A stretch of 64,000 nucleotides of DNA, from positions 35,790 to 99,789 of the forward strand of contig JBBSZK010000002.1 of assembly GCA_038044745.1 (NCBI GenBank). The letters run 5' to 3'. Shown piece by piece: positions 1 through 64,000 of the stretch. The translations under genes and the position numbers were made by a program. Position 1 is the first letter of the stretch. Each line of letters begins with the position of its first letter. The notes below the pieces were generated by a model. The model was not told the origin of the DNA. It saw only the letters and a list, made by a program, of their open reading frames with translations, and made no database searches. The DNA comes from Nanobdellota archaeon (GTDB lineage: Archaea > Nanobdellota > Nanobdellia > Pacearchaeales > GW2011-AR1).

Positions 1-1479
1 CACCGAGGATTTCCTGCTCACTCCCTAACAATTTCTTAAGATATGCAATAGCTTCCCGCAATCCCTTTTCTTCCTCTCGTAACTTGCCATCTTCAAGACG
101 CGTAAGCTGCTGCAAACGCGTTTCCAAAACGGCTTTAGCCTGTCTATCGGTAAGGCCAAAATTCTTCATCAACCCCTCGTGCGCAACCTGGGCATTTTCA
201 CTCTTCTTAATGAATTCAACAATCTCATCAATCTTCTTCAACGCAATAAGGAGGCCCACAACAAGTTCAAGGCGGTCTTCAGCTTTCTTCAATTCAAAAT
301 TGCTTCGGGCAGTAACAATGCGTTTTCGGTAATGAATGTACGCATCAAGAATCTCTTTCAAGTTCAACACGCGTGGCTTGCCTTCAATAAGTGCAAGAAG
401 ATTCGCATCAAACGTATCTTGCAACCTCGTCAACGTATATAATTTGTTAATGGTAAACTTAGGGCTCGCATCTTTCTTCAATTCGATAACAATACGCACT
501 TGTCCTTTAGCGGATTCGTCTCGCAGGTCACTCACATCAGGCAATTTTTTATCAGTAGCAAGCTTAGCGATGCTCGTAACAAGATCGGCCTTGTTAACCA
601 TATACGGAATTTCGGTGATAACGATATGAGTACGCCCCTTATGCTCTTCTTGCTTAATGACTCCGCGCATAACCAGCCGGCCCTTGCCTGTACGATACAT
701 CTCTTTTATACCCTCTCCACTTACCGTACCTCCGGTTGGAAAATCAGGTCCCGTAACAATATCACACAATTCTTCAATAGTAGTCGAGGGTTTATTGATG
801 ACCTGCACAAGCGCATCACAGACTTCAGTCAAATTATGCGGAGGAATATTCGTAGCCATGCCTACCGCGATACCCGTGGCGCCATTCATCAGGAGGTTAG
901 GCAACATACCGGGTAGCGTTTCAGGCTCTTCAGTAGAGTTATCATAGTTAGGCCGCATTTTTACAGTTTCTTTTTCAATATCGGCAAGCAATTCTCCAGA
1001 AATCTTGCTCAACTTTACTTCAGTATAACGCATCGCTGCAGGAGAGTCCCCATCCATGCTTCCGAAGTTACCTTGGCCGTGAATCAAAGGATATCGTAAC
1101 GAGAAGTCTTGAGCCATTCTAACAAGGGCATCATACACCGCAATATCTCCGTGGGGATGATATTTACCAAGAACTTCTCCGACAACCGTCGCAGACTTCT
1201 TCGTCGGTTTACTGGGATCGAGCCCAATCGCATGCATCGCATATAAAATTCTTCGGTGCACGGGCTTCAACCCATCTTCAACAGCAGGTAGCGCTCGATC
1301 AACAATAACGGACATAGCATAGTCGATAAACGACTGCTCCATTTCTTCAACAATCTCCGCACCCGAGACGCCCTTTTCATCACCAATTTGAGCTTTTGCT
1401 CTGCGCTCAGATTCCATTTTCTCAAGCTTCGCATCAACAGCGTCTTCACCGTTGCCGTTTTCTTTTTTATCAGGCGTCA
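1..1479 (-). CDS. gyrA: DNA gyrase subunit A, N-terminal part (3' end lies beyond window start)
   Basis: ATG at 1479-1477 on minus strand, directly after gyrB stop. Own translation MTPDKKENG...[29 protein letters not shown]...[23 protein letters not shown] matches the GyrA catalytic N-terminus. No stop before position 1, so it is absent from the ORF track. Confidence 0.9.
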
Positions 1480-3378
1480 TTAAATATCAATCTGCGCCTC
1501 CGCCGCCTTCTCAATAATAAAGTTCTTACGAGGTTCAACTTCGCTTCCCATAAGCACCGAGAATACCTGATCTGCTTTAACCGCGTCTTCAATAATCACT
1601 TTGTTCAGCAACCTATCTTTCGGATTCATGGTTGTTTCCCACAATTGTTCAGGATTCATTTCTCCCAGACCCTTGAATCGCTGCACAACCGCATTTCCCT
1701 GTCCAAGTTCTTTCAAAAGACTCTTAAGTTCATCATCAGAATAGACGTAATGATCTTTGCGTTTGCGCACTTTGTACAACGGAGAAACCGCAATATACAA
1801 ATGTCCATTTTCAATGATGGGCTTCATAAACCGATAAAAGAACGTGAGTAAGAGAGTACGAATGTGTGCACCATCAACATCAGCATCCGTCATAATAACA
1901 ATCTTGTTATAACGCAACTTCTCCAAATTGAATTGCTCCCCAACGCCTGTGCCCATCGCCGTAATTAAATTAACAATCTCATCACTTGAGAATACTTTTG
2001 CAACATTTGCTTTTTCGACATTCAAAATTTTACCTTTCAACGGGAGAATAGCCTGAAACTCCTTATTACGCGCCTGCTTAGCTGAACCGCCTGCGGAATC
2101 GCCTTCAACAATAAAGAGTTCAGTATCTTCACTCGACTTCCTCGAACAATCGGCAAGTTTTCCCGGAAGACCGCCCACACTAAATGCGCTCTTTCTTCTA
2201 ACAAGATCTTTTGCCTTCTTCGCCGCCTCACGTGCCTTCTGCGCTTCCTGTGCCTTCGCAACAATACGTTTTGCAATAGCAGGATTTTCTTCAAAGAACT
2301 CAGAAATAGACGCAAACGCAATCTTCTCAACAATTCCTTTAACTTCGGTGTTACCCAACTTCGTTTTTGTTTGTCCTTCAAATTGTGGTTCGGGCACTTT
2401 AACCGAAACAATAGCAGTCAGACCTTCACGAACATCATCGCCCGAAACACCTTCATCCTTGAAAAGCTTGTTTTTCTTACCATACTCATTAATCGCACGA
2501 GTAAGGGCCGTCCTAAACCCCGCAACGTGCGTTCCCCCCTCAACCGTATTAATCGTATTAACGAAGCTCATGATGTTCTCCTGATAACCGTTGTTATACT
2601 GAATAGAACATTCTGCCACGATTTTATCCTCTTCTTTGACAAAATACACCGGCTTATGCAACGGCTCTTTCGTTTCGTTAATCCATTTTACAAATTCTAT
2701 AAGCCCGCCCTCATAAAAGAACTTCTCTTGTTTTTGAGAAGGAACATCCTTCAAAACAATAGTGAGCCCTTTGTTAAGAAATGCAATCTCTCGAAAACGC
2801 GTCTCAAGCATTTTATAGTCGAACGTCGTTGTAGAAAAAATACTATCGTCAGGATAGAATACGACTTCAGTTCCGTGGTCGTCTTTAGCACATTCCCCAA
2901 TGGCTTTGACGGGGTGTAAGGGTTTGCCAATTTTATATTCCTGTTGATGAATTTTTCCCGCTTTCTTGACCGTAACCCTCATAAGTTTAGAGAGCGCAGC
3001 AACAACAGAAATACCGACACCGTGTAGCCCTCCAGAAACCTTATAGCTATCCTTGTCAAACTTGCCTCCCGCATGCAATCTAGTAACCACCACTTCAAGC
3101 GCAGGCACCTTATACACAGGGTGAGGGTCAACCGGAATACCTCTGCCATTATCGGTCACCGTAACACTTCCGTCCTTATTTAACGAAACCACGATGGTGT
3201 CGCAATACCCTCCCATGGCTTCATCAACCGAGTTATCAACAATCTCGTAAACCAAATGATGTAACCCTTGCTTACCTGTGCTGCCAATATACATTGCAGG
3301 GCGCAGACGAACACCTTCAAGCCCTTCAAGAACTTTGATATTGCTCGCTTCGTACTTTTTCTGGTCGACCATTTTCAC
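1480..3378 (-). CDS. gyrB: DNA gyrase subunit B
   Basis: 632 aa. N-terminus [44 protein letters not shown] is the GHKL ATPase signature of GyrB. C-terminal TOPRIM region ([14 protein letters not shown]) is present. Gene order gyrB-gyrA. Confidence 0.95.
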
Positions 3379-3400
3379 TACAATTACACGCTAAAAAGCC

Positions 3401-3412
3401 AAAAGACCTTTA
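3401..3412 (-). promoter_or_regulatory. TATA-box-like element (TTTATAAAGG on minus strand) ~25 nt upstream of gyrB ATG; probably a leaderless transcript
   Basis: Motif aaaagacctttataa at 3395-3410 recurs upstream of the giant surface gene (22817-22832) and in similar form upstream of kae1 (7521-7532). Confidence 0.3.
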
Positions 3413-3482
3413 TAAACCTTTACCTTAAAAAAAGCGATTTATCGACGACAAACAATAGAGAATCAAAAAGACTAAACAAATC

Positions 3483-3773
3483 TTACTTAGACACTTTTTT
3501 CGCTTTTTTTGCATGGACTGCATCGAGCGGAGCAGAAGCCTGTGCGATTTTATCGGCAGCTTTCTTTTCAGCAGCATAACGCTTTTCACGAGAATCATAA
3601 AACGCAGCAGTCCATTTGAGCTTTCGCTTATCACGACCCAACTTCAAATGGTTCTTGCGACATTTCAACGAGCAATAGTAATGCATGAACCCATCATTCG
3701 TAATCAAATACGTACCCGTGTAATCCTCGTAGTCCTTCCCGCAGAACACACATCTAGCGAGCGCCATTAGCAA
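3483..3773 (-). CDS. rpl24e: ribosomal protein L24e
   Basis: CVFCGKDYEDYTGTYLITNDGFMHYYCSLKC zinc-ribbon pattern typical of L24e. Lies in the conserved L7Ae-S28e-L24e neighbourhood. Confidence 0.85.
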   Translation of the reverse strand: MLMALARCVFCGKDYEDYTGTYLITNDGFMHYYCSLKCRKNHLKLGRDKRKLKWTAAFYDSREKRYAAEKKAADKIAQASAPLDAVHAKKAKKVSK

Positions 3774-4141
3774 GATTCTCCGTAAGCCCCGCGAGGAATA
3801 GTAAACCCTGCAAGCCCTTTGTCATCATCATAAATAAGGTCGCTTGGTCGCAATCTAAGAGAACGGCTAAATTCGTGAAACGCTTCTGCAGAGACACGAT
3901 AACCCATTCCTTGAAGATGAAGTTCTCTACTAGTAATCACATAATCTGATTTAGGTGTACCAATAATAATGGTGCTTCGACCAAATAGAGTATCCTCTAA
4001 TTGCAGAGCAGGATTACCAAACAATGCACGCGCACCTTCAATAAAGACGTTATCGCGAGAAGTCTCCCTAGAAGGAGGACTCACGGGCGCACGAGGTTCA
4101 CTGCGAAACAGCTGATCTGCCTTGTAACCCGAACGAGCCAT
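3767..4141 (-). CDS. hypothetical protein (124 aa from MARSGYKAD...) inserted between S28e and L24e
   Basis: ATG at 4141-4139 lies 1 nt after the S28e stop, and its stop overlaps the L24e start. No motif recognised. Longer track ORF 3767..4282 overlaps S28e in another frame. Confidence 0.4.
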   Translation of the reverse strand: MARSGYKADQLFRSEPRAPVSPPSRETSRDNVFIEGARALFGNPALQLEDTLFGRSTIIIGTPKSDYVITSRELHLQGMGYRVSAEAFHEFSRSLRLRPSDLIYDDDKGLAGFTIPRGAYGESC

Positions 4142-4142
4142 C

Positions 4143-4445
4143 TTAACTCTGTGCCCCCTTGGTAATGTTACGACGAATCTTGCGCGCTTCAATTTCAGTC
4201 TCGCGCAGGATAAGCAAATCGCCAATGCGGACCGGACCCTTGACGTTGCGACGCATAGAACGACCTCGGTTACGCCCCTCAAGAATCATAGCTTGTACTT
4301 GCGTAACTTCGCCACGGGCACCCGTACGACCTAGAAAGGCTTCAACACGAGCAGGCACGGGCCCCTCATCGGAGAATCGACTCTTAGTAGTGCCCTGCGA
4401 CTGAACAGGTTTGGCATCTTTAATACGTTGTGGCTTCGAACCCAT
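4143..4445 (-). CDS. rps28e: ribosomal protein S28e (with N-terminal extension or upstream start)
   Basis: [51 protein letters not shown] matches the S28e core (GEVTQV...ILEGRD.GR...[19 protein letters not shown]). Confidence 0.8.
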
Positions 4446-4449
4446 AGAA

Positions 4450-4797
4450 TTACTTTGCCTTCTTCAGAGAGGCAATCTCCTTATCTGATTCACCTGCATC
4501 GATAACTGCAACAGCAGCCGTAGAAACAGGTAATCCGATAGCCAGTCCAAGCTTCTGCTTAGAATCAACCTCATGACACGGAATATTTTTTTCTTTACAC
4601 AACGCAGGAAGATGCGCAACAATCTCCTTAGGATTCACATCGACCGCATACAAAACAAGTTTAGCAACGCCACGCTCTATCGCTTTCGTAACTTCGTTAC
4701 TTCCCTTGTCAACTTTTCCGGTTTTTCTTGCTATTTCGATTATTTTGTAGAAGTCCATGTCTGGCCTCCATCCAACGATGTCATTGGTTGAAAACAA
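4450..4797 (-). CDS. rpl7ae: ribosomal protein L7Ae (K-turn binding)
   Basis: [69 protein letters not shown] matches the L7Ae/L30e family. Confidence 0.85.
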
Positions 4798-4820
4798 ACT
4801 GAAATAAAGGTATTTAAATG

Positions 4821-5189
4821 TTATTGCGAAGCAAGATAATACGTACGGAGACTGTCAAAGTATTTCTTTCCGAATTCAAGTGCACATCTCGTGTTATCAT
4901 CGTTAGGATTTTGTGCCAAACAAGTTTCAAGCTGCATAATCGTACGAGAAACATCGGAACCATCTTCAATCAGAAACCGCCGACGCTCCCCTAATTCAGG
5001 ATGTTCCTCAATTAAACGTAGATAGACATGAGCGTCCTGTGTTTGTGGACCAAATACATCAAGAATAGAGCCTGCCCCGCGAACGTAGTTCATAAAGCGA
5101 CTAGAAAAAGAACGAGACGTTCGAGGAGTAAACACACGACGAGTATAGTTATCAACAACTTGTTCAAAAGAAGGAAGCGAGGGAGTCAT
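4821..5189 (-). CDS. hypothetical protein
   Basis: 122-aa ORF, no recognisable motif. AT-rich ~275 nt spacer downstream. Confidence 0.35.
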
Positions 5190-5465
5190 TAGAAATAGGA
5201 GAAAAATGAGTTTATTAATATTTTGATAAAATATCGAAAGGATTTGTTCTTGCAGAACAAGTACATAGAAACTTTTAAGAAAATTTGCAAGAGTTTGGAG
5301 AAAAGATATTCAAGATTTTTTAAACCATTGGCTTCGATGAAAATCATGTGCATTTCATGCTTCAAGCTGTGCCCAAATATTCTCCTTTCCTTCGCAACTA
5401 TTTCGAATCGTTAAGAGCCTTACAGCAATGAAACTCTTTGAAAAGCATCCGAATTTGAAAAAAAG

Positions 5466-6347
5466 TTAATAAAACAATCCGTAAATCTTGTGAGCAAAAC
5501 CCATTACCTTAACCTGCAACGAACGACCTGTGAACGTTACATCTCCTTTTTTAAAAGAAGTCGCGAACTCTTGAGTAACCCTCTCCGTCGTCCCTGCACT
5601 AGAAAGGCGTTCTGCAGCTTTCTTCTTAACACGAATCGTATTCTCAACAATCGAACCATCATCTTCAGAAACCGAAAGTACCTCATGATTTACTTTAACA
5701 ATGCGCGAGTTCTCCTCACCTTCGACTATAACTCGCGTTCTAGCTCCATCGAAATTGTCACGAGGGAAAAAAGGAATCGATCCCGTATTAAATCGAGTTC
5801 CATGTAAAATATCAACAATGCTAAAGCCAGGTATGCGAATGATAGGCGTTTCAGGCTCGCTTTCGACCGGCAAACACGCGCCCGCCTTCTGCCATTCGTC
5901 GCGAATATACTCAATTTCAGCAGCAACCTCTTCAGGGGTCATGCCTTCTGCAACCATGAGAGAAATCCACGTCGCAATAAATGATTCAAAAACAGAACTT
6001 TCGAAATGAGTAAAGGGCGTACAAACGGTACCCTCGGGACATTTCACCGTAACACGTTTAACATGACCATCAACACACGTAGCTTCTTCGATATATTCAT
6101 AGGCAGGATAAACACAACCATCCCAATTGAAAAGCCAACCATCCGCACGTTGAGACACATCATCCCATTGAATAACAAGGCCCGCATCATACACGTCTTC
6201 GCCTGCATCAGTATCGACACATCCCCCGCTCTCCGTCAAGGGTTCAACATCAGCACCAACAAGAACACCTTCATCTTTGTCATTAAGAGCGACAACAAAC
6301 GAAGAAAAAGCTAAAAGAAAAACAACCGAAAAAGCCACCACTTTCAT
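5466..6347 (-). CDS. secreted hypothetical protein (signal peptide, Cys-containing)
   Basis: N-terminus MKVVAFSVVFLLAFSSFVVALN is a signal-peptide-like hydrophobic segment. No catalytic motif recognised. Confidence 0.5.
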   Translation of the reverse strand: MKVVAFSVVFLLAFSSFVVALNDKDEGVLVGADVEPLTESGGCVDTDAGEDVYDAGLVIQWDDVSQRADGWLFNWDGCVYPAYEYIEEATCVDGHVKRVTVKCPEGTVCTPFTHFESSVFESFIATWISLMVAEGMTPEEVAAEIEYIRDEWQKAGACLPVESEPETPIIRIPGFSIVDILHGTRFNTGSIPFFPRDNFDGARTRVIVEGEENSRIVKVNHEVLSVSEDDGSIVENTIRVKKKAAERLSSAGTTERVTQEFATSFKKGDVTFTGRSLQVKVMGFAHKIYGLFY

Positions 6348-6523
6348 AAACAGATATGATGTCTTCCTATTTAAGCGTTATCTTCCTCAAAAAAGACACG
6401 TTCTTTTAATCTCCCTTATGCGCCCTTTTACAGACGTCAAGAAGCATGATGCCGAGCGCGTTCGGCGCTTCGCGCCTCACCCATAATGAGGCAATTTTCT
6501 TCGTTGTAACAACTGCGCCAAAA

Positions 6524-7498
6524 TTAGTTTCTCCATGTAACCTCTACATCGTCCGTCCGCTCGCGAGGTTTAATATCTACATCGTCAGCGTTCTCTCGTA
6601 CGCCAGCGCGGAACATGAGTTCGCCCGTAAACGCAATCATCGCCCCGTTATCTACAAGAAATTCCTTCGCAGGGCAAAACAGTCGAGCTCCTCGTTCAGC
6701 GCACATGACGCGTGCCATTTCTTGTAATCGAGCGTTACACGCAACCCCTCCACCCAGAACAAGCTCCTTCTTCCCTGTATGCGCAAGCGCACGTTCAGCA
6801 GCTTCAATGAGCATCGCAAACACCGTTTCTTGTAACGAAAACGCCAAATCCGCAAGTGGCGTTCCCCGTGTATAGAGCTGCACAAGTTTTGTATATAATC
6901 CCGAAAAACTCACATCCATTCCTTTGATGGAATACGGCAAATCAACATAGTGTCCCCCGTTAGCCTTCTGCTCAATCACCGGACCTCCAGGAAACGGCAC
7001 GTTAGCCACGCGTGCAAAACTATCAATAAAATTACCCACCCCCATATCCAACGTCTCTCCGAATACACGATACTTCCCCGCAGCAAATGCGATAATCTGC
7101 GTGTTCGCTCCAGAGGCGTATAACAACACCGAGTCCCGCGCGCCCTCGTGTTGTCCAATCTCAAGATGCGCAATGCAATGGTTAACGGGGACAAGTGGTA
7201 CGGTTAACATCCTCGCCTTCTTCTTAGCAAACTCCATACCTCCAAGCAAGCAAGGAGCAAGACCTGGCGCATTAGAAAGAGCTATTGCATCAATATCACT
7301 ATCCGAAATCTCTGCTGTCTCAAGAGCCGTAGTCCACATGCTCTCTGCAACAGCCGTATGATGAGCCGCACTTTCCATAGGAACAATGCCTCCGTGTACA
7401 GGTTTGTACATATCACGTATATTCGCAAGAATCTTGCCATTGCGCACAACCCCCACGCCAAACGTATGCGCCGTACACTCAATGCCTACCACAACCAT
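6524..7498 (-). CDS. kae1: tRNA N6-adenosine threonylcarbamoyltransferase Kae1 (KEOPS catalytic subunit)
   Basis: GIECTAHTFGVGVV N-terminus, metal-binding HCIAHLE and ...GGGVACNARL...DNGAMIAF C-terminal motifs of the Kae1/TsaD family. 324 aa, with no Bud32 fusion. Confidence 0.9.
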   Translation of the reverse strand: MVVVGIECTAHTFGVGVVRNGKILANIRDMYKPVHGGIVPMESAAHHTAVAESMWTTALETAEISDSDIDAIALSNAPGLAPCLLGGMEFAKKKARMLTVPLVPVNHCIAHLEIGQHEGARDSVLLYASGANTQIIAFAAGKYRVFGETLDMGVGNFIDSFARVANVPFPGGPVIEQKANGGHYVDLPYSIKGMDVSFSGLYTKLVQLYTRGTPLADLAFSLQETVFAMLIEAAERALAHTGKKELVLGGGVACNARLQEMARVMCAERGARLFCPAKEFLVDNGAMIAFTGELMFRAGVRENADDVDIKPRERTDDVEVTWRN

Positions 7499-7567
7499 GT
7501 CCTAAAAAAAGTAAATCCTCTTTATAAGGATACGCAAACAGATAGAAAAGAAGATAACACTCTGTTC

Positions 7568-7996
7568 TTAAAAAGAAGGATTAATACGAGATACCCACGG
7601 ACAACGCGCCTTATAACGGCGGTCGATCACCATATTCAGATCATCAACCGGTAGAACACGCACAGCATCAGTACCTTCGGGAAGCGCAACGGGGCCCATC
7701 TGTATAACATACCCCTTCGACGAAGCGTCATACGTCGCCCTATGATTGCCGGATACCGAACAACCAGGGGGCATCAAAGGGCCGAGCGTATCTTTCACAA
7801 ATCTATCAAAATGGTTCACAACATCGAAAGCAACTTCTAACGTGCGTGCATTAAGTTCGCATTGTGAACTATCAAGTTCCTCTTGACGATCGACGATTCC
7901 CCTATAGCGCGCAGCAATATCATTCAAACTCATAAAGCGCACGAACAAAGAGCATTTAAAAAGGTTTCGCAAATAGAAAAGTTTAAAAGAGAACAC
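7568..7996 (-). CDS. hypothetical protein (start may be the internal Met at ~7933, MSLNDIAARYRG...)
   Basis: ORF only; no motif recognised. Confidence 0.35.
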   Translation of the reverse strand: MFSFKLFYLRNLFKCSLFVRFMSLNDIAARYRGIVDRQEELDSSQCELNARTLEVAFDVVNHFDRFVKDTLGPLMPPGCSVSGNHRATYDASSKGYVIQMGPVALPEGTDAVRVLPVDDLNMVIDRRYKARCPWVSRINPSF

Positions 7997-8010
7997 GGAA
8001 CCTTTTTTTC

Positions 8011-8826
8011 ATGAAACGTTCCTTACCAAAAAGAAAGAAAGAACTAATGGGGGCCCGACTAAGAAAAATAACAGAGCAAAGCGGATATACGGCGAAAGAA
8101 ATGGAGGATGCTCTAGGAAGAACACGAAGCATGATTCAGATATACGAGGCAGGATTATGCCTCCCGTCTACAAAAGTCGCACTGCGATACGCAACGTTGT
8201 TCAACCTATCTCTTGAGGAACTATTTGGAGAAGAGTTGGGCGCCCATTACAAAAAAATTCAAGAATCTTATGTCTATAAGCTCAATTCTAAAAAAGAGGA
8301 ACACGCTCCCTTAAACACGCAACGCCTGCGTGAAGACAGAAAGGCAGCAGGTATTGTTCTTGAACGGATGGTTGTCAAAATAAATAAATTATGGCCCGAA
8401 CTCGTGGTTAACAAAAATCTCCTTTCTATAATAGAACGAAGAACACATATGATAACGGAAGAAGTCGCACTTGCATATGCACTCATACTCGAGAAACCTC
8501 TGAAGACCTATGAGGTACAAGAAACTCCGAACTCTTTCAACCCGTATAAGGTGTTCAGAAAACAAGAATCAAAGCCCCTTAATATCACGCTAGACGCTGA
8601 TCTTGAAACAGCCCTTGCACATTTAACGAGTACAGAAGCAGAACTAATAAGAAAAATTTATTGGGACGAAAAAAGCTTAAAAGAGATAGGTCAGGAACAG
8701 AGAGTCAGCAGGGAAAGAATCAGACAAAAAAAAGAAAGAGTAATTAACAAAATGAGAAACTTTTTCAAAAAAAATGGCTACCCCATTAGAGAAGACTTCA
8801 ACAAAAAAACAGAAACAGAGGAGTAA
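8011..8826 (+). CDS. two-domain DNA-binding regulator: N-terminal XRE-type HTH plus C-terminal sigma-70 region-4-like HTH
   Basis: The N-terminus (ITEQSGYTAKEMEDALGRTRSMIQIYEAG...LEELF) is Cro/C1-like. The C-terminus (LTSTEAELIRKIYWDEKSLKEIGQEQRVSRERIRQKKERVINKMR) aligns closely with sigma70 region 4.2 ([28 protein letters not shown]). Confidence 0.6.
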   Translation: MKRSLPKRKKELMGARLRKITEQSGYTAKEMEDALGRTRSMIQIYEAGLCLPSTKVALRYATLFNLSLEELFGEELGAHYKKIQESYVYKLNSKKEEHAPLNTQRLREDRKAAGIVLERMVVKINKLWPELVVNKNLLSIIERRTHMITEEVALAYALILEKPLKTYEVQETPNSFNPYKVFRKQESKPLNITLDADLETALAHLTSTEAELIRKIYWDEKSLKEIGQEQRVSRERIRQKKERVINKMRNFFKKNGYPIREDFNKKTETEE

Positions 8827-8854
8827 ATAAAAAATAAAAAATCAGTAAGAAGAG

Positions 8855-8980
8855 TTATCTCTTCTTTTTCTTGCGACCGCCGCGAGCCATAACGGCCTCA
8901 CAGACATTACCTTGCCCATCAACATAGTACAAGTGTCCAGGTTTACGCGCAATCACTTTTTTTACAACGATTTTTCCCAT
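8855..8980 (-). CDS. small basic protein, 41 aa (MGKIVVKKVIARKPGHLYYVDGQGNVCEAVMARGGRKKKKR)
   Basis: Not in the ORF track (<60 aa). Strong SD GGAGGTG 5-11 nt upstream of ATG at 8980. Lys/Arg-rich tail. Function unknown. Confidence 0.5.
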   Translation of the reverse strand: MGKIVVKKVIARKPGHLYYVDGQGNVCEAVMARGGRKKKKR

Positions 8981-9381
8981 AGCACACCTCCTTTTATCGG
9001 AATACATAAGATTGTCGTCGGGAGTATTTAAATGTTTCTTATTTTCCGACGAGAAAACGCGTTATTTTTGAGTTACGACGATTTAAAGGAATTTCGACCA
9101 GATAATGTGCGGAACAATGAGGCACGATTGTAAGCATGAAAGGCCGAACAATACAAGATTCAATAACCCGACGACGACTATCGAGCCAAACGGCCACAAA
9201 CGGAAAAAAAACAAACCACGAGGTCAGAGCAACTCGACACGGGCGATGAAACACAAATAGAAGCGGCCACGTATACCTTGTACGAAACATTAGACCAATC
9301 CCCCGACGAAAGTAGCCTACACGCGAAACAAACAGAGAAAACCGTCGACGACGCGCCCTAAAAATAAACTGCTCAGACATA

Positions 9382-9693
9382 CTAGACGTCAGCCATTTCA
9401 GACTTAATCTTAGAAACCTTACCAAGACGCTCAGAAACCCGATCGATATCCGTCGATAATTTCTTTTTCTTCTCGCCAAGCTTCGCTTCCTTCTCCATGA
9501 GAGAAGCAATTTTCTGCTCAAGTTCTCGTTCAAGTTCTCGATCAACATCAATAGCCATAGAAACCTGCTTGAGTTCATCCTGCAACCTATTTTTATCACG
9601 CTTAAGTGCCTTTATTTGAACTTCTAAATCCTTAAAAGCCGTGGCCAAAAGAGAAGACGAGGAAGGCAAAACACCCTTCTTTTTTAACTTCAT
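9382..9693 (-). CDS. coiled-coil protein (103 aa), last gene of the surface-protein operon
   Basis: Heptad-rich sequence LEVQIKALKRDKNRLQDELKQ...ELERELEQKIASLMEKEAKL. Co-directional with and 23 nt downstream of the 9716..10726 gene. Confidence 0.4.
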   Translation of the reverse strand: MKLKKKGVLPSSSSLLATAFKDLEVQIKALKRDKNRLQDELKQVSMAIDVDRELERELEQKIASLMEKEAKLGEKKKKLSTDIDRVSERLGKVSKIKSEMADV

Positions 9694-9715
9694 CAGGCAA
9701 CAACGACGCTGGTGT

Positions 9716-10726
9716 TTATAAACGTTTCTTTAAACGCCTATCGAGAGCATCAAGTTTAGCACGCGTAGTCTTGTAGGTGGAAGAAGTGATATACCTCTTC
9801 TTATACGCCTCGATAAGAAGCTGCCGTTGATACATCAATTTTCGATGAGCTCTACGACCATCTTGTCCGCTACGTGCCTGCTTAAGTTGATCGTCCCAAT
9901 AAGTCGCGCTCGTGACCATACGTCTGCGCCACAAATAATTGATAACTAAAAAGCTTACAAGTAAAATCCCAATAACAACTAAGGCATAATAAAATGAAGC
10001 GTTGTTGACAAGGGGTGGAGAGAGCGAAACATTGTCCGTGCGTACAAAAGTTGTCGCCGTTCCATGCGACGTTCCCGCTACAATCTCAACTGCAAGTATA
10101 AGCGGACCGTCTGAAATAGATTCCGGCAAAGGGAGTGCGGGCGAAAGCTCAAGAGTGTTCTTGACGTCGACGGATTCAACAGTATATGCAATACGAGTAC
10201 CATCAAGAGCATACACCGAAGAGCGAAGTGTAGCTATAGGATGCAAAGAGCGCAAATTATAAAGTGTAATCTGGGGTATAAAAACGTCGCCTGCACGCAG
10301 TTCAGAATAAATCGGCAATTCTCGTATTGACGCGTCAAAAAGAGGAGATTTACTTTGCACTTCAAGAACGACCGGAATCGAAACCGTCATAAATCCCTCT
10401 GAAATATCAACCGAACCAACATAGATACCAGGAGAAAGAGAATCAAACCCTAACGAGAGACGCATCGAGATACTCTGACCGGTATCAAGGAAAAAGGAAG
10501 AACGATCAACACTAAAAAAGGAGTTTAGTGAATGAGCTGCAACAGAAAAAACAGTAGGCGCGCCCCTATTAAAAATAGATACTTCGCTCGACGCGAGTTC
10601 ACCAGGCTCTACGGTAATAGACACAAGCGGTTTATTAACTTCAAAAGTAGTTTCTTCGGAATCAGCCGAAACCAAGCCAGTTACAGAGATAAAGATAACA
10701 AACATAACCAAATGAATACCCCTCAT
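9716..10726 (-). CDS. surface protein: signal peptide, CARDB-like domain, TM helix and ~70-aa basic coiled-coil cytoplasmic tail
   Basis: MRGIHLVMFVIFISVTGLVSADS signal peptide. SSEVSIFNRGAPTVFSVAAHS is CARDB-like. TM segment YYALVVIGILLVSFLVINYLWRRR is followed by a basic tail. Confidence 0.6.
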   Translation of the reverse strand: MRGIHLVMFVIFISVTGLVSADSEETTFEVNKPLVSITVEPGELASSEVSIFNRGAPTVFSVAAHSLNSFFSVDRSSFFLDTGQSISMRLSLGFDSLSPGIYVGSVDISEGFMTVSIPVVLEVQSKSPLFDASIRELPIYSELRAGDVFIPQITLYNLRSLHPIATLRSSVYALDGTRIAYTVESVDVKNTLELSPALPLPESISDGPLILAVEIVAGTSHGTATTFVRTDNVSLSPPLVNNASFYYALVVIGILLVSFLVINYLWRRRMVTSATYWDDQLKQARSGQDGRRAHRKLMYQRQLLIEAYKKRYITSSTYKTTRAKLDALDRRLKKRL

Positions 10727-11748
10727 GCTGCCCTCCGATTACCTAATCCTTGCGACCCTCTTAATTGTTTCGCCTTACGATACGTTCTAAACGAATAAAA
10801 CAAGATAAGCAAGGATAACACAAGCAAAGCAATCAAAGCAATCAGCGAATAGTCTAACGCGGTTGTAGAAACGCTGAAGTACGCACTCGCAGTCGCAAAT
10901 CCCTGTGGATACACAATCTCTACCCCAACTAAATAATCTCCCTCTTTCAAACTCCTCGTATCAAACTCCTTCAGGTAACTCTTGCTACGAAGCACCCTAA
11001 ACGTCTCAGTTTCGGTAAAGAGCGTAACTCCATCGAAGTCTTTAATCGTATATGTCGCGGTAACGTCGGTATCCTCTGCAGGCCCGACTTGTTGAAGAGA
11101 AATGAATGCCTTAAGAACCTTGCCAAGACGAAACACCTTCATGGACTCGGGTACCGTAAGTGAAACGTCGAACAGCGCATTAGCACTATGTACGTTGAGA
11201 AGCAAAATAGCATCTTTTCGCTCGCCTGCCGCGCTAAAGACAACTCTTCCCCCATAAATGCCGCCCTCGGGAGCCCGAATAGTCAACGTAACCTGTCCCG
11301 AGGCACCCGGCTCGAGTGTAAGGCTCGAGCTATCCAGCGAAACAAACGAAGCAACACCCGTGAGTGAAACGGCAATAGTAAGTGATGCGCGCCCCGTATT
11401 GCGTATAGTAATAACACGTTCTTCGAGCGCACCCGCAACAATCCCGATATTCAATTCTTCAGGATCGACAGTAAAAAGTGCAGCAGGAACACTGGCTGCA
11501 CTTCCGCCACCGCTGCTGCTGCCTCCTCCCGATGGCCCTCCTGAATCGCCTGAATCATTAGTAGCATTTGAAGGCGGAGCAGTGATAGTGAGTGAAAACG
11601 TTCCGTCTGAACTCGCTTGTGCAGAAAGTGGAAGAGACCAAAAATCAGAGCTGAAAAACAAAAAAAAGGTAAATGCGTTACACACAAACGCGAGCATGAC
11701 AAACGCCAGAACGACTGATTGGTAACGCATAATATAAAGAGGAAGCAA
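10723..11748 (-). CDS. surface protein: signal peptide, Gly/Ser linker, CARDB-like domains and C-terminal TM + basic tail
   Basis: ERVITIRNTGRASLTIAVSL is CARDB-like. C-terminus LIALIALLVLSLLILFYSFRTYRKAKQLRG. 4-nt overlap with the downstream gene. Confidence 0.6.
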   Translation of the reverse strand: MLPLYIMRYQSVVLAFVMLAFVCNAFTFFLFFSSDFWSLPLSAQASSDGTFSLTITAPPSNATNDSGDSGGPSGGGSSSGGGSAASVPAALFTVDPEELNIGIVAGALEERVITIRNTGRASLTIAVSLTGVASFVSLDSSSLTLEPGASGQVTLTIRAPEGGIYGGRVVFSAAGERKDAILLLNVHSANALFDVSLTVPESMKVFRLGKVLKAFISLQQVGPAEDTDVTATYTIKDFDGVTLFTETETFRVLRSKSYLKEFDTRSLKEGDYLVGVEIVYPQGFATASAYFSVSTTALDYSLIALIALLVLSLLILFYSFRTYRKAKQLRGSQGLGNRRAA

Positions 11749-11760
11749 CGCTATAAAAGA

Positions 11761-12222
11761 TTATCTCCTAAATTCAAACTTAAGCGAACCCTCGTAAGAA
11801 CCAAAGGCTGTACCTGAAGGCACAAGAAGGGTAAATGACGCATTGTATCGAGAAAGTGGCTCAATTGTAAATGAAGGCTCAGCCGTAGTAAGATAAAGAT
11901 TCAAGGAAGGATCAATCAACACAGTAACACCCACCGGAAACGAATACGGATTATCGATAAAAACAACACGCGAGGAAACCGTATCGGGCAATACACGACC
12001 AAAAGTAAGTGAAGAAGTGTTTATCTCTAACCCTACCGAATCTCCTACCATAAACCGTACATCGAGTGCCCGCACATCAAACGGTCGAGAAAAAATGATA
12101 AACAAAGAAACGAACACAATTAAAAGACAAAAGAACGCAATCGCGAGTATCAAAGAAGAAGGCCTATGTATCACGATACTCTTCTCCGAGGAATAGCACG
12201 TTTCCTGCGCACAAAGAACCAT
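11761..12222 (-). CDS. membrane-anchored hypothetical protein (N-terminal TM); start uncertain because it overlaps the upstream gene
   Basis: Hydrophobic segment LILAIAFFCLLIVFVSLFIIF. Same operon and orientation. Confidence 0.4.
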   Translation of the reverse strand: MVLCAQETCYSSEKSIVIHRPSSLILAIAFFCLLIVFVSLFIIFSRPFDVRALDVRFMVGDSVGLEINTSSLTFGRVLPDTVSSRVVFIDNPYSFPVGVTVLIDPSLNLYLTTAEPSFTIEPLSRYNASFTLLVPSGTAFGSYEGSLKFEFRR

Positions 12223-13265
12223 GCCGCCAAGAGCGCGACAACAACGATTGCAATCACGAGAGCTACAACGGCAACATTAATCTTTTTCACAAATGCAAGA
12301 CTAACCGCCTGCTCGCTCGATAAGCCCTCATAGAAGAGCATAACACGAGCCTCAAAGGTATCATTAACAATCGAACTTGTATCGAAATAACCTTCGAGCG
12401 TCGCTCGACCAAAGGGACTAAGCACAACAGTAGGCGTCAAAAAAGAAATATCGCTTCCAAGAACAGTTACATTCGCGAAAACATTTTCAATAGGAGCATT
12501 CCACGCGCTTTCAATATCCAAGTTAATTTTATTAATAGAATCCCGCTCAAAAAAGCGAGTATAATTAAGAATGTGCACCTCAAGTGTACCAATACGAAAA
12601 GCCTTTTCGTCAATCGCATCAGCCTCACCATACACTGCATGGGCAACCACACGATAACTTCCCGGCGAATAGAGGGTGCTGTCAATCTCTGCATGAAACA
12701 CGGCAGAATCAGTAGAACCAAGTAACGATTGAGCAACCCCCAATCGTTCAACAAATGCCTCGCCACGATAAATATCAAGGTAGACATCAAACGAAGTTGT
12801 CTCTTTTCCACGATTAATAACTGAAATGTCAAAGGGAACGACTTCTCCCTTATTTACCGAAGACGTAGCGAGCGAAACTTCAAGATACCGCCCCGGATAC
12901 GGAACATAAATGAGAATCACTCCTCGAGGTTCTCCCGAAATCCCCAATCCGAGAAGGGAAGAGGTTTCAGCACCCGTGACAAACACTCGATGGATGCCCG
13001 GCACATCCGCCTCATCGGGAAGCGTTACATATACAATGACGGTACCTGTGCTTGAAGACGTTGAATCACTCAGCTGCGCATACTGCGCGAAATCTCCCTG
13101 CAAAGAGAAAGAAAATCGAGCTTCAGGGTTAGAGGAAAGAAAAGTAAACGGAAAGGCTGCCTTCAAGCCAGGTTCGTAATTAACTTCGTATCGTGCCGGA
13201 GTAAGTCCCGCGACAACAAGAGGGGCAACAAGCACAACAAAAAAGAACAAAAACAATCTCCTCAT
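12171..13265 (-). CDS. CARDB-like surface protein, paralog of the 14276..15514 gene (signal peptide, C-terminal TM + Arg-rich tail)
   Basis: Shared blocks with the paralog: AGLTPARYEVNYEPG vs LGITPGRTTLQFEPG, LIYVPYPGRYLEV vs HVLVPYPGKYAEP, SPGSYRVVAHAVYGE vs APGSYRAVVNVLYDE. C-terminus VAVVALVIAIVVVALLAAWFFVRRKRAIPRRRVS. Confidence 0.65.
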   Translation of the reverse strand: MRRLFLFFFVVLVAPLVVAGLTPARYEVNYEPGLKAAFPFTFLSSNPEARFSFSLQGDFAQYAQLSDSTSSSTGTVIVYVTLPDEADVPGIHRVFVTGAETSSLLGLGISGEPRGVILIYVPYPGRYLEVSLATSSVNKGEVVPFDISVINRGKETTSFDVYLDIYRGEAFVERLGVAQSLLGSTDSAVFHAEIDSTLYSPGSYRVVAHAVYGEADAIDEKAFRIGTLEVHILNYTRFFERDSINKINLDIESAWNAPIENVFANVTVLGSDISFLTPTVVLSPFGRATLEGYFDTSSIVNDTFEARVMLFYEGLSSEQAVSLAFVKKINVAVVALVIAIVVVALLAAWFFVRRKRAIPRRRVS

Positions 13266-13299
13266 ACGAGTAGAAAGAAAAAATAGTTTTTATACGTTT

Positions 13300-14004
13300 C
13301 TACGAGCACGGGCCCGGAGCTTGGCAATAAATCATATGGAAGTACGACGACAGATTACCCTGCAAAGAGTCATACGGCACCCTCAAACGAACGCCGATGC
13401 GCAATGAATCAGATCCGTCCGAAAATCTGAAAACGCCACATATGGGCGTGCCAGGATTAGTGGTATTAACATCAAAGAATAATCCGAGCGGAATTAACCC
13501 GCTCACACTAGGATTGACAGAGGAGTTATCCGTACCGCCCGTCGTATTAAGACAGCTACCTGAGTCTATATTTGAAACATTATACTCAAATCGAGGATTA
13601 GTGCCTCCCAACAATTGCGTAGAATTCTTACTTGTATAAAGCAGGATAGTTGCATTTACATTACCGATGTTCTCAAGAACAAACCCGCTCGAACCCGTAG
13701 CAGACCCAATTGACCACGAACCGCCAACCGCATTGATTGTACCACCCGCCTGATTAGTTGTTAAGTTTGCTTCCGACTGTCCCTCAGTCACGTATCCCGA
13801 ACCCCATTGAACAGAGCTATTCGTAAAATTAATGCTTAACAAAGTCGCAACCGTCAAGTTAAGCGTGGCGTTTGCCTGTGACGCAAACCCTGTCACCCAC
13901 GTATCACGAAACGCAGAAAGCGAATAATAACTAAACCCTGCTGAAAAAAGCGCAGAAAACGCCGCAAGCGCCGCAACTAAAACAAGCAATTGCTCGCCTT
14001 TCAT
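13300..14004 (-). CDS. secreted/anchored Asn-Ser/Thr-rich surface protein (sequon-dense)
   Basis: N-terminal hydrophobic segment LLVLVAALAAFSALFSAGF, then many N-x-S/T sequons (NATLNLT, NFTNSS, NLTTN, NATILLYTSKNST...). Confidence 0.5.
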   Translation of the reverse strand: MKGEQLLVLVAALAAFSALFSAGFSYYSLSAFRDTWVTGFASQANATLNLTVATLLSINFTNSSVQWGSGYVTEGQSEANLTTNQAGGTINAVGGSWSIGSATGSSGFVLENIGNVNATILLYTSKNSTQLLGGTNPRFEYNVSNIDSGSCLNTTGGTDNSSVNPSVSGLIPLGLFFDVNTTNPGTPICGVFRFSDGSDSLRIGVRLRVPYDSLQGNLSSYFHMIYCQAPGPCS

Positions 14005-14219
14005 GAACCTGCACCCGGACGAGGAAGTACCTGAAGCCCAACATCACTCGAAGGGTCTCCAACCGCAAGACCCGCGCCCGTCTGACGAACCGGCACAAAG
14101 TCCGACTTAAAACTATCACGTACGCTTAAAGAAACCATAACCGAAAGAACCGAAAACAACACAGCCACCGCCAACAACAACACAATAACCTTTGTCGAAA
14201 CACCCTGTTCAAGCGCCAT
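14001..14219 (-). CDS. small membrane protein (72 aa from MALEQGVSTKVIVLLLAVAVLF...)
   Basis: Internal Met gives a start just downstream of the previous gene's stop (14276). Single TM. The longer 105-aa track ORF would overlap its neighbour. Confidence 0.35.
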   Translation of the reverse strand: MALEQGVSTKVIVLLLAVAVLFSVLSVMVSLSVRDSFKSDFVPVRQTGAGLAVGDPSSDVGLQVLPRPGAGS

Positions 14220-14275
14220 CTTTTTACAAAAGAAACACTGAGAGGCACTATATAAAGATTTCGGGCAATAAACGA

Positions 14276-15514
14276 TTATTTCCGAGCAGAAAACTTTTTT
14301 CGTAACACTAAGAACCAAAGCACGTTAATAAGTACAAGTACGCCAATAATCGTCGCAAGCACAATAACAAGCGTATTAGACTCTCCCGAATCACCCGAAT
14401 CTTTCGAAATAACGTATCCCAACCCTATAACCGAGATATCATTAGAAGAAACTTTCAGCTTAAAGTCCTGCTGGTCCGAATGTTCGTCATATCTCAAAAA
14501 GACAGACGAATCATACGTTCCTTCCTTAACACCTTCCGTATCCCAGAACGTTACAAGCAACGCTTTCCCAAGCGCAGGCACCTCATACGTCGCAGACTTG
14601 AAGTTAGCCATAATCTCCCGTTGCGCATTATACACGACCATATCCGCATATGCCCCTGAAATCGGCTGACTCCACTTATTCTCAATTAAGAGCTCAAACT
14701 TAGCAATCTCCCCAAGACTAAAATCATTAACCTCGACATTCTGCAGCTCGAGGACGCGTTTACCCACTTCAAACGTTTTTTCAACCTTCGTAACGCCTTC
14801 GTCATAGAGCACGTTTACCACCGCCCGATACGAACCAGGAGCAACTGCAGAAGCATCCCACTCAGCAACAAGTTCAGCACGAGCACCACTTGCGAGCGAA
14901 ACTTCATTCGAACTAAGCGTAATAATTTTTTCATTAAGCGCAGTATATACTTCTACGGTGGCCCGCACCCTAACAAGATCAAGTTCGCCCCGACTTACCG
15001 TGGGAATTAAGAACGTAACTTTTCCCGAATCATCAGGACCTGCAATATTCAAATCGGGTTCGGCATATTTCCCTGGATACGGAACAAGCACATGCAACTG
15101 TGTCGTCACTCCGACCGCAGCACCGACAAACGTTGCACCTGTCGCACCTCGTTTTGGCAACTTTATCACTATTATTTCAGCTGTGCGCGTACCGGGCGTG
15201 AGCGTCGAAGGTGCCCTGAAAACATAACTTAATTTCTTTTCAGATTCGCTTGCCGCAACATCCCACGAAGTAGTCGAAAGTGCAATCGTCTGATTTAACT
15301 CCCCCTGCACTAAGAGTACCAATTGCATATCTTCCTGCTCTGAATTGATAACTGTAAACTCAACGGTTTGTTCAACCCCGGGTTCAAACTGCAACGTTGT
15401 ACGCCCGGGAGTAATTCCCAATGCACTAACCTGCATCACCACAAGAACCACCATCCCTGCGAACATAAACAAACGTTTCAGGTCAATCATGTTGCCCTCC
15501 AATGAAAGAATCAC
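14276..15514 (-). CDS. CARDB-like surface protein (signal peptide, C-terminal TM + basic tail), paralog of 12171..13265
   Basis: Signal peptide MFAGMVVLVVMQVSALG. CARDB-like strands (VSRGELDLVRVRATVEVYT). C-terminus LVIVLATIIGVLVLINVLWFLVLRKKFSARK. Confidence 0.65.
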   Translation of the reverse strand: MILSLEGNMIDLKRLFMFAGMVVLVVMQVSALGITPGRTTLQFEPGVEQTVEFTVINSEQEDMQLVLLVQGELNQTIALSTTSWDVAASESEKKLSYVFRAPSTLTPGTRTAEIIVIKLPKRGATGATFVGAAVGVTTQLHVLVPYPGKYAEPDLNIAGPDDSGKVTFLIPTVSRGELDLVRVRATVEVYTALNEKIITLSSNEVSLASGARAELVAEWDASAVAPGSYRAVVNVLYDEGVTKVEKTFEVGKRVLELQNVEVNDFSLGEIAKFELLIENKWSQPISGAYADMVVYNAQREIMANFKSATYEVPALGKALLVTFWDTEGVKEGTYDSSVFLRYDEHSDQQDFKLKVSSNDISVIGLGYVISKDSGDSGESNTLVIVLATIIGVLVLINVLWFLVLRKKFSARK

Positions 15515-15977
15515 CTGCTTGTTCTAATGACTCGTCAGGAGCGAGAATTATTTTTCCCGTTAAAACGCCCTTATTGTACACGTCCACGTTCAAACGAGAA
15601 GTTCCCGCATTAGTAATGTCATAGCCCGCATCAGACACGCGCACCTGCAAATCAACAACCGATTCAACCGTAATCTGTCTAATCTCGCTCGGTAAAACTC
15701 CTTCGACCATCCAGTAATAAGTGCCCGGCTCGAGAGTAATGAGTGCTTTATCACGCACCGAAATACGTTGCGGCGACGTGAAGTCAACCGTGTCATCAAT
15801 TAACAAGAAGTCTCCACGTTCAAACGAGAAGAGCACGGCACCCGTAGCAATAACTCCATTCGAAGGAGTATTCAACAACGGAGTCGCGTAAAAGAAAGCC
15901 CAGACGACAAGCGCAAGCGTTCCCACTACTAAAAGTGCATCAACCCCGTACACTATTTTTTTACGCATATTATTCAC
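15483..15977 (-). CDS. N-terminally anchored small surface protein
   Basis: TM segment ALLVVGTLALVVWAFFYATPLL. 8-nt overlap with the giant gene's stop. Confidence 0.5.
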   Translation of the reverse strand: MNNMRKKIVYGVDALLVVGTLALVVWAFFYATPLLNTPSNGVIATGAVLFSFERGDFLLIDDTVDFTSPQRISVRDKALITLEPGTYYWMVEGVLPSEIRQITVESVVDLQVRVSDAGYDITNAGTSRLNVDVYNKGVLTGKIILAPDESLEQAGDSFIGGQHD

Positions 15978-18900
15978 TCAAACTCGCAACGAGCGTGACG
16001 TTGGCCCTCCGTACCCCGGGCGGTTCATTAATAGGAACCGTAACATTAATATCAATTTCGGCCGTATCGGTAGTATCGGTATAATTAAATGACGAAAAAC
16101 AAAGCAGAGGCGATTCAGGCAAACCATCGCTCAGAGGTATCGCCGCATAAGCGGTTTGCGACTGCGCCCAGATAAACGAACCGAGCTCAGAGCTATAATT
16201 AGCCGCTTTAAACTGGAAGTAATTCGAGCCGCCTGACTGTGTTTCCCAAAGGTGCGTTGAGGTAATCGTGACATTAACGAACGAATTACCATCATTCTCA
16301 AGCAAAAACGGTAGCGGAGCATCATCAGAGGTATCATTCCATTGTAAGTAATCAAGTGAGCCAAAGTCAATAGAATTATTCAAAAGCGTAATGCTTACCA
16401 CCGAAGAGATATTGATGCGCCAAGGTACCGTCCAGCCACTCATGCCATCGCTATCGTTAACGCGTACAGTCCAATTATAATAGTCAAGATTATCATACAA
16501 ACAGCGCAAGTCGGGCACGACAGCATAGCTCACATTGGTGCCTCCCAAAAGGCCTGTCACCGTCGCCGAATAAAAATGAGAAATATCTGTGCAGGCGCTT
16601 GTCGCTACCAAGCTCACGTTCAACTGCCACGTTGCACCTTCGTCATCTGCGTCGAATACCGTAAAGTTAAGCACAGGAGTCCTATTCGTCGTGCGGCTTG
16701 CATCAGGGGGAGCAAGATGCGTAATGTTCGGAATTGTATTCAAAACAGTCACATTATACGTTGCATTAAACGGGCCCGTATACAAAAATCCATCAAATAC
16801 ACGCACGCCACACGTCCAATTATGTCCCTTCGTTGTATTACGATCGTCCAACGTAGCTATGAAAACGCTGGCATTTGCATAACTCGTGTTGTAATCTGAC
16901 ACCAAATGAAGAACTGAATTATTGTACCAAAATACACTCGCGTTCAAGAACGTATTCGCATCGGGGTCACTTAAAGTAGTGTAACAGTTCAAGTCCTGTT
17001 CGGTTTTATTCGACCCAGAAGTCGAATTGATATGAACAAGAGTCGCTGCCGGAGCACGATTTGACACAACACCAATACTATAATTGCTCCATCGCGATAC
17101 ATTAAAGATAACCGTGCCTGCATTCAAATCGGTGAAGTTGTAACAATCAACGCATCCCGCAACATCATCCTTAAGAATAACCGGATTAACGAAATTAGTA
17201 GAAATACCGGTAAGCGTTACGTTTGCAGTCGTATTTAATCCCGAATTAACCTCGTTTCGAACGGTAGCGCTATTGTTTACAATACGCACATCCGCACTTA
17301 AATTAATACCCGAACCATTAATATAATCAAGAAACTTAATCTTTCCAAATAAGCTCGATTCAAACGTGAAATAGCGCCCGCCCGTATCAGCAAACGAATA
17401 ATTTGCGAAATAACTATCTTCGAAGCGAATATTCTGCAGATCAGTCCCTGAAGCAATAAACTGAAGGTCAGGATAGGAGCTATTGGTACCAATCACGCTC
17501 AGATTCGTGAAATTCATACGATCAAGCGCCGCACTAATTCCGTTCACATTGAAAACGAGAGCCGGGCCCGTAGAGTTATGCACAAATATGTTCGTGAAGT
17601 TATGGTCGCGAAGCGCACCCGTTGTGGGAAGGAAATGAAGAGAAATATTGTTTCTTACAAACGTCAAGTTCCTAAATATACCTACTTTAGCAGCCGTAGA
17701 AATGCGAAGACCATAGAAAGTACTGGAATTAATATACGAATTTTCAAACCATACATCCTGGGCGCTAATTAAGATACCTGCCGTATTATTATGCAGACTA
17801 AGTCGCGAAAGATTGGTTCCTGACGAAAGTGAATCTATCGAAACACCGAGTGCACTTTGCGAAACAACAACATCAGAGACAATCGGACGCGTCGCAGCCG
17901 TTATAGAGATACCCGTAGATGCCGAAGTTATAGAAAGATTTGAGATAAACGCGTTCGCAATATAACTGCCCGTACCTATAAGAGATACCCCTGTAGTAGT
18001 ATTAGTAAATACCGAATTAGTGACGTTGATTTGATTAGACCGAATGACAACCCGCGCACCCACATCGTTATCCTTAAACCATAATGTATCTAAAACAGTC
18101 ACGTTTGCCCATTCAACCAAGAGTCCTATGTCTCCCGAAATAAGCGTCGTGTTAAACACGCGAGCATTATTTGAATGATTCAAATGGATTCCCCATCCAA
18201 ACGGACCTTCGGACGAAAGACTGATATTTACCCCAGAAATCGTAGTGTTATATTCATCACTGAAAATGACTGTATAATTATACGTAGAATTAACCATCCA
18301 ATACCCGCTACCGAGAATGCTGATATTGGGCGCGTCAACACTGATGCACGGAGTAACACCACTCGGCACAAGCGTGCCAATCTGGGTATAAACAGAATTA
18401 GCCTGACTTAAGTTCACACAGATGTCAAGAGGCATAGTTAGCGTACGCAGCGTCCAGTTCGTTGCGTTCATCGCGTAGTTGCTTGAGTTATCACCCGCAT
18501 AATAATTCCAAACGTAAGTATCGTTTCGAGGAAGCACAAACGAGAGATTAACAATACCCTGGCTCACGTTCAAACTCGAGAAATTTGTACCTATCAAACT
18601 CGTAGCATTCCAGATATACAGCGTTGCGTTTGAAACGTTTATGTTATCAGAAATGTTCGCCGCAAAATAGACAATCGGAAAGCTCGCAGAACTGTCATTG
18701 GAAGGATGCATGAGAGAGACGACGGGAAAAGTTATATCAGCTAGATTAATACCATACCCCTCGTAAGTAAGGTTTCCTATCAGAATAGGAGTATAAAACG
18801 AGTTAGTTCCCGCATAGTGAAACAAAGAGACATTCGCGGAAGTCAAATTTCCAGTAAGCGGATAACCCGTAACGACATAGGCACTCCCATTATAAGAAAA

Positions 18901-21900
18901 ATTCTGTTCGGCGGCTCCATTCACCGAAAGGCTAAAATTACTATTCAAAAGTAGTTCGGCATTCTGAAGACTAACATTGACCGTTGTATTTGTTCCAAAA
19001 TCAACGGAGGTAAAGCGTTGTTCGCCCCGAGAAAAATAACGAACAGAAGCATTAGAAAAAATTTGAGAAACTTCTGAATCAGTAAGAGAGACATTAAATA
19101 TCATTACTTCATCAATGAGACCATTAAAAGCGCTAGACCCCTCTGAACCGAAGAGAAGAGGATTATTATTAAGCTTGAGCGCCTTGCTCCCTGAAACCAG
19201 AACGCGAGCTACGGGACTACCGTCCCGGTAAAGTGTAACTCCTCCGGTAGTATTATAAGTACAAAAAAAATTATACCATTGATTTTTTGACATAACCAAA
19301 GAATCAGTCGCAGCAAAATTGGTACCATCGGCGCGCTTCACAAGACAGCGCATGTTCATGCTAGCATTAGGTGTAAGCGCAAAGGTAAAATCAGAACCAG
19401 TTCCTTTAATCATGACGCGCCCAGACGACGTGCCAGAACCTCCCGACCAATTAATCCAAGCTCCCCAACTCAAATTTAAAGGTAAGTCAAAAAGACTTTC
19501 GTTGAAAGTTACATTAACAAGATCGTTCGTGCCATCAAAAAATGCGCTTGCTCCAAGAAAACCGAGCCTCGCAAACGCACCACGTTGATAAGAACCATCA
19601 CTACTATGAGAAGAAAAGTCAAAAGCAGTAATGTTATCATCTCTATCGAAAGGCCAATACCCCCTAAGGTCAGAGTAAGGAGCAGAGTTGCCAACCGTCA
19701 GATGAGTAAACAACGTTTCTTGAGTCACGTTTTGGTCTGTTGAACTACTCGCAACAAGCGTGGGGTCAACAATATGGTCAAACATCATGCTTCCATTAAG
19801 CACATGCAAATCAAATACATCTTGACTATAATTTTCAGGAAGCTCGGTCAAATAAATAGTATAATAACGCTCATCAGTCACATCATCAAACACGGCAAGC
19901 GTCGTATTCTGCGATGTCTCATACACCTTCACGAAAGGAGTGCCATTCAGCACACGCGGATAGAGCGTGATATCATTCGCCCGCGTCAAATTGCGTTCAA
20001 ACGTCACGCGCACGTAATGTCCGTCCGGAATCGGCTCACTCCAATTCCCATCGAGTTCCTTCACAGACTCGTACACATCGGAAACAAAAGTGCGATTCTC
20101 ATCAAGGTGGTCTGCTTTTGTAATAACAATAATCTCATAAGTCTGATTAGAAAAGTGTGGCACAACCCACGCCACCGAATCAATAAATCCATCCCCATCA
20201 CTATCCGTCGCTTCAAACGGAACCAAAACCTGTGCAAGAGAAGCAACCGTGACATTTTCTGAAACGGGGCGGACCGAAATCCACGCCGAATCGGATGTGT
20301 TGTCCACCTCAGCGTCTGAATTGTCAACAAATTCTGCAACAACGGCGCCCGTGAGTGAAGCCCCCTCAGAAGATTCATTCAACATCGAATCTTCCGACTC
20401 CGAAATAGTCGAAGAGTCGTTAGTTTCAGCAAGTGATTCATCTACAAGAATTTCATCAGAAAAAACATCAGACGCCGTTGCAAGATGAGCACTGTCAATT
20501 TCATCAACAAGAGCCATATCAGCTACCTCATCTTGCAACTTAAGGCTACTATAATTAACGAAGGTATCGGGAGTAAGCCATGCCAACTGAATAGTAGAGG
20601 GCTTAGTAATCCGTAACTCGTTCGGAAGAGAAGCAATCACGACCACATCAGAATAATTAAGCGCCTCAGACGCAACAAGCGTTATCGTCTTTCCTCGTGC
20701 CTGCGAAATTTCTACTGCCGCAGGAGGTGCGGTATAGTATTCGACCGTATATGCCGTAGCCCCTGCATCAAGCACGACCTCGGAAGAAGACTCGTATGAG
20801 AACGCCTCTCCCGCTCCGAGAGAAGCCGACTGATTAGAGAGTTCAGACGTAGCGTTATCAGAAGCAACCGATTCAACAGAAATATCACTCGTAACCTGTC
20901 CCGTACCTGCAACAACGGCCCCTGCAATCCAAGATGCAAAAGAAGGACGCGATTCAATAAGCGCCGTAATCTGTCCCGTAAGCGGAACAGAAAGAGTGAC
21001 GTTATCTGCCTGAACAGAGTCTCCCATCGAATCAAAGGCAGTAACACTCACGTTCTCTGCGCCAGCAGGAAGCGGCAACACGAAAGAAGAACCATCGGGA
21101 ACGCTTACGTTCGTCACCCAGTACACCGGTTGACCCAGCACAACTTTAGTACGGCGAGTTGTAAATGAAAACGTCGAGGTCCGGCTCACGACCGAAAATT
21201 CATTACTTTCGACCGAGTCGCCAGCAGACGTAAACGCCCGTATGCGCGCAGTGCGCACACCGACAAAGGGCTGCGCCGCACGCACATCCATAAAAGATCC
21301 TTCAAACGAAACAACCATATCCGAAGCAATAAGTTCGTAAGCATCAGCGCCAATAAAATACGTGCTCAAATCAAGGCGCGCACTGTAGTTCTCATCAAGA
21401 GAAAGAGAAGGAATAGTCTGCAATAGCATCAACGTGTCATTAGCAATAGTCTCATTCACAATTGTTTCATTCACTAACGTCTCGTTAAACACATCAAGGA
21501 CTTCTACAATTGTTTCGTTCTCTTCCGTAGAAGCAGCAAGCGTCAGCTCCGAACTATCGTCTACCAAGGTTACCCCTCCAAAAACAGCGGTAAGACTCAG
21601 ACGTGTAGCGTTACGTACTACAAGGTCGAACAAATCGAGAGGAATGCGCACCCGATATCGGCTCTCTCCCCGATAATCCTGCCCAAATCCTGAAAGGTTC
21701 ACTGAATAAGAACTGGACACGCGCACCGACGTCCCTTCCTGTTCAACAAGCACAAAAGAATCAGAAAGTTCTTCGCCAGCAGACCCACGCACACTTCCCG
21801 AAACTAACTGAGCCGTATACCCTTTAGAGAGCCCATACTCAAACGAATCCATTCGCGAGGCGGTACCCATAATAATATCGTTCTCATCCGAAATAACCCC

Positions 21901-22773
21901 TCCCGTTATAGTCCCCCCGCGTTCGCTTGAGCCGCCATCAGAACCAGAATCGTCCGTACCCTCTTCAGAATCAGTACTCTCGCTACCTGACTCATCATCG
22001 TCCACTTCCTTCTTCTCTTCTTTTTCTTCCTTCTCCTGTTTTTCTTCCTTCTTCTTTTCTTCGGCATCTGCAGGTGTATCGCTTCCTTCGACCCCTTGTT
22101 CAGAACCACTATCAGAGCCCTCTTCAACAGAGATAACTTCACCACCGTCTTCTAAATCAGAAGAAGAAACCTCCTCATCTACTCTCGTATCAGTTGCATC
22201 GCCTTCGTCAGAACCTGCATCGCCAGAACCACCATCAGAAGAATCCTCTTCCATCGTGCGTGTTGCGCGCAATTCAAACGTAACGTCGGGATACATAACG
22301 TTCGTTCCAGCAAGACCATATCCGGTACCGGTACCTTCCAAGTCAAATCCCTCCGCATAGAAATCACCCTCAATCGATGCAATCGTGCTTCCCGCCAAAA
22401 GTTCATGCAAGGAATACGTTTTTTCAACATCACCCAAGCGAGCCGTTATAGAAGTTGTAGCAGGAAGCAACTCGCCTTCATTAAAGATAAGTGTAAACAC
22501 ACCTTGCACTCGTTCCCCAGGAAGGTATGTACCGGAACTCTCGAATAAAACGCGTCCCGTAATAGAACGCTCGTAACTTACACCTAACCAGATAGAAAGC
22601 AAAACGAGAAAAGAGATCCCAAGAAAAAGAGAAACCCCGTAAGTTCTCTTACGTTCACCGACGACAGAACTACCTAGATACGTAGTAACAATTTTTCCGT
22701 TGACACGTTCAGTTTTGTAATAATACGGCCCAAATCGTTTGCCATCTTTGTAGGTATATTTCTTGTGCACCAC
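15970..22773 (-). CDS. giant surface protein (2267 aa): 45-aa N-terminal leader + TM, acidic low-complexity region, parallel beta-helix (PbH1-like) repeats, LamG/ConA-like domain, very high N-x-S/T density
   Basis: TM segment GVSLFLGISFLVLLSIWLGV. Acidic stretch EEKKKEEKQEKEEKEEKKEVDDDESGSESTD. LamG-like block LRGYWPFDRDDN...FDGTNDLVNV...FNGLIDEVMIFNVSLTDSEVSQIF. Beta-helix repeats NISILGSGYWMVNSTYNYT...NLSITSASTGISITAA...NNTAGILISAQDVWFENSYINSS. Confidence 0.75.
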   Translation of the reverse strand: MVHKKYTYKDGKRFGPYYYKTERVNGKIVTTYLGSSVVGERKRTYGVSLFLGISFLVLLSIWLGVSYERSITGRVLFESSGTYLPGERVQGVFTLIFNEGELLPATTSITARLGDVEKTYSLHELLAGSTIASIEGDFYAEGFDLEGTGTGYGLAGTNVMYPDVTFELRATRTMEEDSSDGGSGDAGSDEGDATDTRVDEEVSSSDLEDGGEVISVEEGSDSGSEQGVEGSDTPADAEEKKKEEKQEKEEKEEKKEVDDDESGSESTDSEEGTDDSGSDGGSSERGGTITGGVISDENDIIMGTASRMDSFEYGLSKGYTAQLVSGSVRGSAGEELSDSFVLVEQEGTSVRVSSSYSVNLSGFGQDYRGESRYRVRIPLDLFDLVVRNATRLSLTAVFGGVTLVDDSSELTLAASTEENETIVEVLDVFNETLVNETIVNETIANDTLMLLQTIPSLSLDENYSARLDLSTYFIGADAYELIASDMVVSFEGSFMDVRAAQPFVGVRTARIRAFTSAGDSVESNEFSVVSRTSTFSFTTRRTKVVLGQPVYWVTNVSVPDGSSFVLPLPAGAENVSVTAFDSMGDSVQADNVTLSVPLTGQITALIESRPSFASWIAGAVVAGTGQVTSDISVESVASDNATSELSNQSASLGAGEAFSYESSSEVVLDAGATAYTVEYYTAPPAAVEISQARGKTITLVASEALNYSDVVVIASLPNELRITKPSTIQLAWLTPDTFVNYSSLKLQDEVADMALVDEIDSAHLATASDVFSDEILVDESLAETNDSSTISESEDSMLNESSEGASLTGAVVAEFVDNSDAEVDNTSDSAWISVRPVSENVTVASLAQVLVPFEATDSDGDGFIDSVAWVVPHFSNQTYEIIVITKADHLDENRTFVSDVYESVKELDGNWSEPIPDGHYVRVTFERNLTRANDITLYPRVLNGTPFVKVYETSQNTTLAVFDDVTDERYYTIYLTELPENYSQDVFDLHVLNGSMMFDHIVDPTLVASSSTDQNVTQETLFTHLTVGNSAPYSDLRGYWPFDRDDNITAFDFSSHSSDGSYQRGAFARLGFLGASAFFDGTNDLVNVTFNESLFDLPLNLSWGAWINWSGGSGTSSGRVMIKGTGSDFTFALTPNASMNMRCLVKRADGTNFAATDSLVMSKNQWYNFFCTYNTTGGVTLYRDGSPVARVLVSGSKALKLNNNPLLFGSEGSSAFNGLIDEVMIFNVSLTDSEVSQIFSNASVRYFSRGEQRFTSVDFGTNTTVNVSLQNAELLLNSNFSLSVNGAAEQNFSYNGSAYVVTGYPLTGNLTSANVSLFHYAGTNSFYTPILIGNLTYEGYGINLADITFPVVSLMHPSNDSSASFPIVYFAANISDNINVSNATLYIWNATSLIGTNFSSLNVSQGIVNLSFVLPRNDTYVWNYYAGDNSSNYAMNATNWTLRTLTMPLDICVNLSQANSVYTQIGTLVPSGVTPCISVDAPNISILGSGYWMVNSTYNYTVIFSDEYNTTISGVNISLSSEGPFGWGIHLNHSNNARVFNTTLISGDIGLLVEWANVTVLDTLWFKDNDVGARVVIRSNQINVTNSVFTNTTTGVSLIGTGSYIANAFISNLSITSASTGISITAATRPIVSDVVVSQSALGVSIDSLSSGTNLSRLSLHNNTAGILISAQDVWFENSYINSSTFYGLRISTAAKVGIFRNLTFVRNNISLHFLPTTGALRDHNFTNIFVHNSTGPALVFNVNGISAALDRMNFTNLSVIGTNSSYPDLQFIASGTDLQNIRFEDSYFANYSFADTGGRYFTFESSLFGKIKFLDYINGSGINLSADVRIVNNSATVRNEVNSGLNTTANVTLTGISTNFVNPVILKDDVAGCVDCYNFTDLNAGTVIFNVSRWSNYSIGVVSNRAPAATLVHINSTSGSNKTEQDLNCYTTLSDPDANTFLNASVFWYNNSVLHLVSDYNTSYANASVFIATLDDRNTTKGHNWTCGVRVFDGFLYTGPFNATYNVTVLNTIPNITHLAPPDASRTTNRTPVLNFTVFDADDEGATWQLNVSLVATSACTDISHFYSATVTGLLGGTNVSYAVVPDLRCLYDNLDYYNWTVRVNDSDGMSGWTVPWRINISSVVSITLLNNSIDFGSLDYLQWNDTSDDAPLPFLLENDGNSFVNVTITSTHLWETQSGGSNYFQFKAANYSSELGSFIWAQSQTAYAAIPLSDGLPESPLLCFSSFNYTDTTDTAEIDINVTVPINEPPGVRRANVTLVASLSE

Positions 22774-22822
22774 TTTTTGTAAGAGAACCTCGACTCAGTT
22801 CCACATTGTAAAGAGAAAAGAC

Positions 22823-22832
22823 CTTTATAAGC
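22823..22832 (-). promoter_or_regulatory. TATA-box-like element (TTATAAAGG on minus strand) ~50 nt upstream of the giant-gene ATG
   Basis: Shares the 15-mer aaaagacctttataa with the gyrB upstream region. Confidence 0.3.
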
Positions 22833-22947
22833 ATTTCGCACAGGTGACCGACGATAAAAAAAGAGTTCTCTTACAGATATCGGGCTCCCCGAATCCAATA
22901 CTTTTCTTCTCCAACTTCCAATTCAGTTAAACTATTGATGCCAATAG

Positions 22948-24294
22948 TCAAAGAGAGGCAATAGAATAGGCGCCTTCGCCCGGAACTTCAATGACTACAT
23001 TCTCCTGATCAAGCGCAGTACGATTAAAACAACCTGAACAAAAAACTCCGTTGCGCGTAATAAAAAGAGGAGATGTACCCAAAGAGAGATTATAGAAGGT
23101 TACAAGAGAAGGTGTATCGAAAAATGAATTTCGCGAGGCGTTGATAGAAACAAAGTTATGAAGAATAACAATTTCTTCCGACAAATTCAAACCGGTTCCT
23201 TTAACACCGTTATAGAAATAGACGGAGCCCAGGTTAGTGCGACTTAGGGTAAAGGTACTTAACTTGTCGAGAGTATACGGACCGATAGGGGTATCAACAA
23301 AAACATGGTTGTTGCTGCTTGCTAAAACCAAGGCCAAATCATTGAAATTGGTGGGCGTATCAACAAAACGAGTGCGAACCAACGTCAGATTAGAATTTCC
23401 AGAATCCGCAGAAAGGATTTGATTCGTAATCGGGGCAACAAAAGCCGAATCGATAAAGAGTGTATTTTTTACTCCAAACAATCTAACGGATGCTCCATTA
23501 TGAAAAGAAGTAAAGTTAACAAAAGAGTTATGTGTTCCTGAAGAAGGAAAGGTAATTCCCTTATCACCATTATTACGAGTAGTTACATCAACGAAGAAAT
23601 TATATGAGGGGGCAGGCTTACCAAATCCGTAGCCTTCATTTCCAATGAAAAACCCATCGTCTATATTGGAATCTGCAACAAGCCGCTCAAATCGATTGAA
23701 GGAGCTATTCCCTTGTATAACAACACCTTTCATACGATTATGTATCATCAGCCCTCCAGAAAACCGCGAAGAAAGAACTTCGGTTAAACGCAATCCAATT
23801 TGACACTCCTCCACCCTCGGATTGAGAATAACGGCCGAGTGAACCGCGTGTAGGTGGATACCTTCTTTACCACAGTCAAAAACCCGAACGTTAGACACCC
23901 GAGGTCGAGCAGCGTTAGAAATAACAATGCCTCTGCTTAACGAAGTCCCCTCGAAAGAAACCGTACAATTTCTCAAAGTAGTATCATTTTGGTTAGAGTA
24001 AATGCCGATACCTTCTGTCGAACCTAAAATAGTTCGATCCCGACAATCAAGCGTGACACGAGGGGCCGTAATGTTAATACAAACCGTGCCCGAATTGAAT
24101 AAAATATCCCGTTTCAAAGCATAATAAGCCCCCGATATATTTAATTCAGAACAGGACTCAAGATGGGAAAGCCTTAATGCAGGCATGTTTTGAGGCAACG
24201 TTTCAGGAGACGCGGAGGCAAAAAGAAAAAAGCCCAAAATCAAAAACGAAACAACAAGCAAAATTAGACCGTTACGCATACAATCAGGACTCAA
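22948..24294 (-). CDS. secreted right-handed beta-helix protein (pectate-lyase-like fold, PbH1 repeats), Cys-rich N-terminal region
   Basis: Signal peptide with ASA cleavage-site-like motif. Repeats such as GIVISNAARPRVSNVRVFDCGKEGIHLHAVHSAVILNPRVEECQIGLRL are typical of parallel beta-helix proteins. Confidence 0.6.
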   Translation of the reverse strand: MSPDCMRNGLILLVVSFLILGFFLFASASPETLPQNMPALRLSHLESCSELNISGAYYALKRDILFNSGTVCINITAPRVTLDCRDRTILGSTEGIGIYSNQNDTTLRNCTVSFEGTSLSRGIVISNAARPRVSNVRVFDCGKEGIHLHAVHSAVILNPRVEECQIGLRLTEVLSSRFSGGLMIHNRMKGVVIQGNSSFNRFERLVADSNIDDGFFIGNEGYGFGKPAPSYNFFVDVTTRNNGDKGITFPSSGTHNSFVNFTSFHNGASVRLFGVKNTLFIDSAFVAPITNQILSADSGNSNLTLVRTRFVDTPTNFNDLALVLASSNNHVFVDTPIGPYTLDKLSTFTLSRTNLGSVYFYNGVKGTGLNLSEEIVILHNFVSINASRNSFFDTPSLVTFYNLSLGTSPLFITRNGVFCSGCFNRTALDQENVVIEVPGEGAYSIASL

Positions 24295-24339
24295 ACGACG
24301 TTTTAAAGATTTCGATGATTAAATGAAAAGAAAAATGCA

Positions 24340-24735
24340 TTAATACCCAAAAAAGCTTTTCTTATCACCCTTGAGCGAGCGATACTTATCGTGAAGGAAT
24401 TTTATATTGTCTTCGCATACGAAATCGTGCTGTCGAAAACCTCCCCCGAACGTCTTAGGAATATGCAAAAGCTCATGAATAATCACTTTGTCTTGCTCCT
24501 CGCGGGACATTCGTTCAAACCGCTCAAGAAATTCAATCGCGTAGTGGGCTTTCACGCCAATCGTTTGTTGCATGAGCTTGCCAATTGTATGACATCGTGC
24601 AATCGTTCGCTTTGTACTCGAGCCCTTACTCCGAAAGCATTTAACGCGTGTCAAATCAACATGCTCAAGCGCAAGCGTGCGTACAATATCTTCCATTCGT
24701 GTTTGTAAATCAGATGCAAATTCGTATTTCACCAA
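24340..24735 (-). CDS. putative Zn-dependent metallopeptidase (HExxH)
   Basis: IIHELLHIPKTFGGGFRQHDF carries an HExxH motif with a downstream His. Small, 131 aa. Confidence 0.5.
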   Translation of the reverse strand: MVKYEFASDLQTRMEDIVRTLALEHVDLTRVKCFRSKGSSTKRTIARCHTIGKLMQQTIGVKAHYAIEFLERFERMSREEQDKVIIHELLHIPKTFGGGFRQHDFVCEDNIKFLHDKYRSLKGDKKSFFGY

Positions 24736-24793
24736 ATATCACCTCGTCAAGCAATACATTAATTGACTGTTTTTAATCTTTGTTATAAAACAA

Positions 24794-26662
24794 TTAACAA
24801 ACCGTAGCAGTATCCTGAGAAAGTTTGACAAGGCAAGAAACGTTGTAACCTGCATCAAGAAGATACTTAAGATTAACGATGACGTGTTTGTTCTGCTGAA
24901 GCAGTGAAACCGACGTATTCCATCGCCACGCATTAAAGCACGCGTCATCACCCGTTGCACAAGTTCCCTCAGGAGGGCTACGAACGAGGTGCATCGTCGT
25001 TCCACCTGCGGCATTTAGTTCCGATTCTTTAAAGAACCGATCTTGAGGATCACTTTCAGTAAATTGCCAACGAATCTCATCTGAAATCACACTATAGCCT
25101 AACGACCAGTTTTGTCTGCGCGGAGGAACTGCCTCAAGATAGGGCTCAACGCCCAAATCACGCATGATCGCAAAATTAACAGAAATTGCCGTTGAATTCT
25201 CAGCCATGTGACCTCCCGACCAATCATACCCCACGGCGATAAACGAACCATCCATCAACTCACCTTGGTAATAATCAAAGTTTTCAGGATAGCATTGCTC
25301 GGGCACAGGAACGTAAAGCTTATCGGTAGCTTTCTCCTCACATCGAGGCATACCTAAATAGCCGAGCAACTGAATCCCATGAGCCTGTGAATACGATGTA
25401 AGCGGAGTATAATCCGTCGTAGAAGGCGAAATATTGCTTTCGGCGATAGTCAATGCCTCGAATAAGAAACTCGAATACGAATAATCGCCAATGCCATCCC
25501 CTGGGAGCCAGACGCGATACTGAGACCAACCACCCCCAATCTGAAAAAAGACCACGTCAAACGCATCATTTCCTACAACCGTGCGGACGGGGTCAATCCA
25601 ATTGGTAATAACCGAATTCCATCCCTGCTGATGATTCCACACAGCATTACTAATTGTTCCTTGTGACACATTCGAGCTTGAACCCCCTACAAGTTGGAAC
25701 AAAGAAAGACGTTTTGGTTTTCTAAAAGTCCAATCTCCCTTTTCATCAACATCCGTCGAAGAATCACATCCATAATCGCCCCCAAAGTCAACAAGCCCAT
25801 CCCCATCATTGTCAACGTCATCGTTGCAGGCTAAATTGCCATAGGTGTTTTCATCGTTATCATTCGCGTCCGTGCATCCCGAATCACCAGGGGTGCTGCC
25901 ATCCATACATATCGAATCAACAAGATCACAGAATCCATCATCATCATTATCAATTCCATCCGAACACGCCGTCATAACCGGAGGACTCTCTCCATTCATG
26001 TACGGATTGTCACAATCAGCAACATCATACCCGTCAATTAATCCATCAAAATCATCATCCTTCTGATTAGAACAGGTCGTACTTCCTTCGAGGTCTTCAG
26101 TTGGATTATCGGGATTTGTTCCACACGCAGGATCTCCGAGCCGCGAACCATCGGTACACGCACCTCCTTCAGCATCACACCATCCATCATCATCATTATC
26201 AATTCCATCCCCACATACTGGTGCGCTATTCCACCCTTCAACAAGAGTACATACGCGTGGGCTTCCTGTAAGCCCGCACGTTTCTCCGTCGACGAGAGCA
26301 GCCACATCAACCTTCGAGGGCGTAGAAATATCCCCAAAAATATAAGTCAACGCTTCAAGCGTATCGGGCAACGGAGTATTCTTATCAAGAAGTGCACTCC
26401 CCGTATTCGTTTCAAACGCAAATCGTAACCCAGTAATCTCCCCCTCCCCCACACCACGACTTACACGCACGCGCGCCATTGTCGCATTATACTCGCACGA
26501 CTCAAGCGTAAACACAAGACCCAAGCACGTTTGCGTCTGACCGCCATCATCAACGGAAGAGACGGTTGAACGCAGAGTCGTCCAAACCACCGTCACTGCT
26601 CCCAAGGAGAGCACAATAATGAACAGGGTGATAATTATCGGCGACATCCCTCTTTTTAACAT
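24794..26662 (-). CDS. archaeal type IV pilin-like protein (class III signal peptide, Pilin_N/DUF1628-like) with large extracellular domain containing Asp-rich Ca-binding (TSP3-like) repeats
   Basis: N-terminus MLKRGMSPIIITLFIIVLSLGAVTVVW matches the archaeal pilin consensus (K/R)G-(V/M)SPVI + hydrophobic stretch. Repeats CGDGIDNDDDGWCD, CSDGIDNDDDGFCD, CNDDVDNDGDGLVD. Confidence 0.7.
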   Translation of the reverse strand: MLKRGMSPIIITLFIIVLSLGAVTVVWTTLRSTVSSVDDGGQTQTCLGLVFTLESCEYNATMARVRVSRGVGEGEITGLRFAFETNTGSALLDKNTPLPDTLEALTYIFGDISTPSKVDVAALVDGETCGLTGSPRVCTLVEGWNSAPVCGDGIDNDDDGWCDAEGGACTDGSRLGDPACGTNPDNPTEDLEGSTTCSNQKDDDFDGLIDGYDVADCDNPYMNGESPPVMTACSDGIDNDDDGFCDLVDSICMDGSTPGDSGCTDANDNDENTYGNLACNDDVDNDGDGLVDFGGDYGCDSSTDVDEKGDWTFRKPKRLSLFQLVGGSSSNVSQGTISNAVWNHQQGWNSVITNWIDPVRTVVGNDAFDVVFFQIGGGWSQYRVWLPGDGIGDYSYSSFLFEALTIAESNISPSTTDYTPLTSYSQAHGIQLLGYLGMPRCEEKATDKLYVPVPEQCYPENFDYYQGELMDGSFIAVGYDWSGGHMAENSTAISVNFAIMRDLGVEPYLEAVPPRRQNWSLGYSVISDEIRWQFTESDPQDRFFKESELNAAGGTTMHLVRSPPEGTCATGDDACFNAWRWNTSVSLLQQNKHVIVNLKYLLDAGYNVSCLVKLSQDTATVC

Positions 26663-26703
26663 CGCGCAACAAAAGAAAAGGAGTATAAAAATCCTTAGAA
26701 AAA

Positions 26704-27879
26704 TTATTTAGTTAATATTTCAAGACCATCGCCGTTCTTCAAAACATGATCCTTGCCGACGGCTTTTTTTGTCTTCAAATCGAGTGCTTTGACAAACCCG
26801 TTTCCAATATCGGTATGTAATCTATACGCAAAATCAAGAGCCGTGCTTCCAGGAGGCATGAGAAAACAATCGGGCAAGACATTACCTTTGCTGTCTTCCA
26901 ATTTAAGGCTCGCCGGATAAATCGCCACATAGCCAAGTACATCAAACACCGTCAGGTTCAAAATTTGTTGCACACCCGTACCGCCAAACTCAGACATTAC
27001 TTTCTGAATCGAATCGAGCGCGAGTTGTTGCTTATCAGATACCGCACCTTTCAAAGAAAATGAGTTTTCTCCAGGAATATACTCGACCAACCCTGCTTTG
27101 TCAGCTTGCCGCAACGAGAGTTCCCCATCAGAAAAGCACGGCACAATTGGATATGAGAATCGCGCCCTAATACGTGCAACGTTTTCCATTCCTCGAGGAC
27201 GATCCACTTTATTGGCCGCGATAACCATCGGTTTTGTAACCTTGCGAAGTGCGCCCGCAAACAAAAATAGTTGGTCTTCGGTCCAGTGAGAAGGCTTTTC
27301 AAACGGCAATTTAGTTTCACGCAATACCCGTTCAACTTGATCAACAGTTACCTTAAGGCCCGAAAATTGTTTCGCCACCGACTTAGCAAGTTCTGTATGT
27401 TCCATTTCAGTCTTTCGTGCAAACACCGCCCATGCTTTCTTCAAAATGCCCAAGTACCACAAATCAAGCTCGCGTTCAATAATCGCAATATCGTGTATCG
27501 GGTCATAGTTTGTTGCGGGCTTGCCTTCCGCATCGGTCTCCCCCGACATGTCGACTACATGAATAAACGCGTCCGCTGCAGCCAAATCGTCCAAAAACTG
27601 ATTGCCAAGACCCTTGCCCTCAGAAGCACCCGCCACAAGACCCGCAACATCCATCAGTTCAAATGGCACAAAACGAAACGTACCCTTAACGTGCCCTTCA
27701 CGAGGTTTTGACACGCGTCCAAAATCAGCCGCAAGGTCACGTATTTTTACGTATGCCATCGCATGATTCGGTTTAATCGTAGCAAACGGATAATTCGCAA
27801 TAAGCACATCCATAAGCGTCGCTGCCTTGAAAAACGTGCTCTTACCCACATTAGGCTTTCCCACCAAGCCAACTAGCAT
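26704..27879 (-). CDS. Obg-family GTPase with C-terminal TGS domain (DRG-like)
   Basis: G1 GKPNVGKST, G3 DVAGLV, G4 NKVD. The C-terminal segment resembles a TGS domain. 391 aa. Confidence 0.75.
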   Translation of the reverse strand: MLVGLVGKPNVGKSTFFKAATLMDVLIANYPFATIKPNHAMAYVKIRDLAADFGRVSKPREGHVKGTFRFVPFELMDVAGLVAGASEGKGLGNQFLDDLAAADAFIHVVDMSGETDAEGKPATNYDPIHDIAIIERELDLWYLGILKKAWAVFARKTEMEHTELAKSVAKQFSGLKVTVDQVERVLRETKLPFEKPSHWTEDQLFLFAGALRKVTKPMVIAANKVDRPRGMENVARIRARFSYPIVPCFSDGELSLRQADKAGLVEYIPGENSFSLKGAVSDKQQLALDSIQKVMSEFGGTGVQQILNLTVFDVLGYVAIYPASLKLEDSKGNVLPDCFLMPPGSTALDFAYRLHTDIGNGFVKALDLKTKKAVGKDHVLKNGDGLEILTK

Positions 27880-27989
27880 AAACGATGAAGAAGCAAACGG
27901 TTTTTATACCTAAGCCCGCGCGAAAAAAGAGGAGATACGAATTAAGTGCACGAGCACAGTTTTAAATATGCTTCAACGCTGATTTTCCC

Positions 27990-28113
27990 GAGCCTATAGC
28001 TCAGCCCGGTTTAGAGCACCGCTCTTATAAGATACGCGCTCGTGAGGGCGCCATTTTCATCGAAAAAATTCGAAGAAAGGCGGGGGTCCCCGGTTCAAAT
28101 CCGGGTAGGCTCA
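27990..28113 (+). tRNA. tRNA-Ile (anticodon UAU) with ~48-nt intron (28030..28077) at the canonical 37/38 position
   Basis: Hand fold: acceptor GAGCCUA/UAGGCUC, D stem GCUC/GAGC, anticodon stem CCGCU/GGCGG, loop CUUAUAA, variable loop GGGUC, T arm CCCGG-UUCAAAU-CCGGG, discriminator A. No encoded CCA. Confidence 0.65.
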
Positions 28114-28160
28114 TGCCGAAGGTATGAAATACACGGTGCTAAGAACCGCAGTTCTTTCAA

Positions 28161-28174
28161 CCGGGTAGGCTCAT
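28161..28174 (+). repeat. 14-nt direct duplicate of the tRNA-Ile 3' end (ccgggtaggctcat), 60 nt downstream of the gene
   Basis: Exact match to 28101..28114. This is the classical footprint of integrase-mediated insertion or excision at a tRNA. Confidence 0.45.
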
Positions 28175-28241
28175 CTCGTTCTTTCGCTGCGAGTCTCCGA
28201 AGCAAAGCGAGGAGGGTCGAGCAAGAAAAGAATCGAGAGAA

Positions 28242-29174
28242 TCACTTAATACAAAATATCAACGAACACTCATTCGCCTTATCTTTAAAAAAACGCACAT
28301 GTGAAAAATACATTTTACAAAACTTTTCCAATTCTTGAGCATAATATTTGTATTGAATAGCAACCACTATTTCATCACCTGCCTTAAATCTGATGCGTTT
28401 GCCCTCGCACACGAACACTTTATCGTGTTTGATATGGTAAAAGAACTCAAGACGACCGTTAGCAAATCGCGCATCATAACGCACCTCGGACGAGGAAAAA
28501 CCAAGGCCGGCCATGAGCGAAAAAAACCATTCGTTGAATATAGGCTGTCGATATTTTTCAATACCTGCAAACCGCTTTCCCGTACGAATTCCATTCCCAA
28601 CAATCAGCAGGCCCCCATGAGCCATGGCACGACTCATAGAAAAAAGAAATTGATTAATCTCAAAACTAGCCAATGTACTACCAAGAAGAAGGTATGCGGC
28701 GCGAGCATCAGACCGAGCCCTTATTCGCCTGACCAGTTTATCGGGAGATGAAAAGTCCTCGGTGTAAGAAGGCCCTACGGAAAACGTTCGCGACGTTCGC
28801 GTCCGTAACCGTGTTTTAGCAAGATGAATCAAAGGAAGGCTGACATCAACCGGAAAATATTTTGCCTTAATTGTGGAAGGAAGCGACGTTACAAAAACCT
28901 CTGCTTTTTTTCCATCCCCGCACCCAAAATCGACAACATCAAGTTTTCCTCGAGCACCATCAAAAAAACGAGGCACATGAAAACGAATCAAATCAAGTTC
29001 TCTATCGACTACATTAAGTTTATACCTCGGCCAACACTCCAAGTTAAGAAATCCTTGAGCAAGCTGGGGAGTTATGTAAAGCAGTTTATGATTAGCAATA
29101 TTCCACACACGTTTGCCACGCTCTACAGAGTACCCGTTCTTAACTAACTCTTTCAAAACGAGTTGTTCGAACAT
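28242..29174 (-). CDS. SAM-dependent methyltransferase, EgtD-like (Methyltransf_33-type histidine-specific methyltransferase family)
   Basis: Motif I VVDFGCGDGKKAEV. LLGSTLASFEINQ resembles the EgtD LGSTIGNF block. LLIVGNG is also present. Confidence 0.6.
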   Translation of the reverse strand: MFEQLVLKELVKNGYSVERGKRVWNIANHKLLYITPQLAQGFLNLECWPRYKLNVVDRELDLIRFHVPRFFDGARGKLDVVDFGCGDGKKAEVFVTSLPSTIKAKYFPVDVSLPLIHLAKTRLRTRTSRTFSVGPSYTEDFSSPDKLVRRIRARSDARAAYLLLGSTLASFEINQFLFSMSRAMAHGGLLIVGNGIRTGKRFAGIEKYRQPIFNEWFFSLMAGLGFSSSEVRYDARFANGRLEFFYHIKHDKVFVCEGKRIRFKAGDEIVVAIQYKYYAQELEKFCKMYFSHVRFFKDKANECSLIFCIK

Positions 29175-29218
29175 AGAAAAATCAGCAAAAACATCTATTT
29201 ATACGTTTGGAAAGATCG

Positions 29219-30163
29219 CTACTTTTGACAAAGCGCGAGAGCGTAGGCCCCATCATCAGAGACGTAGAGCTTAACATTGTCAAAATACATTTTAAGATAA
29301 GAAAGAAATTCTTCCTTCGGATAATGATAAGATATGCCAACGACTATCTGATCGCCCTTATAAAACTGAACACGTTTTTCCTGAAAAGAAACAGTGGTAT
29401 CTTCAGCAAGTACAAAATAAAACTCAATGCGAGAGTTTCTGAACCTTATATCAAAGATAACGTCATCTTTAGAGAGCCCCAATTGAAGAGGAATGTATCT
29501 AAACATATTTTCAAAACCAGGATTTTCTTTGCACGCCTTGACAATACCCTCTTCAACATTATGGTTGTTCAACCCATTACCAATTAACAAGAAATCTCCC
29601 TCTTGCATACTCTCCTTAACTTCATAGAGAAGTTCATGGATCTCAAAATTACCCAACGTGTTCCCCATAAGCATAAACAGATTATTCTTGAAAGCCTTCT
29701 TATCAAAAAGTCTCGATATATTCTGAAGATTTTCAAAATCAGAAATATTCCAACCAACATCAACAACCTCTGCATTTTCAAGATGACGGACATTGTTTAT
29801 TGCGGTCTTCACCATATATCCACTAATATCAATGGGATAATATCTAACCTTATTCTTGTTACGCATCTTCTCTATCAAAAAAGCGGCTTTCTTACCATCA
29901 CCACATCCCAAATCGATAAGGTTTACCGAATTAGACTTTAGCACGGAAAGAATGTCCATAAAATGTCTTTGGATTAATTGGGATTCCTTAGGCCTAACAT
30001 CTTTCTGATAGCCTGGATGTTGAGTCAGTTCCAAATATGCCTTCGCCTGCTCAGGAGTTATATACCACAACTTCGAATCAGCAATGTTCCAAATCCGAGT
30101 CTTGCCTTCTAACGAATAACCTCTACGAACAAGCTCCCTAAAAATTAATGAGTTAATTTTCAT
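29219..30163 (-). CDS. EgtD-like SAM-dependent methyltransferase, tandem paralog of 28242..29174 (lower GC)
   Basis: LIDLGCGDGKKAAFL, LMGNTLGNFEIHE, FLLIGNG. The N-terminus MKINSLIFRELVRRGYSLEGKTRIWNIA parallels the MFEQLVLKELVKNGYSVERGKRVWNIA of the neighbour. Confidence 0.6.
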   Translation of the reverse strand: MKINSLIFRELVRRGYSLEGKTRIWNIADSKLWYITPEQAKAYLELTQHPGYQKDVRPKESQLIQRHFMDILSVLKSNSVNLIDLGCGDGKKAAFLIEKMRNKNKVRYYPIDISGYMVKTAINNVRHLENAEVVDVGWNISDFENLQNISRLFDKKAFKNNLFMLMGNTLGNFEIHELLYEVKESMQEGDFLLIGNGLNNHNVEEGIVKACKENPGFENMFRYIPLQLGLSKDDVIFDIRFRNSRIEFYFVLAEDTTVSFQEKRVQFYKGDQIVVGISYHYPKEEFLSYLKMYFDNVKLYVSDDGAYALALCQK

Positions 30164-30290
30164 AGACGGCCCTCCAGAACAAAACCTTCTGCATAATCTT
30201 CGAAAATAGCCGCCTTTTTAACCCTTCCGTTTTGCAGGTGTTCCATGCAAATAGTAACGTTTAAAACCGCTTTTCAACTCGTTTCAAAAT

Positions 30291-30363
30291 GCCCTTGTAG
30301 TCTAGTGGCCAAGGACGTCGCCCTTTCGCGGCGAAAACCCGGGTTCAAATCCCGGCAGGGGCA
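30291..30363 (+). tRNA. tRNA-Glu (anticodon UUC)
   Basis: Hand fold: acceptor GCCCUUG/CAGGGGC (one G-U), D stem GUCU/AGGAC, anticodon stem UCGCC/GGCGA, loop CUUUCGC, T arm CCGGG-UUCAAAU-CCCGG, discriminator A. No encoded CCA. Confidence 0.8.
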
Positions 30364-30380
30364 TAAACCATTTTGGCATT
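30351..30380 (+). repeat. attL: 30-bp direct repeat (cccggcaggggcataaaccattttggcatt) overlapping the last 13 nt of tRNA-Glu
   Basis: Exact copy at 57948..57977. The flanking sequence diverges on both sides. Confidence 0.8.
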
Positions 30381-30445
30381 TTCACGGAAACTCGGTCAGC
30401 CAAACGGCGGACATTGCTTATAACATAAATGTGCCCTAAAAGCAC

Positions 30446-31594
30446 ATGAAGATAGACCCATATAATAACAAAGAAAGATACCTTGCATGGCAACAATCGA
30501 CTACCAAGGGTATTCCCAATATTTCAAGCCAAAACTCTGAGATCATACTTCACTATCTAGAAGATATGGAAAGAGGGCTGAATGTAGCAATTGGAAGCCC
30601 AAAGGGTGGCCGAAGTTACCATAGATTAAATTCTCTAAAGGAACGGATGATTTTCTTTGCCAGACAATTTGCAGAACGACACGGAACAATAAAGCTGACA
30701 GAGATTACAGAGGATCAAATGTTAAACTTCTTCTTTGACATGAGAAAAGGGATAGTGAAAAAGCAAGACGGAGGCACCTATAAATCGGTCGATACATACG
30801 CTCGCATTTTTAGAGCATTTTGGCATTGGCACCAAAAAACGAGCAAGAAGCAAGGAATAGAAATCTCAGATATAACGACAGACTTGGACACAAGTGAAGA
30901 AAAACCAGACTGGGTATATCTCACAGAAAAACAAGTAAAGACGCTTGCTGAAAGCGTAAAATTCGATCATAAGGTGCTTATCATGTTTCTTTTCGATTCG
31001 GGAATACGCGCACCAACAGAACTCATCAACGTAAAAGTGTCCGATCTACACAACAATTGCAAGGAGCTTAATATTAGACAAGAAGTAAGTAAAACCTTCG
31101 GCCGTAGGATTAAACTCCTCATCTGTTCGGAACTGCTAAAAGAATACATCGAAAATAACGCCCTTCGGCCAGACGATACTCTTTTCGACATAAGTCCGCC
31201 CGTGTTTAACCGGTTCCTCAAAAGAGCAGGGTTAAAATTGTTCGGCGATAAACCCAGTCCTGCAGGACAAAATTATTCCGAGCTTACTATGTACGATTTT
31301 CGACACTGTTCTTGCTGTTACTGGTTACCACGATATAAATCGGAATCTGCCCTCAAATACAGATTTGGCTGGAAAAAAAGCGAAAAGATTCATTACTACA
31401 GTGAATTGCTAGGTATGAAAGACACAATCTCCGAAGAAGACCTCCTAATAGACACAACAAAGATAGAAATCGAGCAAAGACTCGAACGCTCAGAAAAAGA
31501 AAAAGCCATTATGCAAGATAGGATTAAGACAATGGAGTTGCAAATGGTCAATATAATGGAACTTGTCAAGCAACTCGAGATGGCTCATAAATAG
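30446..31594 (+). CDS. int: tyrosine recombinase / integrase (phage-integrase family)
   Basis: C-terminal catalytic region FDSGIRAPTELINVKVSDL...MYDFRHCSCCYWL...KIHYYSELLG is consistent with the R..H-x-x-R..Y arrangement. Lies beside the tRNA att site. Confidence 0.75.
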   Translation: MKIDPYNNKERYLAWQQSTTKGIPNISSQNSEIILHYLEDMERGLNVAIGSPKGGRSYHRLNSLKERMIFFARQFAERHGTIKLTEITEDQMLNFFFDMRKGIVKKQDGGTYKSVDTYARIFRAFWHWHQKTSKKQGIEISDITTDLDTSEEKPDWVYLTEKQVKTLAESVKFDHKVLIMFLFDSGIRAPTELINVKVSDLHNNCKELNIRQEVSKTFGRRIKLLICSELLKEYIENNALRPDDTLFDISPPVFNRFLKRAGLKLFGDKPSPAGQNYSELTMYDFRHCSCCYWLPRYKSESALKYRFGWKKSEKIHYYSELLGMKDTISEEDLLIDTTKIEIEQRLERSEKEKAIMQDRIKTMELQMVNIMELVKQLEMAHK

Positions 31595-31676
31595 ATTGCC
31601 CTAGTGTTTTTGAACTTGATCGATTGGTAACGCAGGTCTAGTTTCAGCATCGTCAAGTCTATAAAAGAGAAGACTT

Positions 31677-32843
31677 TTACTTGGCTAATTCGGCATCTAT
31701 GATTTCCTTGAAAACCGAGTAAGGTTGAGAGCCAGTCAAAGGGATCTCGTTTATGAAAAAATGAGGAGTTCCAGTTATTTTTGAAACTTGAGCATCAATT
31801 ATATCTTCTTGAACCTCTTCAGCAACGTCCGTTTCTTTAAGAAAATTAGTAATCTCAAATCCGATTTCTTTTGCCCACTTAACTAGGTCTGCTTCGAAAA
31901 AATCGACTGCACGAGTTACTTCACCTCCAGCCAAACCGCTGTCTTTAATACTCTGTTCTTTGAATATCTTTTCATACATTTTCCAATGAGCTTCGAGCCC
32001 GTAGTTCTGAAGGACAAATTCTGCGGCCTGTGCCGCAATATTAGCAGACGGATGAAACCCTAAAGGAAAGTCTCTCACAACAAACTTAACCTTCCCAGTA
32101 TCAACGTAATCCTTCTTCAATAAGGGCAATGTTTCTTTCCAAAATTTTCTACAAAATGGACACTGATAATCAAAGAACTCAAGGACGGTTACTGGAGCAT
32201 CAGCCTTTCCTATAAATGGGTCGTTCTCGTTTATTAATGCAGGCAAAGAAGATTGTTCTCCGTTTATGATACTCGCGGAGTAAATATTAAGCAGGTCTAT
32301 CATATTCTGAAGACAGTCGAGCGCATCCTCTTTGTAGTCTCTTCCTATACTGGGGTGGATATTATCATTTCTTTTCTTTTTTATCTGGTGTAAAACTCCA
32401 CAAATGTGCTCATCTAAACCAGCAACAGAAAAAAGAGTATCTATTTTTTCATCTTGACTAATTCTACCGAATTTCTCTAGTCTTCTTTTAGCAAGGCTTC
32501 TCTCTAACCCTTGTTGATAGAGATAAAGTTCGTAGAGGTAGACGCAAAATAACTCCGCCGTAATCCCCACCGATGCGATAGTCGAAAGGTATTGCTCATT
32601 CACATAGCAAAAAATTGCCTCCTTAAGACTGTCAACGACCGATCTGGGGACGTTATAGGCTCTCACATCACAGCCTATTTCGATAAAGCTATTGGCGATC
32701 GAAGAGACGTCTCGTGTATACTCTCCCACAAGCAATCCTGCGAGTCTTTCGGCCGCTTCCTTCTTAGCTGATTCGTCAGTTATCGAAGTCAATTCTTTGA
32801 GAATCGAGAATATGTTGTTCCAATAATGTTGTATGATCGCCAT
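31677..32843 (-). CDS. fusion protein: N-terminal DUF4145-like domain + C-terminal DsbA-like thioredoxin-fold domain (CPFC active site), no signal peptide
   Basis: FFDYQCPFCRKFW...GTPHFFING is a DsbA-type motif. The N-terminal region carries a HICGVLHQIKKKRNDNIHPS block like DUF4145. Confidence 0.55.
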   Translation of the reverse strand: MAIIQHYWNNIFSILKELTSITDESAKKEAAERLAGLLVGEYTRDVSSIANSFIEIGCDVRAYNVPRSVVDSLKEAIFCYVNEQYLSTIASVGITAELFCVYLYELYLYQQGLERSLAKRRLEKFGRISQDEKIDTLFSVAGLDEHICGVLHQIKKKRNDNIHPSIGRDYKEDALDCLQNMIDLLNIYSASIINGEQSSLPALINENDPFIGKADAPVTVLEFFDYQCPFCRKFWKETLPLLKKDYVDTGKVKFVVRDFPLGFHPSANIAAQAAEFVLQNYGLEAHWKMYEKIFKEQSIKDSGLAGGEVTRAVDFFEADLVKWAKEIGFEITNFLKETDVAEEVQEDIIDAQVSKITGTPHFFINEIPLTGSQPYSVFKEIIDAELAK

Positions 32844-32901
32844 AGATCAAATCCTAGTTTTATGTTTATTAGTTTTTGTATACTCAAATAAACCACCTTC
32901 T

Positions 32902-34017
32902 CTAATGATTTTCAATCAAAGAGACAAGAAGATTTATCTTCTCAAACAACTCATCAAAGGTAATTATCTCTATGTTGGACAACTCATTTCTAAAAATATC
33001 GAAGGACTTCATTTTTTCTAAATCGTTAAGTTCATCTATCGCGTTTCCGATAATTATGAATCCTCGTGGATTATAGGAATTAAATTTTGTATCTGAAGCT
33101 GCAGAGAGATTGTTAAACTCCTTAACTAAATCATCCCTCATCACACATACTTGAGTAACTGCTCCGCTAAGTTCCGGAGAGATGGAGTAGATATTATTTC
33201 TATATTTAGCTCCAATTATTTTAGCAACAGGGGTCTTTATTTCAACGATGCAGATGTTATTAGTTATTTTGTTTCTATAAAGAAAATCAGCATAATTTCC
33301 GCCTTGATTTTCTATCCCCTTTCCCCCAACATAGGCCTTATCTTTCAGAATAATATTTGGAGCAGGAGAAATATGTGAAAGAACCCAAGAATTATCTTTA
33401 AGGAGTGTCTGCCAGAATTCTTCTCTAGAATTATTCTTATTATTTTCCCATGCTTCAGTCATCCTCTTAAGAGAAGCTATATTCACCAGAGAAGAGAGTT
33501 TTTCTCCATCCTGGGTTGTTAGTTTCTTTATTGCCTGAACAAGAGCAGGAATATTGCTTGATTGGGCCACTCCAACAATAATTTCTTCTAATGTGGCAGA
33601 TCCACTTCTTTCGATTATTTTTCTGATTGCTTCACGATTCTTCAATAAATCATCTACGACCTCTCCGAGGTTCTCGTCAGTGATAGTTATCGTGTGTGTG
33701 CCCGATTTTATCCCCAATTTTTCGTAAATTTTATAACATTTATCCAACTCACTAATAAGAGTAAATAACTCTTCAGAGTGCAATTGCAATTGAGTCCATT
33801 CACCTGCCTTCAACTTATTTGCGTCAATATCTTTGTAATTTTCCCATTCTTCATTTTTACCTTTTCTTTGGAGGCGGAAAGTCCCTTTTACACTGGCCTT
33901 CGGATTCTTCTCGTTTTCTACGATAAGAGGATAAAATAAAAGTCGAGTCGTTGTTGTTTCTCGTAAGGTAATTGGGGGCGCTTCAGCAGAAGTTGAAGAT
34001 GTTGATTTGATTAGCAT
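32902..34017 (-). CDS. PD-(D/E)xK nuclease-fold protein downstream of res; possible Shedu-like (DUF4263-type) defense nuclease
   Basis: NYADFLYRNKITNNICIVEIKTP provides the D...ExK core. 371 aa. Co-oriented with and immediately downstream of the type III R-M. Confidence 0.4.
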   Translation of the reverse strand: MLIKSTSSTSAEAPPITLRETTTTRLLFYPLIVENEKNPKASVKGTFRLQRKGKNEEWENYKDIDANKLKAGEWTQLQLHSEELFTLISELDKCYKIYEKLGIKSGTHTITITDENLGEVVDDLLKNREAIRKIIERSGSATLEEIIVGVAQSSNIPALVQAIKKLTTQDGEKLSSLVNIASLKRMTEAWENNKNNSREEFWQTLLKDNSWVLSHISPAPNIILKDKAYVGGKGIENQGGNYADFLYRNKITNNICIVEIKTPVAKIIGAKYRNNIYSISPELSGAVTQVCVMRDDLVKEFNNLSAASDTKFNSYNPRGFIIIGNAIDELNDLEKMKSFDIFRNELSNIEIITFDELFEKINLLVSLIENH

Positions 34018-34079
34018 ATTATCAATCTAAAATTCACCCTTCGAGTTATAAATTCTCCTACACTACACTCAAAAGGTGT

Positions 34080-36266
34080 CTAAAACTCTAAGAACTTCCA
34101 GTCTTTACCTAAATTCGCTTCATTAAATTCGTACTTTTTACTATCATTGTAACGCCAACTGCCGTCCTTTGATACAGCTATTCCGCCCCATAATTTCTTG
34201 CCCTTTTTATTCTCTCTTTCAATGTAATGTGCTAAAGCCTCGGCCTTAGGTTTTGCGTCTTCGGCAGTCCTACCGGACTTCGTATCAAACAGCCCAACAC
34301 TTCCGTCTTTCATATAAACGATAAAGTCGACATAAAATGCCCTTTCAATACCATTTTCATCACTATACTTTACGGCAAACCATTTTATTTCGCTTTCTCC
34401 ATTTTTGAACCACCAAATCACCTTATTGCCTGCCTTTTCTAAAAGCTCGATGAATTCTTTTTCTGGTTTGCTACCTTCTTTTGCATATACGGGAACCATT
34501 ATGCTCTTCTTATAAGGCATTTTGACATATCTACTATTATGTTCGATCATTTCAGGAACCTCCCAAATGACAGGAACTTCTTCTCTCTGTTCTGCCAAAT
34601 TTTTGATAATTTTCTCAGTATATTCTTCTTTGGCCTTGTTGACTAAATCAAACAAGATTTGCCTATTTGCCTCACTTAATACTAACTTTTGTACATCGTC
34701 CCAATCTTCAACATCAACGACTTTTTCGAATAACTTGTATAACGCAGTCCTCATTACACCGCTCGAGTCTGCCGGGGCGAATGGAGTACATAGTTCTCGA
34801 AGAAGTAAATCAAAGCGATATTGTAGCTCTTTGGGAGTAAGATTGACCTTGATTCCTTCTTTATCTGACTTTACTATCTGCGCCTCATCTAGCTTAACGA
34901 TTTTACCATCGACCATTATACTCGCGATTAACTTGCCCCGATCTCTACTTATTTTTCTACCAAAATTTTGCTTTTTCCCTTCTTCTACTAATATTTTTGA
35001 AAATTCTCCCGAGAGCCTAGTCTTCTCTCTCTGTCTTTTCAAATAGATAGAATTTAGCTGAAGATTCTTATATATTACGTCATTTCTTTTTGATTCATAG
35101 ACAGTTAAGTAATCTTTGGCGATATCCTCAGCAATTTCTATGTTTGAAAGATTTGTATATACATATCCTCTGTTTAGCTTATCATTTTCATAATGTTTAA
35201 GTTCTGGCATTCGCATGATTCTTCCAACTGTCTGGATAGAGAAAACAAGGCTTTGCCATTCTCTAAACAACACCAGAATTTGAGCCCTTGGACAGTCCCA
35301 GCCTAGTGAAATAGCGTGCTTGAAGATAAGAACCTCAACATCGCTTTCATTTTTCTCTATATTTGCTAGATTAGGAGTCTTGTCTTCAGAAAGCCATCTC
35401 GCTAACTTGCCATTTTCTTCAGTTATCTTAAACTTATCTCGAAGTATTTGCTCTATATCGTCTTTCCTATCTATGACTCCAGTTTTTTTGTCAGGAAGTT
35501 GAATAAGGACTAAAGGGTTAATTTTTACCCCTTCTTTTGCGTAGGCCTTTAGAATTTCTTCGCGTTTCTTAAGTGCACACTCTAAAACTAGCTCGTCTGC
35601 ACTTTTCTTTATCTTTTCCTTATCAATTTCAGGATTTATTGAAACCTCTTTTTTGATCATTCCCTCCTCAATAACTTTTGCGAAATCAACCTCCACCATA
35701 TGACCCTCCAATTTTGGAGGTGTTGCAGTTACCTCGATAGCAACTTTGGGTGCGATCTCAGCAACAATTTCTTTCGATTTTTCACTCTTCGCAGTATGAT
35801 GGCTTTCATCAATTACAAGTATTATCTCTTGACCATCTTCTTTTGTATTTGCAATTACTGTGGAAAGGTTGTTGTCTTGTTCATTATCGCGAACATAGAG
35901 GTTTTCTTTTTTGTTGATACTTTCCCAATTGAAAAATAGAACTTCGTTCTCCCCTATTCTCTTATCTTCTAAATCTTCAAAGTCTGAGCATTTAATAATC
36001 CTAGAATCTTCAAAAAAACGGTCTAATTTTTCCTTGCTTTGTGTATGCAACTGACGAACCGAAATCCAGATAAAAGATAGGCGTTTGTTGTCAATTCTGT
36101 CAGTAACGAGTCTCTTTAACGCTTCAGCCATCATAATTGTCTTTCCGCTTCCTGTTGGAGCCTTGAAAACACAGACTTTGTTCTCCGAGAAATCAAGTAA
36201 TCGGTTCACGGTATCTCTTAATTCAGAAACCGCATCTTCTTGATAACCCTTTAATTCAATTATCAT
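34080..36266 (-). CDS. res: type III restriction enzyme, Res subunit (SF2 helicase + C-terminal nuclease domain)
   Basis: Walker A KAPTGSGKT, DEAH box VIDESHH, helicase motif VI QTVGRIMR. C-terminal FYVDFIVYMKDGSVGLFDTKSG is a PD-ExK-like nuclease block. 4-nt overlap with mod. Confidence 0.85.
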   Translation of the reverse strand: MIIELKGYQEDAVSELRDTVNRLLDFSENKVCVFKAPTGSGKTIMMAEALKRLVTDRIDNKRLSFIWISVRQLHTQSKEKLDRFFEDSRIIKCSDFEDLEDKRIGENEVLFFNWESINKKENLYVRDNEQDNNLSTVIANTKEDGQEIILVIDESHHTAKSEKSKEIVAEIAPKVAIEVTATPPKLEGHMVEVDFAKVIEEGMIKKEVSINPEIDKEKIKKSADELVLECALKKREEILKAYAKEGVKINPLVLIQLPDKKTGVIDRKDDIEQILRDKFKITEENGKLARWLSEDKTPNLANIEKNESDVEVLIFKHAISLGWDCPRAQILVLFREWQSLVFSIQTVGRIMRMPELKHYENDKLNRGYVYTNLSNIEIAEDIAKDYLTVYESKRNDVIYKNLQLNSIYLKRQREKTRLSGEFSKILVEEGKKQNFGRKISRDRGKLIASIMVDGKIVKLDEAQIVKSDKEGIKVNLTPKELQYRFDLLLRELCTPFAPADSSGVMRTALYKLFEKVVDVEDWDDVQKLVLSEANRQILFDLVNKAKEEYTEKIIKNLAEQREEVPVIWEVPEMIEHNSRYVKMPYKKSIMVPVYAKEGSKPEKEFIELLEKAGNKVIWWFKNGESEIKWFAVKYSDENGIERAFYVDFIVYMKDGSVGLFDTKSGRTAEDAKPKAEALAHYIERENKKGKKLWGGIAVSKDGSWRYNDSKKYEFNEANLGKDWKFLEF

Positions 36267-38008
36267 TTGAATATTCTCCTATACACATGAAGTATAACCT
36301 CAGGTATTGGGCACAATTTTGCTTTATTCTTAAGCTCTTTGAATTCCTTTTCGGGAACCTTCCCGTCTAATGAAAAGACGTAAACATGGATTTTTTTATC
36401 AAGCTTTTTAGCTTCCTTAACAAAGTCCTCAATAGAATCTTCATCAAACACAATACCCAAATAATAATTATGGTTCTTGAATATCTTCCATTCCCTCTTA
36501 CCCTTGACCGGAATGAATGCGTTTTCTTTAATGCAAATCATCTCTGTAGACTTATCCACAATTTTCTTTTTGTTTTTATCGGTAGGCGCTGAATCGACAA
36601 AGTCTGTCTTAAAGTATTTGAGATTTCCTCCGAGCCCTTCAACTCCCTCTTGACCTGAACTTTTGTACCCTTTGATGACTTTATTAATACGAGGGTAACA
36701 AACCTCTGTGCAGATATTATTTTCATTATTTGTGCATAAAATAAACCTTCGGCTTCCTCCGTCTTCCTTGTTTAAATCAAGGACTGCGTGGCCTGTTGTT
36801 CCAGAACCTGCAAAAAAGTCTAAAACTAAACCATTTTTTGTTGAACAATATCTTATCAGATCTTTAATCAAATAATGGGACTTGGGGCTATCGAATTTTT
36901 TCATCCCATCAAATAACTCTCTTAGAACAGTCGTAGCCGTGTCAGTTGAGTAATCACTATCAATAAGAAAAGATTTCATCTTCAATTTCTTCTCTTCGCC
37001 ATTTTTAAAAAGATAATCTTTCTGGAAAACATCCCATTCATTCCTACCAGAAACTATCTTAGCAACTAGTTCGATTGAACGAACAGTTACAGCCTTCTTT
37101 TCCCATCGCCAACAACCTTCATTACCATTCGACAACTTTGGAGTCACTTCGATATTATGAGTTTTTGTTTTTTCAACAGAAACAGTTTTTCCAACAGGGT
37201 CAATGTAAATTGGATAGAACAAATTCGGTCTATCTTTTCTTCGACTATTGGACCCCCTCTTTCTTAATCCTTGTAACCTATATTTGCCATTTTGGTCTTC
37301 TAAATTATATTCATCCAGAGACTCTGGAGTCATAGGAAGGCCATTTATCTCTGCCGAGGCAGTCTTTCTGTAAAAAAGAAGATATTCATGGGCTGTTGCA
37401 ACATACTTTTTATCGCTTCTTCCCGCAAGATTATTTACTAAACACACATTGGATATAAAGTTATTTCCACCAAAAATCTCGTCACATAAAATTCTCAGCT
37501 GAGCTTGTTCATTGTCATCGATAGAAATGACTATTAGGCCCCCATCTTTTAGAAGTTCTCTGGCAAGTTTAATTCTCTTTTCCATAAACGAGAGCCATTT
37601 ACTATGTCTATAAGCATCTTCTAAATCAACATATTGGTCATTGTATTTGAAATCTTTATTTCCAGTATTATATGGTGGATCGATATAAATAACATCAATT
37701 GATTTGTTATGAGTAAAGTTAAGGGCAGCTAAAGAATGATAGTTATCCCCTTCAATCAGTAAATTAAAATCTTTTTCTTTATCAGTTATAATCTCTTTAT
37801 CACTAACTTCTTTTAATACGGGCAGTTTGTGTTCCGTTCCAGGAAACTTCTCCTCTGTCTTTTGGCCATCCCAATTTATGTAGTAATCAAAAGCCTCTTT
37901 CGTTTTATCTTTTTCCCACACAAGCCCATAAGTCTTTTGTTTTCTTAATGCTTCAACCTCCTTGATTAAATCATCTTTAGACCAGCCAGACAAATCCCTT
38001 TTCACCAT
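36263..38008 (-). CDS. mod: type III R-M Mod subunit (beta-class N6-adenine DNA methyltransferase)
   Basis: Motif IV VIYIDPPYNTG precedes motif I VLDFFAGSGTTGHA, the beta-class order. 581 aa. Confidence 0.85.
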   Translation of the reverse strand: MVKRDLSGWSKDDLIKEVEALRKQKTYGLVWEKDKTKEAFDYYINWDGQKTEEKFPGTEHKLPVLKEVSDKEIITDKEKDFNLLIEGDNYHSLAALNFTHNKSIDVIYIDPPYNTGNKDFKYNDQYVDLEDAYRHSKWLSFMEKRIKLARELLKDGGLIVISIDDNEQAQLRILCDEIFGGNNFISNVCLVNNLAGRSDKKYVATAHEYLLFYRKTASAEINGLPMTPESLDEYNLEDQNGKYRLQGLRKRGSNSRRKDRPNLFYPIYIDPVGKTVSVEKTKTHNIEVTPKLSNGNEGCWRWEKKAVTVRSIELVAKIVSGRNEWDVFQKDYLFKNGEEKKLKMKSFLIDSDYSTDTATTVLRELFDGMKKFDSPKSHYLIKDLIRYCSTKNGLVLDFFAGSGTTGHAVLDLNKEDGGSRRFILCTNNENNICTEVCYPRINKVIKGYKSSGQEGVEGLGGNLKYFKTDFVDSAPTDKNKKKIVDKSTEMICIKENAFIPVKGKREWKIFKNHNYYLGIVFDEDSIEDFVKEAKKLDKKIHVYVFSLDGKVPEKEFKELKNKAKLCPIPEVILHVYRRIFK

Positions 38009-38043
38009 ACTTATTCCAGTAAAACAACATATAAAAATCTACT

Positions 38044-38364
38044 CTAATTACTATCTTTAACTCTTCCCAACAACAGCAAAATAGGCGTAACATCCTTCTT
38101 CTCTAAACTATCAAGTAACTGTTTTAGCTCTTTAGGCGAGCGATTATAAAACATAGCATACCCGAACTTGCCACGCTTTTCTTTGAGTTGGGGGAACATA
38201 TCCACGATTTCCTTTCGGAGCTGGATAATGTTCCATGCTTGAGTGCTTTCTTTGTAGGACAGCTTTCCCTTTATACTGATGCTCTCTCGGGGACTCAAAT
38301 ACAGCAAGTCTCTGATTGTGTTCTTCTCGTCTACTTCTTTTTCTTCTTTCATGTTAGTTCCCAC
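38044..38364 (-). CDS. hypothetical protein
   Basis: 106-aa ORF between mod and the CYTH gene. No motif recognised. Confidence 0.35.
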   Translation of the reverse strand: MGTNMKEEKEVDEKNTIRDLLYLSPRESISIKGKLSYKESTQAWNIIQLRKEIVDMFPQLKEKRGKFGYAMFYNRSPKELKQLLDSLEKKDVTPILLLLGRVKDSN

Positions 38365-38395
38365 TATCTGATTACCTTGAAGACGGTTTACTCTC

Positions 38396-38935
38396 TTATT
38401 TTACAAAGTTTACTTTACCTGTTGCAATATCGCATAACCAGACGTCGTTTCTAATCTTATCTCGTGATATTCCCATCTTTTCAAGCATCTGAGCGAGTGC
38501 TTCTTTCTTTTCAGCTATTTGCGATTCTTCACCATCAGTCTCGATTTCGATGAAATTTCCAATATCCTTTACTTCATCTAACGTGATGCTAAACTCGCCA
38601 AGCTTGAAAGTCTCTCGCTTTTTGTCGATAACTCCTAAAAGAGGAAAGTTAAGTCCATTTAGAATCTGTTTAAAGACTTCAAGGTTATCAACTGCTGTTT
38701 CGTATTCTTTTGTAACACCATCCGCAATATTGACATGATATGCAAATACACCTGTATTTTCGTTTGGTTTATACCTGAGACGAATATACTCTTTGGTTTT
38801 TCGCGTATCTCGTTGAGGATGATTGTAATATTCATCAATCTGATGCTTTTGTTTTTCTTCTTTAGCTCCTAACTTCTTAAGTTCTGCTTTGACTTTCTGC
38901 TTGTCTTCAAAGGTTGCTTTGATTTCAATTTCCAT
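38396..38935 (-). CDS. CYTH-domain protein (class IV adenylyl cyclase / triphosphate tunnel metalloenzyme family)
   Basis: N-terminal MEIEIKATF is the ExExK signature. 179 aa, a typical size for CyaB-like CYTH proteins. Confidence 0.7.
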   Translation of the reverse strand: MEIEIKATFEDKQKVKAELKKLGAKEEKQKHQIDEYYNHPQRDTRKTKEYIRLRYKPNENTGVFAYHVNIADGVTKEYETAVDNLEVFKQILNGLNFPLLGVIDKKRETFKLGEFSITLDEVKDIGNFIEIETDGEESQIAEKKEALAQMLEKMGISRDKIRNDVWLCDIATGKVNFVK

Positions 38936-38958
38936 GTAGTTGTATGCCTCCTTTCATG

Positions 38959-40410
38959 CTATGCTCCATTGACCGTAAGTTGCATATGGCGCGTTGCACG
39001 TCTATGCGAAGGTCTATGACATGTCGATTCTGTTCTAATGACTTGAATATCATTACGTTGATCTTTATCTATAATTTCCTCTAGATATAATGGATCAATG
39101 GCAGGATTGACCTCTTGCATGCCTATTGCTTCTGCAATATGATGATAGTGATCAACCATTAATCTAACTCCATTTCGACCTAAGCTAGTAGGTGTAGCAA
39201 CTGGTTGTTTATGTGTGTATCTATTATAATCTGCTGAAAGTACACGTAATTCTCCTGCCATGTTACGTTCAAATCCGCTTCCTGGGTGAGGGGTAATAAA
39301 CGAGATATAGGTAATAACGCCAGGCAATCTTCCTGTTTCTTCAATAAATACTGCGTTTTCAGCAAGTGTTTCTGGAGTTTCGCCTGGATATCCAAACATA
39401 TACACAGGATTGACTTTACATCCACTCTCTAATAGAACGTCAAATGCTCCGCGAATGGTACGTGCTTTAACGCCCTTGTCCATAGCATCAAGCATGGCTT
39501 GAGAGACTGATTCTACGCCAGTATGGATTGTATCAACTCCTGCTGCGACCATTTGCCTTATAAGGTCTGGCTTTATGCCATCAATGCGCGATTTAGCCTT
39601 ATAGTTTAACCCTAAGTTAGCTTGTTCAATAGCTCCAAAAAGCTCAGCACACCATTTTCCATTTAAGGTAATTGTTTCGTCTTTGAAGTGTACTCGCTTA
39701 AATCCAAATCCATTAAGCATTTCAAGTTCAGCTAAAATATTTTCAATAGAACGCCTGCGATAGCGATATTCCCATAGTTCATTGAGCGTGCAGTGATCGC
39801 AAGCCATTGGACAACCACGCGCTGCATATATTCCTGCAGGCGACATCTTAGCATATTCTTCAACTGGTACCAAATCATAGGCAGGCAGGGGGATTGTGTC
39901 TAAGTCTTTGATAAGTTCCTTATCGGGCATGCGCACAATATTATCTCCATCCCTAAACGCAACTCCCTTTAGATCTGTTTTATTTAAAGTACCTTCAGCA
40001 ACTCGTAAGACTTTGGACAATCCCTCTTCTCCTTCCCCAAATATTACATAATCAATTGCTCCAGTTCGCAAAACAACATCCGCGTTAAACGTAGGATATA
40101 ATCCGCCCATGACAGTTATTTTGCCCATTTCTTTAGCTTTTCGCAAGATAGCTAACGAATCTGGAGATTCAGCTGTACATGCTCCAATTCCTACCACATC
40201 AGAATCTCTAAGGTCTTGTTCAAGGTTGCGAGGAATGCCGAGAGCCTTGTTAAGTCGATAGTCTATAACTCTCACATGAGTTCCATTTCGATCTTGAACA
40301 TAGCCTGCAAGGTACAAAAGACCTAACGGAATGCCGACGTCTCCTGCGTATCCTTGTTTCTTAACTGGGAACTTAATTTCAGGCTTAATGAGAGTCAATT
40401 TAGCTGTCAT
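38959..40410 (-). CDS. B12-binding radical SAM enzyme (class B radical SAM)
   Basis: N-terminal cobalamin-binding-like Rossmann segment (DVVGIGACTAESPDS...ITVMGG). CxxxCxxC cluster ARGCPMACDHC. 483 aa. Confidence 0.75.
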   Translation of the reverse strand: MTAKLTLIKPEIKFPVKKQGYAGDVGIPLGLLYLAGYVQDRNGTHVRVIDYRLNKALGIPRNLEQDLRDSDVVGIGACTAESPDSLAILRKAKEMGKITVMGGLYPTFNADVVLRTGAIDYVIFGEGEEGLSKVLRVAEGTLNKTDLKGVAFRDGDNIVRMPDKELIKDLDTIPLPAYDLVPVEEYAKMSPAGIYAARGCPMACDHCTLNELWEYRYRRRSIENILAELEMLNGFGFKRVHFKDETITLNGKWCAELFGAIEQANLGLNYKAKSRIDGIKPDLIRQMVAAGVDTIHTGVESVSQAMLDAMDKGVKARTIRGAFDVLLESGCKVNPVYMFGYPGETPETLAENAVFIEETGRLPGVITYISFITPHPGSGFERNMAGELRVLSADYNRYTHKQPVATPTSLGRNGVRLMVDHYHHIAEAIGMQEVNPAIDPLYLEEIIDKDQRNDIQVIRTESTCHRPSHRRATRHMQLTVNGA

Positions 40411-40501
40411 TGTAAAATTACTACAAAAGTAAATTATTTAAACCCTGTTTAACTTTTTATTGAACAAAATGGAGTCTGTAAAGTAGATTACTCTGACTAA
40501 A

Positions 40502-41746
40502 ATGGAAGAAAAAACCTTTGCAATATACCCTAGCGATAAGAAAGATTATGACCTAAAGATCGTTCCAGACATAGCAGACGGCAAGTTGTTAACAGTTTTT
40601 TGTTCTTTTACTTTCATTACTCCAAACTATTCTATTCTTTTTACTTTAGAGCAATTGAGAAAATTTGCCAGCTCGGGCAATTATCAAGTGCATATTGTGC
40701 TGTGGGATATGAATATCTTAGCTAATCCTTACTTCGAAAAACTCTATTCCCTTAAGAAAATTGCTCATCCCTCTTCTTTTATTGATGATAAAGTTCAAGA
40801 GATAAAGGCTATCACCAGCTCTATGGGTTTTAATAAAGAAAAAGTATTAGTTTACAAATCTTCAGATTTATGGAAACGCCTTATTTCCTATAAAGATGAT
40901 GATCTATTCCAGGAGTTTTATTCTATTCTGGCTCAAATGAAGACTACGAGTTTTCATGTTTCAGGCGATAAGATATCTCACATGATCCAAATCCCTATGG
41001 ACATTTTCTTTTGCAACCATTTCCATAAATTGTATCCAGAAGACGTTGAACGTCCTATTGATTTAGTCTTTTTCGGAGAAAATAAAGAAGAGCTTTATCT
41101 GGCTTGTAGGGAACTTATGATTTCCAAGCGTATTGTCCAACATAAAAACCCTCTGTTTATTCTCATGAAGAATATACCTTATTTGCTGTTCAATAACATT
41201 ACTCCCGAATGGAATATGAGCTTAAGAGAAATTAAAGACATTGTTGTGGGATGCAATCCTTCCAAAAAGGACTTATTCACTCTTCTTAGTCATCTTGATG
41301 AAATTTCAGGTTTTGTTCGTATAAAGAAAAAAGGATATAATCAGGATTTAGAATATTCTTCTTTTTACAAAGAATATAAGAATATTTTAACAGAAGAATT
41401 ATTCCAAATTCTGGCAGATAATCTCTATCTTTTCTTTCAAGATAGAAAGAAGAAGTATCTGAAGGCTACTGGGGAGATTGAAGAAACAATTCTTAACCTC
41501 TCAAAAAAGAATGATGTCCAAGAAATGGGTTCGATATTGAAGAGCACGATTGCATTAGATATCCTTCTGAAAGCAGATGGGACTCGCACAACTACAGATA
41601 TAGCCAAGGAATTGAATAAGTCTATCGCTACTATAAGCACCTATGCTAATGATCTTAAGAAGATGAAGCTTATTCGGGTTTTGCCTGAAGGCAAGCTTAA
41701 AAGAAATATTAAAGGTGTGAAGATTAATCTAGAACTGGGAATTTAG
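40502..41746 (+). CDS. hypothetical protein with C-terminal winged-helix HTH; N-terminal domain weakly resembles a degenerate class I aaRS (TrpRS/TyrRS-like) Rossmann fold
   Basis: C-terminal TTDIAKELNKSIATISTYANDLKKMKLIRV is a wHTH. N-terminal LLTVFCSFTFITPNYSILFTLEQL...HIVLWDMNILANP has the pattern of the TrpRS HIGH region but lacks HIGH. Confidence 0.35.
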   Translation: MEEKTFAIYPSDKKDYDLKIVPDIADGKLLTVFCSFTFITPNYSILFTLEQLRKFASSGNYQVHIVLWDMNILANPYFEKLYSLKKIAHPSSFIDDKVQEIKAITSSMGFNKEKVLVYKSSDLWKRLISYKDDDLFQEFYSILAQMKTTSFHVSGDKISHMIQIPMDIFFCNHFHKLYPEDVERPIDLVFFGENKEELYLACRELMISKRIVQHKNPLFILMKNIPYLLFNNITPEWNMSLREIKDIVVGCNPSKKDLFTLLSHLDEISGFVRIKKKGYNQDLEYSSFYKEYKNILTEELFQILADNLYLFFQDRKKKYLKATGEIEETILNLSKKNDVQEMGSILKSTIALDILLKADGTRTTTDIAKELNKSIATISTYANDLKKMKLIRVLPEGKLKRNIKGVKINLELGI

Positions 41747-41927
41747 TTTATGGGTTTTGGATAGGATAAAGATTGGTTTTGTGATGAGATCTATCAAATT
41801 GCTGATGAGAACAAGGACTATTTACCATTGTCTAAGATTCAGTTAAAATCTTTAGCTAATTAAACGAAGTAACGGTTATCGATAAGTGAGGGATAGATTT
41901 ATATAACTCTGTTATGTATGAAAATTA

Positions 41928-43358
41928 ATGGGTGATAAGGCATTATTTATCTTATCTCTAGTTTTTTTTGCGGTCTTATTATCTTCTTTGCATTTTTCAT
42001 CAGCTATTGAAATTGAATACAACCTTACTTACGATGCAAACGGTAACCTCATACAAGGTTTCGATAAGTATTTTGAATATGACGGTTTAAACAGATTGAC
42101 TGAAGTAAGAGAAAGCGATGAGAATGGAGTTCTTCTAGAACAATATTTTTATGATTCAGTTGGAAATCGTATCAAAAAAATAACCTATAATGGCGCGCAA
42201 AACGAAACTACTTACTATATTGATAAAAATTTTGTTCAAGTTGTAAACAGTTCAGGCACCTTTAACTATACTTACTATTATGCTGACGGCCTACTATTAG
42301 CTGCTAAAGACCCTTCTGGAAAAAAGCAATTCTATCATCCAGATCATCTAGGAAGTACGAACCTTATAACCAATGAATCAGGACAAATAATAGAGAACAC
42401 AATTTACTCTCCTTACGGAGAAGTAACTGACGAGGGACAAGAAAGCCGTTATCTTTTTACAGGCAAGGAGTTTGACCGCAGTACCGATTTATATTATTAT
42501 GGCGCTCGATATTATGATCCTATTACTAATCATTTTATCCAACCAGATTCTCAGATTCAAGACGTATACAATCCGCAAGACCTAAATCGATATTCTTATG
42601 CTCGTAATAACCCGTATAGATATACCGACCCTTCTGGAAATGCGGTTAATCTTGTTACAGGAGCCATTGGAGCTACTATAGGTGGTGGAGCTTCATTTAT
42701 CATCTCAGTTATATCTCAGTATTCTTCAACAGGACAAGTCAATTGGGCTGACGCAGGCAAAGATACTGCTGCAGGTTTAGTTGCAGGAGGAGTAAGCGGT
42801 CTAACATTTGGTGCTGGTGCTGTTTTGTTGGGGGGAGAGCTATCTTCTGGTTCGATAATGATTCTTATGGGTGCCTCGGGATCCCTTGGATCAGGGGTAG
42901 GACAAATAACATCGAACTTACTTTATGATAGAGCGATTACAGATAATGTACCGCAAGCCGCTATTGCAGGCGGAGCTTTATCAGTAGCAACTGCAGGAGC
43001 AGTTAAAGGTGGGTCTTCTATACTTAAATCACTAAATATAAATTCAGGATTTAATAAATTAAATTTTGCTAGTAAAGAAGCTCTTATTAAACATTTTGAG
43101 TCGCATGGAAACGATTTTGGTTTTACTTCATCCAATCAATATTTAAAAGCAAGTCAGAATTTCTTGGCTGGAAAAGCAGGAAAAGGGGTTTTGGAATATA
43201 CTCGACCAATCGGTGATGTTGTAAGATATAATCCTCAAACAAATGAGTTTGGAGTTAAAACTGCTCAAGGGACTATAAGAACTTACTTTAAACCTACGGA
43301 AGGAGCAAGATACTATGCAAGCGATAAAGCCAATTACTTACCGGAGGTAGATGAATGA
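41928..43358 (+). CDS. secreted RHS/YD-repeat protein with RHS repeat-associated core and C-terminal polymorphic toxin domain (type unassigned)
   Basis: Signal peptide MGDKALFILSLVFFAVLLSSLHFSSA. YD repeats (YFYDSVGNRIKKITYNG). RHS core hallmark YYGARYYDPITNHFIQPD ... NPYRYTDPSGN. C-terminus has Gly-zipper GAIGATIGGGASFIISVIS and a ~150-aa unique tail. Confidence 0.75.
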   Translation: MGDKALFILSLVFFAVLLSSLHFSSAIEIEYNLTYDANGNLIQGFDKYFEYDGLNRLTEVRESDENGVLLEQYFYDSVGNRIKKITYNGAQNETTYYIDKNFVQVVNSSGTFNYTYYYADGLLLAAKDPSGKKQFYHPDHLGSTNLITNESGQIIENTIYSPYGEVTDEGQESRYLFTGKEFDRSTDLYYYGARYYDPITNHFIQPDSQIQDVYNPQDLNRYSYARNNPYRYTDPSGNAVNLVTGAIGATIGGGASFIISVISQYSSTGQVNWADAGKDTAAGLVAGGVSGLTFGAGAVLLGGELSSGSIMILMGASGSLGSGVGQITSNLLYDRAITDNVPQAAIAGGALSVATAGAVKGGSSILKSLNINSGFNKLNFASKEALIKHFESHGNDFGFTSSNQYLKASQNFLAGKAGKGVLEYTRPIGDVVRYNPQTNEFGVKTAQGTIRTYFKPTEGARYYASDKANYLPEVDE

Positions 43359-43786
43359 GCAGTAGAAGAAAAGAAACAATTAAACATGATGAAAGCCCTG
43401 TAAGAAAAATAGTACAAGACTCTAAAAGAGAAAAGTATAACAAATTTTTAAGCTTAAAGGCCGCCCTACATTATAAAGATGCTTATCTCGTTATGGAAGG
43501 AGATTGTGGAGGACAGATTTATTTAACTGTTCCAGTAAAATTTGTAAAATGTAATGAAAAAACCCTTAGAAGTCTTTTGAATGAAATAGATTCTTTGGCT
43601 TGGAAAGACCCAGAATGCGCAGGTTTTTATTTTGAAAGAAGACCTAAAGGAGAGATTCTTATAGGCGGTATGGGGGGAGGAAAGATTCAAGACGATCTAT
43701 GGGTGCATAAAGAACTTGAATATCTCAAGGAAAAAATAAGATTAATTTTGAAAGGAAAGGTTAACGCAGATGATTTGATAAAATGA
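43355..43786 (+). CDS. putative cognate immunity protein of the RHS toxin
   Basis: 143-aa ORF whose start overlaps the toxin stop (ATGA). This is the canonical position for polymorphic-toxin immunity genes. No known motif. Confidence 0.45.
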   Translation: MSSRRKETIKHDESPVRKIVQDSKREKYNKFLSLKAALHYKDAYLVMEGDCGGQIYLTVPVKFVKCNEKTLRSLLNEIDSLAWKDPECAGFYFERRPKGEILIGGMGGGKIQDDLWVHKELEYLKEKIRLILKGKVNADDLIK

Positions 43787-46700
43787 GAAGAAAATCTAAA
43801 ATTGTAATAACCTTGGTCTTTTTTATTTGTCTTGTAATTATTGCCATGTCATCGGTAAAGGCAATAGGCCCTTTACCAATCTATCTACAAGACCCTATTG
43901 TTCCTGATTCTCCCTTATCACTTCAAAGCAGGTCAGAGACAGACGTATACACAGGAGCATTTACTCAGAATTTCCCTATTCAATTACCTCTAGGTACCAA
44001 TGGGTTAAAACCCTCTTTATCTTTATATTATAATAGTCATATGTTTGATTCTCCAAGACAGAGTTTGATAGGTAATGGTTGGGATGTACAGTTAAATTAT
44101 ATAGAAAGAAGAACTAATTACACTGCTTCTAATATTTCGGACGATTACTACGTTATTGTTTTTAACGGAATCAAAGAAGAGAATTTAATTTACGACCCAG
44201 TTCAAAGATCGTATGAGACAAAAATAAGGAACTTTTTTTATATTTCTAATTTAAGTGGAGGACAAGGCACGGGAGGTTTATATTGGACAGTAAAAACTGG
44301 GGACGGATCTATATATAGATTCGGTTATTGGAATAATTCTTTATTGAAGGCTGGACTTTATAACTATACATCACGATGGTATCTTGATTTAGTTAATGAC
44401 ACCTATGGAAACCAAATTTTTTACAATTATAGCATTAACCCTTATGCAAATGATAGTTCTGCAGTTTATCCACTTTCAATAGAATATAATAACGATAGAC
44501 AGAGAAAAATAGAATTTGTTCTAACTTCAGTAGATAGAATCGATAAGAAGACTCAATATATAGAAGGTAGTTTTATCAGATTAAGTCGAGCAATAAAAGA
44601 AGTTAGGATTTTAGCTAATGGTTCTCTTGTCAGAAAGTATGATTTGGGATACAACGGTACAGATTATCGAAATCTTTTAATAAATTTAACTGAATTTGGT
44701 TCAAATAACTCTCTTTCATTAAGCCCAATATCTTTTAATTATTCATCATCTTCTAAGAATTTTACCAACATAAATTCTCAGTGGTCTATTCCTTCGGGGG
44801 TATTCTTTCATATAGGTTGGACTAATGGGGGGAGTGATACGGGTGTTCGCTTGGCCGATATCAATAGAGACGGCAAGGTAGATTTATTAAAGGCCTATTG
44901 TAATTCTAACACCTATTCGTGCTATCAAAATCCAAATCAAATAGATAGAGCAGTGTGGTTGAATAATGGAAGCGGGTGGACAAGCTCAAATCTTCAATTG
45001 CCACCTATTCCTTTTGGTGTTAGCTATAATTGGGACAGCGGAGCAAGAATTATAGATATAAACGGAGATGGTTTTACAGACATAGTACAAACTTGGATAG
45101 ATGATCAGGATCCGAATAAAGTTATAAGAGAAACGTGGTTAAATAATGGTACGGCTTTCATAAATAATACTAACTGGAGTATTGAATCCGACATTTTCTT
45201 TCACATGGGATGGGTTGATGGAGGGAGTGATACTGGAATAAGAATTGCAGATTTAAACGGAGACTCGTTACCTGACCTAGCAAAAAGTTATTGTAACAAC
45301 CCGCCGTGGTTATGTTCAAATCCTGAAAGAAAGGTATGGATTAATACTGGAAAGGGTTGGAGAAATGACTCTGGAATTTCCTTACCGCCGGTCACTTTCA
45401 GAGTTAGTAATCACGCAGAACCTGGCACATTCATAAATGATTTAAATGGAGATGGACTAGCAGATGTTGTTCAATATTGGAGGCAAGATGATTTCTCTTC
45501 GGATCAACCAACACAATTAAGTGTGTGGTTAAATAATGGAAGCGGATTTAACAATTTTACCTCTAATTGGAGCATGCCTTCAGAAGCATTCTACGTAGGA
45601 TATACTAATGGAGGTATGGATAACGGTGTTCGTTTAATAGACATAAATGGAGACAATCTTATTGATGTCATCCAAGCGAGATGTTACTCTAATACTCGAG
45701 GGTGTTATGATTCACCAGGGCTTATTCAAAAAAATGTTTGGTTAAATAATGGAAAAGGGTGGGTTCTAGACCAAAACTGGAGTCTGCCTGATCCAATTGC
45801 CTTAATTAACAATTATAACTGGGATCCTGGTACAAGAATGGCAGATATCAACGGGGATGGGATTACCGATTTTATACAGCTATGGCAGGACGGGTCTGAT
45901 GAAATTAAAGATATTTGGATAAATAATGGTCAAAAAGGATATATTCTTCAGTCAGTTAAAAATCAATTTGGAGGTATTACTCGCGCCTCGTACAAACAGT
46001 CAACTCTTCTAAATAATACAGGCGTAGACACTTTAAATGATATTGGTTTCAATTTGTGGGTAGTTGAAAATATAAGCAAGGACAATGGATTAAACACTTC
46101 GCATAAGGTTATACAGGTTGCTCGATATAATTATGTGGGAGCATTATACGAATATCCTACAAAAGAATACAGAGGGTTTGCATATAGTCGTGAGAATTTA
46201 AGTGAAGGAATAATCAAAGAACATTATTTTCTACAAGAAGAAGGCAACAGAGGTCAAGAATATCTCATTAAATTAAGTAACAAAAGCGGTTCGTTGTACA
46301 CAACCATTTATAGAGATTGGAAATTATCTTTTAGCAATGGTTTATATAAGCTAGAATTAAAAAACATAACTGAACTAGTTTATGATGGTTTGGCAATTAA
46401 CCCTCGTCCACGCCTTACTGTTTTTAATTATGATCAATTTGGGAATATAATAGTAAAACAACTATTGGGAGATCCTCAAAACTTAGAAGATGATACATAT
46501 GAATATTTTGAATATGCTACAAATAATAGTACATGGATAATCAATAAAGTTAAAAATTATACTTTGTACGGGAGCGATAACCAAACCAAGTTTAGACAAA
46601 CGCTTTATTATTATGATAATTTAGTATATGGTGGCTCTCCAACTAAAGGAAGTATCACGAAGAAAGAGGAATGGTTAAGCGGAGGAACAAATCCTTTAAC

Positions 46701-56355: not shown

Positions 56356-56682
56356 TTAGCCAGTTACAAACTGCACAACTAATGGCGCTGCCCATATTAT
56401 GACCAAACCTATGAGAACATACATTATCATCGCCTTGGCTCCTTCTCTTTTTCCTGGATCGCTTCCAGACATAATGTAGTTAGCTCCCGCCAAAAGCAAG
56501 ATTAGAACTGCAATGAAAGTAGCTGCATATTTGATAAGATTGTAAATCTTCATCACAGGCTCTAAAATTTGGTCAAAAGTCTCTTTGTCTTCATCGCTTA
56601 TAGTATCATTAAATTGTGCGGATACCAAAGGAATAAAGGACAATCCTATAAACAAAAGGACAGCAAAAGTTTGAGCTTTCAT
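56356..56682 (-). CDS. small pilin-like membrane protein (signal peptide + hydrophobic hairpin), VirB2/TrbC-like candidate
   Basis: MKAQTFAVLLFIGLSFIPLVSAQ, then two hydrophobic segments (ATFIAVLILLLAGANYIMSG, AMIMYVLIGLVIIWAAPLV). 108 aa. Confidence 0.4.
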   Translation of the reverse strand: MKAQTFAVLLFIGLSFIPLVSAQFNDTISDEDKETFDQILEPVMKIYNLIKYAATFIAVLILLLAGANYIMSGSDPGKREGAKAMIMYVLIGLVIIWAAPLVVQFVTG

Positions 56683-56870
56683 TCTTCCACCTCCTTTTCA
56701 GCTGATTGTGAACGCCACTTTTTTAGGAACTTATTGGATTGTTTGAAACGCGCCACCTCTTTTTTTAAGCCCTTTTTGTACTTGTCTTGAAAGAATCCAA
56801 AACAGGTTTCGCACAAATCTCCTTCTTGTTTTTCAATTTCTACTCCGCAAATAATGCAATTGTTTTTCAT
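56679..56870 (-). CDS. small zinc-ribbon protein
   Basis: CIICGVEIEKQEGDLCETCFGFF has CxxC...CxxC. 63 aa. Confidence 0.4.
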   Translation of the reverse strand: MKNNCIICGVEIEKQEGDLCETCFGFFQDKYKKGLKKEVARFKQSNKFLKKWRSQSAEKEVEE

Positions 56871-56962
56871 AATTGTTCGTTAGAAAGTAATTATAAAAGA
56901 AATCGGAAACCAAACGGACTACGATGTGGACTACTAAATGGACTACGAGCCAATAGTCCACT

Positions 56963-57571
56963 TTGTCCCCGACTCGTTATAAGGTTATTTTGATGGGAGA
57001 ATTCATGAAACAAAAACCATTTTCATGGAAATTTGATATACGGAAAAAGTATAGTATCATCTACGCTGACCCTCCGTGGAAATATAATACAAAAGTCAAT
57101 TACCCCACCGTTCCCATTAGAGATATTCAGAAATTCCCTATTGATCAAATTGCAGATGATAACTGCGCCTTGTTTCTCTGGGCCACCTATGCTATTCTAC
57201 CTGAATGCATAGAAACTCTCAAAAAATGGGGATTCAGATACGTTACCGTTGCATTCACGTGGGTCAAGACCAATAAAAATGACGGCAGGCCATTTTTTGG
57301 GCTAGGAGCATGGACACGAGCCAATGCAGAAGTCTGCTTATTAGGATTAAAGGGAAATGTAAAGCGAGAATCCTCAAAAGTAAAGCAAGTGGTTCTCTCC
57401 CCCTTACGCGAACACAGCCGTAAGCCTGATGAAATTCGTGATAGTATTGTAGAATTATTGGGAGACTTACCCCGTATTGAATTATTTGCTCGCCAAACCG
57501 TAAGGGGCTGGGATTGTTGGGGTAACGAAACTAAAAAATTCAACAAGGAGACTCATGGAAAGCACCATTGA
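56963..57571 (+). CDS. MT-A70-family N6-adenine DNA methyltransferase (orphan; start more likely ATG at 57005)
   Basis: YSIIYADPPWKY carries the DPPW motif. GGGAGA SD-like sequence lies upstream of the 57005 ATG. No adjacent restriction gene. Confidence 0.7.
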   Translation: MSPTRYKVILMGEFMKQKPFSWKFDIRKKYSIIYADPPWKYNTKVNYPTVPIRDIQKFPIDQIADDNCALFLWATYAILPECIETLKKWGFRYVTVAFTWVKTNKNDGRPFFGLGAWTRANAEVCLLGLKGNVKRESSKVKQVVLSPLREHSRKPDEIRDSIVELLGDLPRIELFARQTVRGWDCWGNETKKFNKETHGKHH

Positions 57572-57642
57572 AAGTGTTGATCCTGAAGAAATTATGAGAA
57601 GACTTGAGCGATTGATCGTTCTTCTGACTAAAAAATACAAAG

Positions 57643-57828
57643 TTGATAATGAAAAAGAACGTAAGACTATCGCTTAGGATAACATCAGACTTGTTAAATA
57701 ACCTTAGAAGGGAAGCTGAAGATCAAGAGACCTCAATAGCAAGCCTATGCCGAGAAAAACTGAATAATCGTTCACAATTAAATAAGATAGAGTCTATTGT
57801 CTTGGATATACAAAAGAGAGTTAAATAG
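57643..57828 (+). CDS. ribbon-helix-helix (CopG/Arc-like) DNA-binding protein
   Basis: KKNVRLSLRITSDLLNNLRREAEDQETSIASLCREKL shows a beta-strand then two helices. 61 aa. Confidence 0.45.
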   Translation: MIMKKNVRLSLRITSDLLNNLRREAEDQETSIASLCREKLNNRSQLNKIESIVLDIQKRVK

Positions 57829-57850
57829 AGAACAAATGCCAAAGACGCTT

Positions 57851-57877
57851 AAACTCGATCTCGACAATCTTTATAAA
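57851..57877 (+). repeat. copy 1 of ~25-nt repeat AAACTC-N-ATCTCGACAATC(T/C)TTA-AAA
   Basis: aaactcgatctcgacaatctttataaa. Related copies at 58621..58637 and 59195..59221. Confidence 0.5.
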
Positions 57878-57947
57878 TCGCTCCAGTCTCAGACAAATAA
57901 GGCACATTCATAAGCGAGTTTCACCGAATCTGCCAAAATGGCGCGAG

Positions 57948-57977
57948 CCCGGCAGGGGCATAAACCATTTTGGCATT
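57948..57977 (+). repeat. attR: second copy of the 30-bp direct repeat; preceded by the 11-bp inverted-repeat arm tgccaaaatgg (57931..57941), complementary to ccattttggca inside the repeat
   Basis: Exact match to 30351..30380. Confidence 0.8.
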
Positions 57978-58039
57978 AAAATTCTCGCAACCGAAATGTT
58001 TATAAATATAGCCATTATAATGGTTATAAGAATTATAAC

Positions 58040-58246
58040 ATGGAAAACACAACCATCGCGGTAAGCAACGACGTAAAAGAACAGATTAAGGAGTTCGGGA
58101 GCAAAGGCGAAACATACTCCGAGATACTAACACGATTGCTGGCGAGCGCCAGAAAAAGACAACTGCACGACCTTTTAATGAGTGAAGAAGGCACTATTCC
58201 TATAGAACAAGCCATTGCCGAGTCTAAAAGGAAATGGCAAAAGTAA
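58040..58246 (+). CDS. type II antitoxin (small DNA-binding protein) paired with the RelE-like toxin
   Basis: 68 aa. Overlaps the downstream toxin gene by 13 nt. TIAVSNDVKEQIKEFG...YSEILTRLL has an antitoxin-like fold pattern. Confidence 0.5.
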   Translation: MENTTIAVSNDVKEQIKEFGSKGETYSEILTRLLASARKRQLHDLLMSEEGTIPIEQAIAESKRKWQK

Positions 58247-58578
58247 TTATCACAGAAAGACTTAAGGAAGAGATTTACAAACAATTTAAGACCAAGTCTA
58301 CTGAAATATTCGAACTGATGTATAGCTTAAGTGAAAATCCGCATAAAGGAAAGCCACTTGGAAACGTAAGCTCGCTGGTTATAAAAGAGATAAAATATGA
58401 GAACTGTCGCTTTTATTTTATCACAGATGGGTTTAAAATAAAAATGCTTCAAAAAGAAGAATTAAGCGATTTAGTAATAAAGTTCGTGCGCATGTCAGAT
58501 AAAAAAACACAACAAAAAACCATTGATGAAATAAAAAATATTTTAAGAAAATTAGGAGAAGAAGGATTTCAGCGATAA
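58234..58578 (+). CDS. RelE/ParE-family toxin
   Basis: ENPHKGKPLGNVSSLVIKEIKYENCRFYFITDGFKIKMLQ resembles the RelE core (..P..GKPL.G....LR.G.YRiiY.i.d..i.il). Confidence 0.55.
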   Translation: MAKVIITERLKEEIYKQFKTKSTEIFELMYSLSENPHKGKPLGNVSSLVIKEIKYENCRFYFITDGFKIKMLQKEELSDLVIKFVRMSDKKTQQKTIDEIKNILRKLGEEGFQR

Positions 58579-58620
58579 TCGAGGAAATTAATTAAACACG
58601 ATAAATTTTGATTAATTATG

Positions 58621-58637
58621 TATCTCGACAATCCTTA
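58621..58637 (+). repeat. copy 2 of the repeat (tatctcgacaatcctta) between the two convergent TA cassettes
   Basis: 17-nt exact match to 59201..59217. Confidence 0.5.
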
Positions 58638-58889
58638 CTGCTCATCCTTATGATAAAACTCTAGAAACTCAATACAATTTCGATCTTTATGATAATCGTA
58701 AGAAAGCCGAAACGTTCCGCCATATAAATATACCTCGCGAGTTCCTTTTCTAGCATTACGCATTGGTTTACCAATTTCAGGATCTTCTACAATCTTCTTA
58801 ATTTTGTTTTTAACGCTCTTCTGAATTTCCGCATCTTTTACCTTAGCGACTGCACGTGTAAAGCGATCATCAAAGAGAACATCTACCAT
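58635..58889 (-). CDS. RelE/YoeB-family toxin
   Basis: EDPEIGKPMRNARKGTREVYLYGGTFRLSYDYHKDRNCIEFLEFYHKDE. 84 aa. Confidence 0.6.
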   Translation of the reverse strand: MVDVLFDDRFTRAVAKVKDAEIQKSVKNKIKKIVEDPEIGKPMRNARKGTREVYLYGGTFRLSYDYHKDRNCIEFLEFYHKDEQ

Positions 58890-59152
58890 TTCTCAAGTTC
58901 TTCAAGGAATTTATCAGCAGACAATCTTTGAAATTCCCCTTTCTCATGACGCTTATATGCTTCTTCAGTTCGCTTTGCAAATTCCAAGTCTTCTTTAAAC
59001 TGCTCGTCTAAACTATCTGCCTTCTTAAGAAGAAGTGTATTATTTTCTCGAATAATAAGTAAAGTGTCTCCTTCCTTAAATTCGTCCCGCATACTTGCAG
59101 GTATTACAATCTGACCTTTCGAACTTACCTTGGTAGTGTCTATTTGAACCAT
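58883..59152 (-). CDS. AbrB/MazE-fold (SpoVT_AbrB) antitoxin, 89 aa from MVQIDTTKVSSKGQIVIPASMR
   Basis: The swapped-hairpin motif KGQIVIPASMR is typical of the AbrB/MazE family. Stop overlaps the RelE start. The longer track ORF (163 aa) has an implausible Cys-rich N-extension. Confidence 0.55.
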   Translation of the reverse strand: MVQIDTTKVSSKGQIVIPASMRDEFKEGDTLLIIRENNTLLLKKADSLDEQFKEDLEFAKRTEEAYKRHEKGEFQRLSADKFLEELEKW

Positions 59153-59194
59153 AGTAAGATATATCTTACCCGCGTATATAAATCTTCCGTTCTT

Positions 59195-59221
59195 AAACTC
59201 TATCTCGACAATCCTTAAAAA
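59195..59221 (+). repeat. copy 3 of the repeat (aaactctatctcgacaatccttaaaaa), upstream of the AbrB antitoxin gene
   Basis: See copies 1 and 2. Confidence 0.5.
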
Positions 59222-59291
59222 CGTCCATAACATGGACACAATAAGTAGAATGCCCACTAAAATCGCATGAGGGGGGTGTTGCTCGGCAGGG

Positions 59292-59305
59292 ACATTTCTA
59301 ATCCC
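59292..59305 (+). repeat. degenerate att-like site (ctcggcagggacat, 13/14 identical to the core cggcaggggcat of attL/attR) where the low-GC DNA ends
   Basis: Abuts the pitA 3' end. Composition switches from AT-rich to ~50% GC here. Confidence 0.3.
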
Positions 59306-60300
59306 TAAAACAAACGAGCAATCAGATACGTCCCTGCGCCCACAAGTCCAGAAATAGGAATAGTCACAATCCATGCGTACACAATTTTCTTAGCAAGCTG
59401 CCAGCGAACCGCGGACTTTCGACGCACTGCCCCCGTCCCACAAATCGCCCCCGTAATAACGTGCGTGGTACTCACCGGAATACCTGCAATCGTTGAGCCA
59501 ATCACGACAAGCGAGCCAGCCGTTTCAGCACAAAAACCATTGACCGGTTGAAGCTTTGTTAAATTAAGGCCCATAGTTCGAATAACCCGTACCCCTCCCA
59601 AAAGCGTTCCAAGCGCAATAGTCGTATACGACGCAACAACAACCCAAAACGGAACGTGAAACGTCGCACCTAAAACGCCTCCGCTGAAAAGAAGAATCGT
59701 AATAATTCCAATCGTTTTCTGGGCATCGTTCGCACCATGGCTGACACTGTACGCTGTAGCCGAAAGGATTTGCAGACCTTTGAACCACGGATTTACCTGA
59801 GAACGAGAAGCATTTCTAAAAAGAAAAAAGACGAATAATTGAAACATATACGCAATGATACCTCCTAAAATAGGTGCAACAAAAATAAAAGCAATAATCT
59901 TCAAAAGCCCCGAATATATAATAGAAGCAAATCCTGCAGCGCTCACGGCGCTTCCAACAAACCCTCCAATAAGCGAGTGACTCGCGGAAATAGGCAATCC
60001 AAGATAGGTAGCAAGATATACCCAAAGAATAGAACCCACAAGACCTGCAACAACGACGAGAGGAGTCACCGCGTCAGGCAAAATAAGCCCTTTCCCAATC
60101 GTAGTAGCAACCGCAACTCCAAAAAGAAAAATGCCTGCGAAGTTTCCAAGAGCCGATAAAATAACGGCTTGCCTCAAAGAGAGAACCCTCGTAGCAACCA
60201 CGGTAGAAACCGCATTAGCCGCATCATTCAGCCCATTTCCAAAATCAAACAAAAGCGCAAGAATCACGCCGATAAGAACAAGCAAAGGAAGTTCTATCAT
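59305..60300 (-). CDS. pitA: inorganic phosphate transporter, PiT family
   Basis: GNGLNDAANAV and HGANDAQKTIG are PHO4-domain signatures. ~10 TM helices. Confidence 0.85.
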   Translation of the reverse strand: MIELPLLVLIGVILALLFDFGNGLNDAANAVSTVVATRVLSLRQAVILSALGNFAGIFLFGVAVATTIGKGLILPDAVTPLVVVAGLVGSILWVYLATYLGLPISASHSLIGGFVGSAVSAAGFASIIYSGLLKIIAFIFVAPILGGIIAYMFQLFVFFLFRNASRSQVNPWFKGLQILSATAYSVSHGANDAQKTIGIITILLFSGGVLGATFHVPFWVVVASYTTIALGTLLGGVRVIRTMGLNLTKLQPVNGFCAETAGSLVVIGSTIAGIPVSTTHVITGAICGTGAVRRKSAVRWQLAKKIVYAWIVTIPISGLVGAGTYLIARLF

Positions 60301-60301
60301 A

Positions 60302-60943
60302 TTAATCTCTTTTCATCGAAACGCTTTCAAGTGCGCGCATGGTATGATCGCATGTATCGGCGATAGCCTCAAGATGCTCATATACTTCCTTATACTGAAT
60401 TATATGAAAAGGATTACCCTTCTTCGAGAAAAGACGGAAAAGAGCCTCTCGAAATAGTTCATCAGCCTCATGTTCAAGCCGATGCACGGTGAGCGCATGA
60501 TTGTGGATATTACGAACTTTTTCAAGACGATACACACAAACCCGAACTTCTTTTGCCATAGATAAGATAACTGAAGAAAATTTTCGGATTGTTTCATCAA
60601 CCTTGGGAACATGTAAAATCAAAAGCCGTGTAGAAAACGTGGTAATGTCATCTGTAATATCATCAAGAAGGGTAGCAAGAGTATGCAAATCCTCTTTATC
60701 AATGGGAGTAATAAAACTAGAATTAAGCCGATTAATGACTGCATGCACAATTCGGTCGCCTTTATGTTCGAGGTCTTTAATGACTTGCACACGTTCCGCT
60801 CGCTGTGCAGAAGTAATTGAATCATAGTCCCCAATAAACCGATCAAGCGTCTCCGCAGCTTCACACGCAACATCAACTTGGTGCCGTAGCATGGCAAAAA
60901 ACCTATCTTGTTTGCCAAACATCCACGAAAAAAACAATCCCAT
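60302..60943 (-). CDS. PhoU-like Pit accessory protein (DUF47 family)
   Basis: 213-aa helical protein immediately upstream of pitA, the conserved Pit accessory arrangement. DLEHKGDRIVHAV block. Confidence 0.7.
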   Translation of the reverse strand: MGLFFSWMFGKQDRFFAMLRHQVDVACEAAETLDRFIGDYDSITSAQRAERVQVIKDLEHKGDRIVHAVINRLNSSFITPIDKEDLHTLATLLDDITDDITTFSTRLLILHVPKVDETIRKFSSVILSMAKEVRVCVYRLEKVRNIHNHALTVHRLEHEADELFREALFRLFSKKGNPFHIIQYKEVYEHLEAIADTCDHTMRALESVSMKRD

Positions 60944-61002
60944 AGGAAAGGCGCGAAAAAAGGCTTTTTATAATTTAGGGTATGCGGATATAACGATGAA
61001 AT

Positions 61003-61635
61003 CTAACGCATCCATCTATCTTCCCACTGTTGCATAGAATCTTCATCAAACCGATGAACAACCTTCTTTTCACGCCGCTGTGACCAAGAACGATAGACTG
61101 CCCCAAAAAACAATCCCAAAGCCATGCCCGACAAATGTGCCAAATTACCCGTGTTGTTAACCGGATTACCTGTGAAATACCCAACCGCTCCAATGATATC
61201 CCCTACGCCCCAAAAGATACCCGCGAGAAACATCGGCATGGGCATTCCAAACGCAAACACCGTAAGCGAGGGCCGAATAAGGACTAATGCCCCAATTACT
61301 CCAAAGATAGCTCCCGAAGCCCCCAAAGAAGAAGGATAAAAGAAAACCGAAAACAAATTCGCACCGATGCCTGTCACAAAATAAACTAGTAGAAAACGTT
61401 TGCCTCCCACGAGTCGCTCAAGCACTCCTCCGAAGAAGAGCAGTGCAAACATATTGTAGAGCAAGTGGCCTAGATCGCCATGCAAAAAGATAGCAGTCAC
61501 AAACCGCCAAGGTTCACCAAATGCGTGCTGATTAAGCACGAATGCATCCGTAAATCCGGGCACGGCTAGTTGAATAAAGAAAAAGAGTACACATATTCCT
61601 ATAAGCCATCCAAAATAAAATCGAAAGCGTTCCAT
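61003..61635 (-). CDS. rhomboid-family intramembrane serine protease
   Basis: GxSG catalytic GASGAIFG and His in AHLSGMALG. 6-TM topology. Confidence 0.8.
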   Translation of the reverse strand: MERFRFYFGWLIGICVLFFFIQLAVPGFTDAFVLNQHAFGEPWRFVTAIFLHGDLGHLLYNMFALLFFGGVLERLVGGKRFLLVYFVTGIGANLFSVFFYPSSLGASGAIFGVIGALVLIRPSLTVFAFGMPMPMFLAGIFWGVGDIIGAVGYFTGNPVNNTGNLAHLSGMALGLFFGAVYRSWSQRREKKVVHRFDEDSMQQWEDRWMR

Positions 61636-62337
61636 AACTTATTAAGTCAAAAGGAGAATAAAAAGCTTTATATAAACTCCCCAGAGCAACCCCGTGTGGC
61701 ACGAACGCTATTCGACTGTGTGGGTGACTGGTTTGAGAACATCGTTCAAGCACAATTTCCCGATTTACGAAAAATCCCTGACAAAAATGGAACAAGACCC
61801 GACTTTGAAGGCGACGTGTTCGACGCAGAAGGAAAAGTAGGCTTCTGGGAATACGGGTTGCAACTCAAAGAGGCCCAAGTAAAAAACTTCAAACCAATTG
61901 ACAAACCCTTAATTTATATTGCAGGGTATCACACCGCGGCAGGACTTAGAAGCGTGACTGCAAGAATGGCTGAAGAAGAAATTGATGACCTCTTACAGAG
62001 AAATGCAGGATTACATTCAGCATATGTAGTATCAAATCGTATTATAGGAAAAATATGGAAGCGAGAAAATCATACGGCTGCAAATCATCCCGAATGGAAA
62101 TACTTTTCATTAAGACCACGACACCTTGATGCAATAATTCATAACCGGCCGTTTACACGAAGAGGCATACGACATATGCCCTCTCGCCAGTATGGGCTCT
62201 GTCGCCCAGATCTGTTACTGCAACCCGCTCCGCTTCTTAACGGAAGAACGACAAAGCTCGAATTTGGAGTTATCCTTGATAAAGAAGAAGATAAACCTGC
62301 AATCGAGTACCTAAATGAAAGAGGGTTGATTTACTAG
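61570..62337 (+). CDS. hypothetical protein (start uncertain; annotated ATG overlaps the divergent rhomboid gene by 66 nt, GTG candidates at 61696 and 61720)
   Basis: ORF only; no motif recognised. Confidence 0.35.
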   Translation: MNKEKEYTYSYKPSKIKSKAFHNLLSQKENKKLYINSPEQPRVARTLFDCVGDWFENIVQAQFPDLRKIPDKNGTRPDFEGDVFDAEGKVGFWEYGLQLKEAQVKNFKPIDKPLIYIAGYHTAAGLRSVTARMAEEEIDDLLQRNAGLHSAYVVSNRIIGKIWKRENHTAANHPEWKYFSLRPRHLDAIIHNRPFTRRGIRHMPSRQYGLCRPDLLLQPAPLLNGRTTKLEFGVILDKEEDKPAIEYLNERGLIY

Positions 62338-62394
62338 CCCCAACAGCTTTTTATACCGTTTGTAAGTTCTCTATCCGAGCCGTAAGGCAAACAT

Positions 62395-62466
62395 GGCGGT
62401 TGTAGTGTACCGGTAGCACACCAGCTTGTGGCGCTGTTAGAGTGGGTTCAACTCCCACCTTCCGCT
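62395..62466 (+). tRNA. tRNA-His-like gene (anticodon GUG, encoded G-1) with two U-U mismatches in the acceptor stem
   Basis: Hand fold: G-1, acceptor GCGGUUG/CUUCCGC (5-68 and 6-67 U-U), D stem GUGU/GCAC with 7-nt loop, anticodon stem CCAGC/GCUGU, loop UUGUGGC, T arm GUGGG-UUCAACU-CCCAC, discriminator U. Lies 150 nt upstream of hisS. Confidence 0.5.
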
Positions 62467-62546
62467 TTTCCAAAAGGGGGAGTTGAACGGTTCAACTACT
62501 GAAATTCGAAGAATTGAAGTTACCGCGGAACATTGTTCTGCGAGTA

Positions 62547-62569
62547 CCCACCTTCCGCTTTTCCAAAAG
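62547..62569 (+). repeat. 23-nt direct duplicate of the tRNA-His 3' end (cccaccttccgcttttccaaaag; first copy 62454..62476), preceded by a complementary acceptor-like strand gcggaac (62525..62531)
   Basis: Exact repeat with ~70 nt between copies. The gcggaac...cttccgc pair would form a 6-bp helix. Confidence 0.6.
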
Positions 62570-62614
62570 AGGAGAACATTAGTTTTTTATAGAGCGCACA
62601 ACACCTAAGAGCGT

Positions 62615-63832
62615 ATGATATACGAACCAGACACCGTCAAGGGATTTCCCGAGTTTTTTCCCCCAGAATCACAAAAGTTCGAAGCGATAAAACGGATAGT
62701 CGAAGACGCGTTTACGCGCTACGGATTTATCCCTCTCAAAACACCCACAATTGAATTCGACGAACTTGCACGAGCCGAAAATCAAGGTACAGAAGATGAA
62801 GCAGTATCTGACCGATTTAAACTCCAGGACAAAGGCGGACGCAACCTCACACTCAGACACGAATTTACCTACCAACTTGCGCGCGTATTCAAACAGCATC
62901 AGGACATCAAGCTCCCCTTTAGACGCTACCAAATAGGTTCGGTCTTCAGAGACGAGCCTACGGCAACTGGAAGATACCGCGAATTCACCCAATGCGATAT
63001 CGACATTTTAGGAGACAGTTCCATTGAAGCCGACGCCGAATGTTTAGCCGCAGCAAGCGATATCCTAAAGGCGCTTGGTATCGACGCAAACATCCAAATA
63101 AACAACCGCAAATTAATGAATGCGATTCTAGACAGCGTACAAATTGTACAAAAAAAAGAGGTCATGCGAGAACTCGATAAATTAGACAAACTCGGCGAAG
63201 ACACCGTCAAGCTCAATCTCAAAAAATATGCCGACGCTAATCAGATTATCACTCTATTCAAACTCCTCGAAAAAGATTTAGCGTTTTTTATGAAAAACCT
63301 CTTTGACGGTGCAGAAGAGTTATTTAAGCTGAAGGACCTTGGAAAATGGTACGGCTACACAGTAAAGTTTAACCCGTTTCTTATGCGAGGGCTTTCGTAC
63401 TACACAGGCAACGTGTTCGAATGCAAAGTTAAAGAGAGCAAAAACTCCATCGCGGGAGGAGGAAGATATGCAGGCGTTGCAGGCAAGTTCATTAGACGAG
63501 AAATTCCTTCGGTAGGCATTTCGTTCAGCATTGAACGACTTATGGACTATGCAAAAATCCCAATCAGAAAAACAAAAGTGATTATTATCTCGATAGAACA
63601 ACCGCATGCAGCCATTCTCCTTGCACAAAAGTTGCGACATGAAGGCATTCCTGCGATTACGTCATTTGAAAAAGTCGGCAAAGCACTCGAATATGCCAAT
63701 GCTTATGACATTTCATTCGCGATATTTGTTGGCAAAGATGAGATAAAGAAGAAGAAGTTCAAATTAAAAGACCTCCAATCGGGTGTTGAAAAAGAGATAT
63801 CCGAAAGCACACTCTTCAAACAGCTACGTTAG
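62615..63832 (+). CDS. hisS: histidyl-tRNA synthetase
   Basis: Motif 2 YQIGSVFRDE...GRYREFTQCDIDI, motif 3 GGGRYAGVAG. C-terminal anticodon-binding domain. Confidence 0.9.
   Translation: MIYEPDTVKGFPEFFPPESQKFEAIKRIVEDAFTRYGFIPLKTPTIEFDELARAENQGTEDEAVSDRFKLQDKGGRNLTLRHEFTYQLARVFKQHQDIKLPFRRYQIGSVFRDEPTATGRYREFTQCDIDILGDSSIEADAECLAAASDILKALGIDANIQINNRKLMNAILDSVQIVQKKEVMRELDKLDKLGEDTVKLNLKKYADANQIITLFKLLEKDLAFFMKNLFDGAEELFKLKDLGKWYGYTVKFNPFLMRGLSYYTGNVFECKVKESKNSIAGGGRYAGVAGKFIRREIPSVGISFSIERLMDYAKIPIRKTKVIIISIEQPHAAILLAQKLRHEGIPAITSFEKVGKALEYANAYDISFAIFVGKDEIKKKKFKLKDLQSGVEKEISESTLFKQLR

Positions 63833-64000: not shown

Follow-up and report, generated by a model that had tools for sequence, protein, structure and literature searches.

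When a tRNA gene is followed, a few dozen nucleotides downstream, by a second copy of its own 3' end, the question is whether the gene has been broken, invaded or extended. Such a locus lies in the stretch of DNA analysed here (64,000 nucleotides, hereafter the window), where the gene for tRNA-His stands directly upstream of hisS (62615-63832), as a first-pass annotation had already seen. That annotation took the tRNA for anomalous and offered three explanations of the locus: a relic attachment site left by an integrase element, a split or alternative-half tRNA, and repair or editing at the level of the RNA. We will examine the state of the tRNA gene, the nature of the DNA inserted behind it and the variation of the site among relatives, and then weigh the explanations against one another. 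The features on which the argument rests are the following.

62348-62355, plus strand: TATA-box-like motif TTTTTATA, about 40 nt 5' of tRNA-His and likely its promoter (motif read by eye).
62395-62466, plus strand: tRNA-His(GUG), from the encoded G-1 (62395) to the discriminator U73 (62466); called by ARAGORN, 51.3 bits against the Rfam tRNA model.
62454-62476, plus strand: direct-repeat copy 1, attL-like, made of the T-stem 3' strand, the acceptor 3' strand, U73 and 10 nt of trailer; exact 23-nt repeat.
62473-62488, plus strand: "anti" segment AAAGGGGGAGTTGAAC, which complements tRNA positions 54-68; its 5' part goes into helix P1 with copy 2 and its 3' part into P0 (inverted repeat I1, 16 nt, 88% complementary; folds).
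62481-62497, plus strand: hairpin P0 (AGTTGAAC-G-GTTCAACT), the 3' arm of which repeats the tRNA T-loop GGTTCAACT (repeats D8 and I3; minimum free energy (MFE) fold).
62498-62520, plus strand: hairpin P2 (ACU..AAUUC-GAA-GAAUU..AGU; MFE fold and pair counts of covariance model R1).
62521-62546, plus strand: hairpin P3 (UACCGCGGAAC-AUU-GUUCUGCG-A-GUA), which includes gcggaac (fold and R1 pair counts).
62547-62569, plus strand: direct-repeat copy 2, attR-like, followed by a T-run; CCCACCUU pairs with 62474-62480 as helix P1 (exact repeat; fold).
62583-62591, plus strand: TATA-like motif TTTTTTATA, 23 nt 5' of the hisS ATG, a putative promoter element (motif read by eye).
62615-63832, plus strand: hisS, histidyl-tRNA synthetase (HisRS) of 405 aa, with Ala at the C73-reading Gln position in the motif-2 loop (ORF, Pfam families, alignment to solved HisRS structures).

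The tRNA gene can be read with confidence. ARAGORN calls a tRNA-His(gtg) at 62395-62467, and the segment 62396-62466 scores 51.3 bits against the Rfam tRNA model, for which the gathering score is 29, with exactly two non-canonical acceptor pairs. The acceptor strands are GCGGTTG on the 5' side (62396-62402) and CTTCCGC on the 3' side (62459-62465), the discriminator is T (62466), and the G at 62395 confirms the encoded G-1 that the first-pass annotation had reported together with the anticodon GUG. The U.U oppositions that it had placed at 5:68 and 6:67 are there as well, at 62400/62461 and 62401/62460. Its verdict that the gene is anomalous, however, does not survive the comparison with relatives. 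This comparison relied on 80 loci from species-representative genomes, retrieved with the HisRS alignment; most of them have tRNA-His 5' of hisS, at a separation of 11 to 2358 nt, and 56 tRNA-His genes adjoining hisS were used for the acceptor-stem counts. G-1 is encoded in the genome in 56/56 of these orthologues, and the discriminator (N73) is U in 45 of them and C in the other 11. At 6:67, 45 genes have U.U and 4 some other pyrimidine pair, so that pyrimidine faces pyrimidine in 49/56, and only 7 have A-U; at 5:68, 21 have U.U, 5 have U.C and the remaining 30 pair in Watson-Crick fashion, with switches between U.U and A-U. The pairs 2:71, 3:70 and 4:69 co-vary by compensation (C-G to U-A, G-C to A-U). 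Because 6:67 is kept as U.U in 45/56 while these three pairs compensate, the mismatches are inherited, in a gene that is otherwise under constraint and that either tolerates them or makes use of them; the synteny with hisS and the co-varying stem pairs likewise point to purifying selection. Repair or editing of the RNA is not needed to account for a trait that is inherited across the lineage in a stem whose other pairs co-vary normally. We conclude that tRNA-His is an intact, working gene, that U5.U68 and U6.U67 are normal for this lineage, and that they are unrelated to the insertion behind the gene. The TTTTTATA motif is likely to be its promoter, and a CTTTTTATACC motif is likewise found 5' of tRNA-His in four relatives (L002, L008, L135 and L137).

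The neighbouring synthetase tells a consistent story. In prokaryotes the tRNA-His identity set is G-1:C73, and a Gln of motif 2 in HisRS reads C73 (PMC10100707). The window carries U73 (62466) in place of C73, and its HisRS reads DEPTATGRYR where that of Thermoplasma reads EEPQAGRYR, the Gln being replaced by Ala in a structure-based sequence alignment. The C73-reading Gln has been lost in step with the U73 discriminator, and because HisRS lacks this Gln, the C73 rule appears to be relaxed in this lineage. Compared with the canonical set (PMC10100707), the lineage thus shares the encoded G-1 (56/56) and the anticodon GUG, and differs by U73 (45/56), by the conserved pyrimidine-pyrimidine opposition at 6:67 and by the Ala for Gln in HisRS. 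The hisS gene, which is flanked by genes for an archaeal ribosomal protein, Spt4 and Rpb7, has the TTTTTTATA motif in front of it, and this suggests that in the window it has its own promoter and a leaderless mRNA.

We can now turn to the second 3' end. The sequence CCCACCTTCCGCTTTTCCAAAAG stands at 62454-62476 and again at 62547-62569, and the first-pass annotation was therefore right that the last 23 nt are duplicated exactly about 70 nt downstream; with one mismatch the repeat extends to 26 nt, and none of 100 shuffles produced a 23-nt repeat. Copy 2 is offset from copy 1 by 93 nt, and the 70-nt spacer between them contains no ORF. The repeat is not an assembly artefact, since the independent assembly of another replicate (L141) has the identical arrangement. 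A repeat of the tRNA 3' portion that leaves the tRNA intact is not confined to tRNA-His in this DNA: each of the three tRNAs in the window bears a direct repeat of its own 3' end. For tRNA-Glu (30291-30363), the last 13 nt and 17 nt of trailer form a 30-nt repeat (30351-30380 and 57948-57977) that flanks an island of 27.6 kb. For tRNA-Ile(UAU) (27990-28113), which bears an intron and is not called by ARAGORN, the last 14 nt recur 60 nt downstream.

The island at tRNA-Glu starts with a tyrosine integrase of 382 aa (30446-31594) that matches PHROG_1 (E = 3e-15); it found no match in Pfam and nothing in the PDB by sequence, and no relatives in viral contigs either with the single sequence or with an alignment of 27 sequences. 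The island also encodes a type III restriction-modification system, an RHS/TcdB-like giant protein and TraG- and PrgI-like proteins, and it is integrative and probably conjugative. The integrase family to which its enzyme belongs has more than 2400 homologs in related genomes, one of which lies 1.5 kb from tRNA-His in the close relative L002. The 3' ends of tRNA genes are preferred targets of archaeal integrases, whose att sites may reach beyond the gene (review PMC8371274); the repeat at tRNA-His shares this anatomy. The notion of an att relic in the first-pass annotation therefore stands in part: the repeat is attL/attR-like and an integrase island with a similar repeat exists at tRNA-Glu, but "relic" is too weak a word for an insert that turns out to belong to a conserved, structured and recurrent family.

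This family became apparent from the comparison of genomes. In L008, L009, L014, L016, L039, L047, L064 and L144, the tRNA-His gene is followed at 70-160 nt by another copy of its 3' end, and units are also borne by L041 and L150, the contigs of which both begin inside a unit. Wherever the tRNA is present, the copy is that of the host genome's own tRNA-His, C73 or A71 variants included. Tandem pairs of units occur in L028 and L150. Counted from a conserved CUAC through the last base of the copy, six units have a length of exactly 65 nt, and nhmmer connects the units at E = 1e-10 to 1e-17. Whole-unit MAFFT alignments were out of structural register; the covariance model R1 was built from three in-register units, which was followed by realignment. 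This model finds 10 units, all of them directly 3' of tRNA-His and none elsewhere in the 523 kb searched. The units always have the orientation of the tRNA and a T-run at the end, and they are present in about a dozen of roughly 60 loci with readable upstream sequence; in L144 and L150 the gene that follows is another than hisS.

The units are distributed patchily. L008, with a HisRS identity of only 64%, has a unit that is about 83% identical to that of the window over the 65-nt part that comprises P2, P3 and the copy, and relatives at 87%, 84%, 78% and 72% HisRS identity have a single tRNA-His 3' end. In L003, only the left part of the unit is found, comprising the anti segment and P0, and the second copy is missing. 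The first unit of L028 is 88% identical to the unit of L009 and 70% identical to its own tandem neighbour, and being closer to the former it points to separate insertions in L028. A further, third copy in L008, CTCCTTCCGC, differs from that genome's own tRNA (CCCACCTTCCGC) and matches the tRNA-His of other lineages, as expected for imported DNA. Horizontal passage of the entire tRNA-His between L008 and the lineage of the window was also considered but is not needed, since their tRNAs, though 100% identical, are consistent with slow evolution inside the clade.

The 93-bp unit, that is, the 70-nt spacer together with the copy of the tRNA 3' end, folds into a multi-hairpin junction, and all units share the fold of the window, with the closing helix P1 and the hairpins P0, P2 and P3. 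P1 is formed by the purine-rich anti segment of the trailer, which pairs with the T-stem 3' strand and positions 66-68 of the copy. P0 is common to L008, L144, L150 and the first unit of L028, its arm sequence tracking the T-loop of each tRNA, and the equivalents of the anti segment in other genomes also track their own tRNA sequence, although the gap between the anti segment and its tRNA complement varies from 8 to 37 nt. P2 (R1 helix 1) is paired at 97.3%, with double changes in 4/9 pairs, and P3 (R1 helix 2) at 97.8%, with double changes in 8/11 pairs; the base of P3 passes from UAC/GUA to CAC/GUG and UCC/GGA among units. Overall, 97.6% of the cells are paired as against 79% in shuffles, in an alignment that, being fitted to the model, leans towards the R1 structure, and double changes are found in 12/20 pairs; none of 500 shuffles reached the observed values, and registers that were slid pair at 50% or less. 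The fold z-scores range from -2.5 to -7.2 and are strongly negative in 7/7 units, in 8/9 the plus strand folds a little more stably than the minus strand, and G.U accounts for only 11/292 predicted pairs. GNRA-type tetraloops are seen in several units, while the loop sequences are not conserved. The search of the spacer and unit in Rfam gave no match at the gathering thresholds, and at E <= 10 it gave only the tRNA and chance-level hits.

In the light of this fold, the orphan 5'-acceptor strand that the first-pass annotation had read in gcggaac (62525-62531) finds another place, as this heptamer forms the 5' arm of a local hairpin, UACCGCGGAAC-AUU-GUUCUGCG(A)GUA. Nor is its pairing with cttccgc perfect: six of the seven pairs form and the seventh is C.C, and by our own rough arithmetic a random 6/7 match anywhere in the 70-nt spacer has a chance of about 9%. 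The corresponding place in the homologous units of other genomes is occupied by unrelated sequence. The MFE fold of a read-through transcript (168 nt) pairs the 5' acceptor and T-stem 5' strands with the distal copy; in it the anti segment captures the proximal 3' end of the tRNA and the distal copy completes the cloverleaf, a predicted fold with the layout of a switch.

Directly behind tRNA 3' ends another structured family (type B) was observed, with strong covariation. An H/ACA guide was considered for it by inspection: a K-loop-like GA..GA and an ANA box fit, but a distance of about 20 nt from pocket to box and an invariant "pocket" do not.

The site also varies between strains of one aquifer. 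The window variant was assembled from well H43 of the Hainich groundwater and that of L002 from well H52. L002 has a HisRS identity of 98% and is identical to the window in 129/132 bases through tRNA-His, and yet it has, between the same repeats, a cassette of 778 bp with two ORFs (one zinc-ribbon, one winged-helix-like) instead of 69 nt as in the window. The homology of the two stops sharply after CCGCTTTT (62469) and resumes at CGAGTA (62541), just before copy 2. Among the H52 contigs, one breaks off precisely at the tRNA junction and a second one differs within the cassette. The first-pass annotation had announced that relatives with a simple single-copy 3' end would speak against its reading, and such relatives were indeed found (L135, L137, L003 and L004). 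The tRNA-His site is thus differently occupied or empty in close relatives, as one expects of an att site. No recombinase gene accompanies it: there is none inside the insert of the window, none inside or adjoining any tRNA-His insert in the loci examined, and no integrase between tRNA-His and hisS in roughly 80 loci. The ORFs that lie between the two genes elsewhere are accessory (GNAT, NYN, MazE-like, nucleotidyltransferase) and are not recombinases. The search for a free or attP form gave no match in viral, phage or plasmid collections, a BLAST of the tRNA end joined to the unit gave none in phage or plasmid collections, and a metagenome scan returned only chromosomal copies and tandem arrays. 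The pattern GCGAGTN{1,3}CACCTTCCGC had 53 matches in viral contigs, all due to chance in GC-rich phage contigs.

The reading to which we give the most weight, at about an even chance of being correct, is that a miniature element, structured and non-coding, was inserted site-specifically at the 3' end of tRNA-His. The 3' end would serve as an att-type insertion site, behind which a 93-bp unit would be added, made of a 70-bp non-coding spacer (P0, P2 and P3) and of the regenerated T-stem and acceptor 3' strands, discriminator and trailer; such an insertion would keep tRNA-His intact and give rise to the 23-nt direct repeat, and at the empty site the tRNA would run directly into ...CCAAAAGAGGAGAAC. 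The family would consist of miniature elements with no integrase, placed only directly 3' of tRNA-His in scattered Pacearchaeota-like genomes, single or in tandem. We infer that a recombinase acting in trans would move or exchange the units, the likeliest candidate being the abundant tyrosine-integrase family that also put the island at tRNA-Glu in place, and the conserved hairpins may be part of the recombination substrate. Several points stand against this reading. The insert of the window has neither an integrase nor any other gene, and a 93-bp unit is too small for easy circularisation as duplex DNA. The compensatory pairing is what selection on a single-stranded fold leaves, for instance in a functional RNA, and not what one expects of ordinary duplex att arms; a fixed recombinase core fits poorly, because the distance from the anti segment to its complement varies as described above; and the fixed tRNA orientation and terminal T-run equally fit co-transcription.

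These objections lead to the main rival, which we find rather doubtful but worth setting out at length: the unit would be a functional RNA linked to tRNA-His, co-transcribed by read-through past the short T-run, with its fold under selection. The anti segment would have two alternative partners, the T-arm and acceptor 3' strand of the tRNA itself and the copy downstream, and this three-part switch could control the maturation of tRNA-His or the read-through into hisS, the duplication being kept by function and gene conversion. Much of the structural evidence goes in this direction, namely the compensatory changes in P2 and P3, the strongly negative z-scores, the GNRA-type tetraloops, the greater stability of the plus strand, the tracking of each genome's tRNA by the anti segment and the copy, and the read-through fold in which the distal copy completes the cloverleaf. 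To these can be added the tRNA-His/hisS synteny of dozens of genomes, several of which have hisS 11-94 nt away with no visible promoter, and the existence of the type B family, structured and covarying behind tRNA 3' ends. What makes us hesitate is that no more than about a dozen of roughly 60 loci have the unit, which is missing from the closest relatives, that a strain with 98% HisRS identity has an unrelated two-ORF cassette in its place, and that L144 and L150 have another gene than hisS downstream, while the low share of G.U pairs is untypical of a structured RNA, the loop sequences vary, Rfam knows no such RNA, and hisS in the window has an apparent TATA box of its own downstream of the unit. 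A distinctly less probable explanation is that of an inert relic, in which a large integrase-bearing element was mostly deleted and the remaining 70 nt have neither mobility nor function. The full-size version of this architecture does exist at tRNA-Glu, a minimal remnant of 46 nt is seen at tRNA-Ile, and L003 retains the left part of a unit alone; independent deletions, however, would not yield the same three hairpins and a near-constant 65-nt part from P2 to the copy in distant genomes, nor would they maintain pairing through compensatory changes or give tandem arrays of units.

That the tRNA-His itself is disrupted, be it as a split or alternative-half tRNA or by an intervening sequence of 93 nt within the T-arm, the mature 3' end then coming from the distal copy, we hold to be very improbable. 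Archaeal tRNA fragments and introns can come from the integration of mobile elements (PMC3293823; PMC8371274), and the read-through fold does pair the 5' strands with the distal copy. But the same mature sequence results from either copy, so that nothing is gained from the distal one, a contiguous tRNA scores 51.3 bits, relatives make do with single 3' ends, no bulge-helix-bulge motif was seen at the repeat borders, either in the MFE folds or on manual inspection, and the tandem units of L028 and L150 would be senseless as introns. The split-tRNA proposal of the first-pass annotation is accordingly not supported, given a complete, high-scoring tRNA and close relatives with a single 3' end. Just as implausible is a damaged tRNA-His, that is, a pseudogene or a gene whose U.U mismatches are repaired or edited in the RNA. 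Two adjacent U.U oppositions do weaken the acceptor stem, and the fold energy of the isolated tRNA is no better than that of shuffled sequence, yet the gene is the sole tRNA-His in the 64-kb window, U6.U67 and G-1 are conserved while 2:71, 3:70 and 4:69 co-vary, 5:68 alternates between U.U and A-U among orthologues, and the adjacent HisRS lacks the C73-reading Gln in step with U73. We know of no U-to-C or U-to-A editing of tRNA in archaea.

A few narrower ideas were dropped on inspection. A bulge-helix-bulge intron at 60/61 would have an end that is not complementary to the T-loop, and the core of a hammerhead or another small ribozyme lacks its conserved motifs here. A primer-binding-site-like origin of the anti segment finds no complement of the 3' terminal CCGC/CCA, and the copy has the genomic trailer and not CCA; an IS200/IS605-type miniature element would leave the 23-nt repeat unexplained; and a hisS leader or operator is at odds with the other gene that follows the unit in L144 and L150.

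How do these units compare with known systems? With the "classical" archaeal tyrosine integrases of pNOB8, SNJ2 and pT26-2 type (PMC8371274), the locus shares a repeat of the tRNA 3' part past the gene end that is like their attL/attR, and a regenerated tRNA. The site varies between strains, as with those elements, and an integrase-bearing example is present at tRNA-Glu in the window; the insert at tRNA-His differs from them in that it is of 70 nt, non-coding and devoid of integrase, with a conserved multi-hairpin fold, compensatory changes and tandem arrays. The units also resemble bacterial CIMEs, integrative mobilisable elements and MITE-like elements, being small, bounded by repeats, patchy in distribution, prone to tandem accretion and lacking a recombinase gene. 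Those elements measure hundreds to thousands of base pairs, and MITEs have terminal inverted repeats and short target duplications (2-15 bp). At tRNA-His, in contrast, the repeat of the unit consists of 13-26 nt of tRNA sequence, the flanking repeat of the window being 23-26 nt of tRNA and trailer, and the sole inverted ends are the 8-bp arms of P1, themselves tRNA sequence; the unit is a putative mobile element. Folded single-strand recombination sites are known from the attC sites of integrons and the attP(+) hairpin of CTX-phi. The units recall them in keeping structure while sequence varies and in forming cassette-like arrays at one site, and the folded P1 and P0 rebuild the target duplex sequence (tRNA positions 54-68), though as an analogy only: no IntI- or Xer-type partner was identified for the units, and no R'/R'' core consensus was found across them.

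Split tRNAs are the other obvious comparison. In Nanoarchaeum equitans, split tRNAs, tRNA-His included, have no contiguous gene, and their separate halves, with complementary leader and trailer, are joined at a bulge-helix-bulge motif, which in archaeal introns consists of two 3-nt bulges with a 4-bp helix between them at the exon-intron borders. The window shares with this case a DPANN host and a partial tRNA piece beside complementary sequence, but its contiguous 72-nt tRNA-His gene lacks the feature that defines a split tRNA. The tRNA-Thr locus of Caldiarchaeum subterraneum (Sugahara et al. 2012, PMC3293823) likewise shows alternative states of one tRNA locus in a natural population. There, a recombinase-bearing insertion of 1.8 kb left tRNA fragments and created a 5' fragment and introns (PMC3293823), whereas at tRNA-His it is a 3' fragment that is duplicated, the tRNA is uninterrupted and the insert is non-coding.

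Tentatively, the units could represent a class of element that has not been described before, confined to the 3' end of tRNA-His in DPANN archaea of Pacearchaeota-like type, which would be either a mobile element or a riboregulator. In the former version, the folded single strand of a miniature mobile element would rebuild the T-arm/acceptor duplex through P1 and P0 as its recombination site. In the latter, the unit would be a tRNA-linked riboregulator whose anti segment toggles between the real tRNA 3' end and the decoy copy. The acceptor stem weakened by U.U would ease the capture of the strand, and the type B element would be a related member of the same superfamily.

For annotation, tRNA-His should stay functional despite its two U.U mismatches, and the second tRNA-His 3' end should not be taken for a piece of a split tRNA. 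An entire DPANN lineage appears to use a tRNA-His with U73, a G-1.U73 wobble and a conserved pyrimidine-pyrimidine opposition at 6:67, and a U73 tRNA-His together with a Gln-less HisRS makes a directly testable variant of the histidine identity rules. In these tiny genomes, tRNA 3' ends are busy insertion sites, with a scar or an island at all three tRNAs within 64 kb, and tRNA-His in particular attracts structured non-coding units of 65-150 nt that have no known counterpart. Should these units prove mobile, they would rank among the smallest site-specific elements known; should they prove to be RNAs, they would constitute a novel regulator linked to tRNA.

Beyond the tRNA-His locus, the window contains a 27.6-kb integrated island at tRNA-Glu(UUC) (30291-57977), which is probably conjugative and is delimited and equipped as follows.

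30351-30380 and 57948-57977: direct repeats of the island, 30 nt, exact
30446-31594: tyrosine integrase of the island

Its cargo comprises a type III restriction-modification system, a radical SAM protein, a 1912-aa RHS/TcdB-like protein, a TraG/VirB4-like ATPase and a PrgI-like protein, and at its right junction the copy of the tRNA end is bracketed by an 11-bp inverted repeat (TGCCAAAATGG / CCATTTTGGCA). Just past this right end, at 58040-58889, we also observed small ORF pairs that resemble toxin-antitoxin modules.

An integrase of the same family is found in the sister strain with 98% HisRS identity (L002 / L161, contig CAYHBQ010000008.1), 1.5 kb from tRNA-His and immediately past the rhomboid gene, where it adjoins a 12-nt piece of the tRNA-Glu 3' end (CGGCAGGGGCAT). 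At the corresponding position the window carries PHO4, PhoU and toxin-antitoxin genes, which L002 / L161 lacks at this place. The surroundings of tRNA-His are rearranged between strains.

The window holds a second small att-like scar, at tRNA-Ile(UAU), the last 14 nt of which (CCGGGTAGGCTCAT) recur 60 nt downstream. The anticodon loop of this tRNA contains an intron of about 50 nt, and ARAGORN made no call for the intron-bearing gene in the window. It is listed here with two members of a second structured family, which we term type B.

27990-28174: tRNA-Ile(UAU), Rfam 53 bits, and its downstream repeat
28175-28243: type B element, window copy
L005 349-416: type B element, copy in the related locus L005

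Type B elements always start 2-3 nt past a tRNA 3' end or a copy of one, and they directly follow tRNA-His in the related loci L005, L010, L015, L040, L046, L064, L073 and L076; in several genomes they take up the short stretch that separates tRNA-His from hisS, in which no promoter can be seen. Their closing helix of 12 bp shows compensatory changes (10 of the 20 predicted pairs), their internal loop is invariant (CCGCAGYGAGU / UCGARCAAGAG), and an optional hairpin, with AUA or AGA after it, bears a GA..GA loop. No match to type B was found in Rfam. Since a CCG...CGAGU motif is common to type B and to the tRNA-His units, the structured inserts that carry a copy of the tRNA 3' end, the two may be related.

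In the units of L009, L028 and L041, the segment that is copied, GGAUCACCUUCC, is very similar to the 16S rRNA 3' end, which is GGAUCACCUCCU, and the segments complementary to the tRNA 3' strand (AAGGUGA, GGAGG) resemble Shine-Dalgarno sequences; the tRNA-His sequence probably gives rise to this likeness by chance.

The tRNA-His genes themselves vary among relatives: that of L059 (~2355-2490) has a canonical intron after position 37, and L079 has two different ones (367-439 and 2045-2116), 1.6 kb apart and both upstream of hisS. As for the synthetase, the motif-2 loop of the window HisRS (62615-63832; residues ~113-122) reads DEPTATGRYR, and two positions of this loop vary among the 30 aligned homologs. 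In the window enzyme, Ala replaces the Gln that recognises the discriminator base C73 in prokaryotic HisRS, in line with the U73 found in most tRNA-His genes of the lineage.
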